In this document: positions 1 to 64,000 of the stretch, piece after piece
How positions within the stretch are numbered: the stretch's first letter is position 1
Layout: each line of letters opens with the position of its first letter
From: Planctomycetota bacterium
GTDB taxonomy: Bacteria > Planctomycetota > B15-G4 > JADJEK01
DNA: 64,000 bases
Reading direction: 5' to 3'
Assembly (NCBI GenBank): GCA_044225365.1
Contig: JBGAIQ010000005.1
Location: 174,713 to 238,712 of the forward strand
Program-made: the position numbers and the translations under genes
Notes under the pieces: generated by a model
Told to the model about the DNA's origin: nothing
Database searches by the model: none
The model's input: only the letters and a program-made list of their open reading frames with translations

Positions 1-956
1 CCCTTCCACAGTTTGAGACGCGCGACGTCGTCCCGCGCACGATCGAACGAGAGCGCCCCGAGTTCGGCAACGAGCGTCGCGACGCGGTCGGCCGACGCCT
101 CGACCGCGGGCGCTCCGCCGTCGAACTCGATGAGCAGGACGGCTCCCGCGTCGCGAGAGTAGCCCGCTGCGTACACCGAGGCCTCGACCGCGTCGATCGT
201 GAGCTTGTCGAGGATCTCGAGCGCGGAGGGTAAGAGACCCGAAGCAATGATCCGACGCACCGCCTCGCACGCGATCTCGACCGACGGAAACGCTGCGAGC
301 AGAGTCTCCGTCAGTTCGGGCAACGGAGTGAGTTTCAGCGTCGCCTCGGTCACGATTGCGCAGGTTCCCTCCGAACCGACGAGGATGCCGACGAGGTCGA
401 GCCCCAGGTCCCCGTCGAGCGGCGATCCGACGTCGACGATTTCACCATCTGGCATCACGACGCGCAGCGCGAGGACGTGGCGCGCGGTCGCGCCGTACTT
501 GAAGCAATGCGGCCCGCCGGAATTCTCGGCGACATTGCCGCCGATGGTGCACGCGACCTGCGACGACGGATCCGGCGCGTAGAACAATCCGAAGGGCTTC
601 GTCGCGAGCGACACCTGGGCATTCGGCACCCCGCACTCGACCCGCGCGAAGCGATTCGCGGCGTCGATCGCGAGGATCTTCCGCATCCGCGCGGTCTCGA
701 TGATGACGCCGTCCTCGGGACACAGCGCCCCGCCCGAGAGTCCGGTCCCGGCGCCGCGGGCCACGAACGGCACCTTCGCTTCGTGCAGCACGCGCACGAC
801 CGCAGCGACCTCTTCGGTCGTCTTCGGCAACACGACGACCGCGGGTCGGCTGCGCAGATGCGTGAGGCCGTCGCACTCGTAGGCGAAGGTCTCCTCCCGC
901 GTCGCGAGCACGTGCTCGCTGCCGACGATCGATCTCAGCCGTGCGACGTCCAGCAT
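1..956 (-). CDS. glcD: FAD-linked oxidase, glycolate oxidase subunit GlcD-like (3' end runs off the window)
   Basis: Translated by hand from ATG 956: MLDVARLRSIVG...AYECDGLT...PFVARGAGTGLSGG...YAPDPSSQVACTIGGNVAENSGGPHCFKYG...GSEGT. These are the FAD-binding PCMH motifs of the GlcD family. Absent from the ORF track because it has no stop in the window. Confidence 0.85.
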   Translation of the reverse strand, partial: MLDVARLRSIVGSEHVLATREETFAYECDGLTHLRSRPAVVVLPKTTEEVAAVVRVLHEAKVPFVARGAGTGLSGGALCPEDGVIIETARMRKILAIDAANRFARVECGVPNAQVSLATKPFGLFYAPDPSSQVACTIGGNVAENSGGPHCFKYGATARHVLALRVVMPDGEIVDVGSPLDGDLGLDLVGILVGSEGTCAIVTEATLKLTPLPELTETLLAAFPSVEIACEAVRRIIASGLLPSALEILDKLTIDAVEASVYAAGYSRDAGAVLLIEFDGGAPAVEASADRVATLVAELGALSFDRARDDVARLKLWK

Positions 957-1002
957 CGTCCTTCCAAGCCGCGAACGAGGATTCGAACGGGTCCTACCGC
1001 CA

Positions 1003-3693
<2,691 letters not shown>

Positions 3694-3925
3694 CGGGATC
3701 GCTCTGGCTGTTCGAGTTCGAATGCGAAGGTGAGGCGAATCGCCCCGCGCTCACCCGCCGCTTCCCGATCGCCGGAAAGAGGCTGTGGAAAGATCGCGAT
3801 GTTAGCAGCTTGCGTCGGATGTGCGCCGCGTTTTGGCCCTGCGATCCAGGGGCCGAGAAGGGGGTTCGCCAAGCGCGACGGGACGAAAAAAGCGCGCGAA
3901 TTTTCTGCGGGTCGCGGTTACGACC

Positions 3926-4156
3926 CGGAGTCACCGGCGTATCAAGGGGCGAGTTTCGAAAAGCGCACTTCGGTGTGCCGGACGGGACTCCGAGAGAAGT
4001 GCCTGGGTTGCTGCGCCGAAGGCGTAAAACCTGAATCTCTCCTCCCAGTTCCCTGAACACCAGGTGATCCCAGGCCTCTCCCGTAACTGCCTACCTCCGG
4101 ACTCTCCAAAACCGATCCTCATCCCGAAGACCCCCGGTACAAGCTGGGGGTAGGCA
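3926..4156. ncRNA. candidate structured small RNA or leader (three consecutive stem-loops)
   Basis: Stems CGGAGTC/GACTCCG (3926-3992), GCCTGGG/CCCAGGC plus GAGAG/CTCTC (3992-4080) and TGCCTACCTCCGG/CTGGGGGTAGGCA (4088-4156) lie in the long intergenic region between divergent genes. No known family recognised. Confidence 0.4.
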
Positions 4157-4245
4157 CTTGCATGGCCGCCTGTTCGCGCCCGCGATCGGCGATGCCTTTG
4201 GACCATCCCGCACAGCGCGAGGAACATCGAGCCTCTCGCGCTACC

Positions 4246-5310
4246 ATGACGGCGATGAACTCTCCGCTCGATCCTCCACCTCCCGATCCTCGTTACTCGC
4301 GGCAAGTGCTCTATCGGCAGATCGGCCGCGCCGGTCAGGAGAGGCTCCGCACGGCGCGGATCGCGATCGTGGGCATCGGCGCTCTCGGAACCGTGGAGGC
4401 GACGATCCTTGCGCGCGCCGGAGTGGGAACCCTCCGCCTGATCGATCGGGATTTCGTCGAACTCTCGAACCTGCAGCGCCAGGTCCTCTTCGACGAGCAG
4501 GACGCGCGCACGGCGATGCCGAAGGCTGCCGCCGCCAAGCGACATCTGTCCGCGGCGAATTCGACGATCACGATCGACGATCGTTCGACCGAAGTGAACG
4601 CGGCGACGATCGAGTCCCTCCTCACGGACGTCGACGTAGTCGTCGACGGCGCGGACAACTTCGAAGTGCGCTACCTGGTGAACGATTTCTGCGTTCGAGC
4701 GAAGAAGCCCTGGGTCTACGCCGCCGCGGTCGGGACGACCGGGCTGCTCATGCCGATCCTGCCCGGAACGACACCCTGCCTACGCTGCGTCTTCGAGGAG
4801 CCACCTCCGGCGGGAACGGCGGCGACGTGCGACACGAGCGGAGTTCTCGGCTCGACGACTGCAACCGTCGGTGCGCTCGCCGCACTCGAAGCGATCAAAT
4901 TCGCGACTGGCCGAATCGACTCGATCCGCCGCGGCCTCCTCGAACTCGAGCTGTGGGACAATGAGATCCGCGACGTCGGTCTCGCCGGCCCTCGGGACGA
5001 TTGTCCGTGTTGTGCTCATCGCAATTTCCCGTTCCTCTCCACACGCGGTGGCGGCGCGGCGACGTCGCTCTGCGGTCGGGACGCGATCCAAGTCGTACCC
5101 ACGGCGGTCGGCGCCTTCGATTTCGAGAGCGTCCGAGCGCGACTCGCGAAGGCGTTTGCGGTCGTCGACAACGGCTTCCTCTTGCGCTTCCCGTTCGAGG
5201 GGCGTCAGGTCACGTTGTTCCGCGACGGCCGCGCGATCGTCCAGGGCTTGAACGGCATCGACGACGCCGCGCTCGCACGGTCGATCTACAGCCGCACCAT
5301 CGGGGCATGA
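4246..5310 (+). CDS. ThiF/MoeB-family (E1-like) adenylyltransferase
   Basis: RYSRQ, GIGALG, IDRDFVELSNLQRQ, DGADNFE, PCLRC and CPCC Zn motifs, C-terminal LCGRDAIQ extension. Start 4246 preferred over the ORF-track start 4162. Confidence 0.9.
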   Translation: MTAMNSPLDPPPPDPRYSRQVLYRQIGRAGQERLRTARIAIVGIGALGTVEATILARAGVGTLRLIDRDFVELSNLQRQVLFDEQDARTAMPKAAAAKRHLSAANSTITIDDRSTEVNAATIESLLTDVDVVVDGADNFEVRYLVNDFCVRAKKPWVYAAAVGTTGLLMPILPGTTPCLRCVFEEPPPAGTAATCDTSGVLGSTTATVGALAALEAIKFATGRIDSIRRGLLELELWDNEIRDVGLAGPRDDCPCCAHRNFPFLSTRGGGAATSLCGRDAIQVVPTAVGAFDFESVRARLAKAFAVVDNGFLLRFPFEGRQVTLFRDGRAIVQGLNGIDDAALARSIYSRTIGA

Positions 5311-5422
5311 GCTTCGCGACCGTTTCCAGGGCGATTATCCTATTCCAGCGGCGAAGATTCGACTCGTACCCGGGGGGCCGCCACGGAGGATCAAGCCGAT
5401 GCGCAAGTTCGAGGGGTTTGCC

Positions 5423-7933
5423 ATGTCCGTTCTGAATCGATTTCGAGTCCTTTCGCTCGCGGTTTGTCTTGCGACCGACGCGATTGCGGGAATCAGCACC
5501 TACGGCGCAGGGTGTTCCGATTCCAGCGGTACAGCGCCGTCGTTCACGGCCTCCGGTCAATCCGTTCCCGGAGGTTCGATCACCCTCGCTTTCGACGGCG
5601 CGGTCGCGAACGGTTCGATCTTCGTTTTCGTGGGTTTCGGTCAGAGCACCATTCCCATCGTGGGTGGATGCTCCCTCGTCGTCGCGCCGTTGTTCCCGAC
5701 TCCGATCGGTCCGCTGCCCCTCGACCCGACGGGCGACCTGATCGCCCCGACTGCGCTTCCCGGGTCGTTTCCTGCACCCTTCACGATCACGCTCCAAGCA
5801 TTCGAAATCGATCCCCTCGTAGCAACGGGATTCGCCAACAGCCAAGGCGTGCGGATCGACGTCGAATCCTCACCCAGTGGATCGATGTTTCCGGGCGCAC
5901 AATTCAACGTCGGGAAGAGTCCATTCTCGATCGCCCTCGGCGATCTCGATGGCGACACTCGGACCGATCTCGTCTCCGCCAACTTGGGGTCCGGTAACGT
6001 CAGCGTCCTCCTCGGAAACGGACACGGCGGATTTGCGCCGGCGGCGAACTACGCCGTCGGGTCGTCACCGCAAGCCGTCGCGCTGGGCGATCTCAACGGC
6101 GACGCGATTACCGATCTCGTGACCGCAAATTCTGCATCGAACACCATCAGCGTGCTGCTCGGTACCGGCCAGGGGAATCTCGCTGCCGCCGTGAATCTTG
6201 CCGTCGGCACGGCTCCCGTTGCGCTCGCGATGGGTGACCTCAACGGCGACGCAAAGCTCGACGTCGTCACCGCGAATTATGGGTCGAGCAGCGTCAGTGT
6301 CCTCCTCGGAAATGGTCTCGGTGGATTCGCGGCCCCGCTTGCCGTCGCCGTCGGATTCACGCCCTCGTCCCTCGCGATCGGAGATCTCGACGGGGATACG
6401 AAACCCGACCTCGTCACGTCGAACTACCTCTTCAACAATGTCAGCGTCCTGCTCGGCAACGGACAGGGCGGATTCACGGTCGCGTCCAGTTCCTCCGTCG
6501 GATCGCTACCGATGGCCGTCTCGATCGGTGATCTCGACGGGGACACGCGACTCGACGTGGTCACCGCGAACTACAACTCCGGGACCGTGAGCATCCTGCT
6601 GGGAAACGGACAGGGCGGATTCGCCAGCGCATCCAACGCTGCCGCCGGTGCCGAGCCACGCGCCGTTGCGATCGCCGATCTCGATGGCGACGCCGAGCCC
6701 GACCTCGTCTGCGCGAACGAAGCACCATCGAGCCTCACTGTTCTGATGGGCAACGGGCACGGCAGCTTCGCGACCCCCGTCCAGTTCGTCGTCGGATACG
6801 CCCCGCACTCCGTCGTCGTCGGTGACCTCGATGGCGACTCGAGGGCCGATCTCGTTTCGGCGAATTTCGGATCGAGCAACGTGAGCGTCCTGCTCGGTAA
6901 TGGGCAAGGCGGGTTCACCGTCGCGTCGAAACTCCCGGTGGCATCGTCCCCCCGCTCCGTCGCCATCGGAGACCTGAACGGGGACACCCATCCGGATCTC
7001 GTCTCCGCCAATTTCGGGTCGAACAGCGTGAGCGTGCTGCTCGGTAATGGGCAAGGCGGGTTCACCACCGCCACCCACTTCGCCGCAGGATCCACTCCCC
7101 AGGCGATTGCCATCGGAGATCTCAACGGGGATCTGAAGCTCGATCTAGCGGTCGCAAACGATACCTCGAGCGCCGTGAGCGTCCTGCTCGGCAATGGGCA
7201 GGGCGGATTCGCGCCTGCGATCAAATTCGCTGTCGGTGCCTCTCCGTTCTCCGTCGCGATCGGCGACATGAATGGTGACACGAAACCCGATCTCGTTACC
7301 GCGAATCCCTTCGCCAACAACATCAGTGTCTTGCTCGGCACCGGGAATGGCGGTTTCGCTCCGGCCATTCGATTCCCCGCCGGGAACCAACCCTCGTTCG
7401 TCGCGATCGGCGATCTCAACGGCGACACGAAGCCCGACCTCGTCACCGCGAACGACAACGCGACCTACGTCAGCGTCCTCCTCGCTGACGGACAAGGTGG
7501 GTTCGCGCCTCCGACGAGTCTCCCCGTCGGAGCAGCACCGCTCGCCGTCGTCATCGCCGACGTCAACGGGGACGGCCACCTCGATCTCGCGTCCGCGAAC
7601 CATGGATCGAACGACGTCAGCATTCTGCTCGGCAATGGACAGGGGGCGTTCGGCGCCTCGACCCAGTTCGCCGTCGGAACCGCGCCCCGTTCGATCGCCG
7701 TCGGCGATCTCGACGGCGACGCCAAGCTCGATCTCGTGACGGCGAACTTCGGGTCGATGAACGCGAGCGTCCTGCTCGGCAACGGTCAGGGCGGATTCAC
7801 GACCGCAGCCAACTTCCTTGGCGAAGCGCTGCCCTTCAGCGTCGCCCTCGGCGATCTCGACGGCGACACCGAGCCCGACCTCGTCATCGCGAACGCCAGC
7901 TCGAACTCCGTGAGCGTCCTCTTGCAGCAGTGA
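5423..7933 (+). CDS. secreted FG-GAP/VCBS repeat protein (14 repeats, probably two 7-bladed beta-propellers) with an N-terminal ~120-aa beta domain
   Basis: Signal peptide MSVLNRFRVLSLAVCLATDAIA after a GAGGGG RBS; 14 copies of (G/A)D(L/V/M)(D/N)GD..D(L/V)...N.....VSVLLG at ~49-aa period. Confidence 0.88.
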   Translation: MSVLNRFRVLSLAVCLATDAIAGISTYGAGCSDSSGTAPSFTASGQSVPGGSITLAFDGAVANGSIFVFVGFGQSTIPIVGGCSLVVAPLFPTPIGPLPLDPTGDLIAPTALPGSFPAPFTITLQAFEIDPLVATGFANSQGVRIDVESSPSGSMFPGAQFNVGKSPFSIALGDLDGDTRTDLVSANLGSGNVSVLLGNGHGGFAPAANYAVGSSPQAVALGDLNGDAITDLVTANSASNTISVLLGTGQGNLAAAVNLAVGTAPVALAMGDLNGDAKLDVVTANYGSSSVSVLLGNGLGGFAAPLAVAVGFTPSSLAIGDLDGDTKPDLVTSNYLFNNVSVLLGNGQGGFTVASSSSVGSLPMAVSIGDLDGDTRLDVVTANYNSGTVSILLGNGQGGFASASNAAAGAEPRAVAIADLDGDAEPDLVCANEAPSSLTVLMGNGHGSFATPVQFVVGYAPHSVVVGDLDGDSRADLVSANFGSSNVSVLLGNGQGGFTVASKLPVASSPRSVAIGDLNGDTHPDLVSANFGSNSVSVLLGNGQGGFTTATHFAAGSTPQAIAIGDLNGDLKLDLAVANDTSSAVSVLLGNGQGGFAPAIKFAVGASPFSVAIGDMNGDTKPDLVTANPFANNISVLLGTGNGGFAPAIRFPAGNQPSFVAIGDLNGDTKPDLVTANDNATYVSVLLADGQGGFAPPTSLPVGAAPLAVVIADVNGDGHLDLASANHGSNDVSILLGNGQGAFGASTQFAVGTAPRSIAVGDLDGDAKLDLVTANFGSMNASVLLGNGQGGFTTAANFLGEALPFSVALGDLDGDTEPDLVIANASSNSVSVLLQQ
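5915..7930 (+). repeat. intragenic ~147-bp tandem FG-GAP repeats (x14)
   Basis: Recurring GGCGATCTC(G/A)ACGGCGAC motif; near-identical GTGAGCGT(C/G)CTGCTCGGTAATGGGCAAGGCGGGTTCACC copies at ~6881 and ~7028. Confidence 0.85.
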
Positions 7934-7985
7934 TGTCACCGCCGCCGGATCTGCGACGACCGCCCGCAGCGGAAGATGCCGCGGT

Positions 7986-10900
7986 TCAGTTCGCCTTGAC
8001 GTTGAGGATCAGAGCCGCGCGGGAGTTCGTCACGAGCGGCTCGATCGCGAAGAGTCCGGTCGGGGCGACCGAGCGGTAGAAGAACGGAGTCGCGTCGAGC
8101 GGGTTGCCGTTGTCGACGAAGGTCGTCGCGAATCCATCGAGCGTCGAGCCCGCCGGCCTCGGAACCGTACCCGAACTGAACACGATGCCGCTCGGCGACG
8201 ACGGGAAGAAGGACGTCGAGCCCGCCATGATGATGCGGCTGAACGCGGTGGCCGTCGACGGGATGCGTTGCGGCGTCCCGAAGCTCGAGAGATCGAGCAT
8301 CAGCAGATCCTGGAGATTGTCGGGCGCGCCCGACGAATCGCCGTTGTCGACGACGATGAGCACCTTCGCTTCGGTCGCACTCGGCAGCACGTTGGAGATG
8401 CGCGCTCCCGTTCGCACGGCCCACGGCGAACCCGAGCCGTTGAAGAAGCCCGTGACCTGGACCGCGGGCGCCGGGTTGTCGGGATCGAACATGAAGAGCT
8501 GATCGATGTTGTCGCGCGGATCGCCCGCCTGCAGGTTCGCGAGCTGCGCCGTGTAGAACAGGTAGTCCTTGAAGGGTCCGCTGCCGCCAACGCGGCGGAA
8601 CTTGTGGTACTCCGGGTAGGACTCGAGCGTGAGCGAGCCGTCCGTCTTCGTATCCTGCGTGCCGACCGTCGGGATCGGAAGTCCGTCGTAGGGCGCGAAC
8701 TCCTTGCCCGTGATGTTCACGATGTTGAAGGACGGCTCGGTGGCTCCGGGATCGGGAGCGACATCGACCGCGAGCAGATTCTGGCGATCGAAACCCGCCG
8801 AGAAGATGCCGCGCTGCTCGCGGACGAAGTACATGTACTTCCCGCTCGGCGAGGCGAACGAACCACAGGGCTCGATCGTCGGACGATTCGTCGTCACGTC
8901 ACCTTGCGGATCCCAGGGGCCGAACAACGTCGCGGGCTGCGCTGGAGTGCCCGACTTGCAGGTGCGCGTGAGGTTTCGCGTCACCTTCGTGCTGACGTTG
9001 GTCACGAAGATCTCGAAGCGATCGGGCGGCGCACTCGCGAACAAGAAGCCCTGCTCGTACACGAGGAACTGGTCGTCGGTCGAGAAGTGGTAATCGCGCG
9101 AACTGCTGAAGTCGGTCTTGTCGACGACGCCGCCGTTCGCGAGATCGGCGAGGATGTCGGCCGTCAAACCGGCCGTCGAGCCATCGACCTTCGCGACTCG
9201 CGGCCAGCGCTCGGTGCCGTTCTCGCGAACGAACGCGATCAGACTTCCGTCCGCCGAATACGTGAAGGCGCCGAGTTGACCGTCGGTCGCTTCGTTGAAC
9301 TCACCGATGCTGAAGAACACCGTGAGTCCGCCCGTCACGTTCACGATCGAATGGCCGGCCGTCGTGACATTGGTGATCGAGAGGACGTTCTCCGCGTTCG
9401 CTGCAGTGCCCGACGCAGCGACCACACAGAGCGTGTTGCGATCGGGCGACGGATAGTACTGACGATCGATGCGACCGATCGACGGGAAGCTGCCGCCGGG
9501 CAGGACCAGCGAGGGTATGCCGACCGAGTCCGCGACGTTGATGCGGAACAGGTGGTTCGGATACGTACCCGCGACCGGGGACGCGACGTCCGTCGTCGCG
9601 AAGAACGCCACGTACGAACCCTGACCGTCGTTCACGAACTCGATCGATTCCTCGTAGACCTTGCGGAACGAATTCTGATCTGCGCCCGATGGCACGAATT
9701 CGTAGATCGGCTGCCCATTCGAGAAGTTGCCGCCGGGTTCGAGGTTCAGCATGAAGACGCGATCGAACGTCGACGACGATTGATCGAGCACGACGACGGC
9801 GCGCTTGTTGTCCGGCGAGATCGAGACCTCGTACTCCCACGCCGAGTTCGTCGGCGAGTTCGTGAAGGCGAACGAGGCGAACGGCGTGAGATTGCGCCAG
9901 GTATTCGTGTCCTTGAACAGGAGACCGAATCCGAACTTGCCGCTCGCGATGTCACGCCACAAGAAGAGCGATCGATTGCCGGGGAGTTCGATCCGCGGGA
10001 AGTCGCGGTTCTCGTTGTTCTTCTCCGGCCTCGTACCGGTGAGAAACTCCATGCCGGACGCCTGATTCCACAGACCGACGAGCGCGGTCGTGTTGTTTCC
10101 CACATACGCCGCGATCAAGTCCTGATCGGTCGGCGCGCCCGAACCGTTCACGCCATTCGCCGGATTGCTCTGGCTGTAGAGGACGTGTTGTCCGCCGAGC
10201 CCGATCATCCAGAAGTCGATGCCCTGCGTCGCGAACGAGAAGTCCGACGCCGCAGCCGGAGCCACCGTGGAGGCGTCCGCGAGATCCGTGTCCGTGATGA
10301 CCGCGGGAACCACGCTCTGCGTGACCACGGCGGCGCCGGCATTCGTCGGCGCGAGCGCGGACGTGCCTTCGGCATAGGCGATCGTCGCGCTATAGGTCAG
10401 CGGGTCGAAGATCACCTTCACGCCCGTTCCGGAAGTGACGGCGAGCGTCTGCGTGTTCAGTTCGACGATCTGCATGTAGAGCGCGACCGTCGTGCTGACG
10501 CTCGATTCCAATGCGATCGGGAGCGGATTCGGCGCGCTCACGCTCGGCGAATTGTTCACGAAGTACGCGATCTGCGGCACCAACCCGCTGAGGTTGAAGT
10601 TGCCGCTCGCGTTGAACCGGAACACGGGTGACGGGACGTCGTTGACGATGTCGGTCGCGGCGAGGCTCGCTTGGCCCGTCGCATTGAGCTTCTGCCGAAT
10701 GAACTCCATCCCGATCCCGTCGAACACCGGATGGATCGGAACGTACAGCGTGCCAGGGATGCTCCACGGCTTCAGGTAGTAACCGTTCGTGATATTGGCC
10801 TCGCCGCCAGGTGAGCCGTCGAACGCATCGCCCGCGAGCATCACCGCGAAGGGCGCGTTCGGCGTGCCATGGAGATTGATGCTGAGGTTGCCGAGCTTCT

Positions 10901-11048
10901 TGAGGTGCGGCACGCCGAGATTGTTCGAGGAGACGGGATTCGGCACTCCGTTCACCACGAGTGTCGGCGCGGACGGCGAACCTGCGATCGCAACGCTCGC
11001 GACGAGAGAGACCGACACCGCAACGAGAGCGCGAGCGATGGACGACAT
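7986..11048 (-). CDS. large secreted beta-propeller (TolB/WD40-like) surface protein, ~1020 aa
   Basis: GGAGG RBS before ATG 11048; signal peptide MSSIARALVAVSVSLVASVAIA; SPDNKRAVV, SADGSLIAF, SPSGKYMYF blade-type motifs. Confidence 0.7.
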   Translation of the reverse strand: MSSIARALVAVSVSLVASVAIAGSPSAPTLVVNGVPNPVSSNNLGVPHLKKLGNLSINLHGTPNAPFAVMLAGDAFDGSPGGEANITNGYYLKPWSIPGTLYVPIHPVFDGIGMEFIRQKLNATGQASLAATDIVNDVPSPVFRFNASGNFNLSGLVPQIAYFVNNSPSVSAPNPLPIALESSVSTTVALYMQIVELNTQTLAVTSGTGVKVIFDPLTYSATIAYAEGTSALAPTNAGAAVVTQSVVPAVITDTDLADASTVAPAAASDFSFATQGIDFWMIGLGGQHVLYSQSNPANGVNGSGAPTDQDLIAAYVGNNTTALVGLWNQASGMEFLTGTRPEKNNENRDFPRIELPGNRSLFLWRDIASGKFGFGLLFKDTNTWRNLTPFASFAFTNSPTNSAWEYEVSISPDNKRAVVVLDQSSSTFDRVFMLNLEPGGNFSNGQPIYEFVPSGADQNSFRKVYEESIEFVNDGQGSYVAFFATTDVASPVAGTYPNHLFRINVADSVGIPSLVLPGGSFPSIGRIDRQYYPSPDRNTLCVVAASGTAANAENVLSITNVTTAGHSIVNVTGGLTVFFSIGEFNEATDGQLGAFTYSADGSLIAFVRENGTERWPRVAKVDGSTAGLTADILADLANGGVVDKTDFSSSRDYHFSTDDQFLVYEQGFLFASAPPDRFEIFVTNVSTKVTRNLTRTCKSGTPAQPATLFGPWDPQGDVTTNRPTIEPCGSFASPSGKYMYFVREQRGIFSAGFDRQNLLAVDVAPDPGATEPSFNIVNITGKEFAPYDGLPIPTVGTQDTKTDGSLTLESYPEYHKFRRVGGSGPFKDYLFYTAQLANLQAGDPRDNIDQLFMFDPDNPAPAVQVTGFFNGSGSPWAVRTGARISNVLPSATEAKVLIVVDNGDSSGAPDNLQDLLMLDLSSFGTPQRIPSTATAFSRIIMAGSTSFFPSSPSGIVFSSGTVPRPAGSTLDGFATTFVDNGNPLDATPFFYRSVAPTGLFAIEPLVTNSRAALILNVKAN

Positions 11049-11436
11049 GCAACCTCCGACACGACGGACGAATTGAGCGCAAGGACGAGGCGGGCGAATC
11101 AGGCGCGCGTTCCTAGCCGGACGGCCCCAGTGCGACAAGCACGGACTTCACGACGAGGAGCGCAAGGGGAACCGAGATCCGATCGATCCTGAACACATAC
11201 CCAGGGCGCGAGGAATGGTGACCGAGAGCGACACGCGGCGGAAGAATCCGTTGCGCGAGGGGTGGCCAACGGGGCCCTCCTCTCCGCTCGAATTCGATCG
11301 CCAGATCGTGCCACCGTCGATCCCCGAGGAAGCGCAGTCGCACATCGACCACGCCGCTCTCGCCATGGACCACCATGGATGGATCCTCACCCCTCACACG
11401 ATGAGGCGGCGGGTGCTCAACGGACCGTCAAGTCGA

Positions 11437-11465
11437 AGTCTACGGCAGGCTTAAGGATGGGTCAA
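11437..11465 (-). promoter_or_regulatory. sigma70-type promoter TTGACC-N17-TAGACT
   Basis: Minus strand reads TTGACC CATCCTTAAGCCTGCCG TAGACT with an exact 17-nt spacer, pointing at the 7986-11048 gene. Confidence 0.55.
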
Positions 11466-11602
11466 GCCGAGCGGATAGCCTGTCGGTGAACAGCGGCCGA
11501 GCGGCGCAGCGGTCCGAGGGAGTGCACGAGAACGCCTACGAGATCCGAAACGCATTGTGCACAACGTCGCGCGGGTCATACGTTTCGCCGCGATCGACGG
11601 GC

Positions 11603-14479
11603 TCAGGGAACGATGGTGGAGCCTTCGATGTGAGACGCAACGGACCCGGGCCCAGTCGCTCCCGCCTTCGAGATTCCGGTCGCGAAGTACTGCAGGAAGA
11701 CGACCGAACCGACGCCGAAATCGCCGCCACCGATCGGAACCTGGATCTCTCGCCGCCCCGAGGCGGGCAGGGTGACCGGGATGGAGAAACGGCCGGGGAT
11801 CCTGGGAGCGAGCAACCACTGCCGAGGGCCCCTCTCATCGACGAGGAGCGAGCGCGAGGCGACCACGAGTTCCCCTCGCGACGATCCCTCCCCCACGATC
11901 ACGACCCGCGTCGACTCCGACATCGACGGCGCGGACTCGAAGGTGACGGTCGGCCGGGAAGCTACGACCGAGAAGCGGGACGTGGCGTCGCATTCGACCG
12001 CCTCCGCGATCCCCGTGCTCTTCTGGACTCGCAGGCTCGAACCCTCGGCGAGCTTCGCGATCGCCCCGCCATCCTTGCGGAGCACCGACGGGACAGCGGC
12101 GCCGGAGAACTCGACGGCGGCATGCCGTAACAGCAGCGCCGGCGCAATGCTCGTTGCGACGCTCGAATTCATCAGCAGCGCGAGTCCGGAATTCACTTCG
12201 AGGCCTGGGGCGGGAGCGCTGCCGGCCGGAAACTCGCTCGGATCGGGAGTCGCGATCGCCGACATCGAAATGGTGAGGATGCCGGTATCGAGCACGATCG
12301 AGCCGCCGATCTGGCTGCGCCCGAGGTGCACCGCATCGCAGTGATCGATCGCCAAGGCCGGACCCGGATGAAGAAGGGGCGCGATCGTGAGTCCGTCGAG
12401 CACGACTCCCGTCTCGCATCGTCGAATCGAGACCGTGCCGCGATCCCCCTCGACCTCGAATCCCGAGACTCGTACCGGAGGACCCGCGGCCACGTCTTCG
12501 ATCGTAATCCCACCCTGCTCGATCCTCACGCTCCCGGCGTTCTTCGCGAGCAGAGCGACTCCCTTGTTCACACGGAATCCCGAATACACTCCGCCCGCAA
12601 CGAGGACGACGTCGCCGGGCGAGGCGGAATCGATGACCGCCTGGATCGAATCCGCGCCGTTCTTGGTCGCGTCGACGAAGATCGTCCGCGCACGGGAGCG
12701 CACGGCCGAGTCATCGATGGTGTGAGTGCGGGACTCGAAGGGAAGGAGGTTCGGAAGGAGCGGAACCGCGAGCACCGCGATGGACGAGAACCCGAGGGCG
12801 GACCACTCCGCTATCGAGATGCGGTCCGGGGCCGTCCCACGTCGCCGGAGCGCGATGCCGCCCAAGAACAATGCGATCGTCGAGAGTACCGCACCTAGCA
12901 AAGTACTTTGTGAATGGTACTCGATCGAAAGGTCGTGGCGGCCTGCGGAGAGACGCAGGGCGAGGAGTCCATCGCGAATCTCGATGGGCACGATTTCGCC
13001 GCTGCCGGAGCGCTTCGCGACGAACCCGGGGAAGCCGTTCTGATTGACGACGAGCGTGTCGTCGCGTTCGAGCGCGGCCTGGACGTGGATCGAATTCACG
13101 GTCCGAGCGACGACGACGTCGCCGCTCCCGTTCGCGAGGAACACTTCGCCGCGATAGATCGGCGAATCGGAGGAACGTACCGCGCCCCCCGATGCGAGCC
13201 GCGAATCCGCGCCGGGATCGCCGAGGTCGTCGCGCGGCGCCGAGATCTTGCGGTGAGCTGCGGCGGGGATCGCGGTCACGAGAACGACGAGAAGCAGCGA
13301 GAGATTCGGTGCATTCGCGACCCGAGCGCGACGCAGCCACGTCTCGAGCGCTTCGACTCCGAAGCCTACGAGCAGCGACAGGACGAGCCCAGCGGGTACG
13401 CATACGAACGCCACCGCTTCGGCCGTACCGGTCGCTTCGGGTGAATGCAGGGCGTTCCACGGATTCCCGATCGGGCCCCTACCGAGTACAACCGCGAGGA
13501 GGAGCGCCCCGGAGACGACGAGTACCCCCGCGCGACGCGGACGGAACAGCAGACCAAGCGCGGCGAGCACGACGCAAGGCGTGCCGAAGTTGCACCCATA
13601 ATTCCCACCCGCTGGATCGAGGAACGCCTCGCGAAGGAGGGAGAACGAGATCGGCCGCTGCGCTGCGAGGGAATTCGTGTCGTGCGAAGCAAAGCGCAGG
13701 ACCTCGCAGATCGGCAAGAGCCGAACGAGCGCGCACGCCGAGCCGAAGAGGAGGAGCGTGAGGCCGATCGCGAGCGGACGCCAACTGCGCGCGATCGCCG
13801 CGTCGACCGAGGCATCGACCGCGACGATTCCGAGGAAGAGCACGAAATGGTCGAAGCCTCCCGCGAAGACGACCGCGGCGAGTGCGAACCCGCCCAGAAC
13901 GGCCGCTCGGTGATCGCGCACCCCCACGCGGCGCAGCGTGAGGATCCACGGTAGGAATGCGTACGCGAACAACGCGTTCGGTGCGCCGATCTCGACGTAC
14001 AGGGGAATTGCCGACGACGCGATGCACGCCAGCGCCGGCGCGAGCCGAGCCGAGCCCTTCAATTGGAGTTCACCCGCGAATCGCCAGGCGCCGAATCCCA
14101 GGAACATCGCGAGCGGGACGATGAGGAGCTTGAAGGCGAGGCCGACGCCGAAGACCCACGCGAGCGGGGTCACGAGCGACAAGAACATCGAGTCGGGATG
14201 TCCGAATGCCACTTGCCCGCCACGCCGCCAGGGATTCCACATCGGGAATTCGCCATCGCGCACGAGGCTCGTGAGTTCGGCCTGTGCCTCCCCGAAGAAC
14301 GCGTTCCAGCCCTTCGAAGTCAGCGGATCGACCACCTGGAGTCGATGCGCGAGGCTGAAGATCGCAAAGCCGAGGATCAGCGCAGCCGCGGTCGCGATCC
14401 GTCGGCGATTCGGTTCCAATTCGGTCGGCTCGAGAATGGGCGCTTCTGCCCCCTCGCGCGTGACGACGGGCTGCCTCAA
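11603..14479 (-). CDS. YfhO-like (GT-C fold) polytopic membrane protein fused to a right-handed beta-helix and a C-terminal beta domain
   Basis: GEFPMWNPWRRGG...HP motif, many TM segments, LVVNQNGFPGF and LSAGRHDLSIEY (YfhO C-terminus), then SIQAVIDSASPGDVVLVAGGVY (pectin-lyase-like cap). Confidence 0.65.
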   Translation of the reverse strand: MRQPVVTREGAEAPILEPTELEPNRRRIATAAALILGFAIFSLAHRLQVVDPLTSKGWNAFFGEAQAELTSLVRDGEFPMWNPWRRGGQVAFGHPDSMFLSLVTPLAWVFGVGLAFKLLIVPLAMFLGFGAWRFAGELQLKGSARLAPALACIASSAIPLYVEIGAPNALFAYAFLPWILTLRRVGVRDHRAAVLGGFALAAVVFAGGFDHFVLFLGIVAVDASVDAAIARSWRPLAIGLTLLLFGSACALVRLLPICEVLRFASHDTNSLAAQRPISFSLLREAFLDPAGGNYGCNFGTPCVVLAALGLLFRPRRAGVLVVSGALLLAVVLGRGPIGNPWNALHSPEATGTAEAVAFVCVPAGLVLSLLVGFGVEALETWLRRARVANAPNLSLLLVVLVTAIPAAAHRKISAPRDDLGDPGADSRLASGGAVRSSDSPIYRGEVFLANGSGDVVVARTVNSIHVQAALERDDTLVVNQNGFPGFVAKRSGSGEIVPIEIRDGLLALRLSAGRHDLSIEYHSQSTLLGAVLSTIALFLGGIALRRRGTAPDRISIAEWSALGFSSIAVLAVPLLPNLLPFESRTHTIDDSAVRSRARTIFVDATKNGADSIQAVIDSASPGDVVLVAGGVYSGFRVNKGVALLAKNAGSVRIEQGGITIEDVAAGPPVRVSGFEVEGDRGTVSIRRCETGVVLDGLTIAPLLHPGPALAIDHCDAVHLGRSQIGGSIVLDTGILTISMSAIATPDPSEFPAGSAPAPGLEVNSGLALLMNSSVATSIAPALLLRHAAVEFSGAAVPSVLRKDGGAIAKLAEGSSLRVQKSTGIAEAVECDATSRFSVVASRPTVTFESAPSMSESTRVVIVGEGSSRGELVVASRSLLVDERGPRQWLLAPRIPGRFSIPVTLPASGRREIQVPIGGGDFGVGSVVFLQYFATGISKAGATGPGSVASHIEGSTIVP

Positions 14480-14536
14480 GTCGGTGATCCGCTCAACGAC
14501 GACTGCAGTCCGGAACGACGCAAGAGGCGCAATCGC

Positions 14537-15598
14537 TCACGGCCGCTTCAGGAGCTTCGGGTCGATCGGCTTGTCGAGGACATGATTGAGGATGTCGGTC
14601 GACTCGAGGCGATACGCATCGAATGCGAGCGAGGTGCGCATCTTGGTCGGAAGGACGACGCCGTTGATCGTCGCGGTCTCGAAGTACTCGACGAACAATC
14701 TCTCTCCCGCGAAGTACTCTTCGTGCCGGCGATCCTGCGTCGCCAGCATCGCCACTTTCCGAGTCGACGGATCGACGTAGAGTTCGACCGTCGGACCGGC
14801 GATGGCGGAGTACGGCGCCGGAACCTCGAAACGCAACACATCGTATTCGGCGTTCGTGGGGGCGTAGTCGATCCAGCCCTTGTCCTTGTCGAACGACTTC
14901 GGCGTGAAGGTCTTCATCGAGGACTTGCCGACGTACGTCGGATGAACGTTCGCCTGCGCCAGGATGAACGGCGCGAGCGGCATGAAGGTCTCGTAGGCGA
15001 TCGTGTCGGTAGCGTTCTTCTCGTTCTTCTCGGTCGAGAGGACGGTGAGCTCACGCTGTTCGAATCGATCGTCGCCATTCACCACGGCGAAGAATCGAAC
15101 CAAACGATCGTGTTCGTCGTAGTTCGACGTGATCTGGGTCCGACCTGCGATCGGCAGCGACGGCTTCGCGACGGTCTCCGCGCTGTCGTACGCGCTGTAC
15201 TTTCCGTCGCGCCATTCGACGGTCTCGCGTCGGAAGGAAACCGACTGCATCGACGCGAAGGCCTTCGCCCCCATCTGCGTCATGACTTCGTCGAACACCT
15301 TCTGAGAATCGACCGCCTTCTCGGGCGCACTGATCACCTCGACGATCGGCAGCTTGAAGCGCTCCGCCTTGATCTTCTCGGCTTCCTTCTTCGCCGCTTC
15401 GCGTTCGGCCTCCTTCTCCTCGGGCGTCATCGCCTTCTTGCCACCCTTGCCCCCGGCGCCCCCAGCTTTGTTGCCGCCCGTCGGACCCGCTGGCCCTGCC
15501 TGCGGTTTCTGCGGGGCGGGAACGGGGTGCGTGGGATCGGACTGGGCCGCGGGGAAGGCGATGAGACAGATGGCGATGCTGGCTTTCGCGAAGATCAT
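14537..15598 (-). CDS. hypothetical exported protein
   Basis: Signal-like MIFAKASIAICLIAFPAAQS, G/K-rich linker, beta-rich C-terminus (ELYVDPSTRKV, INGVVLPTK) loosely like LolA-fold sorting proteins. Confidence 0.6.
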   Translation of the reverse strand: MIFAKASIAICLIAFPAAQSDPTHPVPAPQKPQAGPAGPTGGNKAGGAGGKGGKKAMTPEEKEAEREAAKKEAEKIKAERFKLPIVEVISAPEKAVDSQKVFDEVMTQMGAKAFASMQSVSFRRETVEWRDGKYSAYDSAETVAKPSLPIAGRTQITSNYDEHDRLVRFFAVVNGDDRFEQRELTVLSTEKNEKNATDTIAYETFMPLAPFILAQANVHPTYVGKSSMKTFTPKSFDKDKGWIDYAPTNAEYDVLRFEVPAPYSAIAGPTVELYVDPSTRKVAMLATQDRRHEEYFAGERLFVEYFETATINGVVLPTKMRTSLAFDAYRLESTDILNHVLDKPIDPKLLKRP

Positions 15599-15781
15599 GC
15601 TCTTGGACTCCGTTGCTTCACCGCTCCAACTCCTCGGTTCCAAGGAGGCTCTTTGGGCGCCGCCGTGGATGGAACTCTCGGTGGGAGCGATCTGGGTGAT
15701 ACCGGTCTTCGAACACCGAAAGGGCCGCGGATTCGGGGTCCGTGCCCTACGGGGCCCATTAGACCCGATGGCCGAATCCTT

Positions 15782-16897
15782 TCACTCGACGATTTCGTCG
15801 CCGTCCTTGAGTCGAAGTGAGTTCGGATCCTGGACGGCGTCGCCGGCCATTGCGGGTGGGCGATCGTTCTTCATCACCTCCCGCAGCACGATCGTGGCGT
15901 ACGCACCCGGCGGGAGTTCGATCTCGACGTCGAGTTCGGTCGGCGAAGGCGCGCGCACCGATCCCTTCATGGGCACCCGCAGCGGTCGCCGTGCTCCTTC
16001 CAGCTCCGGGCGCGCCTCGAACGCCGCGTGCGTGAGTCCGAGTTCCGTGAGCACGGCCTCCTCCATCGCGAGCGCCTCGCCGGACGGCCGCGTGCACTTG
16101 CTCCCGAACAAAGGACCCGAAGGACTGATCTCGAGAGTCTCGGCGCGCGCCCGTTCGACGTCGGTCGCGACCTCGACGCGGAAGCACGCGCCGTTGCGAT
16201 GCAGCCACGCGAGATCGCCCGAGACGATGCGATCGTAGCCCGGCCCCTTCAGGCGACGATCGAGCACGGCGTTGAAGCACTCGGCCTGGACGGCGCTGAG
16301 GAAGAGCCGTCGCAATCTGCGATCGGGGATGCGCGGTCCTCGCGAGCGATCCGATCCCGCCGCGAGCAGCGCTCGCCCCGTGAGATGGGTGTCGCCGCGA
16401 TCGCCGAAGCGTTGCGGTCCGAACCAGTTCGGGACTCCGCGCCGCTCGAGTTCTCGCATCACGACCTCGGCGTCGTGGAGCCCGCCCTTTCGCACGTTCC
16501 TCACGCGGATCCGAAATCGATTGCCGCGAAGATGGCCGACCTTGAGCTTGTTGCGATGCCGCGCGCTCTCGATCACGCGGACGCCGTCCATCTCGAATCC
16601 TGCCGCGGCGTCCCGCGAGGTCGCGACCGAGAGCCACTGCACGGTCACGGCGTTCGCGTCCTTCAGTCCCGCGTAGCCGACCGCGTGCCGTGGAACGTCG
16701 AACGCACTCGCGATCCGCTCGATCGCAGCAAAGGTTGGAATGCCGCGCTTCTCGATCTTGAGATAGAGGTGCTCGCCCTCGCCGCACGGCAGGTACGCCG
16801 GGATCTCCTCGACGACGAAGTCCTCGGGAGACGAGCGCAGTTCGCCGTCGAGCGGCGGAATGGAAGCCGTGACATAAGGCGCTTGCCAGGGGAGCAT
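15782..16897 (-). CDS. truD: tRNA pseudouridine(13) synthase TruD
   Basis: PEDFVVEE, GEGEH, GYAGLKDANAVTVQW, GNRF, VPNWFGPQRFG, LPPGAYAT; start at ATG 16897. Confidence 0.93.
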   Translation of the reverse strand: MLPWQAPYVTASIPPLDGELRSSPEDFVVEEIPAYLPCGEGEHLYLKIEKRGIPTFAAIERIASAFDVPRHAVGYAGLKDANAVTVQWLSVATSRDAAAGFEMDGVRVIESARHRNKLKVGHLRGNRFRIRVRNVRKGGLHDAEVVMRELERRGVPNWFGPQRFGDRGDTHLTGRALLAAGSDRSRGPRIPDRRLRRLFLSAVQAECFNAVLDRRLKGPGYDRIVSGDLAWLHRNGACFRVEVATDVERARAETLEISPSGPLFGSKCTRPSGEALAMEEAVLTELGLTHAAFEARPELEGARRPLRVPMKGSVRAPSPTELDVEIELPPGAYATIVLREVMKNDRPPAMAGDAVQDPNSLRLKDGDEIVE

Positions 16898-16920
16898 CGG
16901 GTCTCGCGATTCGCGAAGCG

Positions 16921-17781
16921 TCAGTTCGACGACCGATCGTTGCCCCGATCGAGCGCGACCGAACCGCCCCAATTGAACTTCTTGCGCAGCGTCGCGAAGA
17001 ACGAGCGACGGACGATCGTCATCATTCGAAGGGGAGTGGCGGCGCGGCAGAGATGCACTTCGGCGTCGGACTCGACTTGATGGACGCGCTGGCCGTCGAG
17101 CGTCATCGCGAACGATGCGGGCCGCACGCCGCTCCGACGCAGCACGATCTTGCGACTGCTGTCGAGCACGAGCGGCCGCGACGCGAGCGTGTGCGCGGCG
17201 AGCGGCGTGACGACGAACGAGTGCGCAGCCGGTTCGATCACGGGGCCACCGGCCGCGAGCGAATGCGCCGTCGAACCGACCGGCGTTGCGACGATGAGGC
17301 CGTCGCCGCGATACGTCGCGACCTTTTCGCCATCCACTTCGAGATCGAGGGCGATGATGCGGCCCGGGACGCCCGCGGTGGCGACGGCGTCGTTGAGGGC
17401 GCGATCGCGCAGCACGCTGGCGCCGCGTACCCGCACTTCGCATTCGAGCATCTCGCGTTCGACGATACGGCCGTGCCCCGCGAAGATCTGATCGAGATGC
17501 GCGCGACAGTTGTCGGGTTCGAGCTCGGCGAGGAAACCGAAATGGCCGACGCGGATGCCGATGAGCGGGATGGGCGCGCCTTCGAGCAGCGCCGCCGTCG
17601 CGAGGATCGCGCCGTCGCCGCCGAGGACGACGACGAGCTCCGCCTCGCTCGCGTCGAACGGACTGCCGACCGTCTCGTGCGTCCCCACGATCTGCGCGCG
17701 CTTCTCGAGCCACGGCATGAGATCGGAGAATCCGGTGCGGACACGTGGATTCGATCCGTCACCGACGACGTAGACCTTCAC
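16921..17781 (-). CDS. nadK: NAD(+) kinase
   Basis: LGGDGAIL, GHFGFL, ALND, GDGLIVATPVGSTAHSLAAGGP; GTG start after GAGGAGG. Confidence 0.93.
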   Translation of the reverse strand: MKVYVVGDGSNPRVRTGFSDLMPWLEKRAQIVGTHETVGSPFDASEAELVVVLGGDGAILATAALLEGAPIPLIGIRVGHFGFLAELEPDNCRAHLDQIFAGHGRIVEREMLECEVRVRGASVLRDRALNDAVATAGVPGRIIALDLEVDGEKVATYRGDGLIVATPVGSTAHSLAAGGPVIEPAAHSFVVTPLAAHTLASRPLVLDSSRKIVLRRSGVRPASFAMTLDGQRVHQVESDAEVHLCRAATPLRMMTIVRRSFFATLRKKFNWGGSVALDRGNDRSSN

Positions 17782-17807
17782 TCGAACGACCTCCTCGATC
17801 TTTGCGA

Positions 17808-19832
17808 TCAGGAGAGACGGGCCAGTACCGTCGCGACGATCTTCTCGGCCGTGAGTCCGGCGTCTTCGAGGCACTCGTTGCGCAGCGCGTGCTCGATGAG
17901 GCGATCGGGAATTCCAATCGGCAGGACCTTGCCGGCGTTCTTGCCATGCAGCGCGAGCGATTCGAGCACCGCGGACCCGAAACCGCCCATGATCTGATGC
18001 TCTTCGATCGTGACGAGCAGCTTCACCTTCGCGGCGTAGGCATCGAGCAGTTCGACGTCGATCGGCTTCACGAAACGAGCGTTGATCACGGCGGCGTCGA
18101 CGCCCTGCTTCTTCAACAGGTCCGCTGCGACGAGCGCGTCGTAGGCGAGCGGGCCGAAGGCGACGAGCGCCACGTCCTTGCCGTCGCGCAGCACTTCCGA
18201 TTTACCGACCTCGAGCGGTCGCTGACTCGGAATCTCGGGATCCGCGCTGTTGCCGCGCGGATAGCGCAGCGCGAACGGGTGTTTCTGGTCGATGCCGAGC
18301 GCGAGCATCGCGCGCAATTCGCTGCCGTCGCGCGGCGAGGCGAAGACGAGGTTCGGGAACGTGCGCAGGTAGGCGATGTCGTAGCAGCCGTTGTGCGAGG
18401 GGCCGTCCTGCCCGACGAGTCCGCCGCGATCGAGCGCGAACACGACGGGGAGATCCTGGAGCACCGCTTCCTGGAAGACCTGGTCGTAGCCGCGCTGGAG
18501 GAACGTGGAGTAGATCGCCGCGACCGGCTTCGCTCCGCCCTTGGCGAGACCGCCCGCGAACGCGACGGCGTGCTGCTCGGTGATGCCCGTGTCGTGGAAA
18601 CGATCGGGGAAGCGCTTGCTGAACTCGACGAGGCCCGTGCCCTCCGGCATCGCGGCCGTGATCGCGACGACGCGAGGGTCCTTCTCCGCGAGATTGCACA
18701 TCTCGTCGCCGAAGATCTCGGTGAAGCTGCGCGCCTTCTTCGTGGAGACTGCTTTCGCTTCCTTCTTGTCGGTCTTGTCGGCGACCGCGACGCCGCCGAA
18801 ACCCGGGAGCTTGGTGCCGGGATTCACGCCGTGGAGGTAGCGCGTGTCCTTGCCGGTCGGCTCGAGGCCCTTGCCCTTCTTCGTGATGACGTGCATCAGC
18901 TTGACACCCGGAACGCGGCGGATCGCGGAGAACTGATCGATCATGCGATCGATGTCGTGACCGTCGATCGGACCGTAGTAACGGAAGCCGAGTTCCTCGA
19001 AGAGATGGCCGGGAGCGATCGCGGCCTTCACCGCGTCGACCATATCGACGAGATTCTTGTCGAGTCGCTCGCCGAACGGGACGGAGCGCAACAGCGCGTG
19101 GAAGCGTTCCTTCGCCCCGGTGTAGATCGGAGCCGCGCGCAGGCGGTTCAAGTACGAGGCGAGCGAACCCACGGTCTGGCTGATCGACATCTCGTTGTCG
19201 TTGAGGACGACGAGGACGTCGCGGCCGACGTGTGCCGCGTAGTTCAACGCTTCGAGCGCCACGCCGGCGCCGAGGCCGGAGTCGCCGACCACGCACACCA
19301 CGTCTCGATCGCCCTGCGTGTCCTTGTGCACCGCGAGACCATCGGCCGCCGCGATGCCGAGGCCCATCGAGATCGCCGTGCCGGCGTGACCCGAACGCAT
19401 CACGTCGTGCGGCGATTCATCCGGGTGTGGATAACCGGAGACGCCGTCCTTGCTGCGCAATGTGTGGAACTTCGCGGCGCGACCGGTGAGGAGCTTGTGC
19501 GGGTAGCACTGATGACCAACGTCCCAGACGATCACGTCCTTCGCGAAGTCGTAGACGTAATGCAGCGCGATCGAGAGTTCGACGACGCCGAAGTTGGAGC
19601 CGAGGTGTCCGCCGTTCTTGCAGACCACGTCGAGGATCAGCTCGCGAATCTCTTCGGCGACCTGCGGCAACTGAGTACGGTCGAGCGCGGCGAGATCCGC
19701 GTGACCCTTCAGGCGCGGCAGCAGCGCTTCGCGCGCACGCACGTCGTCCGCCGCGGCGGCCGGAACGGCGGATGCCGCGGGATTCGGATCACGGAACGGA
19801 CCGTCGGCCGCGACGCTCAAGGTGTTCGACAT
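17808..19832 (-). CDS. dxs: 1-deoxy-D-xylulose-5-phosphate synthase
   Basis: GGHLGSNFG, WDVGHQCYPHK, GHAGT, LNDNEMSIS, YYGPIDGHD, ITAAMPEGTG, IYSTFLQRGYDQ. Confidence 0.97.
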   Translation of the reverse strand: MSNTLSVAADGPFRDPNPAASAVPAAAADDVRAREALLPRLKGHADLAALDRTQLPQVAEEIRELILDVVCKNGGHLGSNFGVVELSIALHYVYDFAKDVIVWDVGHQCYPHKLLTGRAAKFHTLRSKDGVSGYPHPDESPHDVMRSGHAGTAISMGLGIAAADGLAVHKDTQGDRDVVCVVGDSGLGAGVALEALNYAAHVGRDVLVVLNDNEMSISQTVGSLASYLNRLRAAPIYTGAKERFHALLRSVPFGERLDKNLVDMVDAVKAAIAPGHLFEELGFRYYGPIDGHDIDRMIDQFSAIRRVPGVKLMHVITKKGKGLEPTGKDTRYLHGVNPGTKLPGFGGVAVADKTDKKEAKAVSTKKARSFTEIFGDEMCNLAEKDPRVVAITAAMPEGTGLVEFSKRFPDRFHDTGITEQHAVAFAGGLAKGGAKPVAAIYSTFLQRGYDQVFQEAVLQDLPVVFALDRGGLVGQDGPSHNGCYDIAYLRTFPNLVFASPRDGSELRAMLALGIDQKHPFALRYPRGNSADPEIPSQRPLEVGKSEVLRDGKDVALVAFGPLAYDALVAADLLKKQGVDAAVINARFVKPIDVELLDAYAAKVKLLVTIEEHQIMGGFGSAVLESLALHGKNAGKVLPIGIPDRLIEHALRNECLEDAGLTAEKIVATVLARLS

Positions 19833-19899
19833 TTCAGAGTCTGCACTCGGGTTTCATGGACCGCGAAAGGAGTCCGCGCGACGAATCGCGCACGACCGC

Positions 19900-20805
19900 T
19901 CAAGAAGACCGCTCAAGCATAGTTCCGATCAGGGATTCAATCAATCGACCCCGTGGAAGGCCTTGCGCGATGGTCCGCGCCGCCGCGGATTCGAAACGCG
20001 CCCGCTCACGGGCCGCCTCGATCCCGACGAGCGACGGGAGCGTGGCCTTACCCCGCGCCGCGTCCTTGCCCGTGGCCTTGCCCATCGCCGTAGGGGTCGC
20101 CGTGAGGTCGAGTACATCATCGACGATCTGGAACGCAATTCCCAAGTGGAGGCCGAGTTTCGAGAGATCCGTGGCGACCGGATCGACCGCTCCACCGCAG
20201 TACGCTCCGGCCTCGAACGATGCGGAGAAGAGCGCCGCGGTCTTCATTCGATCGATCGCCAGGATGCTCTCGACGGGCAACGTCTTGCCCTCGGCGGCGA
20301 GATCGCCGACCTGCCCCCCGACCATGCCGACGGACCCCGCCCCCCGCGCCAGCGCGGCGACGACCCTGCCCGCGATCGGCGAGGGAAGCTCGCTCCCGAC
20401 GACTGCGAAAGCGTGGGTCAGCAGAGCGTCGCCGACGAGCACCCCCATCGCTTCACCGTAGACCTTGTGAACGGTCGGTCGCCCGCGCCGCAGATCGTCG
20501 TCGTCCATGCAAGGCAGGTCGTCATGGACCAGCGAGTAGGTGTGGATCATTTCGAGCGCGCACGCGGCGGGGAGTGCGGCCTCGGCGAGTTCGAGATCGT
20601 CGTCACCCGATTTCACCGCCGCGCAGGCCAGCATCGCGCAGATCGGCCGGAGTCGCTTTCCCCCGCCGAACATCGCGTAGCGCATGGCCTCGTGGAGTTG
20701 CGGCGGAGCGACGTCGGCTGCCGGGAGCAAGCGATCGAGTTCACGTTCGACGCACTTGCGCGCGGGATCGAGGAAGTCGCGGGTGAAGTCAACGATCGCT
20801 CGCAA
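19900..20805 (-). CDS. ispA: farnesyl/geranylgeranyl diphosphate synthase
   Basis: GGKRLRP, SLVHDDLPCMDDDDLRRG, FQIVDDVLD, GKDAARGKAT; upstream of dxs. Confidence 0.9.
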   Translation of the reverse strand: MRAIVDFTRDFLDPARKCVERELDRLLPAADVAPPQLHEAMRYAMFGGGKRLRPICAMLACAAVKSGDDDLELAEAALPAACALEMIHTYSLVHDDLPCMDDDDLRRGRPTVHKVYGEAMGVLVGDALLTHAFAVVGSELPSPIAGRVVAALARGAGSVGMVGGQVGDLAAEGKTLPVESILAIDRMKTAALFSASFEAGAYCGGAVDPVATDLSKLGLHLGIAFQIVDDVLDLTATPTAMGKATGKDAARGKATLPSLVGIEAARERARFESAAARTIAQGLPRGRLIESLIGTMLERSS

Positions 20806-20871
20806 GCAGCCTGCCTCTTCGTCTCGTCTTCGTGCTAGGGCCGATCGGCGATTCCGTTCGGCCTACATCCA

Positions 20872-22410
20872 TCAGCGCGCGTACTCGGTGACTCGCGTCT
20901 CGCGGAGGACGGTGACACGGATCTCGCCCGGGTACGTCAATTCGGCCTCGATCCGCTTCGCGATGTCGCGCGCGAGCAGCTTCGCCTTGGTGTCGTCGAG
21001 CTGCGCCGCGTCGACGAGCACTCGCACTTCGTGCCCGGCCTGCAGCGCATACGCCTGATCGACTCCGCGGAACTCCCGCGCGATCTTCTCGAGTTTCTCG
21101 AGCCGCTCGATGTAGCGCTCCATCGTATCGCGGCGCGCGCCCGGACGCGCGGCGGAGATCGAGTCCGCGACCTGCGCGAGAACGGCGTACGTCGATTCGT
21201 AGGCGACGTCGCCGTGATGCGACGCCGCGGAATTCACGATCTCCGGTCGTTCGTGACAGCGCAGCAGCAGATCCGAACCGATCGCGGGATGTCCGCCCGT
21301 GAGCGTATGATCGAGCGCCTTGCCGATGTCGTGGAACAAGCCGCAACGCAGGGCGAGCTGCGGATTGAGCCCGAGCTCCCCCGCCATTCCCGATGCGATG
21401 TAGGCGACCTCGACCGCGTGCTGCAATTGGTTCTGACCGTACGAAGTGCGGTACTTCAATCGCCCGACGCAGAACTGCAGTCGAGGATCGACGCGGGGCA
21501 CGTCGAGTTCGTGGAGGACCTTGCGCGCCGTCTGACGGATGTCGTCGTCGAGATCCTTGCGCGTCTGGGCGACGACTTCCTCGATGCGCGCGGGATGGAT
21601 GCGACCGTCGTCGATCAGCCGCTCGAGCGCGCGCCGCGCGACCTCGCGTCGCACGTTGTCGAAGCTCGATACCACGACGACGCCCGGCGTGTCGTCGATG
21701 ATGAGGTCGACACCCGTCGCCTGCTCGATCGCGCGCACGTTGCGTCCCTCACGACCGATGAGGCGGCCCTTCATGTCGTCGTCGGCGAGGGCGATCTGCG
21801 CCGTCGTTGTCTCGTTCACGTAGGTGATCGCGAGGCGCTGGATCGCGTGCGCGAGCACCTTCTGCGCCTTCTGCTCGGCCTGCTCCTCGATCTTCTCCTC
21901 GATCTTCGCGAGGCGGATCCCGGCCTCCTCCGAAACCTCTTCCTCGAATCGTGCGAGCGCGGCCGCTACCGCCTGCTTCTTGTCCATCCCCGCGATGCGG
22001 AGGAGTTCGTCCTTCGCGCGATCGAGCAGGCGATCCTGCTGCGTGCGCGCGGCGCGCAGGTCCTCCTCGCGCTCCTTCACCATCTCCTCGCGACGGCGGA
22101 TCTCGGACTGCTTGCCGTCGACCTCGCTACGAAGGCGTTCGATCTCCGCCTCGCGACGTGCGATCCTCCGCTCCTCACCCTCGCGCTCCTCGCGCTGACG
22201 CGCCGCCCGTTCGTCGACTTCCTTCAGCCGCTGGAGCTGCTCGTCGCGGATCTTGCTCGCGGCTTCGAGTCGCAGCCGCTCCGCATCACGGCGCGCGGTG
22301 TCGAGGATCGAGTTCGCGCTCGACTTTTCGGCACGGAAACGCTGCCACACGACGGCGAGCGTCGCCGCCGCGCCGAGCAGAATGCCGCCGGCCGTGAAGA
22401 GGAAGTCCAT
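20872..22410 (-). CDS. rny: ribonuclease Y
   Basis: N-terminal TM, coiled coil, KH (KGRLIGREGRN, DDTPG), HD (RTSYGQN, HDIGK), RPGARR. Confidence 0.97.
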   Translation of the reverse strand: MDFLFTAGGILLGAAATLAVVWQRFRAEKSSANSILDTARRDAERLRLEAASKIRDEQLQRLKEVDERAARQREEREGEERRIARREAEIERLRSEVDGKQSEIRRREEMVKEREEDLRAARTQQDRLLDRAKDELLRIAGMDKKQAVAAALARFEEEVSEEAGIRLAKIEEKIEEQAEQKAQKVLAHAIQRLAITYVNETTTAQIALADDDMKGRLIGREGRNVRAIEQATGVDLIIDDTPGVVVVSSFDNVRREVARRALERLIDDGRIHPARIEEVVAQTRKDLDDDIRQTARKVLHELDVPRVDPRLQFCVGRLKYRTSYGQNQLQHAVEVAYIASGMAGELGLNPQLALRCGLFHDIGKALDHTLTGGHPAIGSDLLLRCHERPEIVNSAASHHGDVAYESTYAVLAQVADSISAARPGARRDTMERYIERLEKLEKIAREFRGVDQAYALQAGHEVRVLVDAAQLDDTKAKLLARDIAKRIEAELTYPGEIRVTVLRETRVTEYAR

Positions 22411-22503
22411 GGAGCGCTCGAAGGAGTACGGGTCGAGAACCGCGAGCGAGTCGACGTCGGATCGTCGCGAGACGATACAACGACCGGCTCGAAACCGGTT
22501 CCG

Positions 22504-24399
22504 TCAGTTCTCGAATCGTTCGGCGACCAGTGAATCCTTGAGGGCAACCCAGGCTTCGGGATCGATGTCGTCGAGATCGAGGCGCCAGACGCCCGGCTCA
22601 CTTCCCTGGCCCTCCGCCTTCGCGCCCTGACTCCCGTGCCCCCCATGACCCTGAAAGAACGGGACTTCGCGTCCGTCGGCGACGTGGTGTCCATCCCGGA
22701 AGACCAGTCCGACGCGCCGCGCCGCCGCGTCGACCTCGATCGAGCACGAGCGCGCGACGACCGTCTTCAGCAGCTTTCCGGCGCCGGAGTAGTGATTCAT
22801 TTCCACGTCGAGGAGGCGCGATCCGTCGATGCCCGTGAGGCGCGAGAAGCGTAGATGATCGCGCCCCGAGGCGGCGAGCTGGGCGTTCAGGAGGGCGAGC
22901 GGCTCGCGTGAATCGAACTTCTTCTTCGCGACGACGGGCTTCTCCGCGGGAACCGGCGCCTCCAGGACGAGAAAGGGCATCAATTCGGTCACCGTGAACG
23001 ACTGCGGCGCCACCGCCGCGATGTCGAGCGTCAGCTTTCCGTCGGGGAACGGCGTGCGAGCGCCGCGCTCGACCGTCTCGCCGTCGCGCAGCAGGAGTTT
23101 CGCGGTGAGCTTGCCCGGGTCGACCGTGAGCTTCACGCCGGCTGCGCTGCGACAGCCGATCGGACGCCCCGAGGAATCGCGCAACTCGATGACGCACTCC
23201 GTGAGCTCGCCGTTCTCGACCTCGCCGTGACGCAGGAGTCGATGATCGACCACGCCCGCGGCCATCAGGAATTCGTTGAACGCGCGCGTCGTGGGATCGA
23301 TCGCGGCGAGGCCAGGCGCGGGCGTTTCCGCCGGGTCGCCGTCTTTCGGCGTCGATTCCGTCGCGCTGGACGGCACGGGATCCGGCAGCGACTTCGCTGA
23401 GGGATCGAGTGCGGTCGCGGGTGGCGTCTCGGCGGACGCTTCGTCGCGGACCTTCGGCGGCTCGCTCGAACGCTTCTCGTCCGGCGGCGGCACCGCCGCG
23501 TCCTTCGCAGGGGCCGGGCTCTTCGCCGAGTTCCCCGCCGCGATGCGCTCGTCGAGCAGCTTCTGCATCTGCGCCTCGGCGAGATCCTTGTCCACCATCT
23601 TCGATCGCAGTTGGTCGAGCTCCGCCTCGAGCATCTTCTTGTCGCGTTCGAGCGTCGCGAGGCGCTCTTCCCGATTCACCTTGTCCTTCTCCGCCGTCTC
23701 CTTCGCGGCCTCGATCGCCGCAAGGCTCGCTTTCACTTTCTCGAGCTCGGTGTGATTCGCGCGCGATTCGTTGTCGAGCACCCGATTCGCCGCCAGCACC
23801 TTGTCGACGGTCTGCCCGAGCTGCGTGCCCATCTGATTGAACGATCGCAGCGACTCCGCGACGGCGCCGTTCAACTCGTCGCGGGTCGCGGCCATCCGAT
23901 CGACCTGTTCCTTCAATCCGCCGTTCTGGTGATTCACGAGGAGGAAGATCGCGACGACGACGACGACCGCGGTCAGCGTGGCGCCGGCGACCAGGTACCA
24001 CGGATTGCGCCGCCGCTCCGCGAGCAGCTTGTCCACGAGCGCGTCCTGCGAATGGTTCAACCGCTTGAAGGTCTGGTTCAGCGCGGTCGTCGACTGCAGG
24101 AACAACTCGGAGCGATCCTGATTCTCCAATGTCTTCACGATCCTGGCGTGGGAGTCGTGCACGTATTGCAGGAGGCGCGCCGTCACCTGCAGGGCACCGA
24201 CGGCCCCCGGCGTCCCAACCGCTCCCGCGGCCTCCTCCGCCTTCTGCTGCTCGTTCGCCTTCTCGATCTGCTCGAGCAGGCGCTTCATCTCCGCGACGCT
24301 GCGGGTGAGATCGACTGGTGTTTCGCCCGCCACCGGCGGACGCAGGGGATCGACGTTCCCCGAACGTTCGGCCGTCTCGTGACTCGATGGATCGCTCAT
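22504..24399 (-). CDS. bitopic membrane protein: coiled-coil stalk, P/A-rich linker, duplicated C-terminal beta domain
   Basis: One TM (WYLVAGATLTAVVVVVAIFLLV), long heptad region, two similar C-terminal units ending LLLRDGETVERGARTPF and LVFRDGHHVADGREVPF. Confidence 0.7.
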   Translation of the reverse strand: MSDPSSHETAERSGNVDPLRPPVAGETPVDLTRSVAEMKRLLEQIEKANEQQKAEEAAGAVGTPGAVGALQVTARLLQYVHDSHARIVKTLENQDRSELFLQSTTALNQTFKRLNHSQDALVDKLLAERRRNPWYLVAGATLTAVVVVVAIFLLVNHQNGGLKEQVDRMAATRDELNGAVAESLRSFNQMGTQLGQTVDKVLAANRVLDNESRANHTELEKVKASLAAIEAAKETAEKDKVNREERLATLERDKKMLEAELDQLRSKMVDKDLAEAQMQKLLDERIAAGNSAKSPAPAKDAAVPPPDEKRSSEPPKVRDEASAETPPATALDPSAKSLPDPVPSSATESTPKDGDPAETPAPGLAAIDPTTRAFNEFLMAAGVVDHRLLRHGEVENGELTECVIELRDSSGRPIGCRSAAGVKLTVDPGKLTAKLLLRDGETVERGARTPFPDGKLTLDIAAVAPQSFTVTELMPFLVLEAPVPAEKPVVAKKKFDSREPLALLNAQLAASGRDHLRFSRLTGIDGSRLLDVEMNHYSGAGKLLKTVVARSCSIEVDAAARRVGLVFRDGHHVADGREVPFFQGHGGHGSQGAKAEGQGSEPGVWRLDLDDIDPEAWVALKDSLVAERFEN

Positions 24400-24433
24400 G
24401 TTCTCGTTCGCGAAGGTGGGAGTTTGGGCAGGC

Positions 24434-25165
24434 TCAATGTGGCGGATCGTCCGCTCCGCCGTTTCGAGGCGCAGACGACGGCGCCTCCGCGTTCGCCTTC
24501 CTCGAGAATTGCGGGTCGAAGCTCCGAGCCGCCGCTACGAGGGCATCCCTCGACGGCCGGGCCGCGATCGCGGAGAACCGCTCGGCCGTCAGCGACCCGA
24601 AACGCAGTTCGATCGTCTCGTTCCCGAGCGTGAGGCGAGCGGCCTTCAAGCCAGCGAAGTCGACCTTGGCATCGATCACGACCCACGCCTCGAAACCGGA
24701 CGATGACTCGAACCCGACGCCTCGGAATGCCGCGAGCGACTTACGCCGCAGCAGCGTGAGGGCGGGTGAATCGCCCGGAGGCAGCGTCAGATCGTGCGCG
24801 ACGAACTCCTTCGCCGAACCGTCCGCGGCGCTCGCGACGATCGCGAGTGCGAGTTGCGTGAGAGGAAGGGAGCCGGTCGAGCGGTCGATTCGATAGACGC
24901 GCAATGAGAAGAACGATTCGTTGTCCGGTAGCTTGCCATCGGCGCGACCGAACAGACAAGCGCGCACCTTCTCGTCCTGCCAGTGCGGCGACTGCGACGA
25001 ACCGGCAAGCGGCGACAGGATCGCGGCGAAGCGGTCGCTCGCGCCGATCCACGCGGTGACGGCCGGCTCCAGTGCGGGCTTGGAGACGGGCTCCTTGCGA
25101 TGCTCGGAGCGATCGCAGCCCAGGAGCAACGCGGCGAAGCAGGGAAGGAGGATCCAGGCGCGCAT
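24434..25165 (-). CDS. hypothetical lipoprotein
   Basis: MRAWILLPCFAALLLG-C lipobox; ATG overlaps the upstream stop (TGATG). Confidence 0.7.
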   Translation of the reverse strand: MRAWILLPCFAALLLGCDRSEHRKEPVSKPALEPAVTAWIGASDRFAAILSPLAGSSQSPHWQDEKVRACLFGRADGKLPDNESFFSLRVYRIDRSTGSLPLTQLALAIVASAADGSAKEFVAHDLTLPPGDSPALTLLRRKSLAAFRGVGFESSSGFEAWVVIDAKVDFAGLKAARLTLGNETIELRFGSLTAERFSAIAARPSRDALVAAARSFDPQFSRKANAEAPSSAPRNGGADDPPH

Positions 25166-25944
25166 CACCAGTTCTTGTTCCGATTCTCGTTGAACCACTT
25201 CTCCCACTCGGGCTCGGTCTGGAAGCGCTGCAGGGTCATCATCTCGAGCGAGGTGTTCATCGGCACTTCGATCGCGAGCAACCGCTTGTGCATCACTTCG
25301 TCCTTGCCCTTCGCCGCGTCCTCGGCGGTCTGCGTGCGCGCGTACTCGCGAACGAGCGCTTCCGCGATCCGCTTGCGCACCTTGGCGTCGCACTCGCGAT
25401 ATTCGCCGAGCGCGCCGATCGCGGCGACCACGATGTCGACCTCCGACTTCTGCAGCAGCTTGATGAAGAACTCGATCTGCTTCTCGTCCCTGTGCTTCCC
25501 GAGCGCGGAGACGAGGAACGCCTGCACCTCGAGTCGCTTCTCGAGATGCTTCAGCGGCATCGACTTCAGGATCACCGCCTCGGCATCGGGCCCCATGTCG
25601 GACAATGCGCCGGCGGCGACGATGTAGGTCTTGTTCTTGTCGTCGGGAGTGCGATTGGCGAGGACCTTCCCCATCACCGCCACGATCAACTTCTGCTTCT
25701 CCGGCGCATAGCCCTTGAATCCGGAGAGCAGTTGATCGGTCGCGGTGCGGATGCGCTCCTCGGCGCCCTCCCGTTTCTCGGCGTTGGTGGAGCGGGCGTC
25801 CTTTAGAGCATCATCGATCTGCGCGACGAGCGCATCCTCGGGACCCTCCTTCGCGGGCGCCTGGCGGGCGGACGCGAGCGGCGAGAGGAGGAGCGACGCA
25901 ACGGTCATGAGAACGGCGACGGTTCCATGCAGGATCGACGACAT
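25165..25944 (-). CDS. exported HEAT-repeat protein
   Basis: Signal peptide ending LASA; helical repeats VAAGALSDMG, LVSALGKH, AAIGALGEY. Confidence 0.7.
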   Translation of the reverse strand: MSSILHGTVAVLMTVASLLLSPLASARQAPAKEGPEDALVAQIDDALKDARSTNAEKREGAEERIRTATDQLLSGFKGYAPEKQKLIVAVMGKVLANRTPDDKNKTYIVAAGALSDMGPDAEAVILKSMPLKHLEKRLEVQAFLVSALGKHRDEKQIEFFIKLLQKSEVDIVVAAIGALGEYRECDAKVRKRIAEALVREYARTQTAEDAAKGKDEVMHKRLLAIEVPMNTSLEMMTLQRFQTEPEWEKWFNENRNKNW

Positions 25945-26000
25945 CGAACTTGAACCTCGAAGCAGGGAGCGATGGATCATTCGGCGCGATTCGCGGCCGG

Positions 26001-27434
26001 TCAGGCGCCGTCGATTGTAAGCACGGAAAGCTCCTGACCGAGCGCCCGAGCGAGAGCTTTGCCCTTGAGAAGTGTTTCCTCGTACTCCGCGGCGGGCCGT
26101 GAATCGATGACGATGCCGCCCCCGACGTGGAAATGGACTCGACCGTCCTCGATCACGAGCGTGCGAATCGCGATCGAGATCTCCATCGAACCATCGAATC
26201 CGATGAAGCCGATCGCGCCGGTGAACACGCCGCGGCGCACGCCTTCCAATTCCTCGATGATCTCCATCGCGCGGATCTTCGGCACTCCTGTGATCGATCC
26301 GCCGGGGAACGTGGCCCGCAGCAGGGATTCGGCAGTGCACGCGGATTGGAGTTCACCTTGGACGATCGCCGTGCGATGCACCACAGTGGCGTAGCGCTCG
26401 ATCCGACCGGGATCGACGACGCGGACGCTGCCGACCGCCGCGACCTTCGAGAGATCGTTGCGTTCGAGATCGACCACCATCGCGAGTTCCGCGGCTTCCT
26501 TCTCGTTCGACGCGAGCTCGTGTTCGAGGGACGCGTCGAGTTCGACGTCGCCGGTTCGCTTCCGCGTGCCCTTGATCGGGCGCGTCTCCACCTCGTGCCC
26601 GCGCAGCGACAGGAACGACTCCGGCGAGGACGAGAGAACGGCGAGCGCTCCGCAGTCGATGAAGGCCGAGAACGGTGCGGGATTGATGCTTCGCAAGCGC
26701 TCGTAGACGGCCGCGGGCGAACCCTGGAACACTGCCTCGAAGCGCTGCGCCAGGTTCAATTGGTAGACGTCGCCCTCGCGGATGTACTCGAGCACCCGCT
26801 CCACCGTGGCTTCGTACGCGGCGCGATCGAAGTTCGAAACGAGCTCGCCCGCCGTGAATCCCGGGAGGGGCGGCGGCGCGAGGTCGAGCGCGGCGGCGAC
26901 CGAATCGAAGAACTCCTTCGACGAGTCACCGCCGCGGTCGTCCGCATCCTGGCAAACGAACGCGACCATCTCCCCGGTCTTCAGATCGATCTCGACGCCG
27001 CGGTCGAAGATCGCGAACCACAGATCGGGCGCCGCGGAGCGCCGCTCCGCGGTGGCAGGGAGCGACTCGAGGGTCCGGCCGAGGTCGTAGGCGAGGAAAC
27101 CCGCTGCGCCTCCGCGAAATCGCGGCGCCGGCGCCTCGCGATGCTGCGTCGCGATCGGAAGCGAACCGAACGCTCGCAGTCTCTCGAACAAGCTCGCGAG
27201 CGGATCCCCCTTCGGCGCGCCGCGCTCGATGCCTCCAAGGGCGGGATCGAAGCCCTCGGCGAAGGACACGATCTCGACAGGATCGAACAGCACGTAGGCG
27301 TAACGCGCGAGTTCGCTGGCGACGAACGCACCATCGAGCAGGACCGACGGACGCGAACCATGCAGTCGCCGCCACGCGTCGAACGGGTCGAGGCGATGGT
27401 CGAGCGTACGTTCGTGGACGACGAGATCGGACAT
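26001..27434 (-). CDS. pabB: aminodeoxychorismate synthase component I (anthranilate synthase component I family)
   Basis: GDVYQLNL, SSSPESF, TRPIKGT, AELAMVVDLERND, FPGGSITGVPK, GGGIV. PIKGT favours PabB over TrpE. Confidence 0.85.
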   Translation of the reverse strand: MSDLVVHERTLDHRLDPFDAWRRLHGSRPSVLLDGAFVASELARYAYVLFDPVEIVSFAEGFDPALGGIERGAPKGDPLASLFERLRAFGSLPIATQHREAPAPRFRGGAAGFLAYDLGRTLESLPATAERRSAAPDLWFAIFDRGVEIDLKTGEMVAFVCQDADDRGGDSSKEFFDSVAAALDLAPPPLPGFTAGELVSNFDRAAYEATVERVLEYIREGDVYQLNLAQRFEAVFQGSPAAVYERLRSINPAPFSAFIDCGALAVLSSSPESFLSLRGHEVETRPIKGTRKRTGDVELDASLEHELASNEKEAAELAMVVDLERNDLSKVAAVGSVRVVDPGRIERYATVVHRTAIVQGELQSACTAESLLRATFPGGSITGVPKIRAMEIIEELEGVRRGVFTGAIGFIGFDGSMEISIAIRTLVIEDGRVHFHVGGGIVIDSRPAAEYEETLLKGKALARALGQELSVLTIDGA

Positions 27435-27556
27435 GGAGTGGAGAATAGCGCGTGGCGCCGCGGAATCGTGCGGCACGTCGACGAGAGAAGAAGCGGATAC
27501 GAGGCGTATCCCTCTTCCCCGTCGGGATCCTATCATCGCGCATTGGAGGGCCTGGC

Positions 27557-28540
27557 ATGACTGCGGCGGTGGACGACTCGCGAGATCCGTTTCTCGCGCT
27601 CGATCGATTCGTGGAGCATCTGCGCTCGGTGCGCCGCTGCTCTCCCCACACGCTTCGCGCCTACGGCAACGACGTCGCCCGGTTCCTCGAGTTCGCGGCG
27701 AGTGAGGGCGCGCGGACGCTCGACGCCCTCGACGATCTGCTGGTCCGCGAATACGTGGTGCGCTTCAAGGACGCGGAGTGCGAGGACCCCGGCGGGCGCA
27801 GCCGCGGCGTGCGCAAGAAGACGTCCGTCGCCCGCATGATCGCGAGCCTGCGAGCGTACTTCCGCCACCTCGTTCGCAACGGAATCCTCGAACAGAATCC
27901 CGCCGCCCTCGTGCGCACGCCGAAGAAGGACCAACGGCTCCCGAAGTGTCTCTCGGAGGACGAGGTGGGCCGTCTGCTCTCGTCGGTCCGCGGCGGCGAG
28001 TTCGCCGCTTTGCGCGACAAAGCGATCCTCGAGGTACTCTATTCCACCGGCTGCCGCGTCGCCGAGTGCGTGGGGATGGACGTCGACGATCTCGACCTCG
28101 AGCGCGGCGCCGTGATCGTTCGCGGCAAGCGCAAGAAGGAACGCCTCTGCGCCCTCGGCGGCCCCAGCCGGAAGGCGATCGCCGCCTACCTCGACGCGCG
28201 GGCGCGCGAGCTGCTAGAGCACGGTCGCGACGAATCCGCGCTCTTCCTGAACGATCGGCCGGGTGAAGGAAGACTCGAGCGGCTCACCGACCGCAGCGTG
28301 CGGCGCCTCTTGAAGCACTACCTCGCGCTCGCGGATCTGCCGGCCGGTCCCTCACCTCACACCCTGCGCCATTCGTTCGCCACACACCTGCTGCAGCGCG
28401 GTGCGAATCTGCGGCTCGTGCAGGAGATGCTCGGACACGAGCAGGCGACGACGACGCAGATCTACACCCACCTCGACCCCGACAAGCTGCGGGCGAGCTA
28501 CGAGAAGGCGCATCCGAGAGCGCGGCGACCGGAGCGATAG
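27557..28540 (+). CDS. xerC: tyrosine recombinase XerC/XerD family
   Basis: SPHTLRAYGND, LYSTGCRVAE, GKRKKER, SPHTLRHSFATHLL, LGH, TTQIYTH; GGAGG RBS. Confidence 0.85.
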   Translation: MTAAVDDSRDPFLALDRFVEHLRSVRRCSPHTLRAYGNDVARFLEFAASEGARTLDALDDLLVREYVVRFKDAECEDPGGRSRGVRKKTSVARMIASLRAYFRHLVRNGILEQNPAALVRTPKKDQRLPKCLSEDEVGRLLSSVRGGEFAALRDKAILEVLYSTGCRVAECVGMDVDDLDLERGAVIVRGKRKKERLCALGGPSRKAIAAYLDARARELLEHGRDESALFLNDRPGEGRLERLTDRSVRRLLKHYLALADLPAGPSPHTLRHSFATHLLQRGANLRLVQEMLGHEQATTTQIYTHLDPDKLRASYEKAHPRARRPER

Positions 28541-28557
28541 TCTCGACCGCGATCGCG

Positions 28558-29262
28558 TCAGGTCGAAACGGCAGGGGCGCGCGATCCCCACTTGATCGCG
28601 AGTCCCTTCGCGCCACCGGGCAGGATCGACGAACACACCGCGCAGACGGGCCAGGCGATCAGGACGCTGCCGACGAGGTCGTCGGTGAGCCAGTGCGCGC
28701 CGCCGAAGACGCGCGGCGTACTGAGGAGGATCGCGAGGGGCGCGAACCACAGCACGCGGCGGCCGAAGGCGAAGAGGCCCATGAAGAGGAGCGTGAAGAA
28801 CACGGTGCCGTGGTTCGAGGGGAAGCAGTGATGTGAAGAGGTCTTGATGTCGATGCCGTAGATCGCGTTCAGATCGTGGTGCTTCGATTTCAGCAGGACG
28901 GCCGGGCTCTCCCGCACGACGTGATTCTCGAGCACGTCGGAGACTCGATTGCAGGCGAGCCAGACGGCGAAGATCATGACCGCGAAGATCGCGATCGCGC
29001 GCCACTCGAGGTGCTCGATCCGGCGCGTGTACCACGCGTAGAGCACGAACGAGAACAGCACGCACGCGCCCTCGCCCGGCTTCGTGTTCAGGAAGATCAG
29101 CGCGCGATCGAACAGCTCGGAGCGTCCGACGAAGCTGTTCATCCAGGTCGCGAACGGTAGTTCGAGCTGATTCAGTACGTCGATGCCCGGGCTCTTCCAG
29201 AGCACGATCAGGATGACCCAGAGGATCGTGGCGAGTCCGGCGTGGAGCAGTGCGCGAGTCAT
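28558..29262 (-). CDS. PAP2-family membrane phosphatase/phosphotransferase, LpxT-like
   Basis: RESP, KTSSHHCFPSNHG, PRVFGGAHWLTDDLVGS match the PAP2 C1-C3 motifs with LpxT(YeiU)-like spacing. Confidence 0.75.
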   Translation of the reverse strand: MTRALLHAGLATILWVILIVLWKSPGIDVLNQLELPFATWMNSFVGRSELFDRALIFLNTKPGEGACVLFSFVLYAWYTRRIEHLEWRAIAIFAVMIFAVWLACNRVSDVLENHVVRESPAVLLKSKHHDLNAIYGIDIKTSSHHCFPSNHGTVFFTLLFMGLFAFGRRVLWFAPLAILLSTPRVFGGAHWLTDDLVGSVLIAWPVCAVCSSILPGGAKGLAIKWGSRAPAVST

Positions 29263-29317
29263 TCTCGATCCCGCTCCCCGATGTGGATGGAGCAACGCAC
29301 CTCCGACGATCGATCCT

Positions 29318-30307
29318 TCATGCTTCGCTCCTCGCGACGTGCGCGATCCGTTCGGGCTCGACATTGCCGCCGGACAACACCAGGACGGCCGTTCGTCCTT
29401 CGAGACGTAGCGACTTCGAGAGCAGCAGCGCGACGCCGACGGCGCCCGAAGGTTCGACGACGAGCTTGCAGCGCAGCAGCAGGAAGCGCATCGCTTCCTC
29501 GATCGCAGCATCCTCCACGGTCCACATCCGCGCGACGAACTCGCCAGCGAGACGATGCGGGAGCACCCCCGCCTGGACCGGAAGGAGGCCGTCGGCGATC
29601 GATCGCGGAGGCGCGATCTCGACGGGCTTGCCCGCCTGCAATGCGGCTGCCATCGCATTGCCCGTGGTCGGTTCGACGCCATGCACCTCCGCGGCGGGCA
29701 GGCACGACCGCACGGCGAGACTCGTGCCCGCGAGCAGGCCGCCCCCGCCCGTCGGGACGAGGACCAGGCTCGCGTCGGGGCAGTCTTGCGCGATCTCGAG
29801 TCCGACCGTTGCCTGACCTTCGATGATCCTCGGGTCGTCGAAGGGCGGCACCATGACGAGGCCTTCCCCGCGGACCGCTTCCTCCGCCGCGAGCTTGCGC
29901 TCCTTCGACGTGGTCCCGGCGAATCGCACCTCGGCGCCGTACGCCCGCGCCGCGTCGATCTTGGGTTTCGCCGCGTTCGTCGGCATGCACACGACGGCGC
30001 GAATCCGAGCGATCCTCGCCGCGAGGGCGAGCGCCTGGCCGTGATTGCCCGAGGAGTAGGTGACGACGCCGCGCGAGCGATCGGCCGCCGGCAAGGAGAG
30101 CACGGCGTTCAGCGCGCCGCGGATCTTGAAGGACCCGGCACGCTGCAAGTTCTCGCACTTCAGGAAGACCTGGCCGCCCGCGATCTCACCGAGTTGGCGG
30201 CTCGACAGGAGCGGCGTCCGATGGATGTACGACGACAATCGCGTCGCCGCGGACGCGACGTCGATCGAAGCGCCGTCCGAAAGGGGGTAGGCCGCGGGGG
30301 GTCGCAT
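29318..30307 (-). CDS. PLP-dependent threonine/serine dehydratase (serine racemase-like, no regulatory domain)
   Basis: KCENLQRAGSFKIRGA, SSGNHGQA, PTGGGGLLAG, EPSGA, LSGGN. Confidence 0.9.
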   Translation of the reverse strand: MRPPAAYPLSDGASIDVASAATRLSSYIHRTPLLSSRQLGEIAGGQVFLKCENLQRAGSFKIRGALNAVLSLPAADRSRGVVTYSSGNHGQALALAARIARIRAVVCMPTNAAKPKIDAARAYGAEVRFAGTTSKERKLAAEEAVRGEGLVMVPPFDDPRIIEGQATVGLEIAQDCPDASLVLVPTGGGGLLAGTSLAVRSCLPAAEVHGVEPTTGNAMAAALQAGKPVEIAPPRSIADGLLPVQAGVLPHRLAGEFVARMWTVEDAAIEEAMRFLLLRCKLVVEPSGAVGVALLLSKSLRLEGRTAVLVLSGGNVEPERIAHVARSEA

Positions 30308-30407
30308 GCGGCGGGAGCATAACGAATGGCTAATTCTTCGCGAGCCCTTTGCGCAGCTCTTATTCTCTTCCCGCCTTCGAGTGAATCCGTGAGAGGTCGC
30401 TTCGTCG

Positions 30408-31259
30408 ATGACGCTGGTCGGCGCCCTGCAGATCCTGGTGATGAGCGCGTTCGTCGTGATCTGCATCCGGCTCGAGACCGGATCGGGAGCGACGCGCAAG
30501 TTCGCGCGCTTCTGGCTCGACGCCACGCGTCGCGGCACGCTCCGCAATTGCCTGCTCGCCTACTTCGCCGTGTTCGGCATCGACGCCCTCGAGACCACGA
30601 ACGACGCGCGCATCACGGCCGCTCTCGGTCTCGATTTCACGCCCCTCATCCAATCGATCGAGGGCGGATTCGTCGCCGCGATGCAACGCCTCCTCGGCGT
30701 ACCGCTGCTCTCGCCCGTCTTCGCGTTCGCCTACGTCGTCGGATTCATCGGACTCCTGATGGGACTCGCGCTCGCGTACGATCGCGCGAACGACCCGCGC
30801 CGTCTCGTGCTCGTCACCTGGGCGTATGCCGCGAACTTCCTCGCCGTGCTCCCGTTCTACGTGTTCTTCCCCGTCTCCGAGCCCTGGTCGTTCGAAGGAT
30901 CGGGAGTCCTTCCCCTCACCGACCGCCATCTCGGACCGTGGGTGATGGAATTGATCCGACCGATGAGCGGGATCAACAATTGCTTCCCGTCCTACCACGT
31001 CTCCCTCACGGTCTCGCTCATGCTCATCGCGCTCGACGGGCGGCGGACGGCGCTCACCTGGTTCGCGCAAGCGTGCGGGTGGATCGTGATCGTCTCCACG
31101 ATGGTGCTGGGATTCCACTGGCTCCTCGATGTGATCGTTGGCGGCGCGTTCGGCGTCGGCGTCTTCGCGCTCGGAAGGAGTCTGTTCGAGCGTCGCTTCC
31201 CACGTCTCTCCGCAGCGACCCCGATCGACTCGGGCGCAACGATTCCGAGCAAGCCGTAA
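30408..31259 (+). CDS. PAP2_3 / Aur1-Ipt1-like membrane phosphotransferase
   Basis: Multi-TM; FPVSEPW, NCFPSYHV, STMVLGFHWLLDVIVG. Confidence 0.75.
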   Translation: MTLVGALQILVMSAFVVICIRLETGSGATRKFARFWLDATRRGTLRNCLLAYFAVFGIDALETTNDARITAALGLDFTPLIQSIEGGFVAAMQRLLGVPLLSPVFAFAYVVGFIGLLMGLALAYDRANDPRRLVLVTWAYAANFLAVLPFYVFFPVSEPWSFEGSGVLPLTDRHLGPWVMELIRPMSGINNCFPSYHVSLTVSLMLIALDGRRTALTWFAQACGWIVIVSTMVLGFHWLLDVIVGGAFGVGVFALGRSLFERRFPRLSAATPIDSGATIPSKP

Positions 31260-31305
31260 ATTCCTTGCCGCCGCTCGGTCGAAACTTGGTACCGGTATCG
31301 CCCCT

Positions 31306-33744
31306 TTGTCGACCACACCCTTGCTCACCCGCGACGAACTCAAGCAATCGATCCTGCGCTACACGCGCTACTCACTCGGAGTCGAGCTCAATTCGCTCAC
31401 TCCGCGCGAGCAGTTCATCGCTCTGTCCCTCGCGATCCGCGAACAGGTGATCGACCGTCTCCTCGAGACGCGCAAGCGTCATCGCGAGGGCGGGCGCAAG
31501 CACGTCTACTACTTCTCGATGGAGTTCCTCGCGGGCCGGGTGCTCACGGCGAACCTGCTGAACCTCGGCTTGCTCGACGTCTGCCGCGACAGCCTGACCG
31601 AGCTGGGCATGGAGCTCGAGGCGCTGACCGACATCGAGCCCGACCCCGCCCTCGGCAATGGCGGACTCGGTCGCCTCGCGGCGTGCCTCCTCGAATCGAT
31701 GGCCTCGCTCGACGTCCCGGGGTACGGCTACGGCATCAACTTCGAGTTCGGTCTGTTCCGACAGCGTTTCCGCGACGGGTATCAGGTGGAGCAGCCCGAC
31801 GTCTGGCGCGCGACGGGCACGCCGTGGCTCATCATCCGCCCCGAGAAGGCGCGGACGGTAGAGCTCTACGGCCGGCTCGAGAACGTGAACGGCAGCGGCA
31901 AGCAGCGCTGGGTCGACACGAAGACCGTGGTCGGCGTGCCCGCGGACCTGCCGATCGTCGGCTACTCGGGACGCACCGTCAACTTCATCCGCTTGTACTC
32001 GGCGCGGTCCCCCGCCGAGATCAACATCGAGCAGTTCAACAAGGGCGAGTACCTCGCCGCGCTGAAGTCGAACATCCTCTCCGAGCGCATCTCGAAGGTG
32101 CTGTACCCCGCGGACGACGTGCCCGCCGGACGCGAACTGCGCCTCATCCAGGAGTACTTCCTCGTGGCGTGCGCGCTGCGCGATGTCATCGAACGCCACG
32201 CGCGGAGCACGGCCGATCTGCGGCTCCTGCCGACCAAGATCGCGATCCAATTGAACGACACGCATCCGGCGCTCGCGATCGCCGAGTTCGTGCGACTGCT
32301 CACCGACGAGCACGGCCTCACGGTCCTCGAGGCCTTCGCGCTCGGACGCAAGGTCTTCTCCTACACGAATCACACGTTGCTGCCGGAGGCGCAGGAGACG
32401 TGGCCCGTCTCGCTGCTCGAGTCCGTCCTGCCGCGACACATGCAGATCATCTACGAGATCAACTCGGCGTTCCTCGAAGAAGTGGAGCGCACCTGGCCGG
32501 GGAACTACGAGAAGCGGCGCCAGCTCTCGCTCATCGAGGAGAACGGCGACAAGCGCGTACGGATGATGCACCTCGCGATCGTCGGTTCGCACAGCGTCAA
32601 CGGCGTATCGCGATTGCACGGCAGCCTGCTGAAGCGACGCCTCGTTCCCGACTTCGCAGCGATGTGGCCCGGCAAGTTCCACAGCATCACGAACGGCGTC
32701 ACGCAGCGGCGCTGGTTGCTCGCGGCGAATCCCGAACTCTCGAGGCTCGTCTCGAACCGGATCGGGGAGCGCTGGCTCGTCGCCGCGGAGCATCTGAAGG
32801 AATTGGAACCGCACGTCGACGATCCCGAGCTGCACGCCGCGTTCAACGCACAGCGGCTCTCGCACAAGGAGCGCCTCGCCGACCTCATCGCGAATCTCTC
32901 CGGCCACGCCGTGGATCCGCGATCGCTCTTCGACGTGCACGTGAAGCGCATGCATGAGTACAAGCGCCAGCACCTGAACGTGCTGCGCATCGTCCACGAC
33001 TGGCTCACGCTCGTCGACGACCGCAAGGTGCCGAGCAGCCCGCGGACATACGTCTTCGGCGGCAAGTCGGCGCCCGGCTACTTCATCGCGAAGCTCGTCA
33101 TCAAGCTCATCAACGAGGTCGCACGCGTCGTGAACACCGATCCGCGCACGGGCGATCACCTGCGCGTCGCATTCCTGCCCGACTATCGCGTCACGCTTGC
33201 CGAGCGGATCATCCCGGCGGCGGATCTCTCCGAGCAGATCTCGACGGCGGGCATGGAGGCCTCGGGCACGGGCAACATGAAGTTCATGATGAACGGCGCG
33301 CTCACGGTCGGCACCTACGACGGCGCGAACATCGAGATGCTCGAAGCGGTCGGCGAGGAGAACTTCTATCGCTTCGGGCTGATGGACGACGCGATCACGG
33401 CGATGCGTCGCGACGGCACCTACTCACCGCGCGACATCGTCGAACACGACCCGCGCGTGAAGCGCGTGATCGATGCGATCCGCGACGATCGCTTTAGCGC
33501 GAACGAGAAGGGCCTCTTCGCTCCGTTGCTCGACAACCTGCTCGATCACGATCCGTTCTTCGTGCTCGCCGATCTTCCGGCCTATCTCGACGTCCAGCAG
33601 CGGATCGGCGAGGACTTCCAGGACGTCCGCTCGTGGACGCGGCGAAGTCTCCTGAACGTCGCGCGCAGCGGCTACTTCTCGAGCGATCGCACGGTGCGCG
33701 AATACAGCGCGGCGATCTGGGACGTCGCGCCCAAGACCACCTGA
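31306..33744 (+). CDS. glgP: glycogen/alpha-glucan phosphorylase
   Basis: SMEFLAGR, LGNGGLGRLAAC, QLNDTHP, YTNHTLLPEA, KRMHEYKRQ, EASGTGNMKFMMNG; start approximate. Confidence 0.96.
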   Translation: MSTTPLLTRDELKQSILRYTRYSLGVELNSLTPREQFIALSLAIREQVIDRLLETRKRHREGGRKHVYYFSMEFLAGRVLTANLLNLGLLDVCRDSLTELGMELEALTDIEPDPALGNGGLGRLAACLLESMASLDVPGYGYGINFEFGLFRQRFRDGYQVEQPDVWRATGTPWLIIRPEKARTVELYGRLENVNGSGKQRWVDTKTVVGVPADLPIVGYSGRTVNFIRLYSARSPAEINIEQFNKGEYLAALKSNILSERISKVLYPADDVPAGRELRLIQEYFLVACALRDVIERHARSTADLRLLPTKIAIQLNDTHPALAIAEFVRLLTDEHGLTVLEAFALGRKVFSYTNHTLLPEAQETWPVSLLESVLPRHMQIIYEINSAFLEEVERTWPGNYEKRRQLSLIEENGDKRVRMMHLAIVGSHSVNGVSRLHGSLLKRRLVPDFAAMWPGKFHSITNGVTQRRWLLAANPELSRLVSNRIGERWLVAAEHLKELEPHVDDPELHAAFNAQRLSHKERLADLIANLSGHAVDPRSLFDVHVKRMHEYKRQHLNVLRIVHDWLTLVDDRKVPSSPRTYVFGGKSAPGYFIAKLVIKLINEVARVVNTDPRTGDHLRVAFLPDYRVTLAERIIPAADLSEQISTAGMEASGTGNMKFMMNGALTVGTYDGANIEMLEAVGEENFYRFGLMDDAITAMRRDGTYSPRDIVEHDPRVKRVIDAIRDDRFSANEKGLFAPLLDNLLDHDPFFVLADLPAYLDVQQRIGEDFQDVRSWTRRSLLNVARSGYFSSDRTVREYSAAIWDVAPKTT

Positions 33745-33793
33745 TCACGCAGAGCGCACGGCGAGCGGGCGTCCTCTCCCGTCCAGCGATGTT

Positions 33794-35191
33794 TCAGCGA
33801 TCCTTCGCGACGTCGCCCTTCACCTGCGCCGCTCGTTCGCGCAGGAGCCGCGCCGCCGGTGCGTCCTCGTCGAACAGCGCCGCCGCGCGCGCGTAGTTCG
33901 CCGCGGACTCGGTGGGATGGCCGGTCGTCGCTTCCGCCTCCGCGAGCAGCACGAGACTCGCCGGATCGCGACCTGCGCTCTTCTCCACGAGCGCCGCGAC
34001 GATCTTGCGACCGAGTTCGGCATTGCCGATCCCTTCGACCGACGAATCGATCATGCGTTGCGCGACGCACCGCAGGCCGACGAGGTCCCCGTCCCCCTCC
34101 TTCACGAGTTGCTCGAACTCCGCGCGCGCCGTTTGCCGATCGCCGAGGGACTCACAGATGCGGGAGAGCCGCGCCCGCAGGGCGAGATCCGTCGGCGTCT
34201 TGGAGAGGATCTGCTCGATCCGCTTTCGCGCACCTTGGAGGTCCCCTCGATCCTCGAGGAGGTTGGCGAGCTCGCGCAGATCCGTGACATCGCCCGTGAT
34301 CGAGACGCACCGGTCGAGTGCGTTCCCCGCCGCGAGCAGGTCGCCGCGCACGATCGCGAGGTTCTTCGTCGCCCGCCACACCTCCGCGTTCTGCGGGTCG
34401 CCCTCCATCCGCACGCGCTGCCAGTGCCAGGCGCTCGCGAGATCGTGGACCGCGATGTTCGACAGCGCTGCGCGTTCGATCGCGAAGTCCGAGCCCGGCA
34501 TCCGCTCCGCCGCGATCTCGTACCAGTCGCGAGCATCGACGTCGCGCCCGCCCTGCGCGCAGAGATCCCCGAGGATGAGCGGAGCGTCCGAATCCTCCTG
34601 CGACAACTCGAAGGCGCGAATCATGTGCTCTTCAGCCTTGGCCGACGCGCCGCGAAGGAGGAAGAGCACTCCGGCGTTGTAGTGCGCCGCGCCATAATCG
34701 GGATCGAGCGAGAGCGCAGCCTCGAAGTGTTCGAGCGCGCGATCGGAGTCGCCCTGCTTCATGCGAACGGCGCCGAGCTGGTTCACGGTCGCGGGGTCCG
34801 TCGGATCGAGTTCGCGCGCGCGCTCGAGCATCGCCGCCGCTTCGTCGAGGCGATCCACGCGATCGTAGGCGCGACCGAGGAACTGCATCGCGATCGCGTC
34901 CTTCGGCATCTGTTCCACGCTGATCTTCAACGGCGGGATCGCCTCTTCCGCGCGATCGCATCCGTAGAGCGCGAGGCCGTAGAGCAGGTTGATCTCGCCG
35001 TCCTTGGGCGCCGCGCGCGCCGCGCGCTCGAACGTCTTCGCGGCGCCGACGTAATCGCGATGCGCCAGCTGATCGCGACCCTTGCGGACGATCGGAGTGA
35101 TCTCGCTCGGTTCGTCGCAGCGCGCCGTGCTGGCCGCGACGAGAGCGAGGACGACGACAAGGCCGGGAAACGGGAATCGCCAGCGCGCCAT
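33794..35191 (-). CDS. exported tetratricopeptide repeat protein
   Basis: Signal peptide, then multiple TPRs (ALEHFEAALSLDPDYGAAHYNAG). Confidence 0.85.
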   Translation of the reverse strand: MARWRFPFPGLVVVLALVAASTARCDEPSEITPIVRKGRDQLAHRDYVGAAKTFERAARAAPKDGEINLLYGLALYGCDRAEEAIPPLKISVEQMPKDAIAMQFLGRAYDRVDRLDEAAAMLERARELDPTDPATVNQLGAVRMKQGDSDRALEHFEAALSLDPDYGAAHYNAGVLFLLRGASAKAEEHMIRAFELSQEDSDAPLILGDLCAQGGRDVDARDWYEIAAERMPGSDFAIERAALSNIAVHDLASAWHWQRVRMEGDPQNAEVWRATKNLAIVRGDLLAAGNALDRCVSITGDVTDLRELANLLEDRGDLQGARKRIEQILSKTPTDLALRARLSRICESLGDRQTARAEFEQLVKEGDGDLVGLRCVAQRMIDSSVEGIGNAELGRKIVAALVEKSAGRDPASLVLLAEAEATTGHPTESAANYARAAALFDEDAPAARLLRERAAQVKGDVAKDR

Positions 35192-35364
35192 GGGCCTGCT
35201 CCGGACGTCGAAGGGTGCGAATCGAGGTGGACCGCGCGAGGCCGATCCGAGGCTTGTCCAAAATGCGGACAACGGTCTTTTCGGTCGGATCTCGATGCGA
35301 CATGAGGGACGATCCGAGTTCGCCCGAGGGCAGAAAGCCGCCCCCTCTGTTCTAATGGGCGTCC

Positions 35365-37116
35365 ATGCCCCGCCCATCGAATCCTCCGCAGGTCTCGACC
35401 CATGCTGGCCTTGGGCAGAAACTCCTGCTCGCCGTCGGCTTCCCGGTCGGCGTCCTGCTCGCGCTCGAACTCGCCTGTCGGGTGGGCGGAGTCCTGCCCG
35501 CTCGAGTGCAGCGGCCGTTCAAGAATTTCAGCCTCGGCTGGTCGTGGACCGCGCAACCCGAACCCCTCGTGTTCCGCACCCAACCGACGCGGTTCTACGA
35601 ACCCAAACCGAACCGGCGCGGCGTCGCGCGGACGGACGAGCACGGGTTTCGGGGGCCCGATCATCCGCAGCGACACGCGCGGCTCGTGCGCATCGCGGTG
35701 CTCGGTGATTCCACGACGTTCGGCTTCGGCGTGAACTACGGCGACACGTTCTGCGCGCGCACGGAGAGCGAGCTGCGGAGGATCGAGCGGCAGGAGGGAC
35801 GCGTCGCCGACATCGACGTGATCGACGCCGGCTGCTACGGCTACTCGTCGTACCAGAACCGCGTCGATCTCGAGGAACGCGTGCTCCCCCTCGCGCCGGA
35901 CGTCGTCGTGTTCTGCCTGCCCGGGTTCAACGATTCGGTCGGCGCGCTCGGCTTCGATGACGAGAGCTGGGGCAAGCTCGCGCCACGAAGCGATGGCGGT
36001 CTCCTGACTCGCTTCCTCGACGACAGCCGGCTCGCTTCCGGACTGAAGAAGCTCCTCGCGCCGCTCGAAGAGAAGCGACTCCTCGGCGATGTCGGGAAAG
36101 CGCAGGAGCAGGTGCTGCGCGGGGACGTCACCCAAGGGCGGCGTGTGCCCGTCGAAGCGTTCGAATCCAACGTCCGCTCGATGATCGCGACGACGCGCGC
36201 GCACGGCGCCACCCCCATCGTCATGATCCACCCGTTCCCGGCCGATCAGGTGACGGAGGATCCGTATCGCGGCAAGTATGCCGCCGCAATGCGGACGATC
36301 GCGGCGCAGACCCATGCGACGCTCGCGGACGGCCCCGCACGGCTCGACTCGAGCGACGCCACGAACTACTACGACAAGATCCACCCGACGGAGCAGGGAC
36401 ACGCTCGGCTCGCCGAGGTGCTCGTCGCGGCGCTGCGGTCCGACGCGACCTGCACGAAGATCCTCACGGAGCGAGGCACCGTTGCCGTCACCCCGCCCTG
36501 TCTCGAGTCGCGCGCGGCGGCTCGGGTCGAGGCGAGCGGCGGCGCGCGCTTCGAGATCGAGGGCGATTTCGGCAACGATCCGTCGCCCCGCTTCTCGCTC
36601 GGCGGCAATCCGCTCGAGATCGTGGCGCTCACGAACGAACGCGCCACCGTCGAGACGCCGCCGCTGCCCGTCGGATCGCTCGACCTCACGGTGGCGACGA
36701 GAAGCGGCAGTGCCGTGCTCGAACGCGCGGCGGAAGTCGTGGGGCCGAGGCTCAGCGTGTCCATCGCGGAGGGCCGCGCGACGGTGCGCGTCGCTTCACT
36801 TCGTGACTCGAAGCGCTTCACGGTCCACGTCGCGACCGCCGCGCGCGAGAAGCCGATGATGCTGCGCCGCGTGTTCGGCCTCGATGAGAAGGCTGCGCTC
36901 GGCAAGCCGCTCGAAGCGACGCTCTCTGCCAGCACGAACCCCTCCGACCCGTTGCTCCCGCTCGAGGGCGTCCTCGAGATCCCGCTCCCCCCGGGTCAGG
37001 CGATCCCCCACCTTTTTCTACAGGCCCTCGTCGAACCCGACGCAGACGCCTGCGCGAAAGAGGATCGCCTCGCGATCGCCCTGCCGACGAACGTGGTCGA
37101 GGTCGGCGGAAAGTGA
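35365..37116 (+). CDS. membrane-anchored SGNH/GDSL hydrolase with IPT/TIG-like and C-terminal beta domains
   Basis: N-terminal TM, GFRG, LGDSTTFG, GFND, DKIHPTEQGH catalytic blocks. Confidence 0.85.
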   Translation: MPRPSNPPQVSTHAGLGQKLLLAVGFPVGVLLALELACRVGGVLPARVQRPFKNFSLGWSWTAQPEPLVFRTQPTRFYEPKPNRRGVARTDEHGFRGPDHPQRHARLVRIAVLGDSTTFGFGVNYGDTFCARTESELRRIERQEGRVADIDVIDAGCYGYSSYQNRVDLEERVLPLAPDVVVFCLPGFNDSVGALGFDDESWGKLAPRSDGGLLTRFLDDSRLASGLKKLLAPLEEKRLLGDVGKAQEQVLRGDVTQGRRVPVEAFESNVRSMIATTRAHGATPIVMIHPFPADQVTEDPYRGKYAAAMRTIAAQTHATLADGPARLDSSDATNYYDKIHPTEQGHARLAEVLVAALRSDATCTKILTERGTVAVTPPCLESRAAARVEASGGARFEIEGDFGNDPSPRFSLGGNPLEIVALTNERATVETPPLPVGSLDLTVATRSGSAVLERAAEVVGPRLSVSIAEGRATVRVASLRDSKRFTVHVATAAREKPMMLRRVFGLDEKAALGKPLEATLSASTNPSDPLLPLEGVLEIPLPPGQAIPHLFLQALVEPDADACAKEDRLAIALPTNVVEVGGK

Positions 37117-37173
37117 AGCGCGTTACATCGCGTTGACTTCGCGATCCCGCCTTTCTACCGAAGATCGGAGCGT

Positions 37174-37767
37174 ATGCCCTCCGATCTCGAACGACGCCGG
37201 CAAACGAACGACATGCGACTGTCGGCGCGAATGCGCCTCGCGGCCGCGGGCGACTTCGTTCTCGCGCTCGTGCTGACCGTCTCCACGTTCGACCCATGCG
37301 ACCTGCCGCGGGATTACGGCGAGACCGCGGCGATCTTCATCCTGGTCTCGCTCGGGCTCGTCGTCTTCTCCGTGACGTCGATCATCGCGGGTGGTCTCAC
37401 GAAGTGGCGCACGCGCATGTTCGTCACCGCCACGTCGTTCTTCCTCGGCAGCATGCTCGGAGGATTCTGCGGCGATGCGTGGACCACCTGGCGATTCGAG
37501 CGCCGTTTCGCCCGGGCGCGCGCGCTCGCGGAGACGGTTGCAGCTCGCGTCAAGGACGCGGCTCCTGGAACTCGCGCAGCGCCGACGGCCGAGGATCTTC
37601 GCGACGCAGATATCGCGCCGTTCGAGATCGCCGTCGACGTGGAACCCCATGAGACGCGAGCAATCGTTCACTTCCCGGACTTCGAGGAGCATTGCTTCAG
37701 CGCGTTCGCCACCTGGCACTCGACCACACGCGAATGGAAGGAAGCGTGGGAATGGCGATACCGCTGA
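37174..37767 (+). CDS. hypothetical membrane protein (about 3 TM)
   Basis: Three hydrophobic segments; fills the gap between neighbouring genes; start uncertain. Confidence 0.55.
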   Translation: MPSDLERRRQTNDMRLSARMRLAAAGDFVLALVLTVSTFDPCDLPRDYGETAAIFILVSLGLVVFSVTSIIAGGLTKWRTRMFVTATSFFLGSMLGGFCGDAWTTWRFERRFARARALAETVAARVKDAAPGTRAAPTAEDLRDADIAPFEIAVDVEPHETRAIVHFPDFEEHCFSAFATWHSTTREWKEAWEWRYR

Positions 37768-37881
37768 ACGCGCGGCGTGGTTGCCGCGACATCGACGACG
37801 GGCCGAACGGGCGCACGGCTGTGCGCCCGATACCCCGCCGATCGACCGGCACGGGGGAATCGCAGCGCCGCTTGCGACGCC

Positions 37882-40503
37882 TCAGGGTCCGAGTTCGCGT
37901 TGCGCGGCTTTCACGAGATCCGGTGAACCCAAGGCCTCCGCGGCGCGGATCGTCTCCTCGAGCAGGGACTTCATCTCCGCCGTCTGACCCTTCGCTTTGC
38001 GCAGCAAAGCCAATTGATAGGTCACGTACGGGTTCCCGGGGACGAGGGCGCGAGAGACCTGCAGCGCGCGCTCGGCGATCTCCAAATCGGCGTTTGGACC
38101 GGACGCGCGCGCGACGCCGTACTCGTAGGCGCGCTTTCCTTCGTCGATCAGCGTGTCCTCGGGCAGCTTCGCCTCGAGCGTGAGACTGCGGAGCAGCCCG
38201 GGAACGCTCCCGAGGTCGGCGTACGACGGACTGCGATGGACCGCCTCGAAGAACGCGGCCCGCGCGCGCGCCTTGTCTCGCGTGAGAGCGGCGAGACCGT
38301 CGTTCTTGTACGCGATCGCGATCTCCTGATCGAGATCCGGGAACTCGACGCGACGCGCCTTCATGTCGAGCAGGAGCTTCGTGAGGTCCTCGTAGGCGAG
38401 GGCGCGCTTCAGCAATCGCACTTCCTGGGCGGCGAGACGCCCGTCGCGATCGCCACGCAGCCGTGACGCGGCGCGGCACGACGCCAGCGCGAGCCCGTCG
38501 TTGTGCTGATCCTCCGCCGCGCTCGCGAGCATAGCGTAGAGATCGCCGATCGCGGCCGAGCCGCCGAGGAGCCGCGGGGCGACCGCTTCGAGTTCGCGCG
38601 CGGCCTTCTCGACCACCAGCACTTCGCCGTGCCCGATCGCGCGCTGGGCCTCGAGGAGGCGGATCTCGGGATCGCTCTCGCCCGCGAGCTTACGCGCCGT
38701 CTCGATGTAACGGAGCGCCGTGCTCTCCTGCGCCCGGCTGAGATAGAAGAGAGCGAGTTGGATCGCGGGCTGGGCGGAACCGGTCGCGAGCTCACCCGCG
38801 CGCTCGAGATCCTTCACCGCCGCGACGCCGTCGCCGCGCACCATCGCGAGTCGACCGCGATCGAAGAACGCGCGGGCGCAGTGATCGTCCGCCGCGATCG
38901 CGGCATCGAGCGCCACGCTGGCCGCCGCCCATTCCTTCTCGGCGGGTACGACGTCCTTCGGATCGGCGATCGCCGCGAGCTGCACGTGCCCCGACGCCTC
39001 GCGCGCGAGCAACTCCGCCTTCAGCGAAGCGCTCGACTCCGCCGGGATCATTTCGGCGCACCAGTCCACCACGTCACGACTCTTGCGCGCACGCAGCAGG
39101 AGATCGAGCAGATCGAGGCGCAGCGCACTGCGTTCCCTCGCGGTCGAATCGAGCGTCGCATGGGCGAGCGCGCGCTGCAGCAGCGCCACAGCGGACTCCG
39201 AGTCGTTCGTGAGAGCGCTCTCGAGAGCGAGAGCCCGATCGATCTCGAGGCCGCTCGCGGTCGACGGCGGCGCCATCACGAGACGCGCCTTCGCGCGATC
39301 GTGGATCGCGGCAGAACTCGACGCGGCGAGGTCCGCGACGAACGCGATTCGCGACGCCGTCGAACGCTCCGCAGCGGCGAGCGACGGATCGGCGATCTGC
39401 CGCGCGAACGCAGCGCGGTCGCTCACCGCGGGGACGAGCTTGCCCCGTGCGAATCCGAGATACGCGACGATCGCCACCGCGACCAGGATCGCTATCGCCC
39501 GACGGACGCGACGGCCATCGACCGCGTCCGCGAGCACGGCGACGTACGTCGCGACGATCACGATCGGCGCCGCGAGCGCGACCGACGACGCGAGACCGCG
39601 GCGCGCCTGCTCGATCGCGAGCAACGCCATCGCGACGAGCGCGAGCAGCGGCGCTGAGCGGCCTCCGAATCGCTTCTCCGGAGAGAACACGACGACGCCG
39701 AGTCCGAGCCATCCGAGCAGCACGCTGCCCGCGATGAGCGCATCGGGCGCGAACGCGAAGAGCGGCAGATGCGTGGGAATCGTTCCGGCGGCCGTCGCCG
39801 CGATCGCCGAGAGCAATGCGGAACCGTCGCGCAGCAATGCGCCGAGCGACTCGGCCGCGAGAGGCGCCTCGGGTGGAGAGAGCGGCGCGAACGCAGCGAC
39901 GAGATTCGCGAGGTCCGTCGACTTGAGGTACACCACGAGCGACGGCAAGGCGAAGGCCCGTGCGACGCCGTAGAGCGTCGCGAAGATCGCCGCGCCCGGC
40001 AAGCCCGGCGCCGCCTCCGCGAACGCGAACGCGAACAATGCGGCGAGCGGCGCGCCGCTCGGCGCGATCAGCACGACGAGGAATCCCAGGATCGCGCCGA
40101 CGACGGCGGCCGCGCTCCGTCCGAACGTCATGAGGAAGATGCTAAGGATCGCGACGAAGAAGCACGCGAGTTCGACGAGTCCGCTGAGGGATCCACACGC
40201 CGAATAGAAGGCCGGATGGAACAGCACGACGAGCGACGGCAGGAGCGCGAGGAACGGGCCCTGGCCCACCGACCGCCGCCACACGAGGAGCAGGATCGAG
40301 GTGAGGACGATCAGTCCTCGACCGATGTACTCCATCGCGGGAAGTCCGAACGGCTTCGAAACTCCTGCGAACTCCGCGGAAGGAAGCTGCTCGGGCAGGA
40401 TCGGCGGCGGGAACGGCAACGCCGTCGAGAAGTGCGGTGTCGCCGTGAAGACGACACCGAGCACGAGCAGGAGCAGGCCGGCGAGCAGGGTCGAACGGTT
40501 CAT
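37882..40503 (-). CDS. polytopic membrane protein with C-terminal TPRs (divergent TMTC/GT-C-like)
   Basis: About 10 TM segments including LFHPAFYSACGSLSGLVELAC, followed by TPR helices. Confidence 0.65.
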   Translation of the reverse strand: MNRSTLLAGLLLLVLGVVFTATPHFSTALPFPPPILPEQLPSAEFAGVSKPFGLPAMEYIGRGLIVLTSILLLVWRRSVGQGPFLALLPSLVVLFHPAFYSACGSLSGLVELACFFVAILSIFLMTFGRSAAAVVGAILGFLVVLIAPSGAPLAALFAFAFAEAAPGLPGAAIFATLYGVARAFALPSLVVYLKSTDLANLVAAFAPLSPPEAPLAAESLGALLRDGSALLSAIAATAAGTIPTHLPLFAFAPDALIAGSVLLGWLGLGVVVFSPEKRFGGRSAPLLALVAMALLAIEQARRGLASSVALAAPIVIVATYVAVLADAVDGRRVRRAIAILVAVAIVAYLGFARGKLVPAVSDRAAFARQIADPSLAAAERSTASRIAFVADLAASSSAAIHDRAKARLVMAPPSTASGLEIDRALALESALTNDSESAVALLQRALAHATLDSTARERSALRLDLLDLLLRARKSRDVVDWCAEMIPAESSASLKAELLAREASGHVQLAAIADPKDVVPAEKEWAAASVALDAAIAADDHCARAFFDRGRLAMVRGDGVAAVKDLERAGELATGSAQPAIQLALFYLSRAQESTALRYIETARKLAGESDPEIRLLEAQRAIGHGEVLVVEKAARELEAVAPRLLGGSAAIGDLYAMLASAAEDQHNDGLALASCRAASRLRGDRDGRLAAQEVRLLKRALAYEDLTKLLLDMKARRVEFPDLDQEIAIAYKNDGLAALTRDKARARAAFFEAVHRSPSYADLGSVPGLLRSLTLEAKLPEDTLIDEGKRAYEYGVARASGPNADLEIAERALQVSRALVPGNPYVTYQLALLRKAKGQTAEMKSLLEETIRAAEALGSPDLVKAAQRELGP

Positions 40504-40624
40504 GGAGCGAGGACCCAGGGGGAAGTCGAAGCACGAGGTCGGTGCGACAGTCTACGAACCGCTTCTCGTGGACGCGCGACTCGCGACGGATTTGGAGGCG
40601 TCGTCGCCGCGAACCGCCGCCGCT

Positions 40625-42052
40625 ATGCTGCTCCCCATGCCTTCGATGGAGATCCGACGAGGAGACGAAAAGACGCCGCCGTGCGAACGATTCACGATCG
40701 TCGACATGGGCTGCAAGGTGAACCGCTACGACGGCGAGGTCGTGCGGGCCGAGCTGCGTCGGATCGGCCTCGAGGAGAGCACGGACTTTGGTATCGCGGA
40801 CCTCCTCGTGCTCAACGCCTGCGCCGTCACCGATCGCGCCGTGCGCCGCGGTCGACAGGCGCTGCGCGCGATGCGCCGACGCAACCCCGGCGCGCGACTG
40901 CTCGTCACCGGTTGCTTCACGTCCCACGATCGCGACCAGTACGCCGCTCTCTCCACGATCGGGAGGGACGAGGCGGAGCACGGCATGCTCTTCGCGCCGG
41001 TGAAGGACGGCTCCAAGCTCCGCGATCTCCTCGCCACGTGGTGGCCGAACACCGCGACGGCAGCGAACCCGAGTCGCGATCCCTTCGCGCTCGCGTTCGA
41101 AGACCGCACTCGCGCTTACCTCAAGGTGCAGGATGGCTGCGACGCGAAGTGCGCGTTCTGCATCATTCCGAGCATCCGCGGCGCCGTGCGCAGCAAGCCA
41201 CTCCTCGAGGTCGTCGCGGAGGCTCGCGCCGCGCTCGCGCGGGGCTTCGTCGAGATCGTCGTCTGCGGCATCCACCTCGGACACTACGGTCGCGATGTCG
41301 ACCTCGACTTGACGCACCTGCTCGACGCACTCGAAGGAATCGGAGTCGAGGGCGATCGCGACGGCGCGCCCCGCTTTCGCTTCCGCCTGGGCTCGCTCGA
41401 AGCGACCGAGGTGAACGTGGACCTCGCGCGGCGGCTCGGCCTGTCGCGCGTCCTCGCCCCCCATCTCCACGTGCCGCTGCAGAGCGGCGACGACGCGATC
41501 CTCGGCGCGATGCGAAGGCCCTATACCGTCGCGAGCTTCGAGCGGCGCATCGCAGAGATCCGCAACGTCGTGCCCGACATCGCAATGTCGAGCGACGTCA
41601 TCGTCGGTTTCCCGGGCGAGACCGACGCGGCCTTCGAGCACACGCTCGAAGCGGTCGAGCGGATGCGCTTCATGAAGACGCACGTCTTCCCGTTCTCTCC
41701 GCGCGCGGGAACGCCGGCTGCTCTCTTGCCGCAGCGCATCCCGGCCGACGTCGTTCGTAGTCGCGTGAGGAAACTGCTCGCGCTCGACTCGCGATTGCGC
41801 GAGGAGTTCGATCGTTCGCGCCGCGGCGCGGCCGCCCGTGTCGTGGTGCATGAGATCGTCGAGACCGCGAAGGGCCCGTACTCGCGTGGGCTGTGCGAGC
41901 GCTTCCGAACCGTCTTCGTTCCGGGTCGGCACGCGATCGCCGAGTTCGTCGACTGTACGATCCTGGGCCGATGTCCCGACGACTCCGTCGTCGGCACGCG
42001 AGAAGACCTGCTCGGCGAGACGGCGAACGGGAGCACGCATGTCGAATCCTGA
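40625..42052 (+). CDS. mtaB: tRNA t6A37 methylthiotransferase MtaB (MiaB-like radical SAM)
   Basis: GCKVNRYD, LNACAVT, VTGC, KVQDGCDAKCAFCII, HVPLQSG, DVIVGFPGET, HVFPFSPRAGT. Confidence 0.88.
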   Translation: MLLPMPSMEIRRGDEKTPPCERFTIVDMGCKVNRYDGEVVRAELRRIGLEESTDFGIADLLVLNACAVTDRAVRRGRQALRAMRRRNPGARLLVTGCFTSHDRDQYAALSTIGRDEAEHGMLFAPVKDGSKLRDLLATWWPNTATAANPSRDPFALAFEDRTRAYLKVQDGCDAKCAFCIIPSIRGAVRSKPLLEVVAEARAALARGFVEIVVCGIHLGHYGRDVDLDLTHLLDALEGIGVEGDRDGAPRFRFRLGSLEATEVNVDLARRLGLSRVLAPHLHVPLQSGDDAILGAMRRPYTVASFERRIAEIRNVVPDIAMSSDVIVGFPGETDAAFEHTLEAVERMRFMKTHVFPFSPRAGTPAALLPQRIPADVVRSRVRKLLALDSRLREEFDRSRRGAAARVVVHEIVETAKGPYSRGLCERFRTVFVPGRHAIAEFVDCTILGRCPDDSVVGTREDLLGETANGSTHVES

Positions 42053-42980
42053 AGAACGCGATCGCTTCGCACGGGCAAGAGCCGGACTCGAGCTGTGGCT
42101 CGAATCCGAGGCCGTGTTCGAAAGCGATGGCCTGCTCGGAATGAACTCCGAAACGAACTCCGCTTCCGCCGCGCGCCCGACGTCGAACGCACCGACGCGA
42201 AACGGTGTGCATCCCGTCCCTGCCGTCCAACAGCCACCGCGTGGCGCGGCCCCCGCGACGACCGGCGAGCCGCGCAAGGTCGCGAACGGCAGGCCTCCCG
42301 CCGGCACTCCACCGGGTGGTCCGGTGCTCGTGCCCCCGCTCTCCGCCCAGCTCGGTTCGCCGGCAAAGGTCGAAGCCCTCGCGGCACTGGCCGCGGAAGT
42401 CTACGCCTGCGGACTGTGTCGACTCGGCCAGACCCGCATCTATGGAGTGCCGGGCGAGGGCAACGCCGACGCCGACCTCGTGTTCATCGGCGAGGGTCCG
42501 GGCGCCGACGAGGATCGCAGCGGTCGTCCGTTCGTCGGTCCGGCCGGCGATCTGCTGACCAAGATCGTCAAGGCGATGGGCTTCTCCCGCGAGTCGATCT
42601 TCATCTGCAACATCGTGAAGTGCCGGCCGCCCGGGAATCGCGTTCCCGGAGCCGATGAGGTGGCGGCCTGCGCGCCGTATCTACGGCGCCAGATCGAGAT
42701 CATCGGGCCGAAAGTGATCTGCACGCTCGGCGCTCCCGCGACCCGCGCGTTGCTCGGCGTGACGAACGGCATCACCGCGCTGCGCGGCAAGAAGATGCTG
42801 TTCGGCGCGATCCCCGTGATCCCCACCTTCCATCCCGCCTACCTCCTGCGCGCACCGGAGGACAAGCCGCTCGTGTGGCAGGACGCTCAAGCGATCGTGC
42901 AGCTCGTCGTGGAGCGCGGCGGGAAGATCCCGTTCCCGGAAGTGTTCGAGCGCGCGCGAAAGGGACGGAGCGAGAGTTGA
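42039..42980 (+). CDS. family-4 uracil-DNA glycosylase (4Fe-4S)
   Basis: CGLCRL, IGEGPG, GRPFVG, NIVKCRPPGNR, TFHPAYLLR. Confidence 0.92.
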   Translation: MSNPEERDRFARARAGLELWLESEAVFESDGLLGMNSETNSASAARPTSNAPTRNGVHPVPAVQQPPRGAAPATTGEPRKVANGRPPAGTPPGGPVLVPPLSAQLGSPAKVEALAALAAEVYACGLCRLGQTRIYGVPGEGNADADLVFIGEGPGADEDRSGRPFVGPAGDLLTKIVKAMGFSRESIFICNIVKCRPPGNRVPGADEVAACAPYLRRQIEIIGPKVICTLGAPATRALLGVTNGITALRGKKMLFGAIPVIPTFHPAYLLRAPEDKPLVWQDAQAIVQLVVERGGKIPFPEVFERARKGRSES

Positions 42981-43063
42981 GTCGGCAGGTGGATCGCCAA
43001 ACGCTCGAGCGGTCGTTACGCTGCCGGCGTTGCCAAGTGAAAGTTCACGATCTCGCAATGATC

Positions 43064-43161
43064 TGGGAGCGCCGGGCTCCAGCCCGGCTCTTCTCTTGTG
43101 ATACGACACGCGGCTCCAGCACAGCGTCCATCCGGAGCCGGGCTGGAGCCCGACGCTCCCA
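43064..43161. repeat. inverted REP doublet (REPIN-like)
   Basis: TGGGAGCGCCGGGCTCCAGCCCGGCTC (43064-43090) and its near-perfect reverse complement (43135-43161) around a 44-nt spacer. Confidence 0.8.
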
Positions 43162-43215
43162 CGAATATCACAGGATCGCGGGCTCTTATTCTTGTCTTGA
43201 ACGGTAGGTGAACTC

Positions 43216-44769
43216 GTGTTCGCGCGGACGGCAGTCGGAATCGAACTCGGAGACGGCGCGCTGAAGGCCGTGACGGTCGAACGTCGCGGCCATCGAACGT
43301 TCGTCACGTCCGCCGAGTACCGCAAGTACGCGCGGCCGGAGGACGGCGCGGCGCGACCCGACGCCGGCCTCGATCCTCGCGCCTTCGCCGCTCTCACTCA
43401 GTTCCTCGCGGAACAACGCCCCTCGCCGCTCGCTCGCGTCTACATCGGCATGCCGTCGATCGCCGCGTTCAACAAGCTCGTGCGGGTCCCGAATCTCGCG
43501 CCCGAGCAACTCCGCGCGATCGCCGACTACGAGCTGCACCGATCGGTCCGCGGCTCGCTCGAGGACTACGTGGTGCAGACGCGCGTCGTCCCGTCCTCGA
43601 AGGAGACGCTGGGTGGCGACGTGCCCTGCATGCTATTCGCGATTCGCCGCAAGCTGCGCGATGCGTTCGTCTCCGATCTCTCGCGCGCCGGACTCGAGTT
43701 CGACATGCTGGTCCCCTCGCCCGTCGCGGTCGCGCAGTTCGCGCGCTACGACCGACCCGCGAAGGGCGATCGCATCCTCGTGTCGATCGGGTTGCGCTCC
43801 ACCGAGGTGATCTACGAGCGCGGCGATGCCTATTGCTTCCGCACGTTGCCCCTGGGATGCGTCGCACTGACGACGATGGCGGACGACACACCCGAGGAGC
43901 AGAGCCTGCGGCGGAAGGCCGCGCGCCGGCTCGTGAAGAAACTGACCTACGAGATCGGCGCCGGCTCCGCCTTCTTCTTCGCGGATGGCGAGCGCTGGGA
44001 TCCGCAATCGGTGTCGCTGTTCGGCGAGGGCGCGATCGAGCCCGAGATCGCGAAGCAGTTCGAACGCGCGTATCAGGGCAAGGTCGAAGCGATCGGTAAA
44101 CTGCATCGCATCGCGGTGGGCGGTGGCGTGAAGCCGGACGCGCGCCGTCACCTGGGTCAGATGGCATCCGCTCTCGGCCTCGCGCTGCAGGCGGCGCGCG
44201 CGGACATCGCGGAGATCGAGCTCGTCCCGCCGCACCTCGGCCGCTCCGCACTGCGACGACTGCCCGCACTCGCGATCGTGAGCGTGATCCTCGCGGCGCT
44301 CTGCTTCGGTCTGACCTGGCGCGACCTCGCAGCCGCGCGCGACGTCGAGAGCCTGACGGCGCCGGACTACACGGCGCAATGGAACGAGCGGCGAACGCTC
44401 GCGGCGAAGACGTTCACCGCGTTCGATTCGATCGCGCGCGCCGACGACTCGCTCGCAATGCTCCTCGAAGGGCGCGCCCGCCGCGCCGAGGCTCTCGCGC
44501 GCATCGTGCCACAGTTCGGACCGAACAACGCAACCTACGGACCCGTCGACGTGCGCCTGCGCCAACTGACGATCGATCGGACTCCGGCCGGCACCGCGGT
44601 GCACGGCGTCGCGAAGCTCCAGCAAGGCGATCTCGGACGCAGCCTGCAGGTCCTCGGCCAACGCCTCCACAGCGCCGACGGACTCGCGACCCCTGCGGTG
44701 CGGTCCCAGCCCGCTGCGGATGCGAGCCTCCCCGAAGTCGTCTTCGACATCGCGATCGGAGTGCACTAG
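43216..44769 (+). CDS. PilM-like actin-fold protein fused to a PilN-like TM/periplasmic part
   Basis: AVGIELGDGALKAV, SIGLRSTEV, LFGEGA, ALGLALQ (PilM-type motifs), then a TM helix, coiled coil and a small beta domain. Confidence 0.75.
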   Translation: MFARTAVGIELGDGALKAVTVERRGHRTFVTSAEYRKYARPEDGAARPDAGLDPRAFAALTQFLAEQRPSPLARVYIGMPSIAAFNKLVRVPNLAPEQLRAIADYELHRSVRGSLEDYVVQTRVVPSSKETLGGDVPCMLFAIRRKLRDAFVSDLSRAGLEFDMLVPSPVAVAQFARYDRPAKGDRILVSIGLRSTEVIYERGDAYCFRTLPLGCVALTTMADDTPEEQSLRRKAARRLVKKLTYEIGAGSAFFFADGERWDPQSVSLFGEGAIEPEIAKQFERAYQGKVEAIGKLHRIAVGGGVKPDARRHLGQMASALGLALQAARADIAEIELVPPHLGRSALRRLPALAIVSVILAALCFGLTWRDLAAARDVESLTAPDYTAQWNERRTLAAKTFTAFDSIARADDSLAMLLEGRARRAEALARIVPQFGPNNATYGPVDVRLRQLTIDRTPAGTAVHGVAKLQQGDLGRSLQVLGQRLHSADGLATPAVRSQPAADASLPEVVFDIAIGVH

Positions 44770-44772
44770 TCG

Positions 44773-45531
44773 ATGCGCCGCGTCGTGCTCTTCCTGTCGT
44801 TCGCTCTCGTCCTCGCCGGGCCCCTCGTCTACTTCACCGTCGGTGAACGTGCGCGGAGCCAGCGCCGCGCCGCCCTGCAGAACCTCGCCGCGCAGCAGGA
44901 GAAGGTCGCTGCCGCGCTCGCGGCCGCGAGCGGAGGGCGCCCACCGAGTCGCCAGGGAATCGCCGCGATCGAGGATGCGATCGCACAGCGGCGCGGCACG
45001 TTGTCCAAGCTCACGTCGTCGCTGCTCGCCTTCCGCTCGACGCCGAGCCCTGTCGAAGCCGAACTGCGAACGATTGCACGCGCGGCCGGACTCGATGCTT
45101 CTCTGCTCGAAGCCGTACTGGCGTCGATGCCCGATGGCGCGCTCGGCGAGCAGCGTCGTCACGTCCTCGGCCTCGTGTTCGGTGCGCTGAAGCGATCGCC
45201 CGGCACGACCCTGCGCGCGATCAAGGTCGCGCGGGAACTGTCCACGCCGCGGACCTCCGAATCGGCTGCCGCGCTCGGCGGCGACGATCTCGACATGCCG
45301 TTGCGCTCGCTGCGCATCGACCTCGAAGCGCGGGGCGACGCGACCGCGCTCGTCCAATTCGTCGATCATCTGCTCGCGACGGGACCGGGCGTTCCCCTCA
45401 CCGATCTCGCCCATCTCGACCTCGCCCCCGATCTCACGCGGAAGCCCGCGAGCGACGCGAACGCAGCGGGAGATCTGCCGCCGCTCGTACTCCACCTCGT
45501 CGTCGACGCGTTCGTCGCGGAGGCGAAATGA
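44773..45531 (+). CDS. PilO/GspM-like protein
   Basis: N-terminal TM, coiled coil, LRIDLEARGDATALVQFVDHL (PilO-like); directly after the PilM-like gene. Confidence 0.6.
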   Translation: MRRVVLFLSFALVLAGPLVYFTVGERARSQRRAALQNLAAQQEKVAAALAAASGGRPPSRQGIAAIEDAIAQRRGTLSKLTSSLLAFRSTPSPVEAELRTIARAAGLDASLLEAVLASMPDGALGEQRRHVLGLVFGALKRSPGTTLRAIKVARELSTPRTSESAAALGGDDLDMPLRSLRIDLEARGDATALVQFVDHLLATGPGVPLTDLAHLDLAPDLTRKPASDANAAGDLPPLVLHLVVDAFVAEAK

Positions 45532-46598
45532 ATCCCCATCCACAGGGACTGCGTAGCGTCACCGAACGCGATCGCATCCTCACGCTCTTCGCGGCCGGGA
45601 CGATCCTCGTCTTCCTCGCGTTCGACCTGATCGCCTACCGTGGCACGAGCCGTGGATTGCTCGAGAATCGAGCGCACGTCCTGGCAAAGGAGGCGAACGA
45701 CTCGAACGAGCAGGCGACGAACGAGCGCCTCGCGATCGAGGATCCCCTCGTGCGGCCGATCGCGATCACGACCACCGAGCACGACCCGGCTGCGCTTGGC
45801 ATCGATCCCACGGCGTTCTTCACCGATGACGAGCTCGTCGCCTGGCGCGTCGAGGGTGCGCGCGATACGAAGAAGCACCGCGTCGAGCCGCCGCTCAACG
45901 TGCGCGCCGAGCGGCGCGGGAGCGACGTCCTGGTGCGCTGGGATCCGAACCCGGTGAACAATCCGGTCGGTCAAGGTGGGACGTCGTCGTTACTGACTGT
46001 CGGTTATCAGGTATATCGCTGGCACGATCGCGAGGACCCCGCGCTCGTCGAGAACGCCAAGATCGATGTCACGAGCTACCTGGACCGGGGAGTCGGCCCC
46101 CGGGGTGGCGCCCTGCATTACTCGGTGAAGACGGTGCTGAAAGACCAGATCGGAAACGTCGAGACGCTGATCGAGAGCAGCGACCCGCAAAGCGTGCGGA
46201 TCGAGCTGGACGAGTTGTTCGAACTCGCGATCGTCTCCGCGACCGATACTCGAGCGGTCATCGCCGTGACCGTCCCGGTCGATTCAGATCAAAGATCCCA
46301 CCAATTTGAAGTGGACAAGGGCGCGCAGGTTGGTTCGATTCTCCGGCTCGACGAAACCGAGGTCGACTTCCGTACGGGTCTCACGCTGGAGTCGACCACG
46401 ATCGTCGAGACGGTGAGCCGTCGTCCGCGTCGTGTTCCGGTGTTCAACGCCGATGGATCACGCGCGAGCGGCGAGAGCGGATACCTCTATCGCGATGAAG
46501 TGAGAGAGGTTCCGATCCATCGCATCACGTGCCGACTCGTCGACGAGTCGGGAACGACGCGAGAGCTCACCCGAGAAGAGGATGTCGTCGCACGTTGA
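45528..46598 (+). CDS. membrane-anchored FN3-domain protein (in the PilP/GspC position)
   Basis: TM anchor; PPLNV...LVRWD...GYQVYR...SYLD...YSV fibronectin-III pattern; ATGA overlap with the upstream gene. Confidence 0.6.
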   Translation: MNPHPQGLRSVTERDRILTLFAAGTILVFLAFDLIAYRGTSRGLLENRAHVLAKEANDSNEQATNERLAIEDPLVRPIAITTTEHDPAALGIDPTAFFTDDELVAWRVEGARDTKKHRVEPPLNVRAERRGSDVLVRWDPNPVNNPVGQGGTSSLLTVGYQVYRWHDREDPALVENAKIDVTSYLDRGVGPRGGALHYSVKTVLKDQIGNVETLIESSDPQSVRIELDELFELAIVSATDTRAVIAVTVPVDSDQRSHQFEVDKGAQVGSILRLDETEVDFRTGLTLESTTIVETVSRRPRRVPVFNADGSRASGESGYLYRDEVREVPIHRITCRLVDESGTTRELTREEDVVAR

Positions 46599-46894
46599 GT
46601 GCGCGATGTCTGCAGAGGTTCGTCCGGTCCGCGAGATTCGTTTGGTTTCCAACGTTGGTTTCGATTCATGACCTGCTCGAGGATGGCCGCACGGTACGGA
46701 ATGGTGTCCGCCGCGGCTGTGCTTCGATCGCAAGAGCGAGCGCACGACCGAGAGCAGGTGATAGCGACGTCGCCCGAGTCATTCACGCCGCGCTGCAATC
46801 GGCCCGCCGGTCCATCGCCGACCGAACGGACGACCATCGCGAGTAGCCAGAAAGTCCAGACAGCCCAGTAAGCCAAGAAGGCCTGGAGAGAAGC

Positions 46895-49564
46895 ATGACC
46901 CGTCCGAGGAACTTGACCCTGCTCAACGCCGCGTTCGTCCTCGCTGCATCCGGTTGCAGCCTGTCGCGCTCCCCGAGCGCAGAGACGAGCGCCCCGGCTT
47001 CGCCGGAGGCCGATGCGTCGGTCGCCGCGGCTGTGGCCGATCCCGCGCAGGACGCCGGGTCGACGCCGCCCCAGGCGGATCCGTCCAACGCCGCGGGCGG
47101 CGAACGGATCGACCAGCTCCTCGAGAACGCAAAGGCCGCCGAGGCCGCGGGCGAGCTCGCCAAGGCGAACGAGATCTACGCTCGCGTCCTCCAGCTCGAC
47201 GCGAACAATCCGCAGGCCAAGGAAGGCCAGACGCGCGTCCAGCAGACGGGTGGCATCGCGCCCGCTCCCCGCACCGCGGCTCCTCCCGAGGGCAGTGGAG
47301 TCAAGCCGGTCAGCGACGACGCCTCGGAACTCGAACAGGCTCGCCGCGACCAGGCGCGCGTCCAGGCCGAGAGCACGCTGAAGCAGGGCGAAGTCGCGCT
47401 CACCGCCGGCGACTACGACAAGGCGATCCACAACTTCGAGGACGCGCTCCTCATGGTGCAGTACCGACCGTATCTGGTCGGCGGCGACATCACCGAGAAC
47501 GCGATCCAGGCGCGCATCGAATCCGCGAAGGCCGCAAAGGCCGAGCGCGAGCGCCAGTCCGAGATCGAGCGTCAGGCGCGCATCACTCGTGAGAACGAGC
47601 AGCGCGAGGCCGACGAGCGCGCACGGATGGAGAACAAGATCCGCGTCCTGTTCGAAGCCGCGAATGCCGCGTACGTCGACGACAAGTTCGCGCAGGCCGA
47701 AGGCTACCTCGCCGAGATCCTGCGCCTCGATCCGACGAACGCGTCGGCGCAGAACATGAAGGACCTCGCGAAGGACGCCCAGATGCAGGCGACCGATCGC
47801 AACACGCGCGACGGCTACAAGCGCGAGTGGCGCAAGACGTTCGACGACATGAGCGAGAACCTGCGCCCGCAGGTCGACCTCGTCGTCCATCCGGACGCGA
47901 AGGAATGGCGCAAGTACGCTTCCCGCGGTCCGCTCCAGTTCACGGTCCAGGACGAATTGATGTCGCCGGCCGACCGCGCGATCCTCGACAAGCTGAAGGG
48001 CGGGACGATCGGTCTCAACTTCAGTGGCGCGACGCTGTCGCAGGCGATCGACTGGTTCCACGCCAACACCGGCGTCAACTTCATCATCTCGACGGGCATC
48101 AAGGCCGCGGGTGACGAGCCGACCTTCACGGTGAACGCCGGCACATTGCCGACGCTCGACGCGCTCGACCTCCTCCTCGGTCTCTCCACCACTCCGATCG
48201 TTCGCCGCATCCAGAACGGCGTCGTGACGATCATGACCAAGGACGAGGCGAAGGGCGGCCAGATCCTCGAGATCTACGACGTCCGCGATCTCACGAAGGT
48301 CATCAATCAGTTCCCGGGCAAGGACTTCAACCTCACGCCGTCCGGCTTCAACGTCGAGAACGCCGCCGAGGCGGGTGCCGAGCCGCAGCCGCTCGCGTTC
48401 GACACCGAGAAGCTCCAGGAGCTCATCAAGACCAACATCGCGAAGGAATCGTGGGACGCCGATCCGGCGAACACGATCCAGGCGGTGGCCGGTGCGCTCG
48501 TCGTCCACCAGACGGCCGAGGTGCATGACCAGATCCGCACCCTGCTGAACGATCTCCGTCAGAGTGCCGGAACGCTGATCAACATCGAGACCCGCTTCGT
48601 CACGGTGAACGACCAGTTCCTCGAAGACATCGGCGTCGACTTCCGCGGCCTCGGCCCGGCGGACGAGGCGAATCCGAACGCGACGTTCCCCTCGGGCCTC
48701 GTGCTCGACGACTTCGGTTCGATCCCGAACGGCGTCGGCACGGTCAACAACCCGATCGGCATCGGCACCAAGAACGACCTCGGCGTGTTCTACGACAACG
48801 GCGATGGCGACGGCGACGTCCGTGCCCGCGTCGAGAACCTCTACGACACGACGATCGGGTCGAAGGTGTTCGGCGAAGGTAAGTTCGACGACAAGGGCGG
48901 CCTCTCGCTCCAGTCGACCCTGTTCGACATGAAGGGCGGCTTCCTCAGTGACACGCTCGCCGAAGCGGTCCTCCGCGCGGTCAGCAAGTACGGCACGCGC
49001 AACATCGTCGACGCCCCGTCGCTGACCGTCTACAACGGCCAGCAGGCGAGCATCAACGTCACGAACTTCGTCTCCTACGTGAAGGACTTCGACGTCGAGA
49101 TCGCGACCGCTGCGGCGATCGCCGACCCGATCATCCAGGTCATCGCGGAAGGCGTCGTCCTCGACGTCAAGCCGGTCGTCTCCTCCGACCGCCGGTTCAT
49201 CACGATGCAGTTGAAGCCCACGGTCACGACGCTGCGCCGTCCGATCGCGACGTTCACGACGTCCCTCGGTATCGGTACCAGCGTGACGATCGAGATCCCG
49301 GAACTCACGATCCAGCGCGCGCGCACCACGGTCACCATGCCGGACGGCGCGACGCTCATGCTCGGTGGTTGGAAGCTCGTCGAAGACCAGGACATGGACT
49401 CCGGCATCCCGTACCTCAACAAGGTGCCGATCCTGAACTTCCTCTTCTCGCGCAAGGGCAAGTACACGAACAAGCAGAAGCTCGTGATCCTCGTCCGCGG
49501 CAAGATCGTCATCCCCGAGGAGTTCGAACCCGTGTTGTCGACGCCGGTCGCCAACGGCGGCTGA
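46895..49564 (+). CDS. lipoprotein secretin 1 (GspD/PilQ family) with TPR/coiled-coil N-terminus
   Basis: Lipobox LAASG-C; IYDVRDL, LVVHQTAEVHDQIRTLLNDLR, INIETRFV, EGVVLDVKPVVS, TTVTMPDGATLMLGG, IPYLNKVPILNFLF. Confidence 0.9.
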   Translation: MTRPRNLTLLNAAFVLAASGCSLSRSPSAETSAPASPEADASVAAAVADPAQDAGSTPPQADPSNAAGGERIDQLLENAKAAEAAGELAKANEIYARVLQLDANNPQAKEGQTRVQQTGGIAPAPRTAAPPEGSGVKPVSDDASELEQARRDQARVQAESTLKQGEVALTAGDYDKAIHNFEDALLMVQYRPYLVGGDITENAIQARIESAKAAKAERERQSEIERQARITRENEQREADERARMENKIRVLFEAANAAYVDDKFAQAEGYLAEILRLDPTNASAQNMKDLAKDAQMQATDRNTRDGYKREWRKTFDDMSENLRPQVDLVVHPDAKEWRKYASRGPLQFTVQDELMSPADRAILDKLKGGTIGLNFSGATLSQAIDWFHANTGVNFIISTGIKAAGDEPTFTVNAGTLPTLDALDLLLGLSTTPIVRRIQNGVVTIMTKDEAKGGQILEIYDVRDLTKVINQFPGKDFNLTPSGFNVENAAEAGAEPQPLAFDTEKLQELIKTNIAKESWDADPANTIQAVAGALVVHQTAEVHDQIRTLLNDLRQSAGTLINIETRFVTVNDQFLEDIGVDFRGLGPADEANPNATFPSGLVLDDFGSIPNGVGTVNNPIGIGTKNDLGVFYDNGDGDGDVRARVENLYDTTIGSKVFGEGKFDDKGGLSLQSTLFDMKGGFLSDTLAEAVLRAVSKYGTRNIVDAPSLTVYNGQQASINVTNFVSYVKDFDVEIATAAAIADPIIQVIAEGVVLDVKPVVSSDRRFITMQLKPTVTTLRRPIATFTTSLGIGTSVTIEIPELTIQRARTTVTMPDGATLMLGGWKLVEDQDMDSGIPYLNKVPILNFLFSRKGKYTNKQKLVILVRGKIVIPEEFEPVLSTPVANGG

Positions 49565-49599
49565 GAACCCTCCTCACGGCCCTCCTAACGGGGGGATCA

Positions 49600-49642
49600 C
49601 GAACGGGCCGGGATCGCGACGCGATCCCGGCCCGTTCGCTTT
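49600..49642 (+). terminator. strong hairpin after secretin 1 (terminator or mRNA stabiliser)
   Basis: Perfect 18-bp stem CGAACGGGCCGGGATCGC-GAC-GCGATCCCGGCCCGTTCG followed by a short CTTT. Confidence 0.65.
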
Positions 49643-49737
49643 CCTCCACCGGCGGCCATGCCGTTCCGAAGGCTCATGACCTCGGCAAAGCGTTACGCGG
49701 CGACGCGCCGCAAGCTACTCTTGGACGGTCGCCCCGC

Positions 49738-52700
49738 ATGAGACGGGCGCGCCGATCGAGAACCGCTTTGCCCCTCCCCCATCGAAACGTCGCCAGCACG
49801 GATCCGTCGCACCGCCGAGCGTTCGCATCGCGAGTCGGATGCGCCCTCGCGATCACGGCGTCCTGCTGCCTCGGATTCGCCGCCGGTCCGCACCGCGAGG
49901 ACGCGCCGCTCGCCGACGACGTCGCCTTCGCGCGTGCGCTCGCCGCGCATCGCTACTACGACCTCGCACTGATCTGGCTCGACCGCGCGCGAGCGAAGGT
50001 GACGCTCGATGCGGAACGACTCGTGCAGGTAGCGACCGCGGAGGCGACGATCGCGCGACTCGGCGCGGCCGACACGGCGAACGCGAATCTCCGCCGACAG
50101 TTCTTCGACGCCGCCGTCGCCCACTACCGGGAAGCGCTTGGCTCCGACCCCGAGATCCGTGATGTCGAAATCGGCGAGCTCGCGCTCGACGGACTCGCGG
50201 CAACCTGGATCGAACGAGGTCGATTCTGGCTCTCCGAGCAACGCCGCGAGGCGATCGTCGATGTCGCGGACGAGGCGAACTCCCCAAAGATCTCCAGGTC
50301 CGGCGCGCAGGCCGCGGCGCGGGCGCACGCCACCGACTCCTTCACCCAGGCGATCGATCTCCTGCGCCGCTCGCGCGACGATCTGCTCATCGCGGCGCGA
50401 ACGTCACCGTTCGATCGCGAGCGCCTTCGGGAACTCGCGACCTACGCGCTCTATCGCCGGGGCGAGGCGAGTTTCTACTTCGCGCTCACCTGTGAACCGA
50501 AGGAGTTCCGGCACGAAGATCAACTGGATCACTGCCGCACGACGCTGACCGACTTCCTGTGGGACGCCGGTGATCTGGGATTGCTCGCACAATCCGCCAC
50601 GTGCTTCCTCGGCGCGGCCGATTGCGAAATGGCCCGAGGCGAGATGGTGCGTGGCAAGGATCGCCTCGCATTCCTGCGCCGCCATGAGGATGCGCTCGCG
50701 CGACTGCTCGACGTCGTCTCCACCAGCACCGGTGTGGCGAATTCGATCCTCTCGAAGAAGGACGATCCGGCTGCGAGCGACTTCGCGAAGGAAATCCTGG
50801 AGCGCGCCTATCTCGCCCTCGCTCGTCTCGACCGCGATGCCGCGGGATGGATCGAGTCGACCGACCCATTGGCCCTCGAGGAGAGCGCCTCGCCTGCCAA
50901 TCCAACGTTCGACCCTCGACTCATCGCCGCGAGGTATCGGCTCGACGTGCACAATGGCGCCGCACCCCGGGATCGCGCGTCCCTCGCCAAGGCGCTCCGC
51001 GAGCGAGCCGCGACGCGCGCACTCGAGCTGAAGGGCCGGCTCGACCATGCCGGATTGCGCCCGTCGCGAGACTGCTTCGAGACGATCCTCGAACGCGCCT
51101 ACGCCTGCGCCGCCCTGCAGCGCGACGCCGACGCAGCGAGTGCGGCATCCGAGGTGGCGCGAGGCAGCCCGGGCACCGACCTCGCGGCCGCCGCGCAGAC
51201 CCTCCTTGCGGAACTCGTTCCCGACCGCGAACGCAGGGTCTCGCCCTCGATCGCGGGATCGGCGGAACTCCTCGATCTCGCGGCGCGCGGTGCGTGGATC
51301 GCTTCCCGTCGCGCCGACGCGATCGAGTTCTTCCATCGCTGCCTCGACGCGATCGCGGCGAGCCACGACCCGAGCGACGACCCACGCTTCACGATCTCCT
51401 CGTGGCGCGGAATCGGCGACTGTGAAGCGGAGCGCGGACGCCATCTCGAAAGTGCGATCGCCTACGAGCAAGGCCTCGCGGCGGCCGAACGCCTCGTCCG
51501 CCGCGACGAGATCTCCGAACTCGCGATCGAAGCCTACGGTGCCTGGAATCGCCGGTTCCAGAGGACGCATCATCCGTTCGATCAGGCGGAGAGAGACCGT
51601 TTGCGAGCGAAAGTGACGCAGCTCGGCGCGGCGCCGGACCTGCAGTACTTCGCGGCGCGCGAGACCTTTCTCGCCGCCGACGCGAAGACCCTCGCTCCGG
51701 AGCGGAAAGCCGCGTTCGCCGCGGCCGAGATCGAATTCGCGAAGGTGCCGGCAGCAACCGCCTATCGCGAGCGCGCGAGCGTCTTCATCGCTCGCTGTGT
51801 CGAAGCGCAGGGGGACACGGCGCGCGCACTCCATCTCTACGACGAGTTCCTGAAGGACACTCCCGCGGAACCGGCCCCTTCCTCCGATCTGCTCGCGCAG
51901 AAGAACCACGAGATCGCACTCGCCGAAGCGACGTTCCACCGTGCCGGCATCCTGCTCGTCGAACATCGGGAACAGGACGCGCTCAAGGCGCTCGCGGACT
52001 TCGAGACGCGCTTTCATGCTCAGGCGGAGTTCTTCCCACACGTGTCGAGCACGCGCGTTTCGTGCTTCATCGCGCTTCGACGCATCGAAGAAGCGCTCTC
52101 GATCGTCGACGCGATGCTTTCCACACCGGCGATGACGACCGGGAGCGGAATCCCCTCGACGCGCGATGCAGTGCACGCGCTCGCCGCTACGCTCGCCGAT
52201 CGCGCTCATGGCAAGGACCCGGGAGCGACGGCGATCCCGCCTCTCGCCGCGGTGGATGCGCTGGAGCGGGCCGCGAAGTTGCTCGAGCGCTACGATGCCG
52301 CAACGGGCGATTCGCCGTCGCTCCACCTGCGCCACGAAGGTGCCTGGTTCGCCGAGGCGGCACGCCTCGCGCTCGCCGCGGGGGATACGTCGCGCGCGAG
52401 CGATTTGAACCATTCCGCCGCCGTCGACTTCGCCCGGTTCCAGACTCGCTTCGCCGCGACCGAGCCCGAGGTCTACCGCGACGAGATCTTGCCCATGCAG
52501 GCGCGCGTGCTGCTCGAGATCGACGACTTCGGCAGCGCGTTGCCCCTGCTGCAAACTTTGCGCAAGCAACGTCCGAACGATCTTCAGGTGCGAGAGCAAC
52601 TCGCGCATTGCCTGTCCGGGGTCTGCGAACGCCAGGCCGGCGTGATGGTCGAGGACTTCGGCATCGACTCTCCCCTCGCGGCGATCCCCGAATGGACGGA

Positions 52701-52935
52701 CCTCGTCCTCGCGCTCGAACGCAGAGGTCCCGTCCGCGACGATGCCTGGTGGCGAGCGAACCTCGGACTGCTGCACGCGCGAATTCGCCTGGCGAAGCGC
52801 GACGAGAAAGCGCGAGCGGATGCGACCCGCCTCGTCGCCGCAATGCGCACCGTGATCGCGGAATCCGGGACGCCCGTCGCCTCGCCGTTCCGCGAGTGTT
52901 TCGAGTACCTCGCCGCGAAAGGGGACGCGCGATGA
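49738..52935 (+). CDS. very large exported TPR/alpha-solenoid protein (~1065 aa)
   Basis: Hydrophobic signal segment, then FARALAAHRYYDLA and many helical repeats; start uncertain. Confidence 0.7.
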   Translation: MRRARRSRTALPLPHRNVASTDPSHRRAFASRVGCALAITASCCLGFAAGPHREDAPLADDVAFARALAAHRYYDLALIWLDRARAKVTLDAERLVQVATAEATIARLGAADTANANLRRQFFDAAVAHYREALGSDPEIRDVEIGELALDGLAATWIERGRFWLSEQRREAIVDVADEANSPKISRSGAQAAARAHATDSFTQAIDLLRRSRDDLLIAARTSPFDRERLRELATYALYRRGEASFYFALTCEPKEFRHEDQLDHCRTTLTDFLWDAGDLGLLAQSATCFLGAADCEMARGEMVRGKDRLAFLRRHEDALARLLDVVSTSTGVANSILSKKDDPAASDFAKEILERAYLALARLDRDAAGWIESTDPLALEESASPANPTFDPRLIAARYRLDVHNGAAPRDRASLAKALRERAATRALELKGRLDHAGLRPSRDCFETILERAYACAALQRDADAASAASEVARGSPGTDLAAAAQTLLAELVPDRERRVSPSIAGSAELLDLAARGAWIASRRADAIEFFHRCLDAIAASHDPSDDPRFTISSWRGIGDCEAERGRHLESAIAYEQGLAAAERLVRRDEISELAIEAYGAWNRRFQRTHHPFDQAERDRLRAKVTQLGAAPDLQYFAARETFLAADAKTLAPERKAAFAAAEIEFAKVPAATAYRERASVFIARCVEAQGDTARALHLYDEFLKDTPAEPAPSSDLLAQKNHEIALAEATFHRAGILLVEHREQDALKALADFETRFHAQAEFFPHVSSTRVSCFIALRRIEEALSIVDAMLSTPAMTTGSGIPSTRDAVHALAATLADRAHGKDPGATAIPPLAAVDALERAAKLLERYDAATGDSPSLHLRHEGAWFAEAARLALAAGDTSRASDLNHSAAVDFARFQTRFAATEPEVYRDEILPMQARVLLEIDDFGSALPLLQTLRKQRPNDLQVREQLAHCLSGVCERQAGVMVEDFGIDSPLAAIPEWTDLVLALERRGPVRDDAWWRANLGLLHARIRLAKRDEKARADATRLVAAMRTVIAESGTPVASPFRECFEYLAAKGDAR

Positions 52936-54116
52936 GTCGCGGGGAGCGCACTCGAATCGTTTGCGCGGGGCGGCGGGCCCTCGTCCTCGCGACGCTGACG
53001 CTGACGTCGTGGTTCGGGGCCTTCGTTCGCTCCGGCGCGTGCAGCGACGAGATCGTGTTGCGCGATGGCACGGTCGTCGTCGCCGATGTCGTCACGCACG
53101 ACGGCTTCGATTCCGTCGAGTACCTGCGCGGCGGCGGCAGCGCACGCGTGGCCGGCAACAGCGTCGTTTCGATCGAGCATGGCGACGCACCGCCCGCGTT
53201 TCGCAGCGGGATCGAGAAGAGCGCAAACGGGGATCTCGCGGGAGCGGCCGCCGATCTCGAGTCCGTCCTGCGAGCGCCCGCGGTTCGATCGTGGCTGCGG
53301 ATCGATGCCGGCTGCGCCCTCGGCGATGTGCTTCGGCGCGTCGCTGCGACCGATCCGTCGCGCTACGACGCGGCCATCGCCGCGTATTCCGCAGTGCTCT
53401 CCGATCTGCGCACGCGACAACGTCCCCGCGCGTGGATCGGTCGCGCGCGCTGCTATCTCGAACGCGCGTCACCGTCCGATCTCGATGCGGCGCGAAGGGA
53501 CCTGCTCGCGCTGCGCGGCGAAGCCGCGGCGAACGGCTACCTGCCGAGCGTCGCTTTGCTCTCCGAATACACGCTGGCACTCGCGCTGCTCGATGCCGGC
53601 GCCTCGGAGGCGAAGGCCAACTTCGAGACCCTGCGCGCGCACGCACGAGAAGCGCTGCGCGATCTCGACGAATCCCGCGCGACCGATCCCGCCGACGCGA
53701 TGCAGGCGATCGAGATCGCGGCGATCCGCCGTTTCGACGGCCTGGCGCGCGTCGGAGCGATCCGCACCGAACTGCGCGCGGACGATCCACTCGGCGTTGG
53801 GTCGCGACTCGAAGCGATCGCGATCGACGGATCCGAGATGCTGGAGGTGCGCGCGGCGGCGCTCCTCGGTGCGGGGAAAGCCCACCTCGCGCGAAACGAA
53901 CGCAAAGAGGCGCAGCTCGCGTTCGCGCGGGTCCGCGTGGAGTTCCACGCCGCGCGCGACGCCTTGGCCGAGGCCACTCTCGAACTTGGAATCGTCGCGA
54001 AGGAACTGGGAGACGCCGAGCCCGACGGCAGCCAGCTCGCGCGCGAGTACTTCGACGAGGTCCTCGCGCGCCATCCCGATTCGAGGGCCGCGGTCGTCGC
54101 CGCCCGTCTGCGCTGA
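52932..54116 (+). CDS. exported TPR protein with N-terminal DEIVLRDG beta module
   Basis: ATGA overlap with the upstream gene; signal peptide; C-terminal YFDEVLARHPDS (YbgF/BamD-like TPR). Confidence 0.7.
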   Translation: MSRGERTRIVCAGRRALVLATLTLTSWFGAFVRSGACSDEIVLRDGTVVVADVVTHDGFDSVEYLRGGGSARVAGNSVVSIEHGDAPPAFRSGIEKSANGDLAGAAADLESVLRAPAVRSWLRIDAGCALGDVLRRVAATDPSRYDAAIAAYSAVLSDLRTRQRPRAWIGRARCYLERASPSDLDAARRDLLALRGEAAANGYLPSVALLSEYTLALALLDAGASEAKANFETLRAHAREALRDLDESRATDPADAMQAIEIAAIRRFDGLARVGAIRTELRADDPLGVGSRLEAIAIDGSEMLEVRAAALLGAGKAHLARNERKEAQLAFARVRVEFHAARDALAEATLELGIVAKELGDAEPDGSQLAREYFDEVLARHPDSRAAVVAARLR

Positions 54117-54370
54117 GCGCGATGATCGTCATTCGTCGCGCGATGGTTACTTCGCCACGGGCTCCACGTAAACCTCGCCATTCCGGTGACTCTGTGGCTC
54201 TTCGCGGCGGGATCGCCCGGCTCTAGGGCACGCGAGATCACGGCGATTCGAAGCTTGGACGAGTGGTGTTCGGGACGGTTCTTTGGCGGGAGAAGAGTGC
54301 GATCGCGCACCCACGAAAGCGACTTCTCCGCGCCTCCACTTTTTGATCCGCGCTTCCACCCGCCGAACGC

Positions 54371-54399
54371 TTGCGCCGCAAAAGACCCGCTGATAGAGT
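54371..54399 (+). promoter_or_regulatory. possible sigma70 promoter TTGCGC-N17-TAGAGT for secretin 2
   Basis: 17-nt spacing in a relatively AT-rich intergenic stretch. Confidence 0.35.
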
Positions 54400-54511
54400 C
54401 CCCGGCTCTTTCTGTATTAACTCCTTGGCTTGGAACGCATTTCCGATCCGGTCCTCGCATCTGTCGCGCGTTTGCCGCGCGTGAAGAATCGAAGACGATC
54501 GTCGATGTCCA

Positions 54512-57064
54512 ATGAGAAGGATGGAGCGAATGGCACGGCCTGCTCTCACCCGTTTTCGTTTCGGTGTCCCCGGCATCTCGACTGTACTGGCTTCGGCATT
54601 CGCCGTCGTCGCGTGCGGCACGGCTCCGCAGAGCGTGACGAGCGACGCTGCGGATCCGGTCGCGAGCGCGCCGGACACGGCGACTCCCGCTCCGGACACC
54701 GCGGTGCTCTCGCTCGCGTCTCCCGAGCAGCCCGCGCTCGCATCGCCCGCGGATCCCGCGGCCACGACGCCCGCGGCCGCGCCTGCAGCCGCGGACGACC
54801 CCGCGACGCAGATCACGAAGGACGCGGAGGAGCGCTGGAAGATCAAGGTCCAGCAGCTTCAGATGGAAGCCGAAGAGCATTGCCTCGAGGGCCAGAAGGC
54901 GCTCGAACGCGGCGACTTCGAGAAGGCGCGCCTCTACTTCGAGCAGACGCTGAACCACATCAAGTGGGCACCGGTCGGAGTCCAGTGGGGTGATCTTGGC
55001 GCTCGCGCCCAGAAGGGCCTCGACGACGCCACGCGCGCGCAGTCCCACAAGGAAGTCGCGAAGCGCCGCGAGCAGGAAGAAGAAGCGTTCAAGAAGCTCT
55101 CCGCGGACGAGAACGCGGAGCGCATGCGCCGCGAGGCGGCGATCCAGAGCCTGATGCTCGATGGCATCGCGGCTTTCAATCGCCGACAGTTCGACGACGC
55201 CGAGAAGCTCGCGAACCAGGTCCTCGAGGTCGATCCGAACAACGTTCGGGCGAAGAACCTCAAGGACTCGGCGATCGAGTACGCCCGGTCGCAGTTCAAC
55301 GATGACGCCTTCGAAGCGCGCAAGGACAACTTCCGCCGCTGGAAGCAGGACATCGAAGAGACGCGCACTCCCTACGCCGGCATCCTGACCAATCCGGACC
55401 CGGAGTTCTGGAAGTCGATCAACGAGAAGCGCACGAGCACCGACTACCTCGCGCTTGGCACGGGTGAGACGGCGCAGGACAAGGAACTGAAGCAGCGCAT
55501 CAAGAACACGATGATCGCGCAGATCAAGTTCCCCGAAGTCTCGGTGAAGGACGCGATCGAGGGCATCTCCCTCCAGTCGGGCATCCCGATCGTCATCGCG
55601 CCGGCCGCCGCCAGCGAGCTCGAGACCAGCGGCGTTCAGCTCAACATCCCCCAGCTCAACGACATCTCGGTGGAGTCGCTCCTCGAGATCATCACGAAGC
55701 AGGCAGGTGAAGGCTTCACCTACATCGTCGACCACGGCGTCGTGAAGGTCACGAAGCGCGACGCGATCTCCGGCAACGCGATCCCCCGCATCCACACGGT
55801 GCAGGACATCGCGTTCAAGCTGAACAGCTTCAAGTCGCCCCAGATCGGCAAGATCCTGCCGCCGGGCGCCGAGATCAGCGAAGAGGAAGGCAGCCCGTTC
55901 GGCAGCGAAGTCGCGGGTGAATCCGCGATGCCGACCGAGGACATCGTCAACCTCATCAAGGAGAACATCGCCCGCGGCACGTGGGACACCGGCAGCTACT
56001 CGATCGGTGTCGCGAACAACGACCATATCCTGGTCGTCCACACGCCCGAGGTCCATCGTCAGGTCGCGCAGTTCCTCGATGACTTGCGCAAGTTCTCCGG
56101 CACGGTCGTCACGATCGAATCGCGCTTCGTCAACATCCGCGACGACTTCCTGAATGAACTCGGTGTCGACTGGAAGGGCCTCGGCGGCTCGAGCCTCGGC
56201 AACGCGGTTCCGCTCGGCGACGTCACGAACGGCGCAGAGGACAACGCGGGTTCGGGCAACGAGAACAACGGACCCGGTCCGGACCTCGGCTCTGGCCTCT
56301 CCCCCGTCGCCGGAGCGTTCTTCAACGACGGCAGCAAGGGCGACGTCCGCGCGTTCGTCGAGAACGTCTTCACGCAGGAGCAGGGCCTCGGCAAGGCGCT
56401 CTCCAACGTCGGCGGCCTCGCGCTCCAGTGGTCGATCCTCAAGGGCGGCGGCGACTCCTACAATGTCGTGATCCGCGCGATCGAGAAGTCGCAGTTCTCG
56501 ACCGAAGTCAGCTCGCCGATCCTGACCGTGTACAACACGCAGCGAGCGAACTGCAATGTCGTCAATCAGGTGTCCTACATCCAGGACTTCGATGTCGACG
56601 TCGCGAACTCGGCGTTCATCGCGAACCCGAACGTCGGCATCCTCCAGGAAGGCGTCGTTCTCGACGTCACGCCGACGATCTCCTTCGACCGCAAGTACAT
56701 CACGCTCGAGGTCCGCGCGACGGTCGCGAACATCCTTCGCCCGATCCGCAACTTCTCGACGTCGTTGTCCGGCTTGTCGATCCCGGTCACGTTCCAGCTC
56801 CCCGAGCTGGTCGTTCAGCAGGCGAACACCACGGTCCGCGTTCCGGACGGTGGCTCGCTCCTCCTCGGCGGTCTGAAGCGCCTGCGCTACATCAACCGCA
56901 CGGCGGAAGTTCCCTGGCTCGGCAAGATCCCGCTCATCGGTGCGGCCTTCCGCGAGAAGGGCCTCTCCGACGAGACGGGCAGCTTGATCATCCTGATCAA
57001 GGCGAACATCACCGAGCTCTCCCCGTGGCGCGATTCGAAGGGCCAGATGCCGATCGGCAACTGA
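54512..57064 (+). CDS. lipoprotein secretin 2 (GspD/PilQ family), paralog of secretin 1
   Basis: Lipobox AVVA-C; ILVVHTPEVHRQVAQFLDDLR, VTIESRFV, EGVVLDVTPTIS, TTVRVPDGGSLLLGG, VPWLGKIPLIGAAF. Start may be 54521 or 54530. Confidence 0.9.
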   Translation: MRRMERMARPALTRFRFGVPGISTVLASAFAVVACGTAPQSVTSDAADPVASAPDTATPAPDTAVLSLASPEQPALASPADPAATTPAAAPAAADDPATQITKDAEERWKIKVQQLQMEAEEHCLEGQKALERGDFEKARLYFEQTLNHIKWAPVGVQWGDLGARAQKGLDDATRAQSHKEVAKRREQEEEAFKKLSADENAERMRREAAIQSLMLDGIAAFNRRQFDDAEKLANQVLEVDPNNVRAKNLKDSAIEYARSQFNDDAFEARKDNFRRWKQDIEETRTPYAGILTNPDPEFWKSINEKRTSTDYLALGTGETAQDKELKQRIKNTMIAQIKFPEVSVKDAIEGISLQSGIPIVIAPAAASELETSGVQLNIPQLNDISVESLLEIITKQAGEGFTYIVDHGVVKVTKRDAISGNAIPRIHTVQDIAFKLNSFKSPQIGKILPPGAEISEEEGSPFGSEVAGESAMPTEDIVNLIKENIARGTWDTGSYSIGVANNDHILVVHTPEVHRQVAQFLDDLRKFSGTVVTIESRFVNIRDDFLNELGVDWKGLGGSSLGNAVPLGDVTNGAEDNAGSGNENNGPGPDLGSGLSPVAGAFFNDGSKGDVRAFVENVFTQEQGLGKALSNVGGLALQWSILKGGGDSYNVVIRAIEKSQFSTEVSSPILTVYNTQRANCNVVNQVSYIQDFDVDVANSAFIANPNVGILQEGVVLDVTPTISFDRKYITLEVRATVANILRPIRNFSTSLSGLSIPVTFQLPELVVQQANTTVRVPDGGSLLLGGLKRLRYINRTAEVPWLGKIPLIGAAFREKGLSDETGSLIILIKANITELSPWRDSKGQMPIGN

Positions 57065-57199
57065 TCCTTTCGATCGAGTCTCGAACACGACGCGGCCGGC
57101 TCCTCCCCTATCGTGGGAAGTGCCGGCCGCGTCGCTGCATCCCCAACGCTTCGTCGAGACGGAAGATTCGGCGCGCTGCGCCGCTATCCTCTGCGTTCC

Positions 57200-58792
57200 A
57201 TGGCGTCGTCGCTTCGCGCGCTCTTCATCGCGTTCCTGCCGCTTGCCCTGCCCGTGCTCGCGCTCGTGCTCGGCAGACCTCGGCCGTTGCCGCGCGCCGA
57301 TTTCACGTTCGTCCTGCCGAAGGAGAACGCCACGCTCGATCCCGCGCAAGCGTCGAGCGTCTCCGATGGCTGGCTCATGCTCGCGATGTTCGACCCCTTG
57401 CTGCGCTTTCACGAATCGACTCTCGAGCCGTTGCCTGCGGGAGCGCGCGCGTACGAGCGCTCGAGCGATGGCATCACCTACACGTTCCACCTCGACGAGA
57501 AGGCGAGATGGAGCGACGGCCGAAGCGTGGTCGCGAAGGACTACGAGTACGGCCTCCTGCGCCTGCTCGACCCCACCGTCGCAAGCCCGAATGGCTCGCT
57601 GCTCGCGCCGATCCACAATGCGAGCGCCGCGATCGGAGGACGAGTCGCACTCACGGAGGTCGGAATCCATGCCACCTCCGATTTCGAATTGTCGATCACG
57701 CTCGAACGTCCCTGTCCCTGGTTTCCGCGTCTCGTCTGCCATTTCGCGCTGATGCCGATCCGAGCCGACATCCTCGCCGCGCACGGCGAGCGAGCCTTCT
57801 CCCCGGAGCACATCGTGTGCAACGGCGCCTACCAACCCACCCTGAAGCTCATCCGCGATCGACTGCGGCTCGAGCGCAACGATTTCCATCCGCGTGCGAA
57901 GGAGACGCAGTTCGCGATCATCGACGCGCTCGCGATCGACTCGAAGGCGACCGCGCTCAACATGTTCTTGAAGGGCGACGTCGACTGGGTGAATGCGTTG
58001 CCGACGCTCGCGGTTCCTCGCTTGCGGGAGAGTCGCGCGCCGACGCTCGTGTTCTCGAAGATGCTCGGCACGAACTTCTTGCGCTTCGCGGTGACGAAGA
58101 CGCCATGGAACGATGTCCGCGTGCGGCGCGCGATCGATTACGCGCTCGATCGAGCTGCACTCTGTCGCTACGTGTACCGCATCGGCGAGACGCCCGCGTC
58201 CTCGCTCGTCTGTCCGGGGATACCGGGCTACATTCCCCCGCAAGAGTCGCGCGATCGGGTCGATACAGCGCGCCAACTGCTCGCGGAAGCCGGTTACCCA
58301 GATGGGCGCGGATTCCCCGAATTCGAATTGCTCCACGCCGCGGACGAGGCAGCGAGGCCCGTCGCGGAAGCGATCGCCGCGCGGCTGAAGGAGACGCTCG
58401 GGATCTCCGTCCGCCCCGTGCCTCAGGAGTTCAAGGTCTTCATCGATTCGCAGAAGAACCTGCGCTACGACGTCTGCCTCGGCAACTGGATCGGCGACTA
58501 TCCCGATCCGACGACCTTCCTCGACATCTTTCGTGCGAGCTCGGGCAACAACCGGACCGGGTGGAAGGACGCTGCCTACGACGCAAAGCTCGACCTCGCA
58601 GCGAACGAGCTCGATGAGAGCCAACGCGAACGGCTCTTGCTCGCAGCCGAGACCTATCTGCTCGAGAGTGGTCCCATCGCGCCCATCGCATGGCGCGGCC
58701 AGGCGAATCTCGTCGCGACCGACCTCGAGGGCTTCACCGGAAACGTGCTCGACCTCCATCCCCTCGATCGCCTGAAGAGGCGCGCGCCGTGA
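57200..58792 (+). CDS. oppA: oligopeptide ABC transporter substrate-binding protein
   Basis: TLDP, SSDGITYTFHL, WSDG, NGAY, DVRVRRAI, WIGDYPDPTTFL. Confidence 0.88.
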   Translation: MASSLRALFIAFLPLALPVLALVLGRPRPLPRADFTFVLPKENATLDPAQASSVSDGWLMLAMFDPLLRFHESTLEPLPAGARAYERSSDGITYTFHLDEKARWSDGRSVVAKDYEYGLLRLLDPTVASPNGSLLAPIHNASAAIGGRVALTEVGIHATSDFELSITLERPCPWFPRLVCHFALMPIRADILAAHGERAFSPEHIVCNGAYQPTLKLIRDRLRLERNDFHPRAKETQFAIIDALAIDSKATALNMFLKGDVDWVNALPTLAVPRLRESRAPTLVFSKMLGTNFLRFAVTKTPWNDVRVRRAIDYALDRAALCRYVYRIGETPASSLVCPGIPGYIPPQESRDRVDTARQLLAEAGYPDGRGFPEFELLHAADEAARPVAEAIAARLKETLGISVRPVPQEFKVFIDSQKNLRYDVCLGNWIGDYPDPTTFLDIFRASSGNNRTGWKDAAYDAKLDLAANELDESQRERLLLAAETYLLESGPIAPIAWRGQANLVATDLEGFTGNVLDLHPLDRLKRRAP

Positions 58793-59709
58793 TCCGAAAG
58801 ATCGTGAAGAAGGCGCTGTCGATCGTCCTGCTGCTCGTGATCGTGTTCACGGGGGCCTTCTTCCTGATGCGCCTCGCGCCGGGTGGACCGTTCGATAGCG
58901 AACGCGCGCTCCCACCCGAGATCCTCAAGAACATCGCGGCCCGCTTCCGTCTCGACGATCCACTCGGCAAGCAATACGCCGATTATTTCGCCGACGTCTT
59001 CTTCCACTTCGATCTCCGCCCGTCATTCGCCTATCGCGACACTTCGGTCAACGCGATCATCGCGCAGACCTTTCCGCGCTCCGCCGCTCTCGGCTCCGCG
59101 GCGCTCTTGCTCGCAGTCCTGATCGGCGTTCCCGCCGGAATCCTGGCAGCGACGAAGGCGAGCAAGAAGAGTGGGTTCGCGCTTTCCGCTGCTTTTGCGC
59201 TGAGCCTGGCCTTTCCGAACTTCGTCGTCGCCACGGTCCTCGTCCTCGTGTTTGGATTCGCGCTCCCGTGGCTGCCCGTCGCTGGCTTCGACTCGATGCG
59301 CAACCTCATTCTCCCCGCTGCTGCGCTCGCTCTACCGCTCGCCGGATCGCTCGCGCGACTGACCCGAGCCGGTGTCCTCGATGTCCTGAAGAGTCCGTTC
59401 ATCCGCACGGCGCGGGCGAAGGGCCTGACGCCGAGAAAAGTGCTCGTGCGCCACGCGCTGCGCTCGAGCCTCATTCCCGTTCTGACATGGCTCGGCCCGG
59501 CTTCCGCGGCGGTGCTCACGGGATCCCTCGTCGTGGAGCGAATCTTCGCGATCCCAGGAATGGGATCGTTCTTCGTGACGAGCGTGATGAACCGCGACTA
59601 CCCGCTCGCCACCGGAGTCCTCCTGCTCTACTTCGCGCTCGTCGCCGTCCTGAACGCGGTGATCGATCTCTCGCTCGCCGTGCTCGATCCGAGGCTCGAG
59701 GCAGCATGA
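58789..59709 (+). CDS. oppB: oligopeptide ABC transporter permease
   Basis: LAPGGPF, FIRTARAKGL, HALR, VERIFAIPGMG, NRDYP, LDPR; GTGA overlap. Confidence 0.9.
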   Translation: MIRKIVKKALSIVLLLVIVFTGAFFLMRLAPGGPFDSERALPPEILKNIAARFRLDDPLGKQYADYFADVFFHFDLRPSFAYRDTSVNAIIAQTFPRSAALGSAALLLAVLIGVPAGILAATKASKKSGFALSAAFALSLAFPNFVVATVLVLVFGFALPWLPVAGFDSMRNLILPAAALALPLAGSLARLTRAGVLDVLKSPFIRTARAKGLTPRKVLVRHALRSSLIPVLTWLGPASAAVLTGSLVVERIFAIPGMGSFFVTSVMNRDYPLATGVLLLYFALVAVLNAVIDLSLAVLDPRLEAA

Positions 59710-60581
59710 GTTCCTCGAACGCTCGATCGACCCTCATGCGCCTCGGCCGCACGGGAAAGCTCGCGGTCGGCGTCCTCCTCGCACTCTTCATGCTCTCGCT
59801 CGTGGCGCCCCATCTCCCCATCGAGAGCGTCGGCAGCACCGATCTCACGCGACAGCTCGAAGCGCCATCGCGAGCGCATTGGTTCGGTACGGATCTGCTC
59901 GGTCGCGACGTGCTCGCCCGTACGCTCGCCGGAATGCGGTCGTCGTTCCTGATCGGACTGCTCGCGGCGTCGGTGTGCCTCGTCATCGGCGTCCTCGTCG
60001 GCGCGACCGCTGGTTTCTGCGGTAGGAAGATCGACCTCGTGTTGATGCGCGTCGTCGACGTGCTCTATGGCATCCCCTTCATCTGCCTCGTCATCTTCCT
60101 GCTCGCGGTCCTGCGCGATCACGAACCGATGCTGCGCGCCCACGGGATCACGCGCGAGACGGTGCTCTACGCCTGCGTCGGCGGCACGACGTGGCTTACG
60201 ATGGCGCGCCTCGTTCGCAACGAAGTGGCGAGGCTCAAGACGTTGCCCTACGTCGAAGCCGCACGGGCGATGGGAATGAGCGGCGGCGCCGTGCTCTTCA
60301 AGCACGTGCTGCCGAATGCGCTCGGCGTGATCGTGGTCGCGCTGTCGCTGTCGATCCCGTCGATCCTCCAATACGAGGCGTTCCTGTCGTTCCTCGGTCT
60401 CGGCATCGAGCCTCCCGGAGTCTCGCTCGGACTCCTCGCATCCGAAGGCGTCGAAGCGCTGTCCCCGGTCTTCGATGCCTGGTGGCTGATCGCATTCCCC
60501 GGCGGCACTCTCGCGATCCTACTCCTGGCGTTCAACCTGCTCGGAGACGGCCTCCGCGACGCCCTCGACCCACGCTCCTAG
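59706..60581 (+). CDS. oppC: oligopeptide ABC transporter permease
   Basis: HWFGTDLLGRD, YVEAARAMG, HVLPN, EAFLSFLGLG, FNLLGDGLRDALDPR. Confidence 0.92.
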   Translation: MSSSNARSTLMRLGRTGKLAVGVLLALFMLSLVAPHLPIESVGSTDLTRQLEAPSRAHWFGTDLLGRDVLARTLAGMRSSFLIGLLAASVCLVIGVLVGATAGFCGRKIDLVLMRVVDVLYGIPFICLVIFLLAVLRDHEPMLRAHGITRETVLYACVGGTTWLTMARLVRNEVARLKTLPYVEAARAMGMSGGAVLFKHVLPNALGVIVVALSLSIPSILQYEAFLSFLGLGIEPPGVSLGLLASEGVEALSPVFDAWWLIAFPGGTLAILLLAFNLLGDGLRDALDPRS

Positions 60582-60582
60582 C

Positions 60583-61716
60583 GGACCGCCGGGCACGCCT
60601 CCTCGGACCGCCGGGCTCTGCCCGGCATCTTCTTCGTCCGCCTGGCCTTTTCGGGAACGTACCACCATGGGTCGGACAGCGCGTCGGGCGCGCACGGGGA
60701 GCTCCGTTCGACTCCGCGCGCGGCAGACCGCGCATGCTGCGCGAACGGACTCCCCGATGCGCTTCTGTCCCTTCGAGGGGAAGGGTTGTAGGACCCACTT
60801 TGAAATGGAACGAGGCGCCTTGCCTGGAGTGCCGCGGACGGCACCCCAGCCAAGGCTTTCCCCACGTGTCTTCGCGACGAACCTCATGGGGTAGGTAGGA
60901 ACGCGGTCACCTTGCGCGCCCGTAGCACGGTCATCTTTGAATTCGGCCCTTTTAGCGGGGTCTACCCTTTCGTCGGCGTGCACGGAAACGCGTCGATATG
61001 GGTCGGACCGCCGGGCTCTGCCCGGCATCTTTGGACTTCGGGAACGTACCACCGCGGATAGGACAGCTCGTCGGGCGCGCTCGGGGAGCTCCGTTCGACT
61101 CCGCGCGCGGAGTACCGCGCATGCTGCGCGAACGGACTCCCCGATGCGCTTCTGTCCCTTCGAGGGGAAGGGTCATGGAGGCCCACTTTGAAATGGATCG
61201 AGGCGCCTTGCCTGGAGTGCCGCGGACGGCACCCCAGCCAAGGCTTTCCCCACGTGTCTTCGCGACGAACCTTGTGGGGTAGGTAGGAACGCGGTCACCT
61301 TGCGCGCCCGTAGCACAGCCAGCTTTGAATTCGGCCCTTTTAGCGGGGTCTACCCTTGCGTCGGATCGGACCGCCGGGCTCTGCCCGGCATCTTCGGGAA
61401 CGTGCCACCGTGGATACGACAGCACGTCGGGCGCGCCCGGGGAGATCCGTTCGACTTTGCGCGCGGAGGACCGCGCGTGCTGCGCGAACGGACTCCCCGA
61501 TGCGCTTATGTCGCTTCGAGGGGAAAGGTCATGGAGGCCCACTTTGAAATGGCCCGAGGCGCATCGGATGGCACCCCAGCCAAGGCTTTCCCCACGTGTT
61601 TTCGCGACCCCCACCCACGAACTGGGAGGGTAGGTAGGAACGCAGTCACCTTGCGCGCCGGTAGCACGGTGGCCTTTGACGTCGGCCCGGATACCGGGGG
61701 CTGTCCTTTCGTCAGC
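60583..61716. repeat. tandem array of three structured 350-400 bp non-coding units, each starting with the REP GGACCGCCGGGCTCTGCCCGGCATCT
   Basis: REP starts at 60605, 61005 and 61368 (half copy at 60583). Units share long near-identical blocks such as GCGAACGGACTCCCCGATGCGCTT, CCCACTTTGAAATGG and GGCACCCCAGCCAAGGCTTTCCCCACGTGT. Confidence 0.92.
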
Positions 61717-62004
61717 GAGAATGGGATCGCTCAGCGCCCCGTTCGAGGGGAACCGTTCGCTCGACCTTGCGGGAGGGCCGGCGCTTCGAGTACTCTCCCG
61801 CCCGAGCGGCGCCGTGAATCCATCGGTGAAGCGCTCGGTTGGCATTCATTCGACTATGAAGGGCCTTGCCACCGTCGAAAATCCACGCCCCAACGCTGGG
61901 TTGCCGCCCGAGTCCTCGACGAACTGCTGGAGATCGCCGCTTCGCCACCGTCGCGTAGAGATTTCGAACCCCACACTCACGAACCGAACATGAAGGACAC
62001 CTCC

Positions 62005-63783
62005 ATGGCCGATGCGTCCCGTCGCGATTTCCTGAAAACCGTGAGCGTTGGAGCCGCTGCAACCAGCCTCGGCACGAGCTTCCTCGGATGCAGCTCGACC
62101 GCCGTCAGCTCGAGCCAGGACAGCGTCCGTCCCGCGGCCGGTGGACCCTACAACATCCTCTTCATCCTCACCGATCAGGAACGCTACTTCCGGCCCGGCG
62201 AGTTGCCGTCCGACTATCGGTTGCCCGCGCACGAGCGTTTGATGCGCAACGGAGTCGTCTTCGACAACCACCGCATCAATTCGTGCGTCTGCACTCCGTC
62301 TCGCTCGGTTCTCTACACCGGGCGCCACATCCAGCAGACGAAGATGTTCGACAATACGAATTTCCCCTGGATCTCGAGTCTATCGCCCGAAGTCCGCACC
62401 GTCGGGCACATGTTGCGAGACGCGGGTTATTACACGGCGTACAAGGGAAAATGGCATCTCACGAAGGAATTCGAGACCGTCAACGAACTCGGCTCGCCGC
62501 ACAAGATCTTCACGCAGGAAATGGAAGCGTACGGCTTCTCCGACTACTTCGGCGTCGGTGACATCATCGCGCACACCCAGGGTGGCTACCTGCACGACGG
62601 CGTCATTTCCTCGATGGCCGTGAGCTGGCTCCGAGGGAAGGGCTCCAGTCTGACTGCGGAGGGCAAGCCTTGGTTCCTCGCGGTGAATCTCGTCAATCCA
62701 CACGACGTGATGTTCTACAATTCCGATCAGCCCGGCGAGGAAGTTCAGAGCCGCAACATCCTCGGGCATATCGAGCGTGCACCGAAGCATCCCCTCTACG
62801 ATACGCAGTGGAAATTCGACTTGCCTGCGAGCCACGGCGAAAGGCTCGACGCTCCCGGCAGGCCGCGCGCGCACGCCGAGTTCCTCGCGTCGCACGATGC
62901 GCTCGTGGGGAACATCGCGAACGAGGAGCGACGCTGGCGCAGTCGCCACAATTACTATCTCAATTGTTTGCGCGACGTCGATCGCAACATCACGACGTTA
63001 CTGGATGAACTCGATGCGCAAGGTCTCGCGTCGAAGACGATCATCGTGATGACCGCCGATCACGGCGACCTGGACGGCGCGCATCAACTCCATGCGAAGG
63101 GCGCGACTTCCTATCGCGAGCAGAACCAAGTCCCCTTCATCGTAGTGCATCCGGGTCGCAAGGGCGGCGTGCGCTGCCGCAGCGTGACGTCTCACCTCGA
63201 TGTCGCGCCGACCCTGCTCGGATTCACGGACATCGCGCCCGAGCGACGTGCCGCGATCACCAAGGGCCTGCCCGGCAAGGACGTCTCGCCGCTGCTCAGT
63301 TCGCCCGAGAACGCTCCGATCGGTGCAGCCCGCGATGGCTCGCTGTTCTGCTTCAACATGTTCGCTTACATCGACGGCGACTTGATGAGCAAGGCCGTAA
63401 CGCTCCTGCGCGAGCCCGACGGCAAGCAGAAGTTGAAGGAATCGAATCTCAAGCCCGACCTCTCGAAGCGAGGCGCCATCCGAAGCGTCTTCGACGGTCG
63501 ATATCAGTTCACTCGCTACTTCTCGCCCAAGCAACACAACCGACCCGACTCGTTGGAGTCTCTCCTCGCGCACAATGACGTCGAGCTCTTCGACCTCGAA
63601 TCCGACCCTCACGAAGTCGACAACCTCGCGAAGGACCCGAAGAAGCACGGCGACGTTCTGTTGGCGATGAACAGCAAGCTCAACAACTTGGTGGACACCG
63701 AGGTCGGGGAAGACGTCGGACAAATGCTGCCCGGCGGACCGGACGCGGGCTGGGTTCTGACACCGGCGGCTCGCGACCTCTGA
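62005..63783 (+). CDS. Tat-exported, probably lipid-anchored formylglycine-dependent sulfatase
   Basis: SRRDFLK Tat motif, FLG-C, NILFILTDQ, CTPSRSVLYTG, KGKWHL, ADHG. Confidence 0.92.
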   Translation: MADASRRDFLKTVSVGAAATSLGTSFLGCSSTAVSSSQDSVRPAAGGPYNILFILTDQERYFRPGELPSDYRLPAHERLMRNGVVFDNHRINSCVCTPSRSVLYTGRHIQQTKMFDNTNFPWISSLSPEVRTVGHMLRDAGYYTAYKGKWHLTKEFETVNELGSPHKIFTQEMEAYGFSDYFGVGDIIAHTQGGYLHDGVISSMAVSWLRGKGSSLTAEGKPWFLAVNLVNPHDVMFYNSDQPGEEVQSRNILGHIERAPKHPLYDTQWKFDLPASHGERLDAPGRPRAHAEFLASHDALVGNIANEERRWRSRHNYYLNCLRDVDRNITTLLDELDAQGLASKTIIVMTADHGDLDGAHQLHAKGATSYREQNQVPFIVVHPGRKGGVRCRSVTSHLDVAPTLLGFTDIAPERRAAITKGLPGKDVSPLLSSPENAPIGAARDGSLFCFNMFAYIDGDLMSKAVTLLREPDGKQKLKESNLKPDLSKRGAIRSVFDGRYQFTRYFSPKQHNRPDSLESLLAHNDVELFDLESDPHEVDNLAKDPKKHGDVLLAMNSKLNNLVDTEVGEDVGQMLPGGPDAGWVLTPAARDL

Positions 63784-63806
63784 TCGCGGAGCGTCGACGC
63801 ACGGGA

Positions 63807-63863
63807 GATGCCGGGCGGAGCCCGGCGGTCCGGCTTGACGGCTTCAAGACGGTGCCGGGCGGA
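63807..63863 (-). repeat. one full REP (63807-63831) and the right half of a second REP (63853-63863)
   Basis: Minus strand reads GGACCGCCGGGCTCCGCCCGGCATC; TCCGCCCGGCA abuts the intron 3' end. Confidence 0.8.
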
Positions 63864-64000
63864 ATCGGGTAGACCAGGGCGGCGTTCCGCCCCGGCCCCC
63901 CTCAGATCCGGACGTGCCGATTTCCAGCATCCGGCTCTTCGCGATCAGGAGCTCGCGCCGGGACGGTAGACCGAGTGGACAATCTCCGCGCGAGGCAATG
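63864..64000 (-). mobile_element. 3' end of a group II intron (domains V and VI)
   Basis: Minus strand: DV GAGCCGGATGCTGGAAATCGGCACGTCCGGATC (63937-63905, AGC triad) and DVI GGGGGCCGGGGCGG-AACG-CCGCCCTGGTCT-A-CCC-GAT with bulged A and AY terminus. Confidence 0.92.
63945..64000 (-). CDS. C-terminal tip of the intron-encoded reverse transcriptase/maturase (partial)
   Basis: ...LPRAEIVHSVYRPGASS* ends 7 nt before DV; resembles the LPxxxIVHS end of endonuclease-less intron proteins. Confidence 0.7.
   Translation of the reverse strand, partial: LPRAEIVHSVYRPGASS

Follow-up and report, generated by a model that had tools for sequence, protein, structure and literature searches.

Three copies of a genome-specific, REP-headed non-coding repeat behind a permease gene in a Planctomycetota bacterium

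In a metagenome-assembled Planctomycetota genome (6.53 Mb, 103 contigs, 94% complete) the intergenic gap between a permease gene and a sulfatase gene is filled by three non-coding units of ~360 bases, and this raises the question of what these units are and how they came to be stacked there. The window, meaning the whole stretch of 64,000 nucleotides that was analysed, carries them head to tail at 60583-61731, each with an identical REP hairpin at its start. An earlier note, made from the letters alone, had described three direct units with periods of 400 and 363 bp, each opened by an identical REP, and this was confirmed in the sequence. It had placed the array at 60583 to 61716; the start holds, while the depth of genome-wide hits carries the repeat on to about 61731. 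The answer that we favour, and consider probable rather than settled, is that each unit of the array is a copy of a non-coding, genome-specific composite (REP, linker A, hairpin H and module B) that has spread as REP plus cargo by the action of a REP-associated tyrosine transposase (RAYT) at the REP hairpins. The features of the region are the following, with the basis of each in brackets.

59268..60581, plus strand: upstream gene, an ABC-transporter inner-membrane permease (ORF; Pfam BPD_transp_1, 2.1e-26)
60583..60595, plus strand: half REP consisting of just the 5' arm CGGACCGCCGGGC, with 9 nt between it and the complete REP1 (sequence; rise in hit depth)
60605..60626, plus strand: REP1 (GGACCGCCGGGCTCTGCCCGGC), head of unit 1 (sequence, REP scan)
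60650..60689, plus strand: module A (linker) of unit 1 (locus mapping)
60690..60765, plus strand: hairpin module H of unit 1, H1 type (locus mapping)
60766..61003, plus strand: module B of unit 1, long tail, constrained core at 60855-60941 (alignment, covariance model)
61005..61026, plus strand: REP2, head of unit 2 (sequence, REP scan)
61032..61076, plus strand: module A of unit 2 (hit depth, mapping)
61077..61152, plus strand: hairpin module H of unit 2, H1 type (hit depth, mapping)
61153..61362, plus strand: module B of unit 2, short tail, constrained core at 61243-61329 (hit depth, covariance model)
61368..61389, plus strand: REP3, head of unit 3 (sequence, REP scan)
61392..61432, plus strand: module A of unit 3, CGACA variant (sequence, stem count)
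61433..61507, plus strand: hairpin module H of unit 3, H1 type (mapping)
61509..61731, plus strand: module B of unit 3, core at 61585-61680, end of the array without a closing REP (hit depth, alignment, covariance model)
61975..63783, plus strand: downstream gene, a sulfatase with TAT signal (ORF; Pfam Sulfatase, 2.7e-40); coordinates approximate, as the start codon is not fixed, with an ATG near 61990

The permease gene ends with the stop codon TAG at 60581, 2 nt before the repeat DNA starts with the half REP. The 22-nt REP is identical at its three positions, and REP-to-REP distances are 400 and 363 bp (family D6), with a spacing of the modules of 387/388 and 351-356 bp. Tandem Repeats Finder reports nothing on the array, because the units are mutually 9-19% different and have distinct indels. 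Unit 3 is the most diverged, having lost 16 nt from one hairpin and gained 9 nt in its module B. Variation in length was said in the earlier note to be concentrated beside the REPs, and it is indeed seen there, in the linker between REP and A (0-36 nt) and in an optional tail of B of ~25 nt. The array is not a chance arrangement, since about 19 nearly complete copies of the unit occur at ~10 other loci.

These other copies were found by a BLAST search of the genome with unit 2, whose 19 near-full copies at ~10 further loci are often arranged in tandem and occur on both strands; a covariance model finds 23 B cores in the genome. The depth of hits along the unit shows it to be a mosaic of a REP, the linker A, the ~76-nt hairpin H and the 210-nt module B:

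Unit positions 5-30: REP, hit depth about 105-124
Unit positions 33-77: A, hit depth about 34
Unit positions 78-153: H, hit depth about 43
Unit positions 154-363: B, hit depth about 22

The order REP-A-H-B is kept at every mapped locus, the REP lies on the unit's own strand, and arrays are usually closed by another REP. All mapped dispersed units are headed by a REP, which answers, for these loci, the earlier question of whether other copies always abut one. The modules also lead lives of their own. Hairpin H comes in alternative versions between common outer arms: among 18 aligned copies, 13 have H1 (GGGGAGCTCCGTTCG...), four have H2 or an H2-like form (GGGGGATCC...GGATCCCCC) and one has a third variant. 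H1 is found in a second repeat family as well (~235 nt, ~18 copies, often in head-to-head pairs and at contig ends), and solo REPs can be followed by a short tail made of the first ~25 nt of A. Modules have been shuffled between subfamilies, so that H1 or H2 may be joined to either type of B, as in C85a and C85b. Parts of units have also been lost: H is deleted in unit 2 of the C77 array, hairpin d is deleted in C73a, and the 5' half of hairpin d is what the 16-nt deletion removed in unit 3 of the window. Two truncated forms (C70:138408-138554 and C93:49250-49400) end exactly at the 3' end of H, with a REP directly after. At C14 (2882-3030) there is a solitary, decayed remnant of B accompanied by a degenerate REP; this locus had been considered as a gene-bearing master copy, and was rejected as such, being the end of an array plus this remnant.

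Copies average 84% identity, with a range of 68-97%. The closest relative lies on another contig for 18 of 19 copies, and for 14 of the 15 that sit in multi-copy arrays; pairs on the same contig are 87.0% alike (n=12) versus 84.5% for the others (n=159). This is the pattern of a birth-and-death repeat family. Outside its own genome the family is missing from the relatives and collections searched. BLAST of the unit against 40 relatives from the same family and order gave no match, the covariance model of the B core had 0 matches in 100 relatives from 86 genera, and four motif scans, two of a genome and two of a metagenome contig collection, from which records of this genome were perhaps left out, likewise had 0. 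Plasmids and phages were searched too, and an origin of the unit from either was set aside when neither collection had a match. In Logan contigs from four runs of four studies the repeat modules are present at high summed depth and both outer edges of the array are crossed, and so close strains exist in other samples.

The units do not behave as coding DNA. Variability in B is flat over the three codon positions (0.104/0.101/0.085), and only 5 of 32 deletions are a multiple of three. A blastx comparison of 18 copies with the genome's 10,005 coding-like ORFs gave 195 HSPs. Of these, 194 simply recovered the repeat DNA, and the one remaining was marginal (E 0.002, in one of the 18 copies). The majority-rule unit sequence is open in minus frame 0, and a 297-aa ORF runs through units 2 and 3 on the minus strand, but this ORF matches no Pfam family. 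The 1-nt indel in the GGGT hairpin, on which the earlier note had based its argument against coding, is present (the hairpin occurs as GGGTT..GACCC and as GGGTC..GGCCC), and the non-coding nature of the units is borne out by codon positions, deletions and blastx alike. A decayed protein gene, for which RAYT had been named as an example, was therefore rejected, there being no codon periodicity, no protein or Pfam match, and a best E of 0.39 for the RAYT protein against the units.

The REP itself points to a REP/RAYT system. The pattern GGASCGCCGGGC-N3-4-GCCCGGC occurs 239 times in the genome (114 forward, 125 reverse), versus 0 times for a reversed-pattern control and a single copy in total in 40 relatives; a looser regex finds 272 palindromes. 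Two matches to Y1 transposases exist in the genome, one of them a 221-aa ORF at C76. This ORF scores 85 bits against NCBIfam NF047646, the REP-associated tyrosine transposase (cut-off 80), and 27.5 bits against Pfam Y1_Tnp (cut-off 23). It aligns to E. coli TnpA-REP (4ER8 chain A) at 1.6e-7, with HVH against HMH and YIHENP against YIYINP, residues that we take to be the catalytic ones (HUH motif and tyrosine). Arrays of the same REP together with a second palindrome lie on either side of the gene, and for this reason the REP of the array can be assigned to a true REP/RAYT system. Among 98 intervals between same-strand REPs, 67 are 20-99 nt long, often with the second palindrome as spacer, and 11 form a separate mode at 340-419 nt. 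By these spacings the units are a distinct long-spacer class of a general habit of head-to-tail REP arrays. RAYT, IS110 and TnpB genes had all been named as possible partners of the repeat. The RAYT is there, with the same REP on both sides; the IS110-family gene is a single one and dissimilar to the units; and TnpB (PF07282) has 0 matches in the genome, with which the idea of the cargo as a TnpB guide RNA was rejected.

Two properties of the family are more than neutral junk would show. One is that conservation varies strongly along the unit. Within B, a run of 29 alignment columns (CTTTCCCCACGTGTCTTCGCGACGAACC) has at most one departing copy, while the longest run in 5000 shuffles was 22 (0/5000), and the variance of windowed variability is 258 versus 90 in shuffles. 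The other property is orientation. At 11 of 11 scorable array ends the unit comes REP first, in sense, and within 90 nt of a stop codon; the junctions scored are C40, C13, C73, C77, both sides of C84 and of C85, C49, C93 and the right side of C18, with gene ends taken from crude GC3-filtered ORFs rather than from a gene finder. Unscorable were the left sides of C18 and C70 (the nearest called ORF ends are 966 and 617 nt away) and, as contig ends, C1 and the right side of C13. Between convergent genes the units face inward in mirror image, and at C85 and C84 the two inward units are from different subfamilies, so the mirror arrangement is no inverted duplication. For comparison, of 75 generic REPs that have a stop codon within 60 nt, 49 are in sense. 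It is worth noting that a partial minus-strand unit at C70 is an exception, as it points towards the 5' side of a gene on the plus strand. The core of B together with the strict orientation suggests a cis-acting site in the cargo, serving either its spread or its tolerance in 3'-UTRs.

Every stem listed in the earlier note is present in the sequence. These include GGGGAG(C)TCCGTTCG/CGAACGGACTCCCC, the inner stem GCGCGG/CCGCGC with its loops CAGA, AGTA and AGGA, and GCCTTG..GTGCCG/CGGCAC..CAAGGC, whose 5' half is the part missing from unit 3. The change of the closing stem from GGACA/TGTCC to CGACA/TGTCG in unit 3, described as compensatory, is real, but over 18 copies the stem is intact in 8, compensated in this one and broken without compensation in 9. 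A count over those stems and some added ones (71 pairs, 18 copies) gives 92.0% paired cells versus 89.4% in shuffles, and 9 pairs with changes on both sides versus 4.9, a number that 7 of 500 shuffles attain. For the covariation score the values are 0.071 versus 0.047 (0/500 shuffles), but the copies are related, several of the cells come from the swap of H1 and H2, and related sequences can give such scores without any constraint on structure. Pairing is kept through changes in hairpin b (GGGTC/GGCCC to TGTTC/GGGCA or GGACA) and in the outer stem of hairpin d (GCCTTG/CAAGGC to GCCATG/CATGGC and GCATTG/CAATGC), while the long-range CGGGCGCGC/GCGCGCCCG, GTGCCG/CGGCAC and CCCCA/TGGGG stems have pair-breaking changes only. 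Folding is better than in shuffles for either strand (z -3.4 and -4.0), which palindrome-rich DNA would be expected to show. No transcribed strand is marked, as G-U-type cells (34) are about as many as A-C-type cells (33). With an RNAalifold covariation term of +0.31 added to these stem counts and shuffles, significant covariation, one of the checks proposed for the array, is not convincing. In a search of Rfam 15 over 60300-62100 (E<=10) only chance-level matches appeared (12-18 bits versus gathering scores of 46-100), so the statement that the element matches no known RNA family stands. A scan of the array for promoters and terminators found 0 promoter-like sites and one terminator-like site (REP1) versus 1.4 expected. 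Taken as a whole the structural evidence is weak, with local hairpins mostly kept and no asymmetry of strands; it is read as hairpins partly maintained at the level of DNA or single strands, an RNA fold not being demonstrated. The proposal of an unannotated large ncRNA is not supported: there is no Rfam match, no homolog in the genomes and collections searched and no convincing covariation, and whole hairpins have been lost from some copies.

How far do other explanations account for the same facts? One is that the unit is a functional 3'-UTR RNA module, co-transcribed with the upstream gene, its REP and cargo hairpins serving as a 3' end stabiliser, a decay barrier or a processed small RNA, with its copies kept by selection. 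This we consider unlikely, although the orientation rule and the constrained core keep it in play: all scorable array ends lie REP first and in sense behind a stop codon, mirrored between convergent genes, with a bias beyond the 49:26 of generic REPs. Hairpins b and d that keep their pairing, the excess of pairs changed on both sides and the good folding would suit such a module, and PMC3733652 treats REPs downstream of genes as plausibly transcribed RNA elements. The same module would have to exist without a homolog beyond this genome in the relatives and contig collections searched and without an Rfam family; wobble pairs favour neither strand, the RNAalifold term is positive, three stems show nothing but broken pairs, some copies lack whole hairpins, and terminator- and promoter-like signals are not above shuffles. 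A passive origin is less probable still, and in our view improbable. Here, the unit would be flanking DNA once trapped between REPs and amplified by unequal crossing-over and gene conversion between REPs or units, with no transposase involved. The shuffling of modules in C85a and C85b and the slightly greater likeness of same-contig pairs are what such exchange would produce, but recombination alone does not seed ~11 separate intergenic loci with a REP head behind a stop codon, nor does it fit the finding that nearly every copy is closest to one on another contig.

It is very improbable that the unit is a gene-less derivative of an element that targets REPs, either of the IS110/IS1111 type with a bridge RNA or of the resident group II intron. 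IS110-family elements do target REPs, and a group II intron does home into these ones: in the C77 array it interrupts the last REP, between GGACCGCCGGGC and GTGCG (Rfam D1-D4 at 1.1e-30, plus domain V), and another copy of a group II intron lies at the end of the window (63864-63939). The units, however, lie between intact REPs and not inside split ones. The intron derivative was rejected, as 60300-62100 has no Rfam intron match at E<=10 and no D1-D4 or domain V/VI signature, the unit does not resemble the C77 intron region by BLAST, and the introns of the window and of C77 are separate elements. The bridge-RNA reading was rejected in the same way: the only IS110-family gene is single-copy, shares just 11-15-nt chance matches with the units, and has no REP-like palindrome in the 4.5 kb examined around it. 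Repeats in a metagenome-assembled genome invite the suspicion of an assembly artefact, and many ends of the 103 contigs do fall in these repeats, while short-read unitigs of the four runs break inside the array. Yet the units differ too much, each with its own indels, to be collapsed duplicates, the same architecture is met at ~10 loci, and each outer edge is spanned by contigs from other runs, the left one by X4 (60462-60612) and the right one by X3 and X5, which reach from 61579 or 61628 into unique flank. We give hardly any credence to this explanation or to its companion, the decayed protein gene, for which the open minus frame speaks and against which stand the flat codon positions and the lack of a match in the protein and Pfam searches.

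The family is thus likely selfish DNA rather than a conserved RNA gene. The earlier note had also proposed a non-autonomous mobile element accumulating at REP sites, and this fits a repeat that is dispersed, genome-specific, non-coding and REP-headed, whose neighbouring copies are usually not closest relatives, and whose genome has a RAYT with the same REP; the mobile reading is supported in outline. The E. coli TnpA-REP cuts and rejoins DNA in vitro. The RAYT of this genome would likewise cut and rejoin single-stranded DNA at REP hairpins, and two same-strand REPs bounding a segment may act much as the left and right hairpins of IS200/IS605-type elements. A cut at a fixed place beside each REP would release one REP plus cargo; insertion of the excised segment beside another REP would give REP-unit-REP, and repeated insertion at one place would build tandem arrays with common REPs. 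Recombination between REPs could be an alternative route to the same REP-unit-REP pattern. The forms truncated at the 3' end of H could have arisen by insertion of a REP or by REP-guided joining within units. A pair of empty and filled sites was sought in relatives and none was found, because these are too far removed; among 11 family members there is no ortholog of the sulfatase at E<=1e-60. Two counter-points to this model of mobility belong here. A RAYT needs no long conserved cargo, yet B has its constrained run and the hairpins stay paired; and the position of all 11 array ends in sense after a stop fits a role at the level of the transcript at least as well. A bolder version of the mobile reading would make the family a new RAYT-dependent transposon, a REP with 330 nt of structured cargo that inserts head-first and in sense beside REPs behind stops and whose core is a portable 3'-UTR module; we regard this as doubtful.

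Among described systems the array is a variant of the REP/BIME kind. As with REP/BIME and RAYT in E. coli (TnpA-REP, the 'REPtron'), there is a GC-rich extragenic palindrome in many copies, here ~240, mostly downstream of genes and clustered, and a single Y1 HUH-family RAYT gene flanked by the same REP. BIMEs, however, alternate the orientation of their REPs over linkers of tens of bases, while the REPs of the array are on one strand and 400 and 363 bp apart, and the units carry a conserved structured cargo of 330 nt with modules and copy numbers of its own. According to PMC3733652, the spacers of REP dimers are mostly 20-100 bp, which agrees with the earlier remark that BIME and REPIN linkers are usually tens of bases, and head-to-tail dimers exist. 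REPINs, REP doublets that form hairpins (Bertels and Rainey, PMC3116915), resemble the unit in being non-autonomous, extragenic, genome-specific and thought to be copied by a RAYT acting in trans. They consist of two inverted REPs with a short spacer, whereas the unit has one REP, direct repetition and a long cargo. Large REP clusters that are reiterated in tandem with flanking DNA, and REPs downstream of coding regions, are also described in PMC3733652. Like these clusters the array has its REPs head to tail, lies downstream of coding regions between unidirectional or convergent genes, and grows in tandem; unlike them its repeated segment is a dispersed family of 23 copies with a constrained core and not local flanking DNA, and the GTAG/CGTC tag that defines super-families of tandem-cluster REPs is not seen on the array REP.

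Two further comparisons concern architecture. In the Neisserial intergenic mosaic elements (NIMEs), RS modules of 50-150 bp are flanked by dRS3 repeats and are not known to be linked to a RAYT. They share with the present family intergenic arrays of modules punctuated by a short repeat that serves as a landing site for mobile elements, the landing element here being the group II intron in the REP; they differ in the shorter modules and in having no known link to a RAYT. Palindrome-associated elements of the IS200/IS605 type are bounded by same-strand hairpins, lack terminal inverted repeats and use a Y1 HUH enzyme acting in trans, and non-autonomous members of this kind are like the units in all three respects. 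The differences are that this genome has no TnpB, that its enzyme is a RAYT and not an IS200 TnpA, and that neighbouring units share hairpins. We know of no described precedent for a cargo of 330 nt between direct REPs. What is new here is the link to a RAYT, the sense-after-stop rule, the constrained core and the tally of changes for each stem.

REP/RAYT systems are thought to copy short hairpin doublets only. If the family is a RAYT transposon with cargo, then RAYT systems move cargo beyond bare hairpin doublets, and a conserved, REP-headed cargo of 330 nt, dispersed and stacked behind stops, would widen the known payload of REP and RAYT. That the family was found in one uncultured lineage only, among the relatives searched, limits its wider meaning. 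Within that lineage it would be a clean test case of whether RAYTs treat two-hairpin segments as IS200-type transposases do, and the strict sense orientation together with the constrained core provides testable hints of a cis-acting role.

The REP, the 22-nt palindrome that heads each unit, is also found beside group II introns. At the end of the window, a REP adjoins domain V/VI of such an intron, which is itself interrupted by the end of both the window and the contig. In the unit array on C77, another contig of this genome, a group II intron separates the 5' arm of the final REP from the remainder of that palindrome (GGACCGCCGGGC/GTGCG...), so the REP serves the intron as its landing site. 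The C77 intron has an Rfam D1-D4 match (1.1e-30), a domain V (3324-3399, numbered within the stretch C77:11000-16500) and a maturase (GIIM) match at C77:14018-14233.

REP copies at group II introns
Window 63810-63831, minus orientation: REP beside the intron
Window 63864-63939, minus strand: domain V/VI of the group II intron (Rfam RF00029, 47.7 bits)
C77, about 1360-3400 within C77:11000-16500: intron-split REP and intron

REPs also occur by turns with a second palindrome (GCCACGCT-CCA or GGA-GCGTGGC) in 75-76-bp head-to-tail arrays, and the same alternation surrounds the gene for RAYT, the REP-associated tyrosine transposase. The REP tail GGCGGTCC is able to pair with the next GGACCGCC, so that overlapping alternative hairpins are possible. 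Another match to the Y1 transposase family lies away from the mapped REP copies.

Palindrome arrays and the other transposase match
1000-2150 within C76:106694-109939; C22:6459-6800; C7:45517-45715: second palindrome with REP
C75:64686-65012: second Y1_Tnp match (30.4 bits), in a 568-aa open frame

A second repeat family, ~235 nt long with ~18 copies in the genome, shares with the units the hairpin H1, which there adjoins a REP variant (GGAGCGCCGGGC...). Head-to-head inverted pairs are frequent, and on C37 two copies arranged as inverted repeats bracket a gene of roughly 1.5 kb.

Copies of the ~235-nt repeat
C37:29200-29450 and C37:30990-31240
Further copies on C26, C35, C63 and C93, and at many contig ends

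A copy of this H1-containing repeat at C24:8440-8680 lies within the 3' portion of a 566-aa stop-to-stop frame, of which residues 498-519 correspond to H1 by blastx; this is either a gene end with an inserted repeat or a spurious frame.

In the window's own array, a half REP (5' arm only) and the ACGCCTCCT that follows it, together at 60583-60604, stand between the permease stop codon, immediately 5', and the first full REP. This half REP may be the scar of an earlier event at the same REP.

What the first reader, a model, noticed from the sequence alone, without database searches (positions are those of the whole stretch)
63807..64000. Group II intron apparently inserted into the loop of the resident REP palindrome
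Seen: the intron's ...CTACCCGAT end (63864, minus strand) is followed immediately by TCCGCCCGGCA, exactly the right half of the REP GGACCGCCGGGC^TCCGCCCGGCAT, and an intact copy lies 21 nt further on. Known: group IIC introns target terminator and attC hairpins, and some IS elements target REPs. Inference: this intron homes to an abundant extragenic REP family, which would give it many harmless target sites, including the three REPs at 60.6-61.4 kb.
Basis: partly seen in the sequence, partly recalled or inferred. Interest (0 to 1): 0.75.

Follow-up and report, generated by a model that had tools for sequence, protein, structure and literature searches.

The report
Group II intron homing into REP hairpins
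A self-splicing mobile intron sits in the loop of a short palindromic repeat that occurs about 200 times between this bacterium's genes, and its guide loops base-pair with that repeat, so it has many harmless landing sites.

Summary
The window ends at a contig end, 137 nt inside a group II intron on the minus strand (RF00029). An identical full copy of 2028 nt lies in contig C77: GTGCG...CCCGAT, with an intact 482-aa RT/maturase and no endonuclease domain. At both assembled 5' junctions (C77, C85 end) the exon ends GGACCGCCGGGC directly before GTGCG. Both 3' exons start TCC(A)GCCCGGC, so each site rebuilds a whole REP. Contigs of four metagenome studies show the same junctions with other outer flanks. 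The repeat is a true REP: 176 copies, none in 20 relatives, extragenic, with a RAYT gene flanked by seven copies. The intron is not IIC. It is IIB-like of the E/F kind (RF02005, 5-nt D5 loop). Covariation in about 20 relatives locates EBS1, EBS2 and EBS3; here they pair with GGAC, C.GGGC and the first loop T. Of 213 genomic sites with those bases, 200 are REP left arms. Weak points: short EBS1 and EBS2 pairings, few copies, class E versus F unresolved, mobility not shown.

The parts
63864..64000 (-). 3'-terminal 137 nt of a 2028-nt group II intron (intron positions 1892-2028); the rest lies beyond the contig end
   Evidence: RF00029 at 47.7 bits. 100% identical over 137 nt to C77:14262-14398, which is part of a full copy at C77:12371-14398.
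63945..64000 (-). Last 18 codons and the stop codon of the intron-encoded RT/maturase ORF
   Evidence: The ORF L001:2869-4317 gives P0001, 482 aa. It scores TIGR04416 343.5 bits (cut-off 300) and RVT_1 129.1 bits. Coordinates were mapped through the identical C77 copy.
63905..63937 (-). Domain V: AGC triad and a 5-nt terminal loop GAAAU
   Evidence: Rfam alignment. The same 5-nt loop is present in 20 of 20 aligned relatives.
63864..63903 (-). Domain VI: long helix, bulged A seven nt from the 3' end, intron ends ...GAU
   Evidence: Rfam alignment and the sequence itself.
63853..63863 (-). 3' exon start = REP loop TCC plus right arm GCCCGGC plus A. The T at 63863 is IBS3.
   Evidence: Sequence. 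EBS3-IBS3 pairs in 19 of 20 distinct relatives, and here it is A:U.
63807..63831 (-). Intact REP, same orientation as the split one, 21 nt downstream of it
   Evidence: The DNA hairpin has a 7-bp stem and 3-nt loop, -9.4 kcal/mol, z -2.5.
60605..60629 (+). Intact, unoccupied REP (loop TCT) carrying all bases that the intron's EBS loops pair with
   Evidence: Hairpin -9.4 kcal/mol, z -3.9.
61005..61029 (+). Intact, unoccupied REP (loop TCT)
61368..61392 (+). Intact, unoccupied REP (loop TCT)

Best explanation
A recently active, endonuclease-less group II intron (2028 nt, IIB-like, bacterial E/F type) retrohomes into a species-specific REP family. It inserts between the last base of the left stem arm and the first loop base: GGACCGCCGGGC^TCY(A)GCCCGGC. 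The proposed recognition is ordinary IIB-type base pairing. EBS2 (GUCC, intron 194-197) pairs with GGAC at -12..-9. EBS1 (GCCUAG, 218-223) pairs with C.GGGC at -6..-1. EBS3 (A284) pairs with the loop T at +1. EBS2 and EBS3 would set the orientation, because the stem itself is palindromic. The protein has no En domain, so cDNA priming presumably uses nascent strands at replication forks, as described for other En-minus introns (inferred). REPs lie outside genes and mostly downstream of co-oriented genes. An inserted copy is therefore harmless, is transcribed by read-through and can splice out. Splitting the hairpin also leaves the left arm free to pair with the EBS loops in the precursor RNA (inferred). 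Shown: the junctions, the REP nature of the target, the positions of the EBS loops and their complementarity. Inferred: mobility, priming route and splicing.
For: Junctions. C77 has ...GGACCGCCGGGC|GTGCG...CCCGAT|TCCAGCCCGGC. The C85 end has ...GGACCGCCGGGC|GTGCG. The window has CCCGAT|TCCGCCCGGCA. All intron pieces in the assembly are 100% identical, 3 of 3 blastn hits, with no degenerate fragments.

Metagenomes. In 4 of 4 runs laid, from 4 studies, the intron contig covers L001 2358/2359 to 4400/4401. That is the 12-13 nt REP left arm, the intron and TCC, after which the flanks differ. One 3' flank continues GCCCGGCATTTT.... Two 5' flanks are absent from G000.

Intron identity. RF02005 108 bits, RF00029 47.7 bits, TIGR04416 343.5 bits, and RVT_1 as the only Pfam family found, so no En domain.

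EBS1. In 22 distinct intron/exon combinations a mean of 5.6 of 6 positions pair, against 2.7 in mismatched controls. Here 5 of 6 pair, 4 of them contiguous. The loop is the terminal loop of the Rfam consensus hairpin.

EBS3. 19 of 20 distinct combinations pair with +1.

EBS2. Helices of 6-8 bp directly after the conserved GAAAU in L004, L007, L009, L013, L023, L025, L026, L028 and L031.

Specificity. GGAC..C.GGGCT occurs 213 times in the genome, and 200 of these are REP left arms.

REP nature. 176 copies in G000 and 0 in 20 related genomes. 15 of 176 REP centres fall in crude coding calls, which cover 66% of the genome. A 221-aa ORF scoring NF047646 REP-associated tyrosine transposase at 85 bits (cut-off 80) is flanked by 2 + 5 REPs.

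Transcription. The upstream gene is co-oriented with the REP in 99 of 135 classifiable cases.
Against: The pairing is short. EBS1 has an A.C mismatch at -5 and one G.U pair, and EBS2 has only 4 bp. Many relatives have 6-7 contiguous EBS1 pairs.

My EBS2 statistic is weak over all relatives: mean longest helix 5.07 against 5-bp-or-longer helices in 40% of controls and a control mean of 4.50.

Only two sites are assembled in G000, an occupancy of about 1% of roughly 200 sites. The join of the C85 end to the C40 end is inferred.

All occupied sites have TCC loops, although 91 of 176 REP loops start TCT. Something beyond the three pairings may matter, or the copies may share ancestry.

In folded single-stranded DNA the left arm is paired with the right arm (-9.4 kcal/mol). 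This would compete with the EBS loops.

No empty-site joint for the C77 locus was listed. No near-identical copy was found in JGI metagenome contigs (best 54% aa) or in 40 relatives. Evidence for other sites therefore rests on short Logan contigs whose organisms are unknown.
Confidence: 0.82

Rival explanations
1. Structure-guided targeting as in group IIC introns. The RNP reads the REP DNA hairpin itself, and base pairing contributes only 3-4 bp next to the insertion site.
For: The contiguous EBS1 pairing is only 4 bp, which is the length described for IIC introns (PMC7923331, passages). The closest relative, L004, sits directly after a perfect 14-nt palindrome that has 8 copies in its genome. 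All occupied sites share TCC loops.
Against: The insertion point is inside the hairpin, not downstream of it, so no complete stem-loop lies in the 5' exon. The intron matches RF02005, has an EBS2 position that covaries in relatives, and has the 5-nt D5 loop described for IIE/IIF introns (PMC3753933 passages). Base pairing alone already restricts the target set to REPs, 200 of 213 sites. In L004 the two palindrome arms are themselves IBS2 and IBS1.
Confidence: 0.1
2. Incidental ectopic insertions. The intron's true homing site is elsewhere, perhaps in another host, and the REP copies are rare retrotranspositions into a look-alike sequence.
For: The EBS1 match is imperfect. An ideal IBS1 would read YURGGY, and the genome holds 4 sites of the form GGAC..YTRGGYT, none of them a REP. 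The intron was not found in 40 related genomes, and its closest RTs are only 52-57% identical. Both facts suggest recent horizontal arrival.
Against: No copy or fragment lies at any non-REP site in the assembly, 0 of 3 blastn hits. In four metagenome studies the intron contigs all carry the REP left arm and TCC at their ends. Several relatives at conserved repeated targets have the same pattern of 4 contiguous pairs plus 1 (L023, L025, L031, L046).
Confidence: 0.06
3. Assembly artefact, or a REP-intron-REP composite moved by the RAYT transposase rather than by reverse splicing.
For: Both the intron and the REPs are repeats. The window copy is broken at a contig end. In C77 an inverted REP lies about 30 nt downstream of the split one, a REPIN-like pair.
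Against: C77 is contiguous across both junctions. Independent contigs bridge the 5' junction (X1 record 5, L001 2341-2388) and the 3' junction (X1 record 8, L001 4372-4600). The flanks are half-REPs that rebuild exactly one REP with no duplication or loss. That is the signature of reverse splicing, not of a transposase acting on whole hairpins.
Confidence: 0.02

Closest known systems
Bacterial class E / class F (IIE/IIF) En-minus group II introns, e.g. Cl.be.I2, Pe.th.I2 and Ge.ur.I1 (Nagy et al. 2013, PMC3753933, passages and section 14 read; Toro & Martinez-Abarca 2013, PMC3552965, passages read)
   Same: IIB-like ribozyme. It is small without its ORF: 2028 - 1449 = 579 nt, inside the reported 450-700 nt range. 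D5 has a 5-nt terminal loop. D6 is long. The IEP has RT and X domains only, with YADD. EBS1 and EBS2 lie in domain Id.
   Different: The target is a REP hairpin loop. I found no such target described for these classes in the papers I could read. E versus F (or g1-g4) was not resolved here, and the RT is only 52-57% identical to the nearest sequences found.
Group IIC and IIC-attC introns (insertion after terminator hairpins, or after or into attC stem-loops; PMC4424553 and PMC7923331, passages read)
   Same: A mobile En-minus intron associated with an abundant DNA hairpin outside coding sequence, with a short EBS1 pairing next to the site.
   Different: IIC introns lack EBS2 and place the whole stem-loop upstream of IBS1. 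Here the intron splits the hairpin at the 5' edge of the loop, belongs to another RNA family (RF02005), and has EBS2 and EBS3 complementarity to the target.
REP-targeting insertion sequences (ISPpu9, ISPpu10, ISPsy8, ISPa11, IS1397) and the row 'Group II intron 2/9' for Pseudomonas putida KT2440 in Tobes & Pareja 2006 (PMC1525189, table passage read)
   Same: Mobile elements that use REPs as safe, abundant landing sites.
   Different: Those are DNA transposons. The KT2440 intron is associated with REPs in only 2 of 9 copies, and the passage I read gives no junction. Here every copy seen is at the same nucleotide of the REP, and a pairing mechanism can be named.
Introns that home into other mobile elements (E.c.I2, I3, I4 and I9 into IS elements; Leclercq & Cordaux 2012, PMC3522654, passages read)
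   Same: Homing sites are repeated, dispensable DNA, and occupancy of available sites is low (2-36% in several genomes there, about 1% here). Relatives of this intron nest inside another intron's domain I.
   Different: The target here is a 22-26-nt non-coding palindrome maintained by a RAYT, not a transposase gene.

Membership tests
Mobile group II intron (ribozyme + RT/maturase) | Catalytic domains V and VI with a bulged branch A, and an AY 3' end | tested here: met
   RF00029 47.7 bits against gathering 40, full model, in the window and in C77. The intron ends ...CUACCCGAU.
Mobile group II intron (ribozyme + RT/maturase) | Domain I-IV ribozyme body and a GUGYG 5' end | tested here: met
   RF02005 108 bits against gathering 49 at intron positions 76-291. 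The 5' end is GUGCG.
Mobile group II intron (ribozyme + RT/maturase) | Intact intron-encoded RT/maturase in domain IV | tested here: met
   P0001 is 482 aa with no stops. TIGR04416 343.5 bits (cut-off 300), RVT_1 129.1 bits, YADD present.
Group IIC (bacterial class C) | Inserted downstream of a complete stem-loop (terminator or attC) | tested here: not met
   The insertion is between the left arm and the loop. The 5' exons share only the 12-13-nt left arm and hold no hairpin.
Group IIC (bacterial class C) | No EBS2, and EBS1 of only 3-4 bp | tested here: inconclusive
   The EBS2 position is defined in relatives (6-8 bp in nine of them), but here it gives only 4 bp, GUCC:GGAC. EBS1 has 4 contiguous pairs plus 1.
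Bacterial class E/F (IIE/IIF) introns | 5-nt terminal loop in domain V | tested here: met
   The loop is GAAAU. The same loop length is seen in 20 of 20 aligned relatives. The trait comes from PMC3753933 (passage).
Bacterial class E/F (IIE/IIF) introns | Small IIB-like ribozyme (450-700 nt without ORF) and an IEP without D/En | tested here: met
   579 nt without the ORF. RVT_1 (122-361) was the only Pfam family found, and TIGR04416 ends at residue 446 of 482.
Bacterial class E/F (IIE/IIF) introns | IEP falls in the class E or class F clade in a phylogeny with reference sequences | not tested
   No named class E or F reference sequence could be fetched with these tools. Simon et al. 2008 (PMC2525955) is not held. 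Relatives occur in taxa that hold known F introns (Bryobacterales, an anammox genus, Thermodesulfobacteriota), which is only a hint.
REP / RAYT system | Short imperfect palindrome, high copy number, extragenic, lineage-specific | tested here: met
   176 copies against 0 for the reversed control, and 0 in 20 relatives. 7-bp stem and 3-4-nt loop at -9.4 kcal/mol. 15 of 176 centres fall in crude coding calls.
REP / RAYT system | A RAYT (Y1 transposase) gene flanked by the same REPs | tested here: met
   The ORF C76:107885-108550 (L085:1192-1857) scores NF047646 85 bits (cut-off 80) and Y1_Tnp 27.5 bits (cut-off 23). There are 2 REPs on one side and 5 on the other.

The most novel reading that the evidence does not exclude
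The intron lineage has adapted its guide loops to the host's own REP/RAYT repeat system. It would ride on a target family that a domesticated transposase keeps renewing. REP hairpins extruded on single-stranded DNA at replication forks (the substrate of RAYTs) would also be the entry point for this endonuclease-less intron, so hairpin and base pairing would act together. The variant letters seen beside EBS1 in three metagenome populations (intron 224 A>T and 226 C>A) would then be ongoing tuning to the REP arm. REPIN-type mobilisation could occasionally carry the intron along.
Probability: 0.2. Interest if true: 0.75.

Novelty: new variant of a known kind. Interest (0 to 1): 0.55.

Why it matters
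Group II introns survive in bacteria by choosing sites where they do little harm. Known choices are terminators, attC sites, IS elements and other introns. A non-IIC intron that reads a REP by base pairing and lands in its loop adds REPs to that list for retroelements; so far they were known mainly as IS targets. REPs are the commonest repeats of many genomes.

The case gives a natural system with about 200 nearly identical genomic targets and about 1% occupancy. It could be used to study what limits intron spread, how an En-minus intron deals with a target that can fold on itself, and how intron, REP and RAYT co-evolve.

In practice, such an intron could serve as a multi-copy, neutral-site integration tool in its host.

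Tried and rejected
IIC classification: considered because of the hairpin target, and rejected. The insertion point, the RF02005 match, the EBS2 position and the D5 loop all argue against it.

An alternative EBS1 at intron 83-89 (GCCCGGC, a perfect 7-mer complement of the left arm): rejected. It lies in a conserved helix of the Rfam model, and relatives show no covariation there. An alternative EBS2 at 267-273 (GUGGUCU) and UCCG within the conserved CCGAAAU: rejected for the same reason.

The intron's own nt 5-11 (GCCGGGC) equal the REP arm. I judged this a chance effect of a conserved helix, because relatives already read GCCAGG there.

Looking for more copies:
- 40 relatives at E <= 1e-60: only G000 matched, 1 of 41 genomes.
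- Genome contigs: best 57% aa identity.
- JGI metagenome contigs: best 54%.
- Plasmids: best 52%.
None of these gave a near-identical copy.

The loose-end flanks from the runs are not in G000, even with 2 mismatches allowed. No precise empty-site joint (2370 to 4399) was listed. One joint, 2382 to 4433 with 13 foreign letters and side 26 in X3, I regard as another organism or a repeat. Depth ratios in contigs (X1: 37.8 for the intron against 14 for the 3' flank) are not copy numbers according to the tool's own note.

Class E versus F: PDB sequence hits do not discriminate. Simon et al. 2008 is not held. Supplementary tables of Toro 2013 and Leclercq 2012 are closed and may list homing sites or class members relevant here.

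Rfam found nothing in the ~340-nt repeat units.

Literature searches for an intron-REP link returned only the KT2440 table row. The library lacks most subscription journals, so 'not described' holds for these searches only.

Full report
What is in the window. Rfam's group II D5-D6 model matches window 63864-63939 on the minus strand (47.7 bits, gathering 40). On that strand the intron ends ...CTACCCGAT at 63864. It is followed by TCCGCCCGGCA, then 21 nt, then an intact GGACCGCCGGGCTCCGCCCGGCATC at 63831-63807. Three more intact copies lie at 60605-60629, 61005-61029 and 61368-61392. The window is G000:C40:174713-238712 and ends exactly at the contig end. Only the last 137 nt of the intron are therefore visible: the ORF tail, D5 and D6.

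The rest of the intron. A blastn of the genome finds three pieces, all 100% identical:
- a complete copy at C77:12371-14398 (2028 nt);
- the 137-nt 3' end in the window;
- the first 79 nt at the very end of contig C85.

The C77 copy starts GTGCG. It has a domain I match to RF02005 (108 bits, gathering 49) and an uninterrupted 482-aa ORF. The ORF scores TIGR04416, group II RT/maturase, at 343.5 bits (cut-off 300), and RVT_1 is the only Pfam family found. It carries YADD and has no endonuclease domain. D5 has an AGC triad and a 5-nt loop. D6 is long, with a bulged A.

The junctions. In C77 the 5' exon ends ...GGTCGGACCGCCGGGC and the 3' exon starts TCCAGCCCGGCTCTT. In C85 the 5' exon ends ...GTGCGGACCGCCGGGC and is preceded by three intact REPs in a regular array. 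The window's 3' exon starts TCCGCCCGGCA. Each pair of halves rebuilds a natural REP variant (loops TCC and TCCA) with nothing duplicated or lost. That the C85 end and the C40 end belong to one copy is the simplest reading, since there is one orphan 5' end and one orphan 3' end, but it is not proven.

Copies elsewhere. The stretch was found in 20 public runs from 11 studies, from bioreactor, sludge, wastewater and microbial-mat samples. I laid the Logan contigs of four runs from four studies. In all four the intron contig covers L001 2358/2359 to 4400/4401. That is the 12-13-nt left arm, the intron and TCC, which is where flanks of different copies should diverge in a de Bruijn graph. Loose ends show a further 3' flank continuing GCCCGGCATTTTCTTGAGG... 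and two further 5' flanks. None of these is present in G000. The organisms behind these short contigs are unknown, and no empty-site joint was listed. No near-identical copy turned up in 40 related genomes, in genome contigs (best 57% aa), in JGI metagenome contigs (best 54%) or in plasmids (best 52%).

The target is a true REP.
- The pattern occurs 176 times (81 forward, 95 reverse), against 0 for the reversed control, and 0 times in 20 genomes of the same family or order. The left arm alone occurs 215 times.
- It folds as a 7-bp stem with a 3-4-nt loop, -9.4 kcal/mol as DNA.
- Only 15 of 176 centres fall in crude GC3-based coding calls, which cover 66% of the genome.
- Copies lie mostly downstream of genes: 64 between convergent genes against 14 between divergent ones. 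The upstream gene is co-oriented in 99 of 135 classifiable cases; 41 could not be classified.
- A 221-aa ORF on C76 scores NF047646, REP-associated tyrosine transposase, at 85 bits (cut-off 80). It is flanked by 2 and 5 copies of this REP.

How the intron reads the REP. I aligned domain I of 30 related introns whose 5' ends could be placed.
- EBS1. The terminal loop of the hairpin that Rfam draws after GCCGAC/GCCUUC starts, at a fixed position, with a stretch complementary to the last 6-7 exon bases. In 22 distinct intron/exon combinations a mean of 5.6 of 6 positions pair, against 2.7 when exons are swapped. Here the loop reads GCCUAG. G, C, C and U pair with C-1, G-2, G-3 and G-4; A.C is a mismatch at -5; G pairs with C-6.
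- EBS3. The base after the conserved CGGRGUC pairs with the first 3' exon base in 19 of 20 distinct combinations. Here it is A with the loop T.
- EBS2. The variable stretch directly after the conserved GAAAU forms 6-8-bp helices with -15..-8 in nine relatives. My overall statistic is weak, however (5.07 against 4.50). Here GUCC pairs with GGAC at -12..-9.
- Orientation. The stem is palindromic, so IBS1 exists on both strands. Only EBS2 and EBS3 distinguish the orientation, and all copies seen have that orientation.
- Specificity. In the genome, GGAC..C.GGGCT occurs 213 times, and 200 of these are REP left arms. Base pairing alone is therefore enough to confine the intron to REPs. Another motif, GGAGCGCCGGGCT (69 copies), lacks the IBS2 match.

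Which kind of intron. It is not IIC, because it splits the hairpin instead of following it. It also has the traits reported for the IIB-like E/F lineages: a 5-nt D5 loop, 579 nt without the ORF, a long D6 and an En-minus IEP (PMC3753933 passages and section 14). I could not obtain named class E or F reference proteins, so E versus F is open.

Relatives also choose repeated DNA. One sub-family sits inside domain I of another intron class (RF02003 directly follows the inserted intron). The closest relative sits after a 14-nt palindrome with 8 copies in its genome, whose two arms are its IBS2 and IBS1.

What is inferred. Identity of all pieces and absence of fragments suggest recent activity. Mobility, splicing and the priming route were not observed. 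En-minus introns are reported to use nascent strands at replication forks (PMC4424553 passage). A folded REP would hide IBS1, so either the duplex form is the target or the hairpin plays a part of its own. The uniform TCC loops at occupied sites, against 76 of 176 REP loops starting TCC, hint at extra constraints or shared ancestry.

Prior knowledge. Three literature searches found only one link between group II introns and REPs. It is a table row, 'Group II intron 2/9', for P. putida KT2440 in Tobes & Pareja 2006. A 2021 paper states that no role of upstream structures had been reported for IIB introns (PMC7923331 passage).

Verdict. It is a new target variant of a known kind of element, of moderate interest.

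Noticed in passing
window 60630-61004, 61030-61367, 61393-61720; also C77:11656-12358, C13, C18, C73, C85 and others: A repeat unit of about 340-360 nt, often in tandem, with each unit bounded by REPs. There are 16 copies of at least 250 nt on 9 contigs (42 blastn hits, 80-100% identity). No Rfam match. The predicted RNA fold is more stable than shuffles (z -2.9 on the plus strand, -4.7 on the minus strand). The C77 intron sits in the REP that closes such a unit. It could be a MITE-like element or a structured RNA.
   Followed up: partly
G000:C76:107885-108550 (L085:1192-1857): A RAYT gene (221 aa; NF047646 85 bits, Y1_Tnp 27.5 bits) flanked by 2 + 5 copies of the same REP. A second, weaker Y1_Tnp match lies inside a 568-aa open frame on C75 with no REPs within 3 kb.
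   Followed up: partly
genome-wide (G000): A second abundant motif, GGAGCGCCGGGCT (69 copies), shares bases -8..-1 and +1 with the REP left arm but differs in the GGAC that would pair with EBS2. It may be a sister REP family. No intron was seen in it.
   Followed up: no
L010:2468-6872, L042: Arrays of nested introns in an alphaproteobacterial MAG. An RF02005 intron is followed by 197 nt, then a second RF02005 intron, then directly the domain I of an RF02003 intron. A sub-family of relatives (L023, L025, L026, L031, L038, L041-L043, L046, L050, L051) shares the 5' exon ...CTTGGCRTAGACSACCC across several phyla, apparently a conserved piece of that host intron.
   Followed up: partly
L004:2488-2501 and its genome G041: The closest relative (57% aa) is inserted directly after the perfect palindrome TCTCAGCGCTGAGA. 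This has 8 copies in a 6.3-Mb genome, against 0 for the control. Its two arms are the intron's IBS2 and IBS1, so that intron's EBS1 and EBS2 are nearly complementary to each other.
   Followed up: partly
window 63905-63937 (-) and relatives: Domain V of this lineage is unusual. It has a 5-nt loop, and the middle base of the catalytic triad faces A instead of the usual U (GAGCC...GGAUC). Many relatives have AAC in place of AGC.
   Followed up: no
L001:4399-4458 (C77:14399-14458): About 30 nt downstream of the split REP lies an inverted copy of the same REP (TCCA-loop variant). The C77 intron therefore sits in one arm of a REPIN-like inverted pair.
   Followed up: no
L001:2594 and 2596 (intron 224 and 226): In three of four metagenome runs the intron carries A>T and C>A directly 3' of EBS1. 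The first change would add a U.G pair with G-7 of the REP arm.
   Followed up: no
window 61300-63783 (+); L002:1732-4773; L001:4578-5300: Neighbours of the intron copies. A sulfatase gene (PF00884, 132.7 bits) ends 24 nt before the intact REP and converges on the intron. A 1013-aa ORF with no Pfam match lies upstream on C85 and is co-oriented with the intron. A DUF2071 gene starts about 180 nt downstream of the C77 copy.
   Followed up: partly
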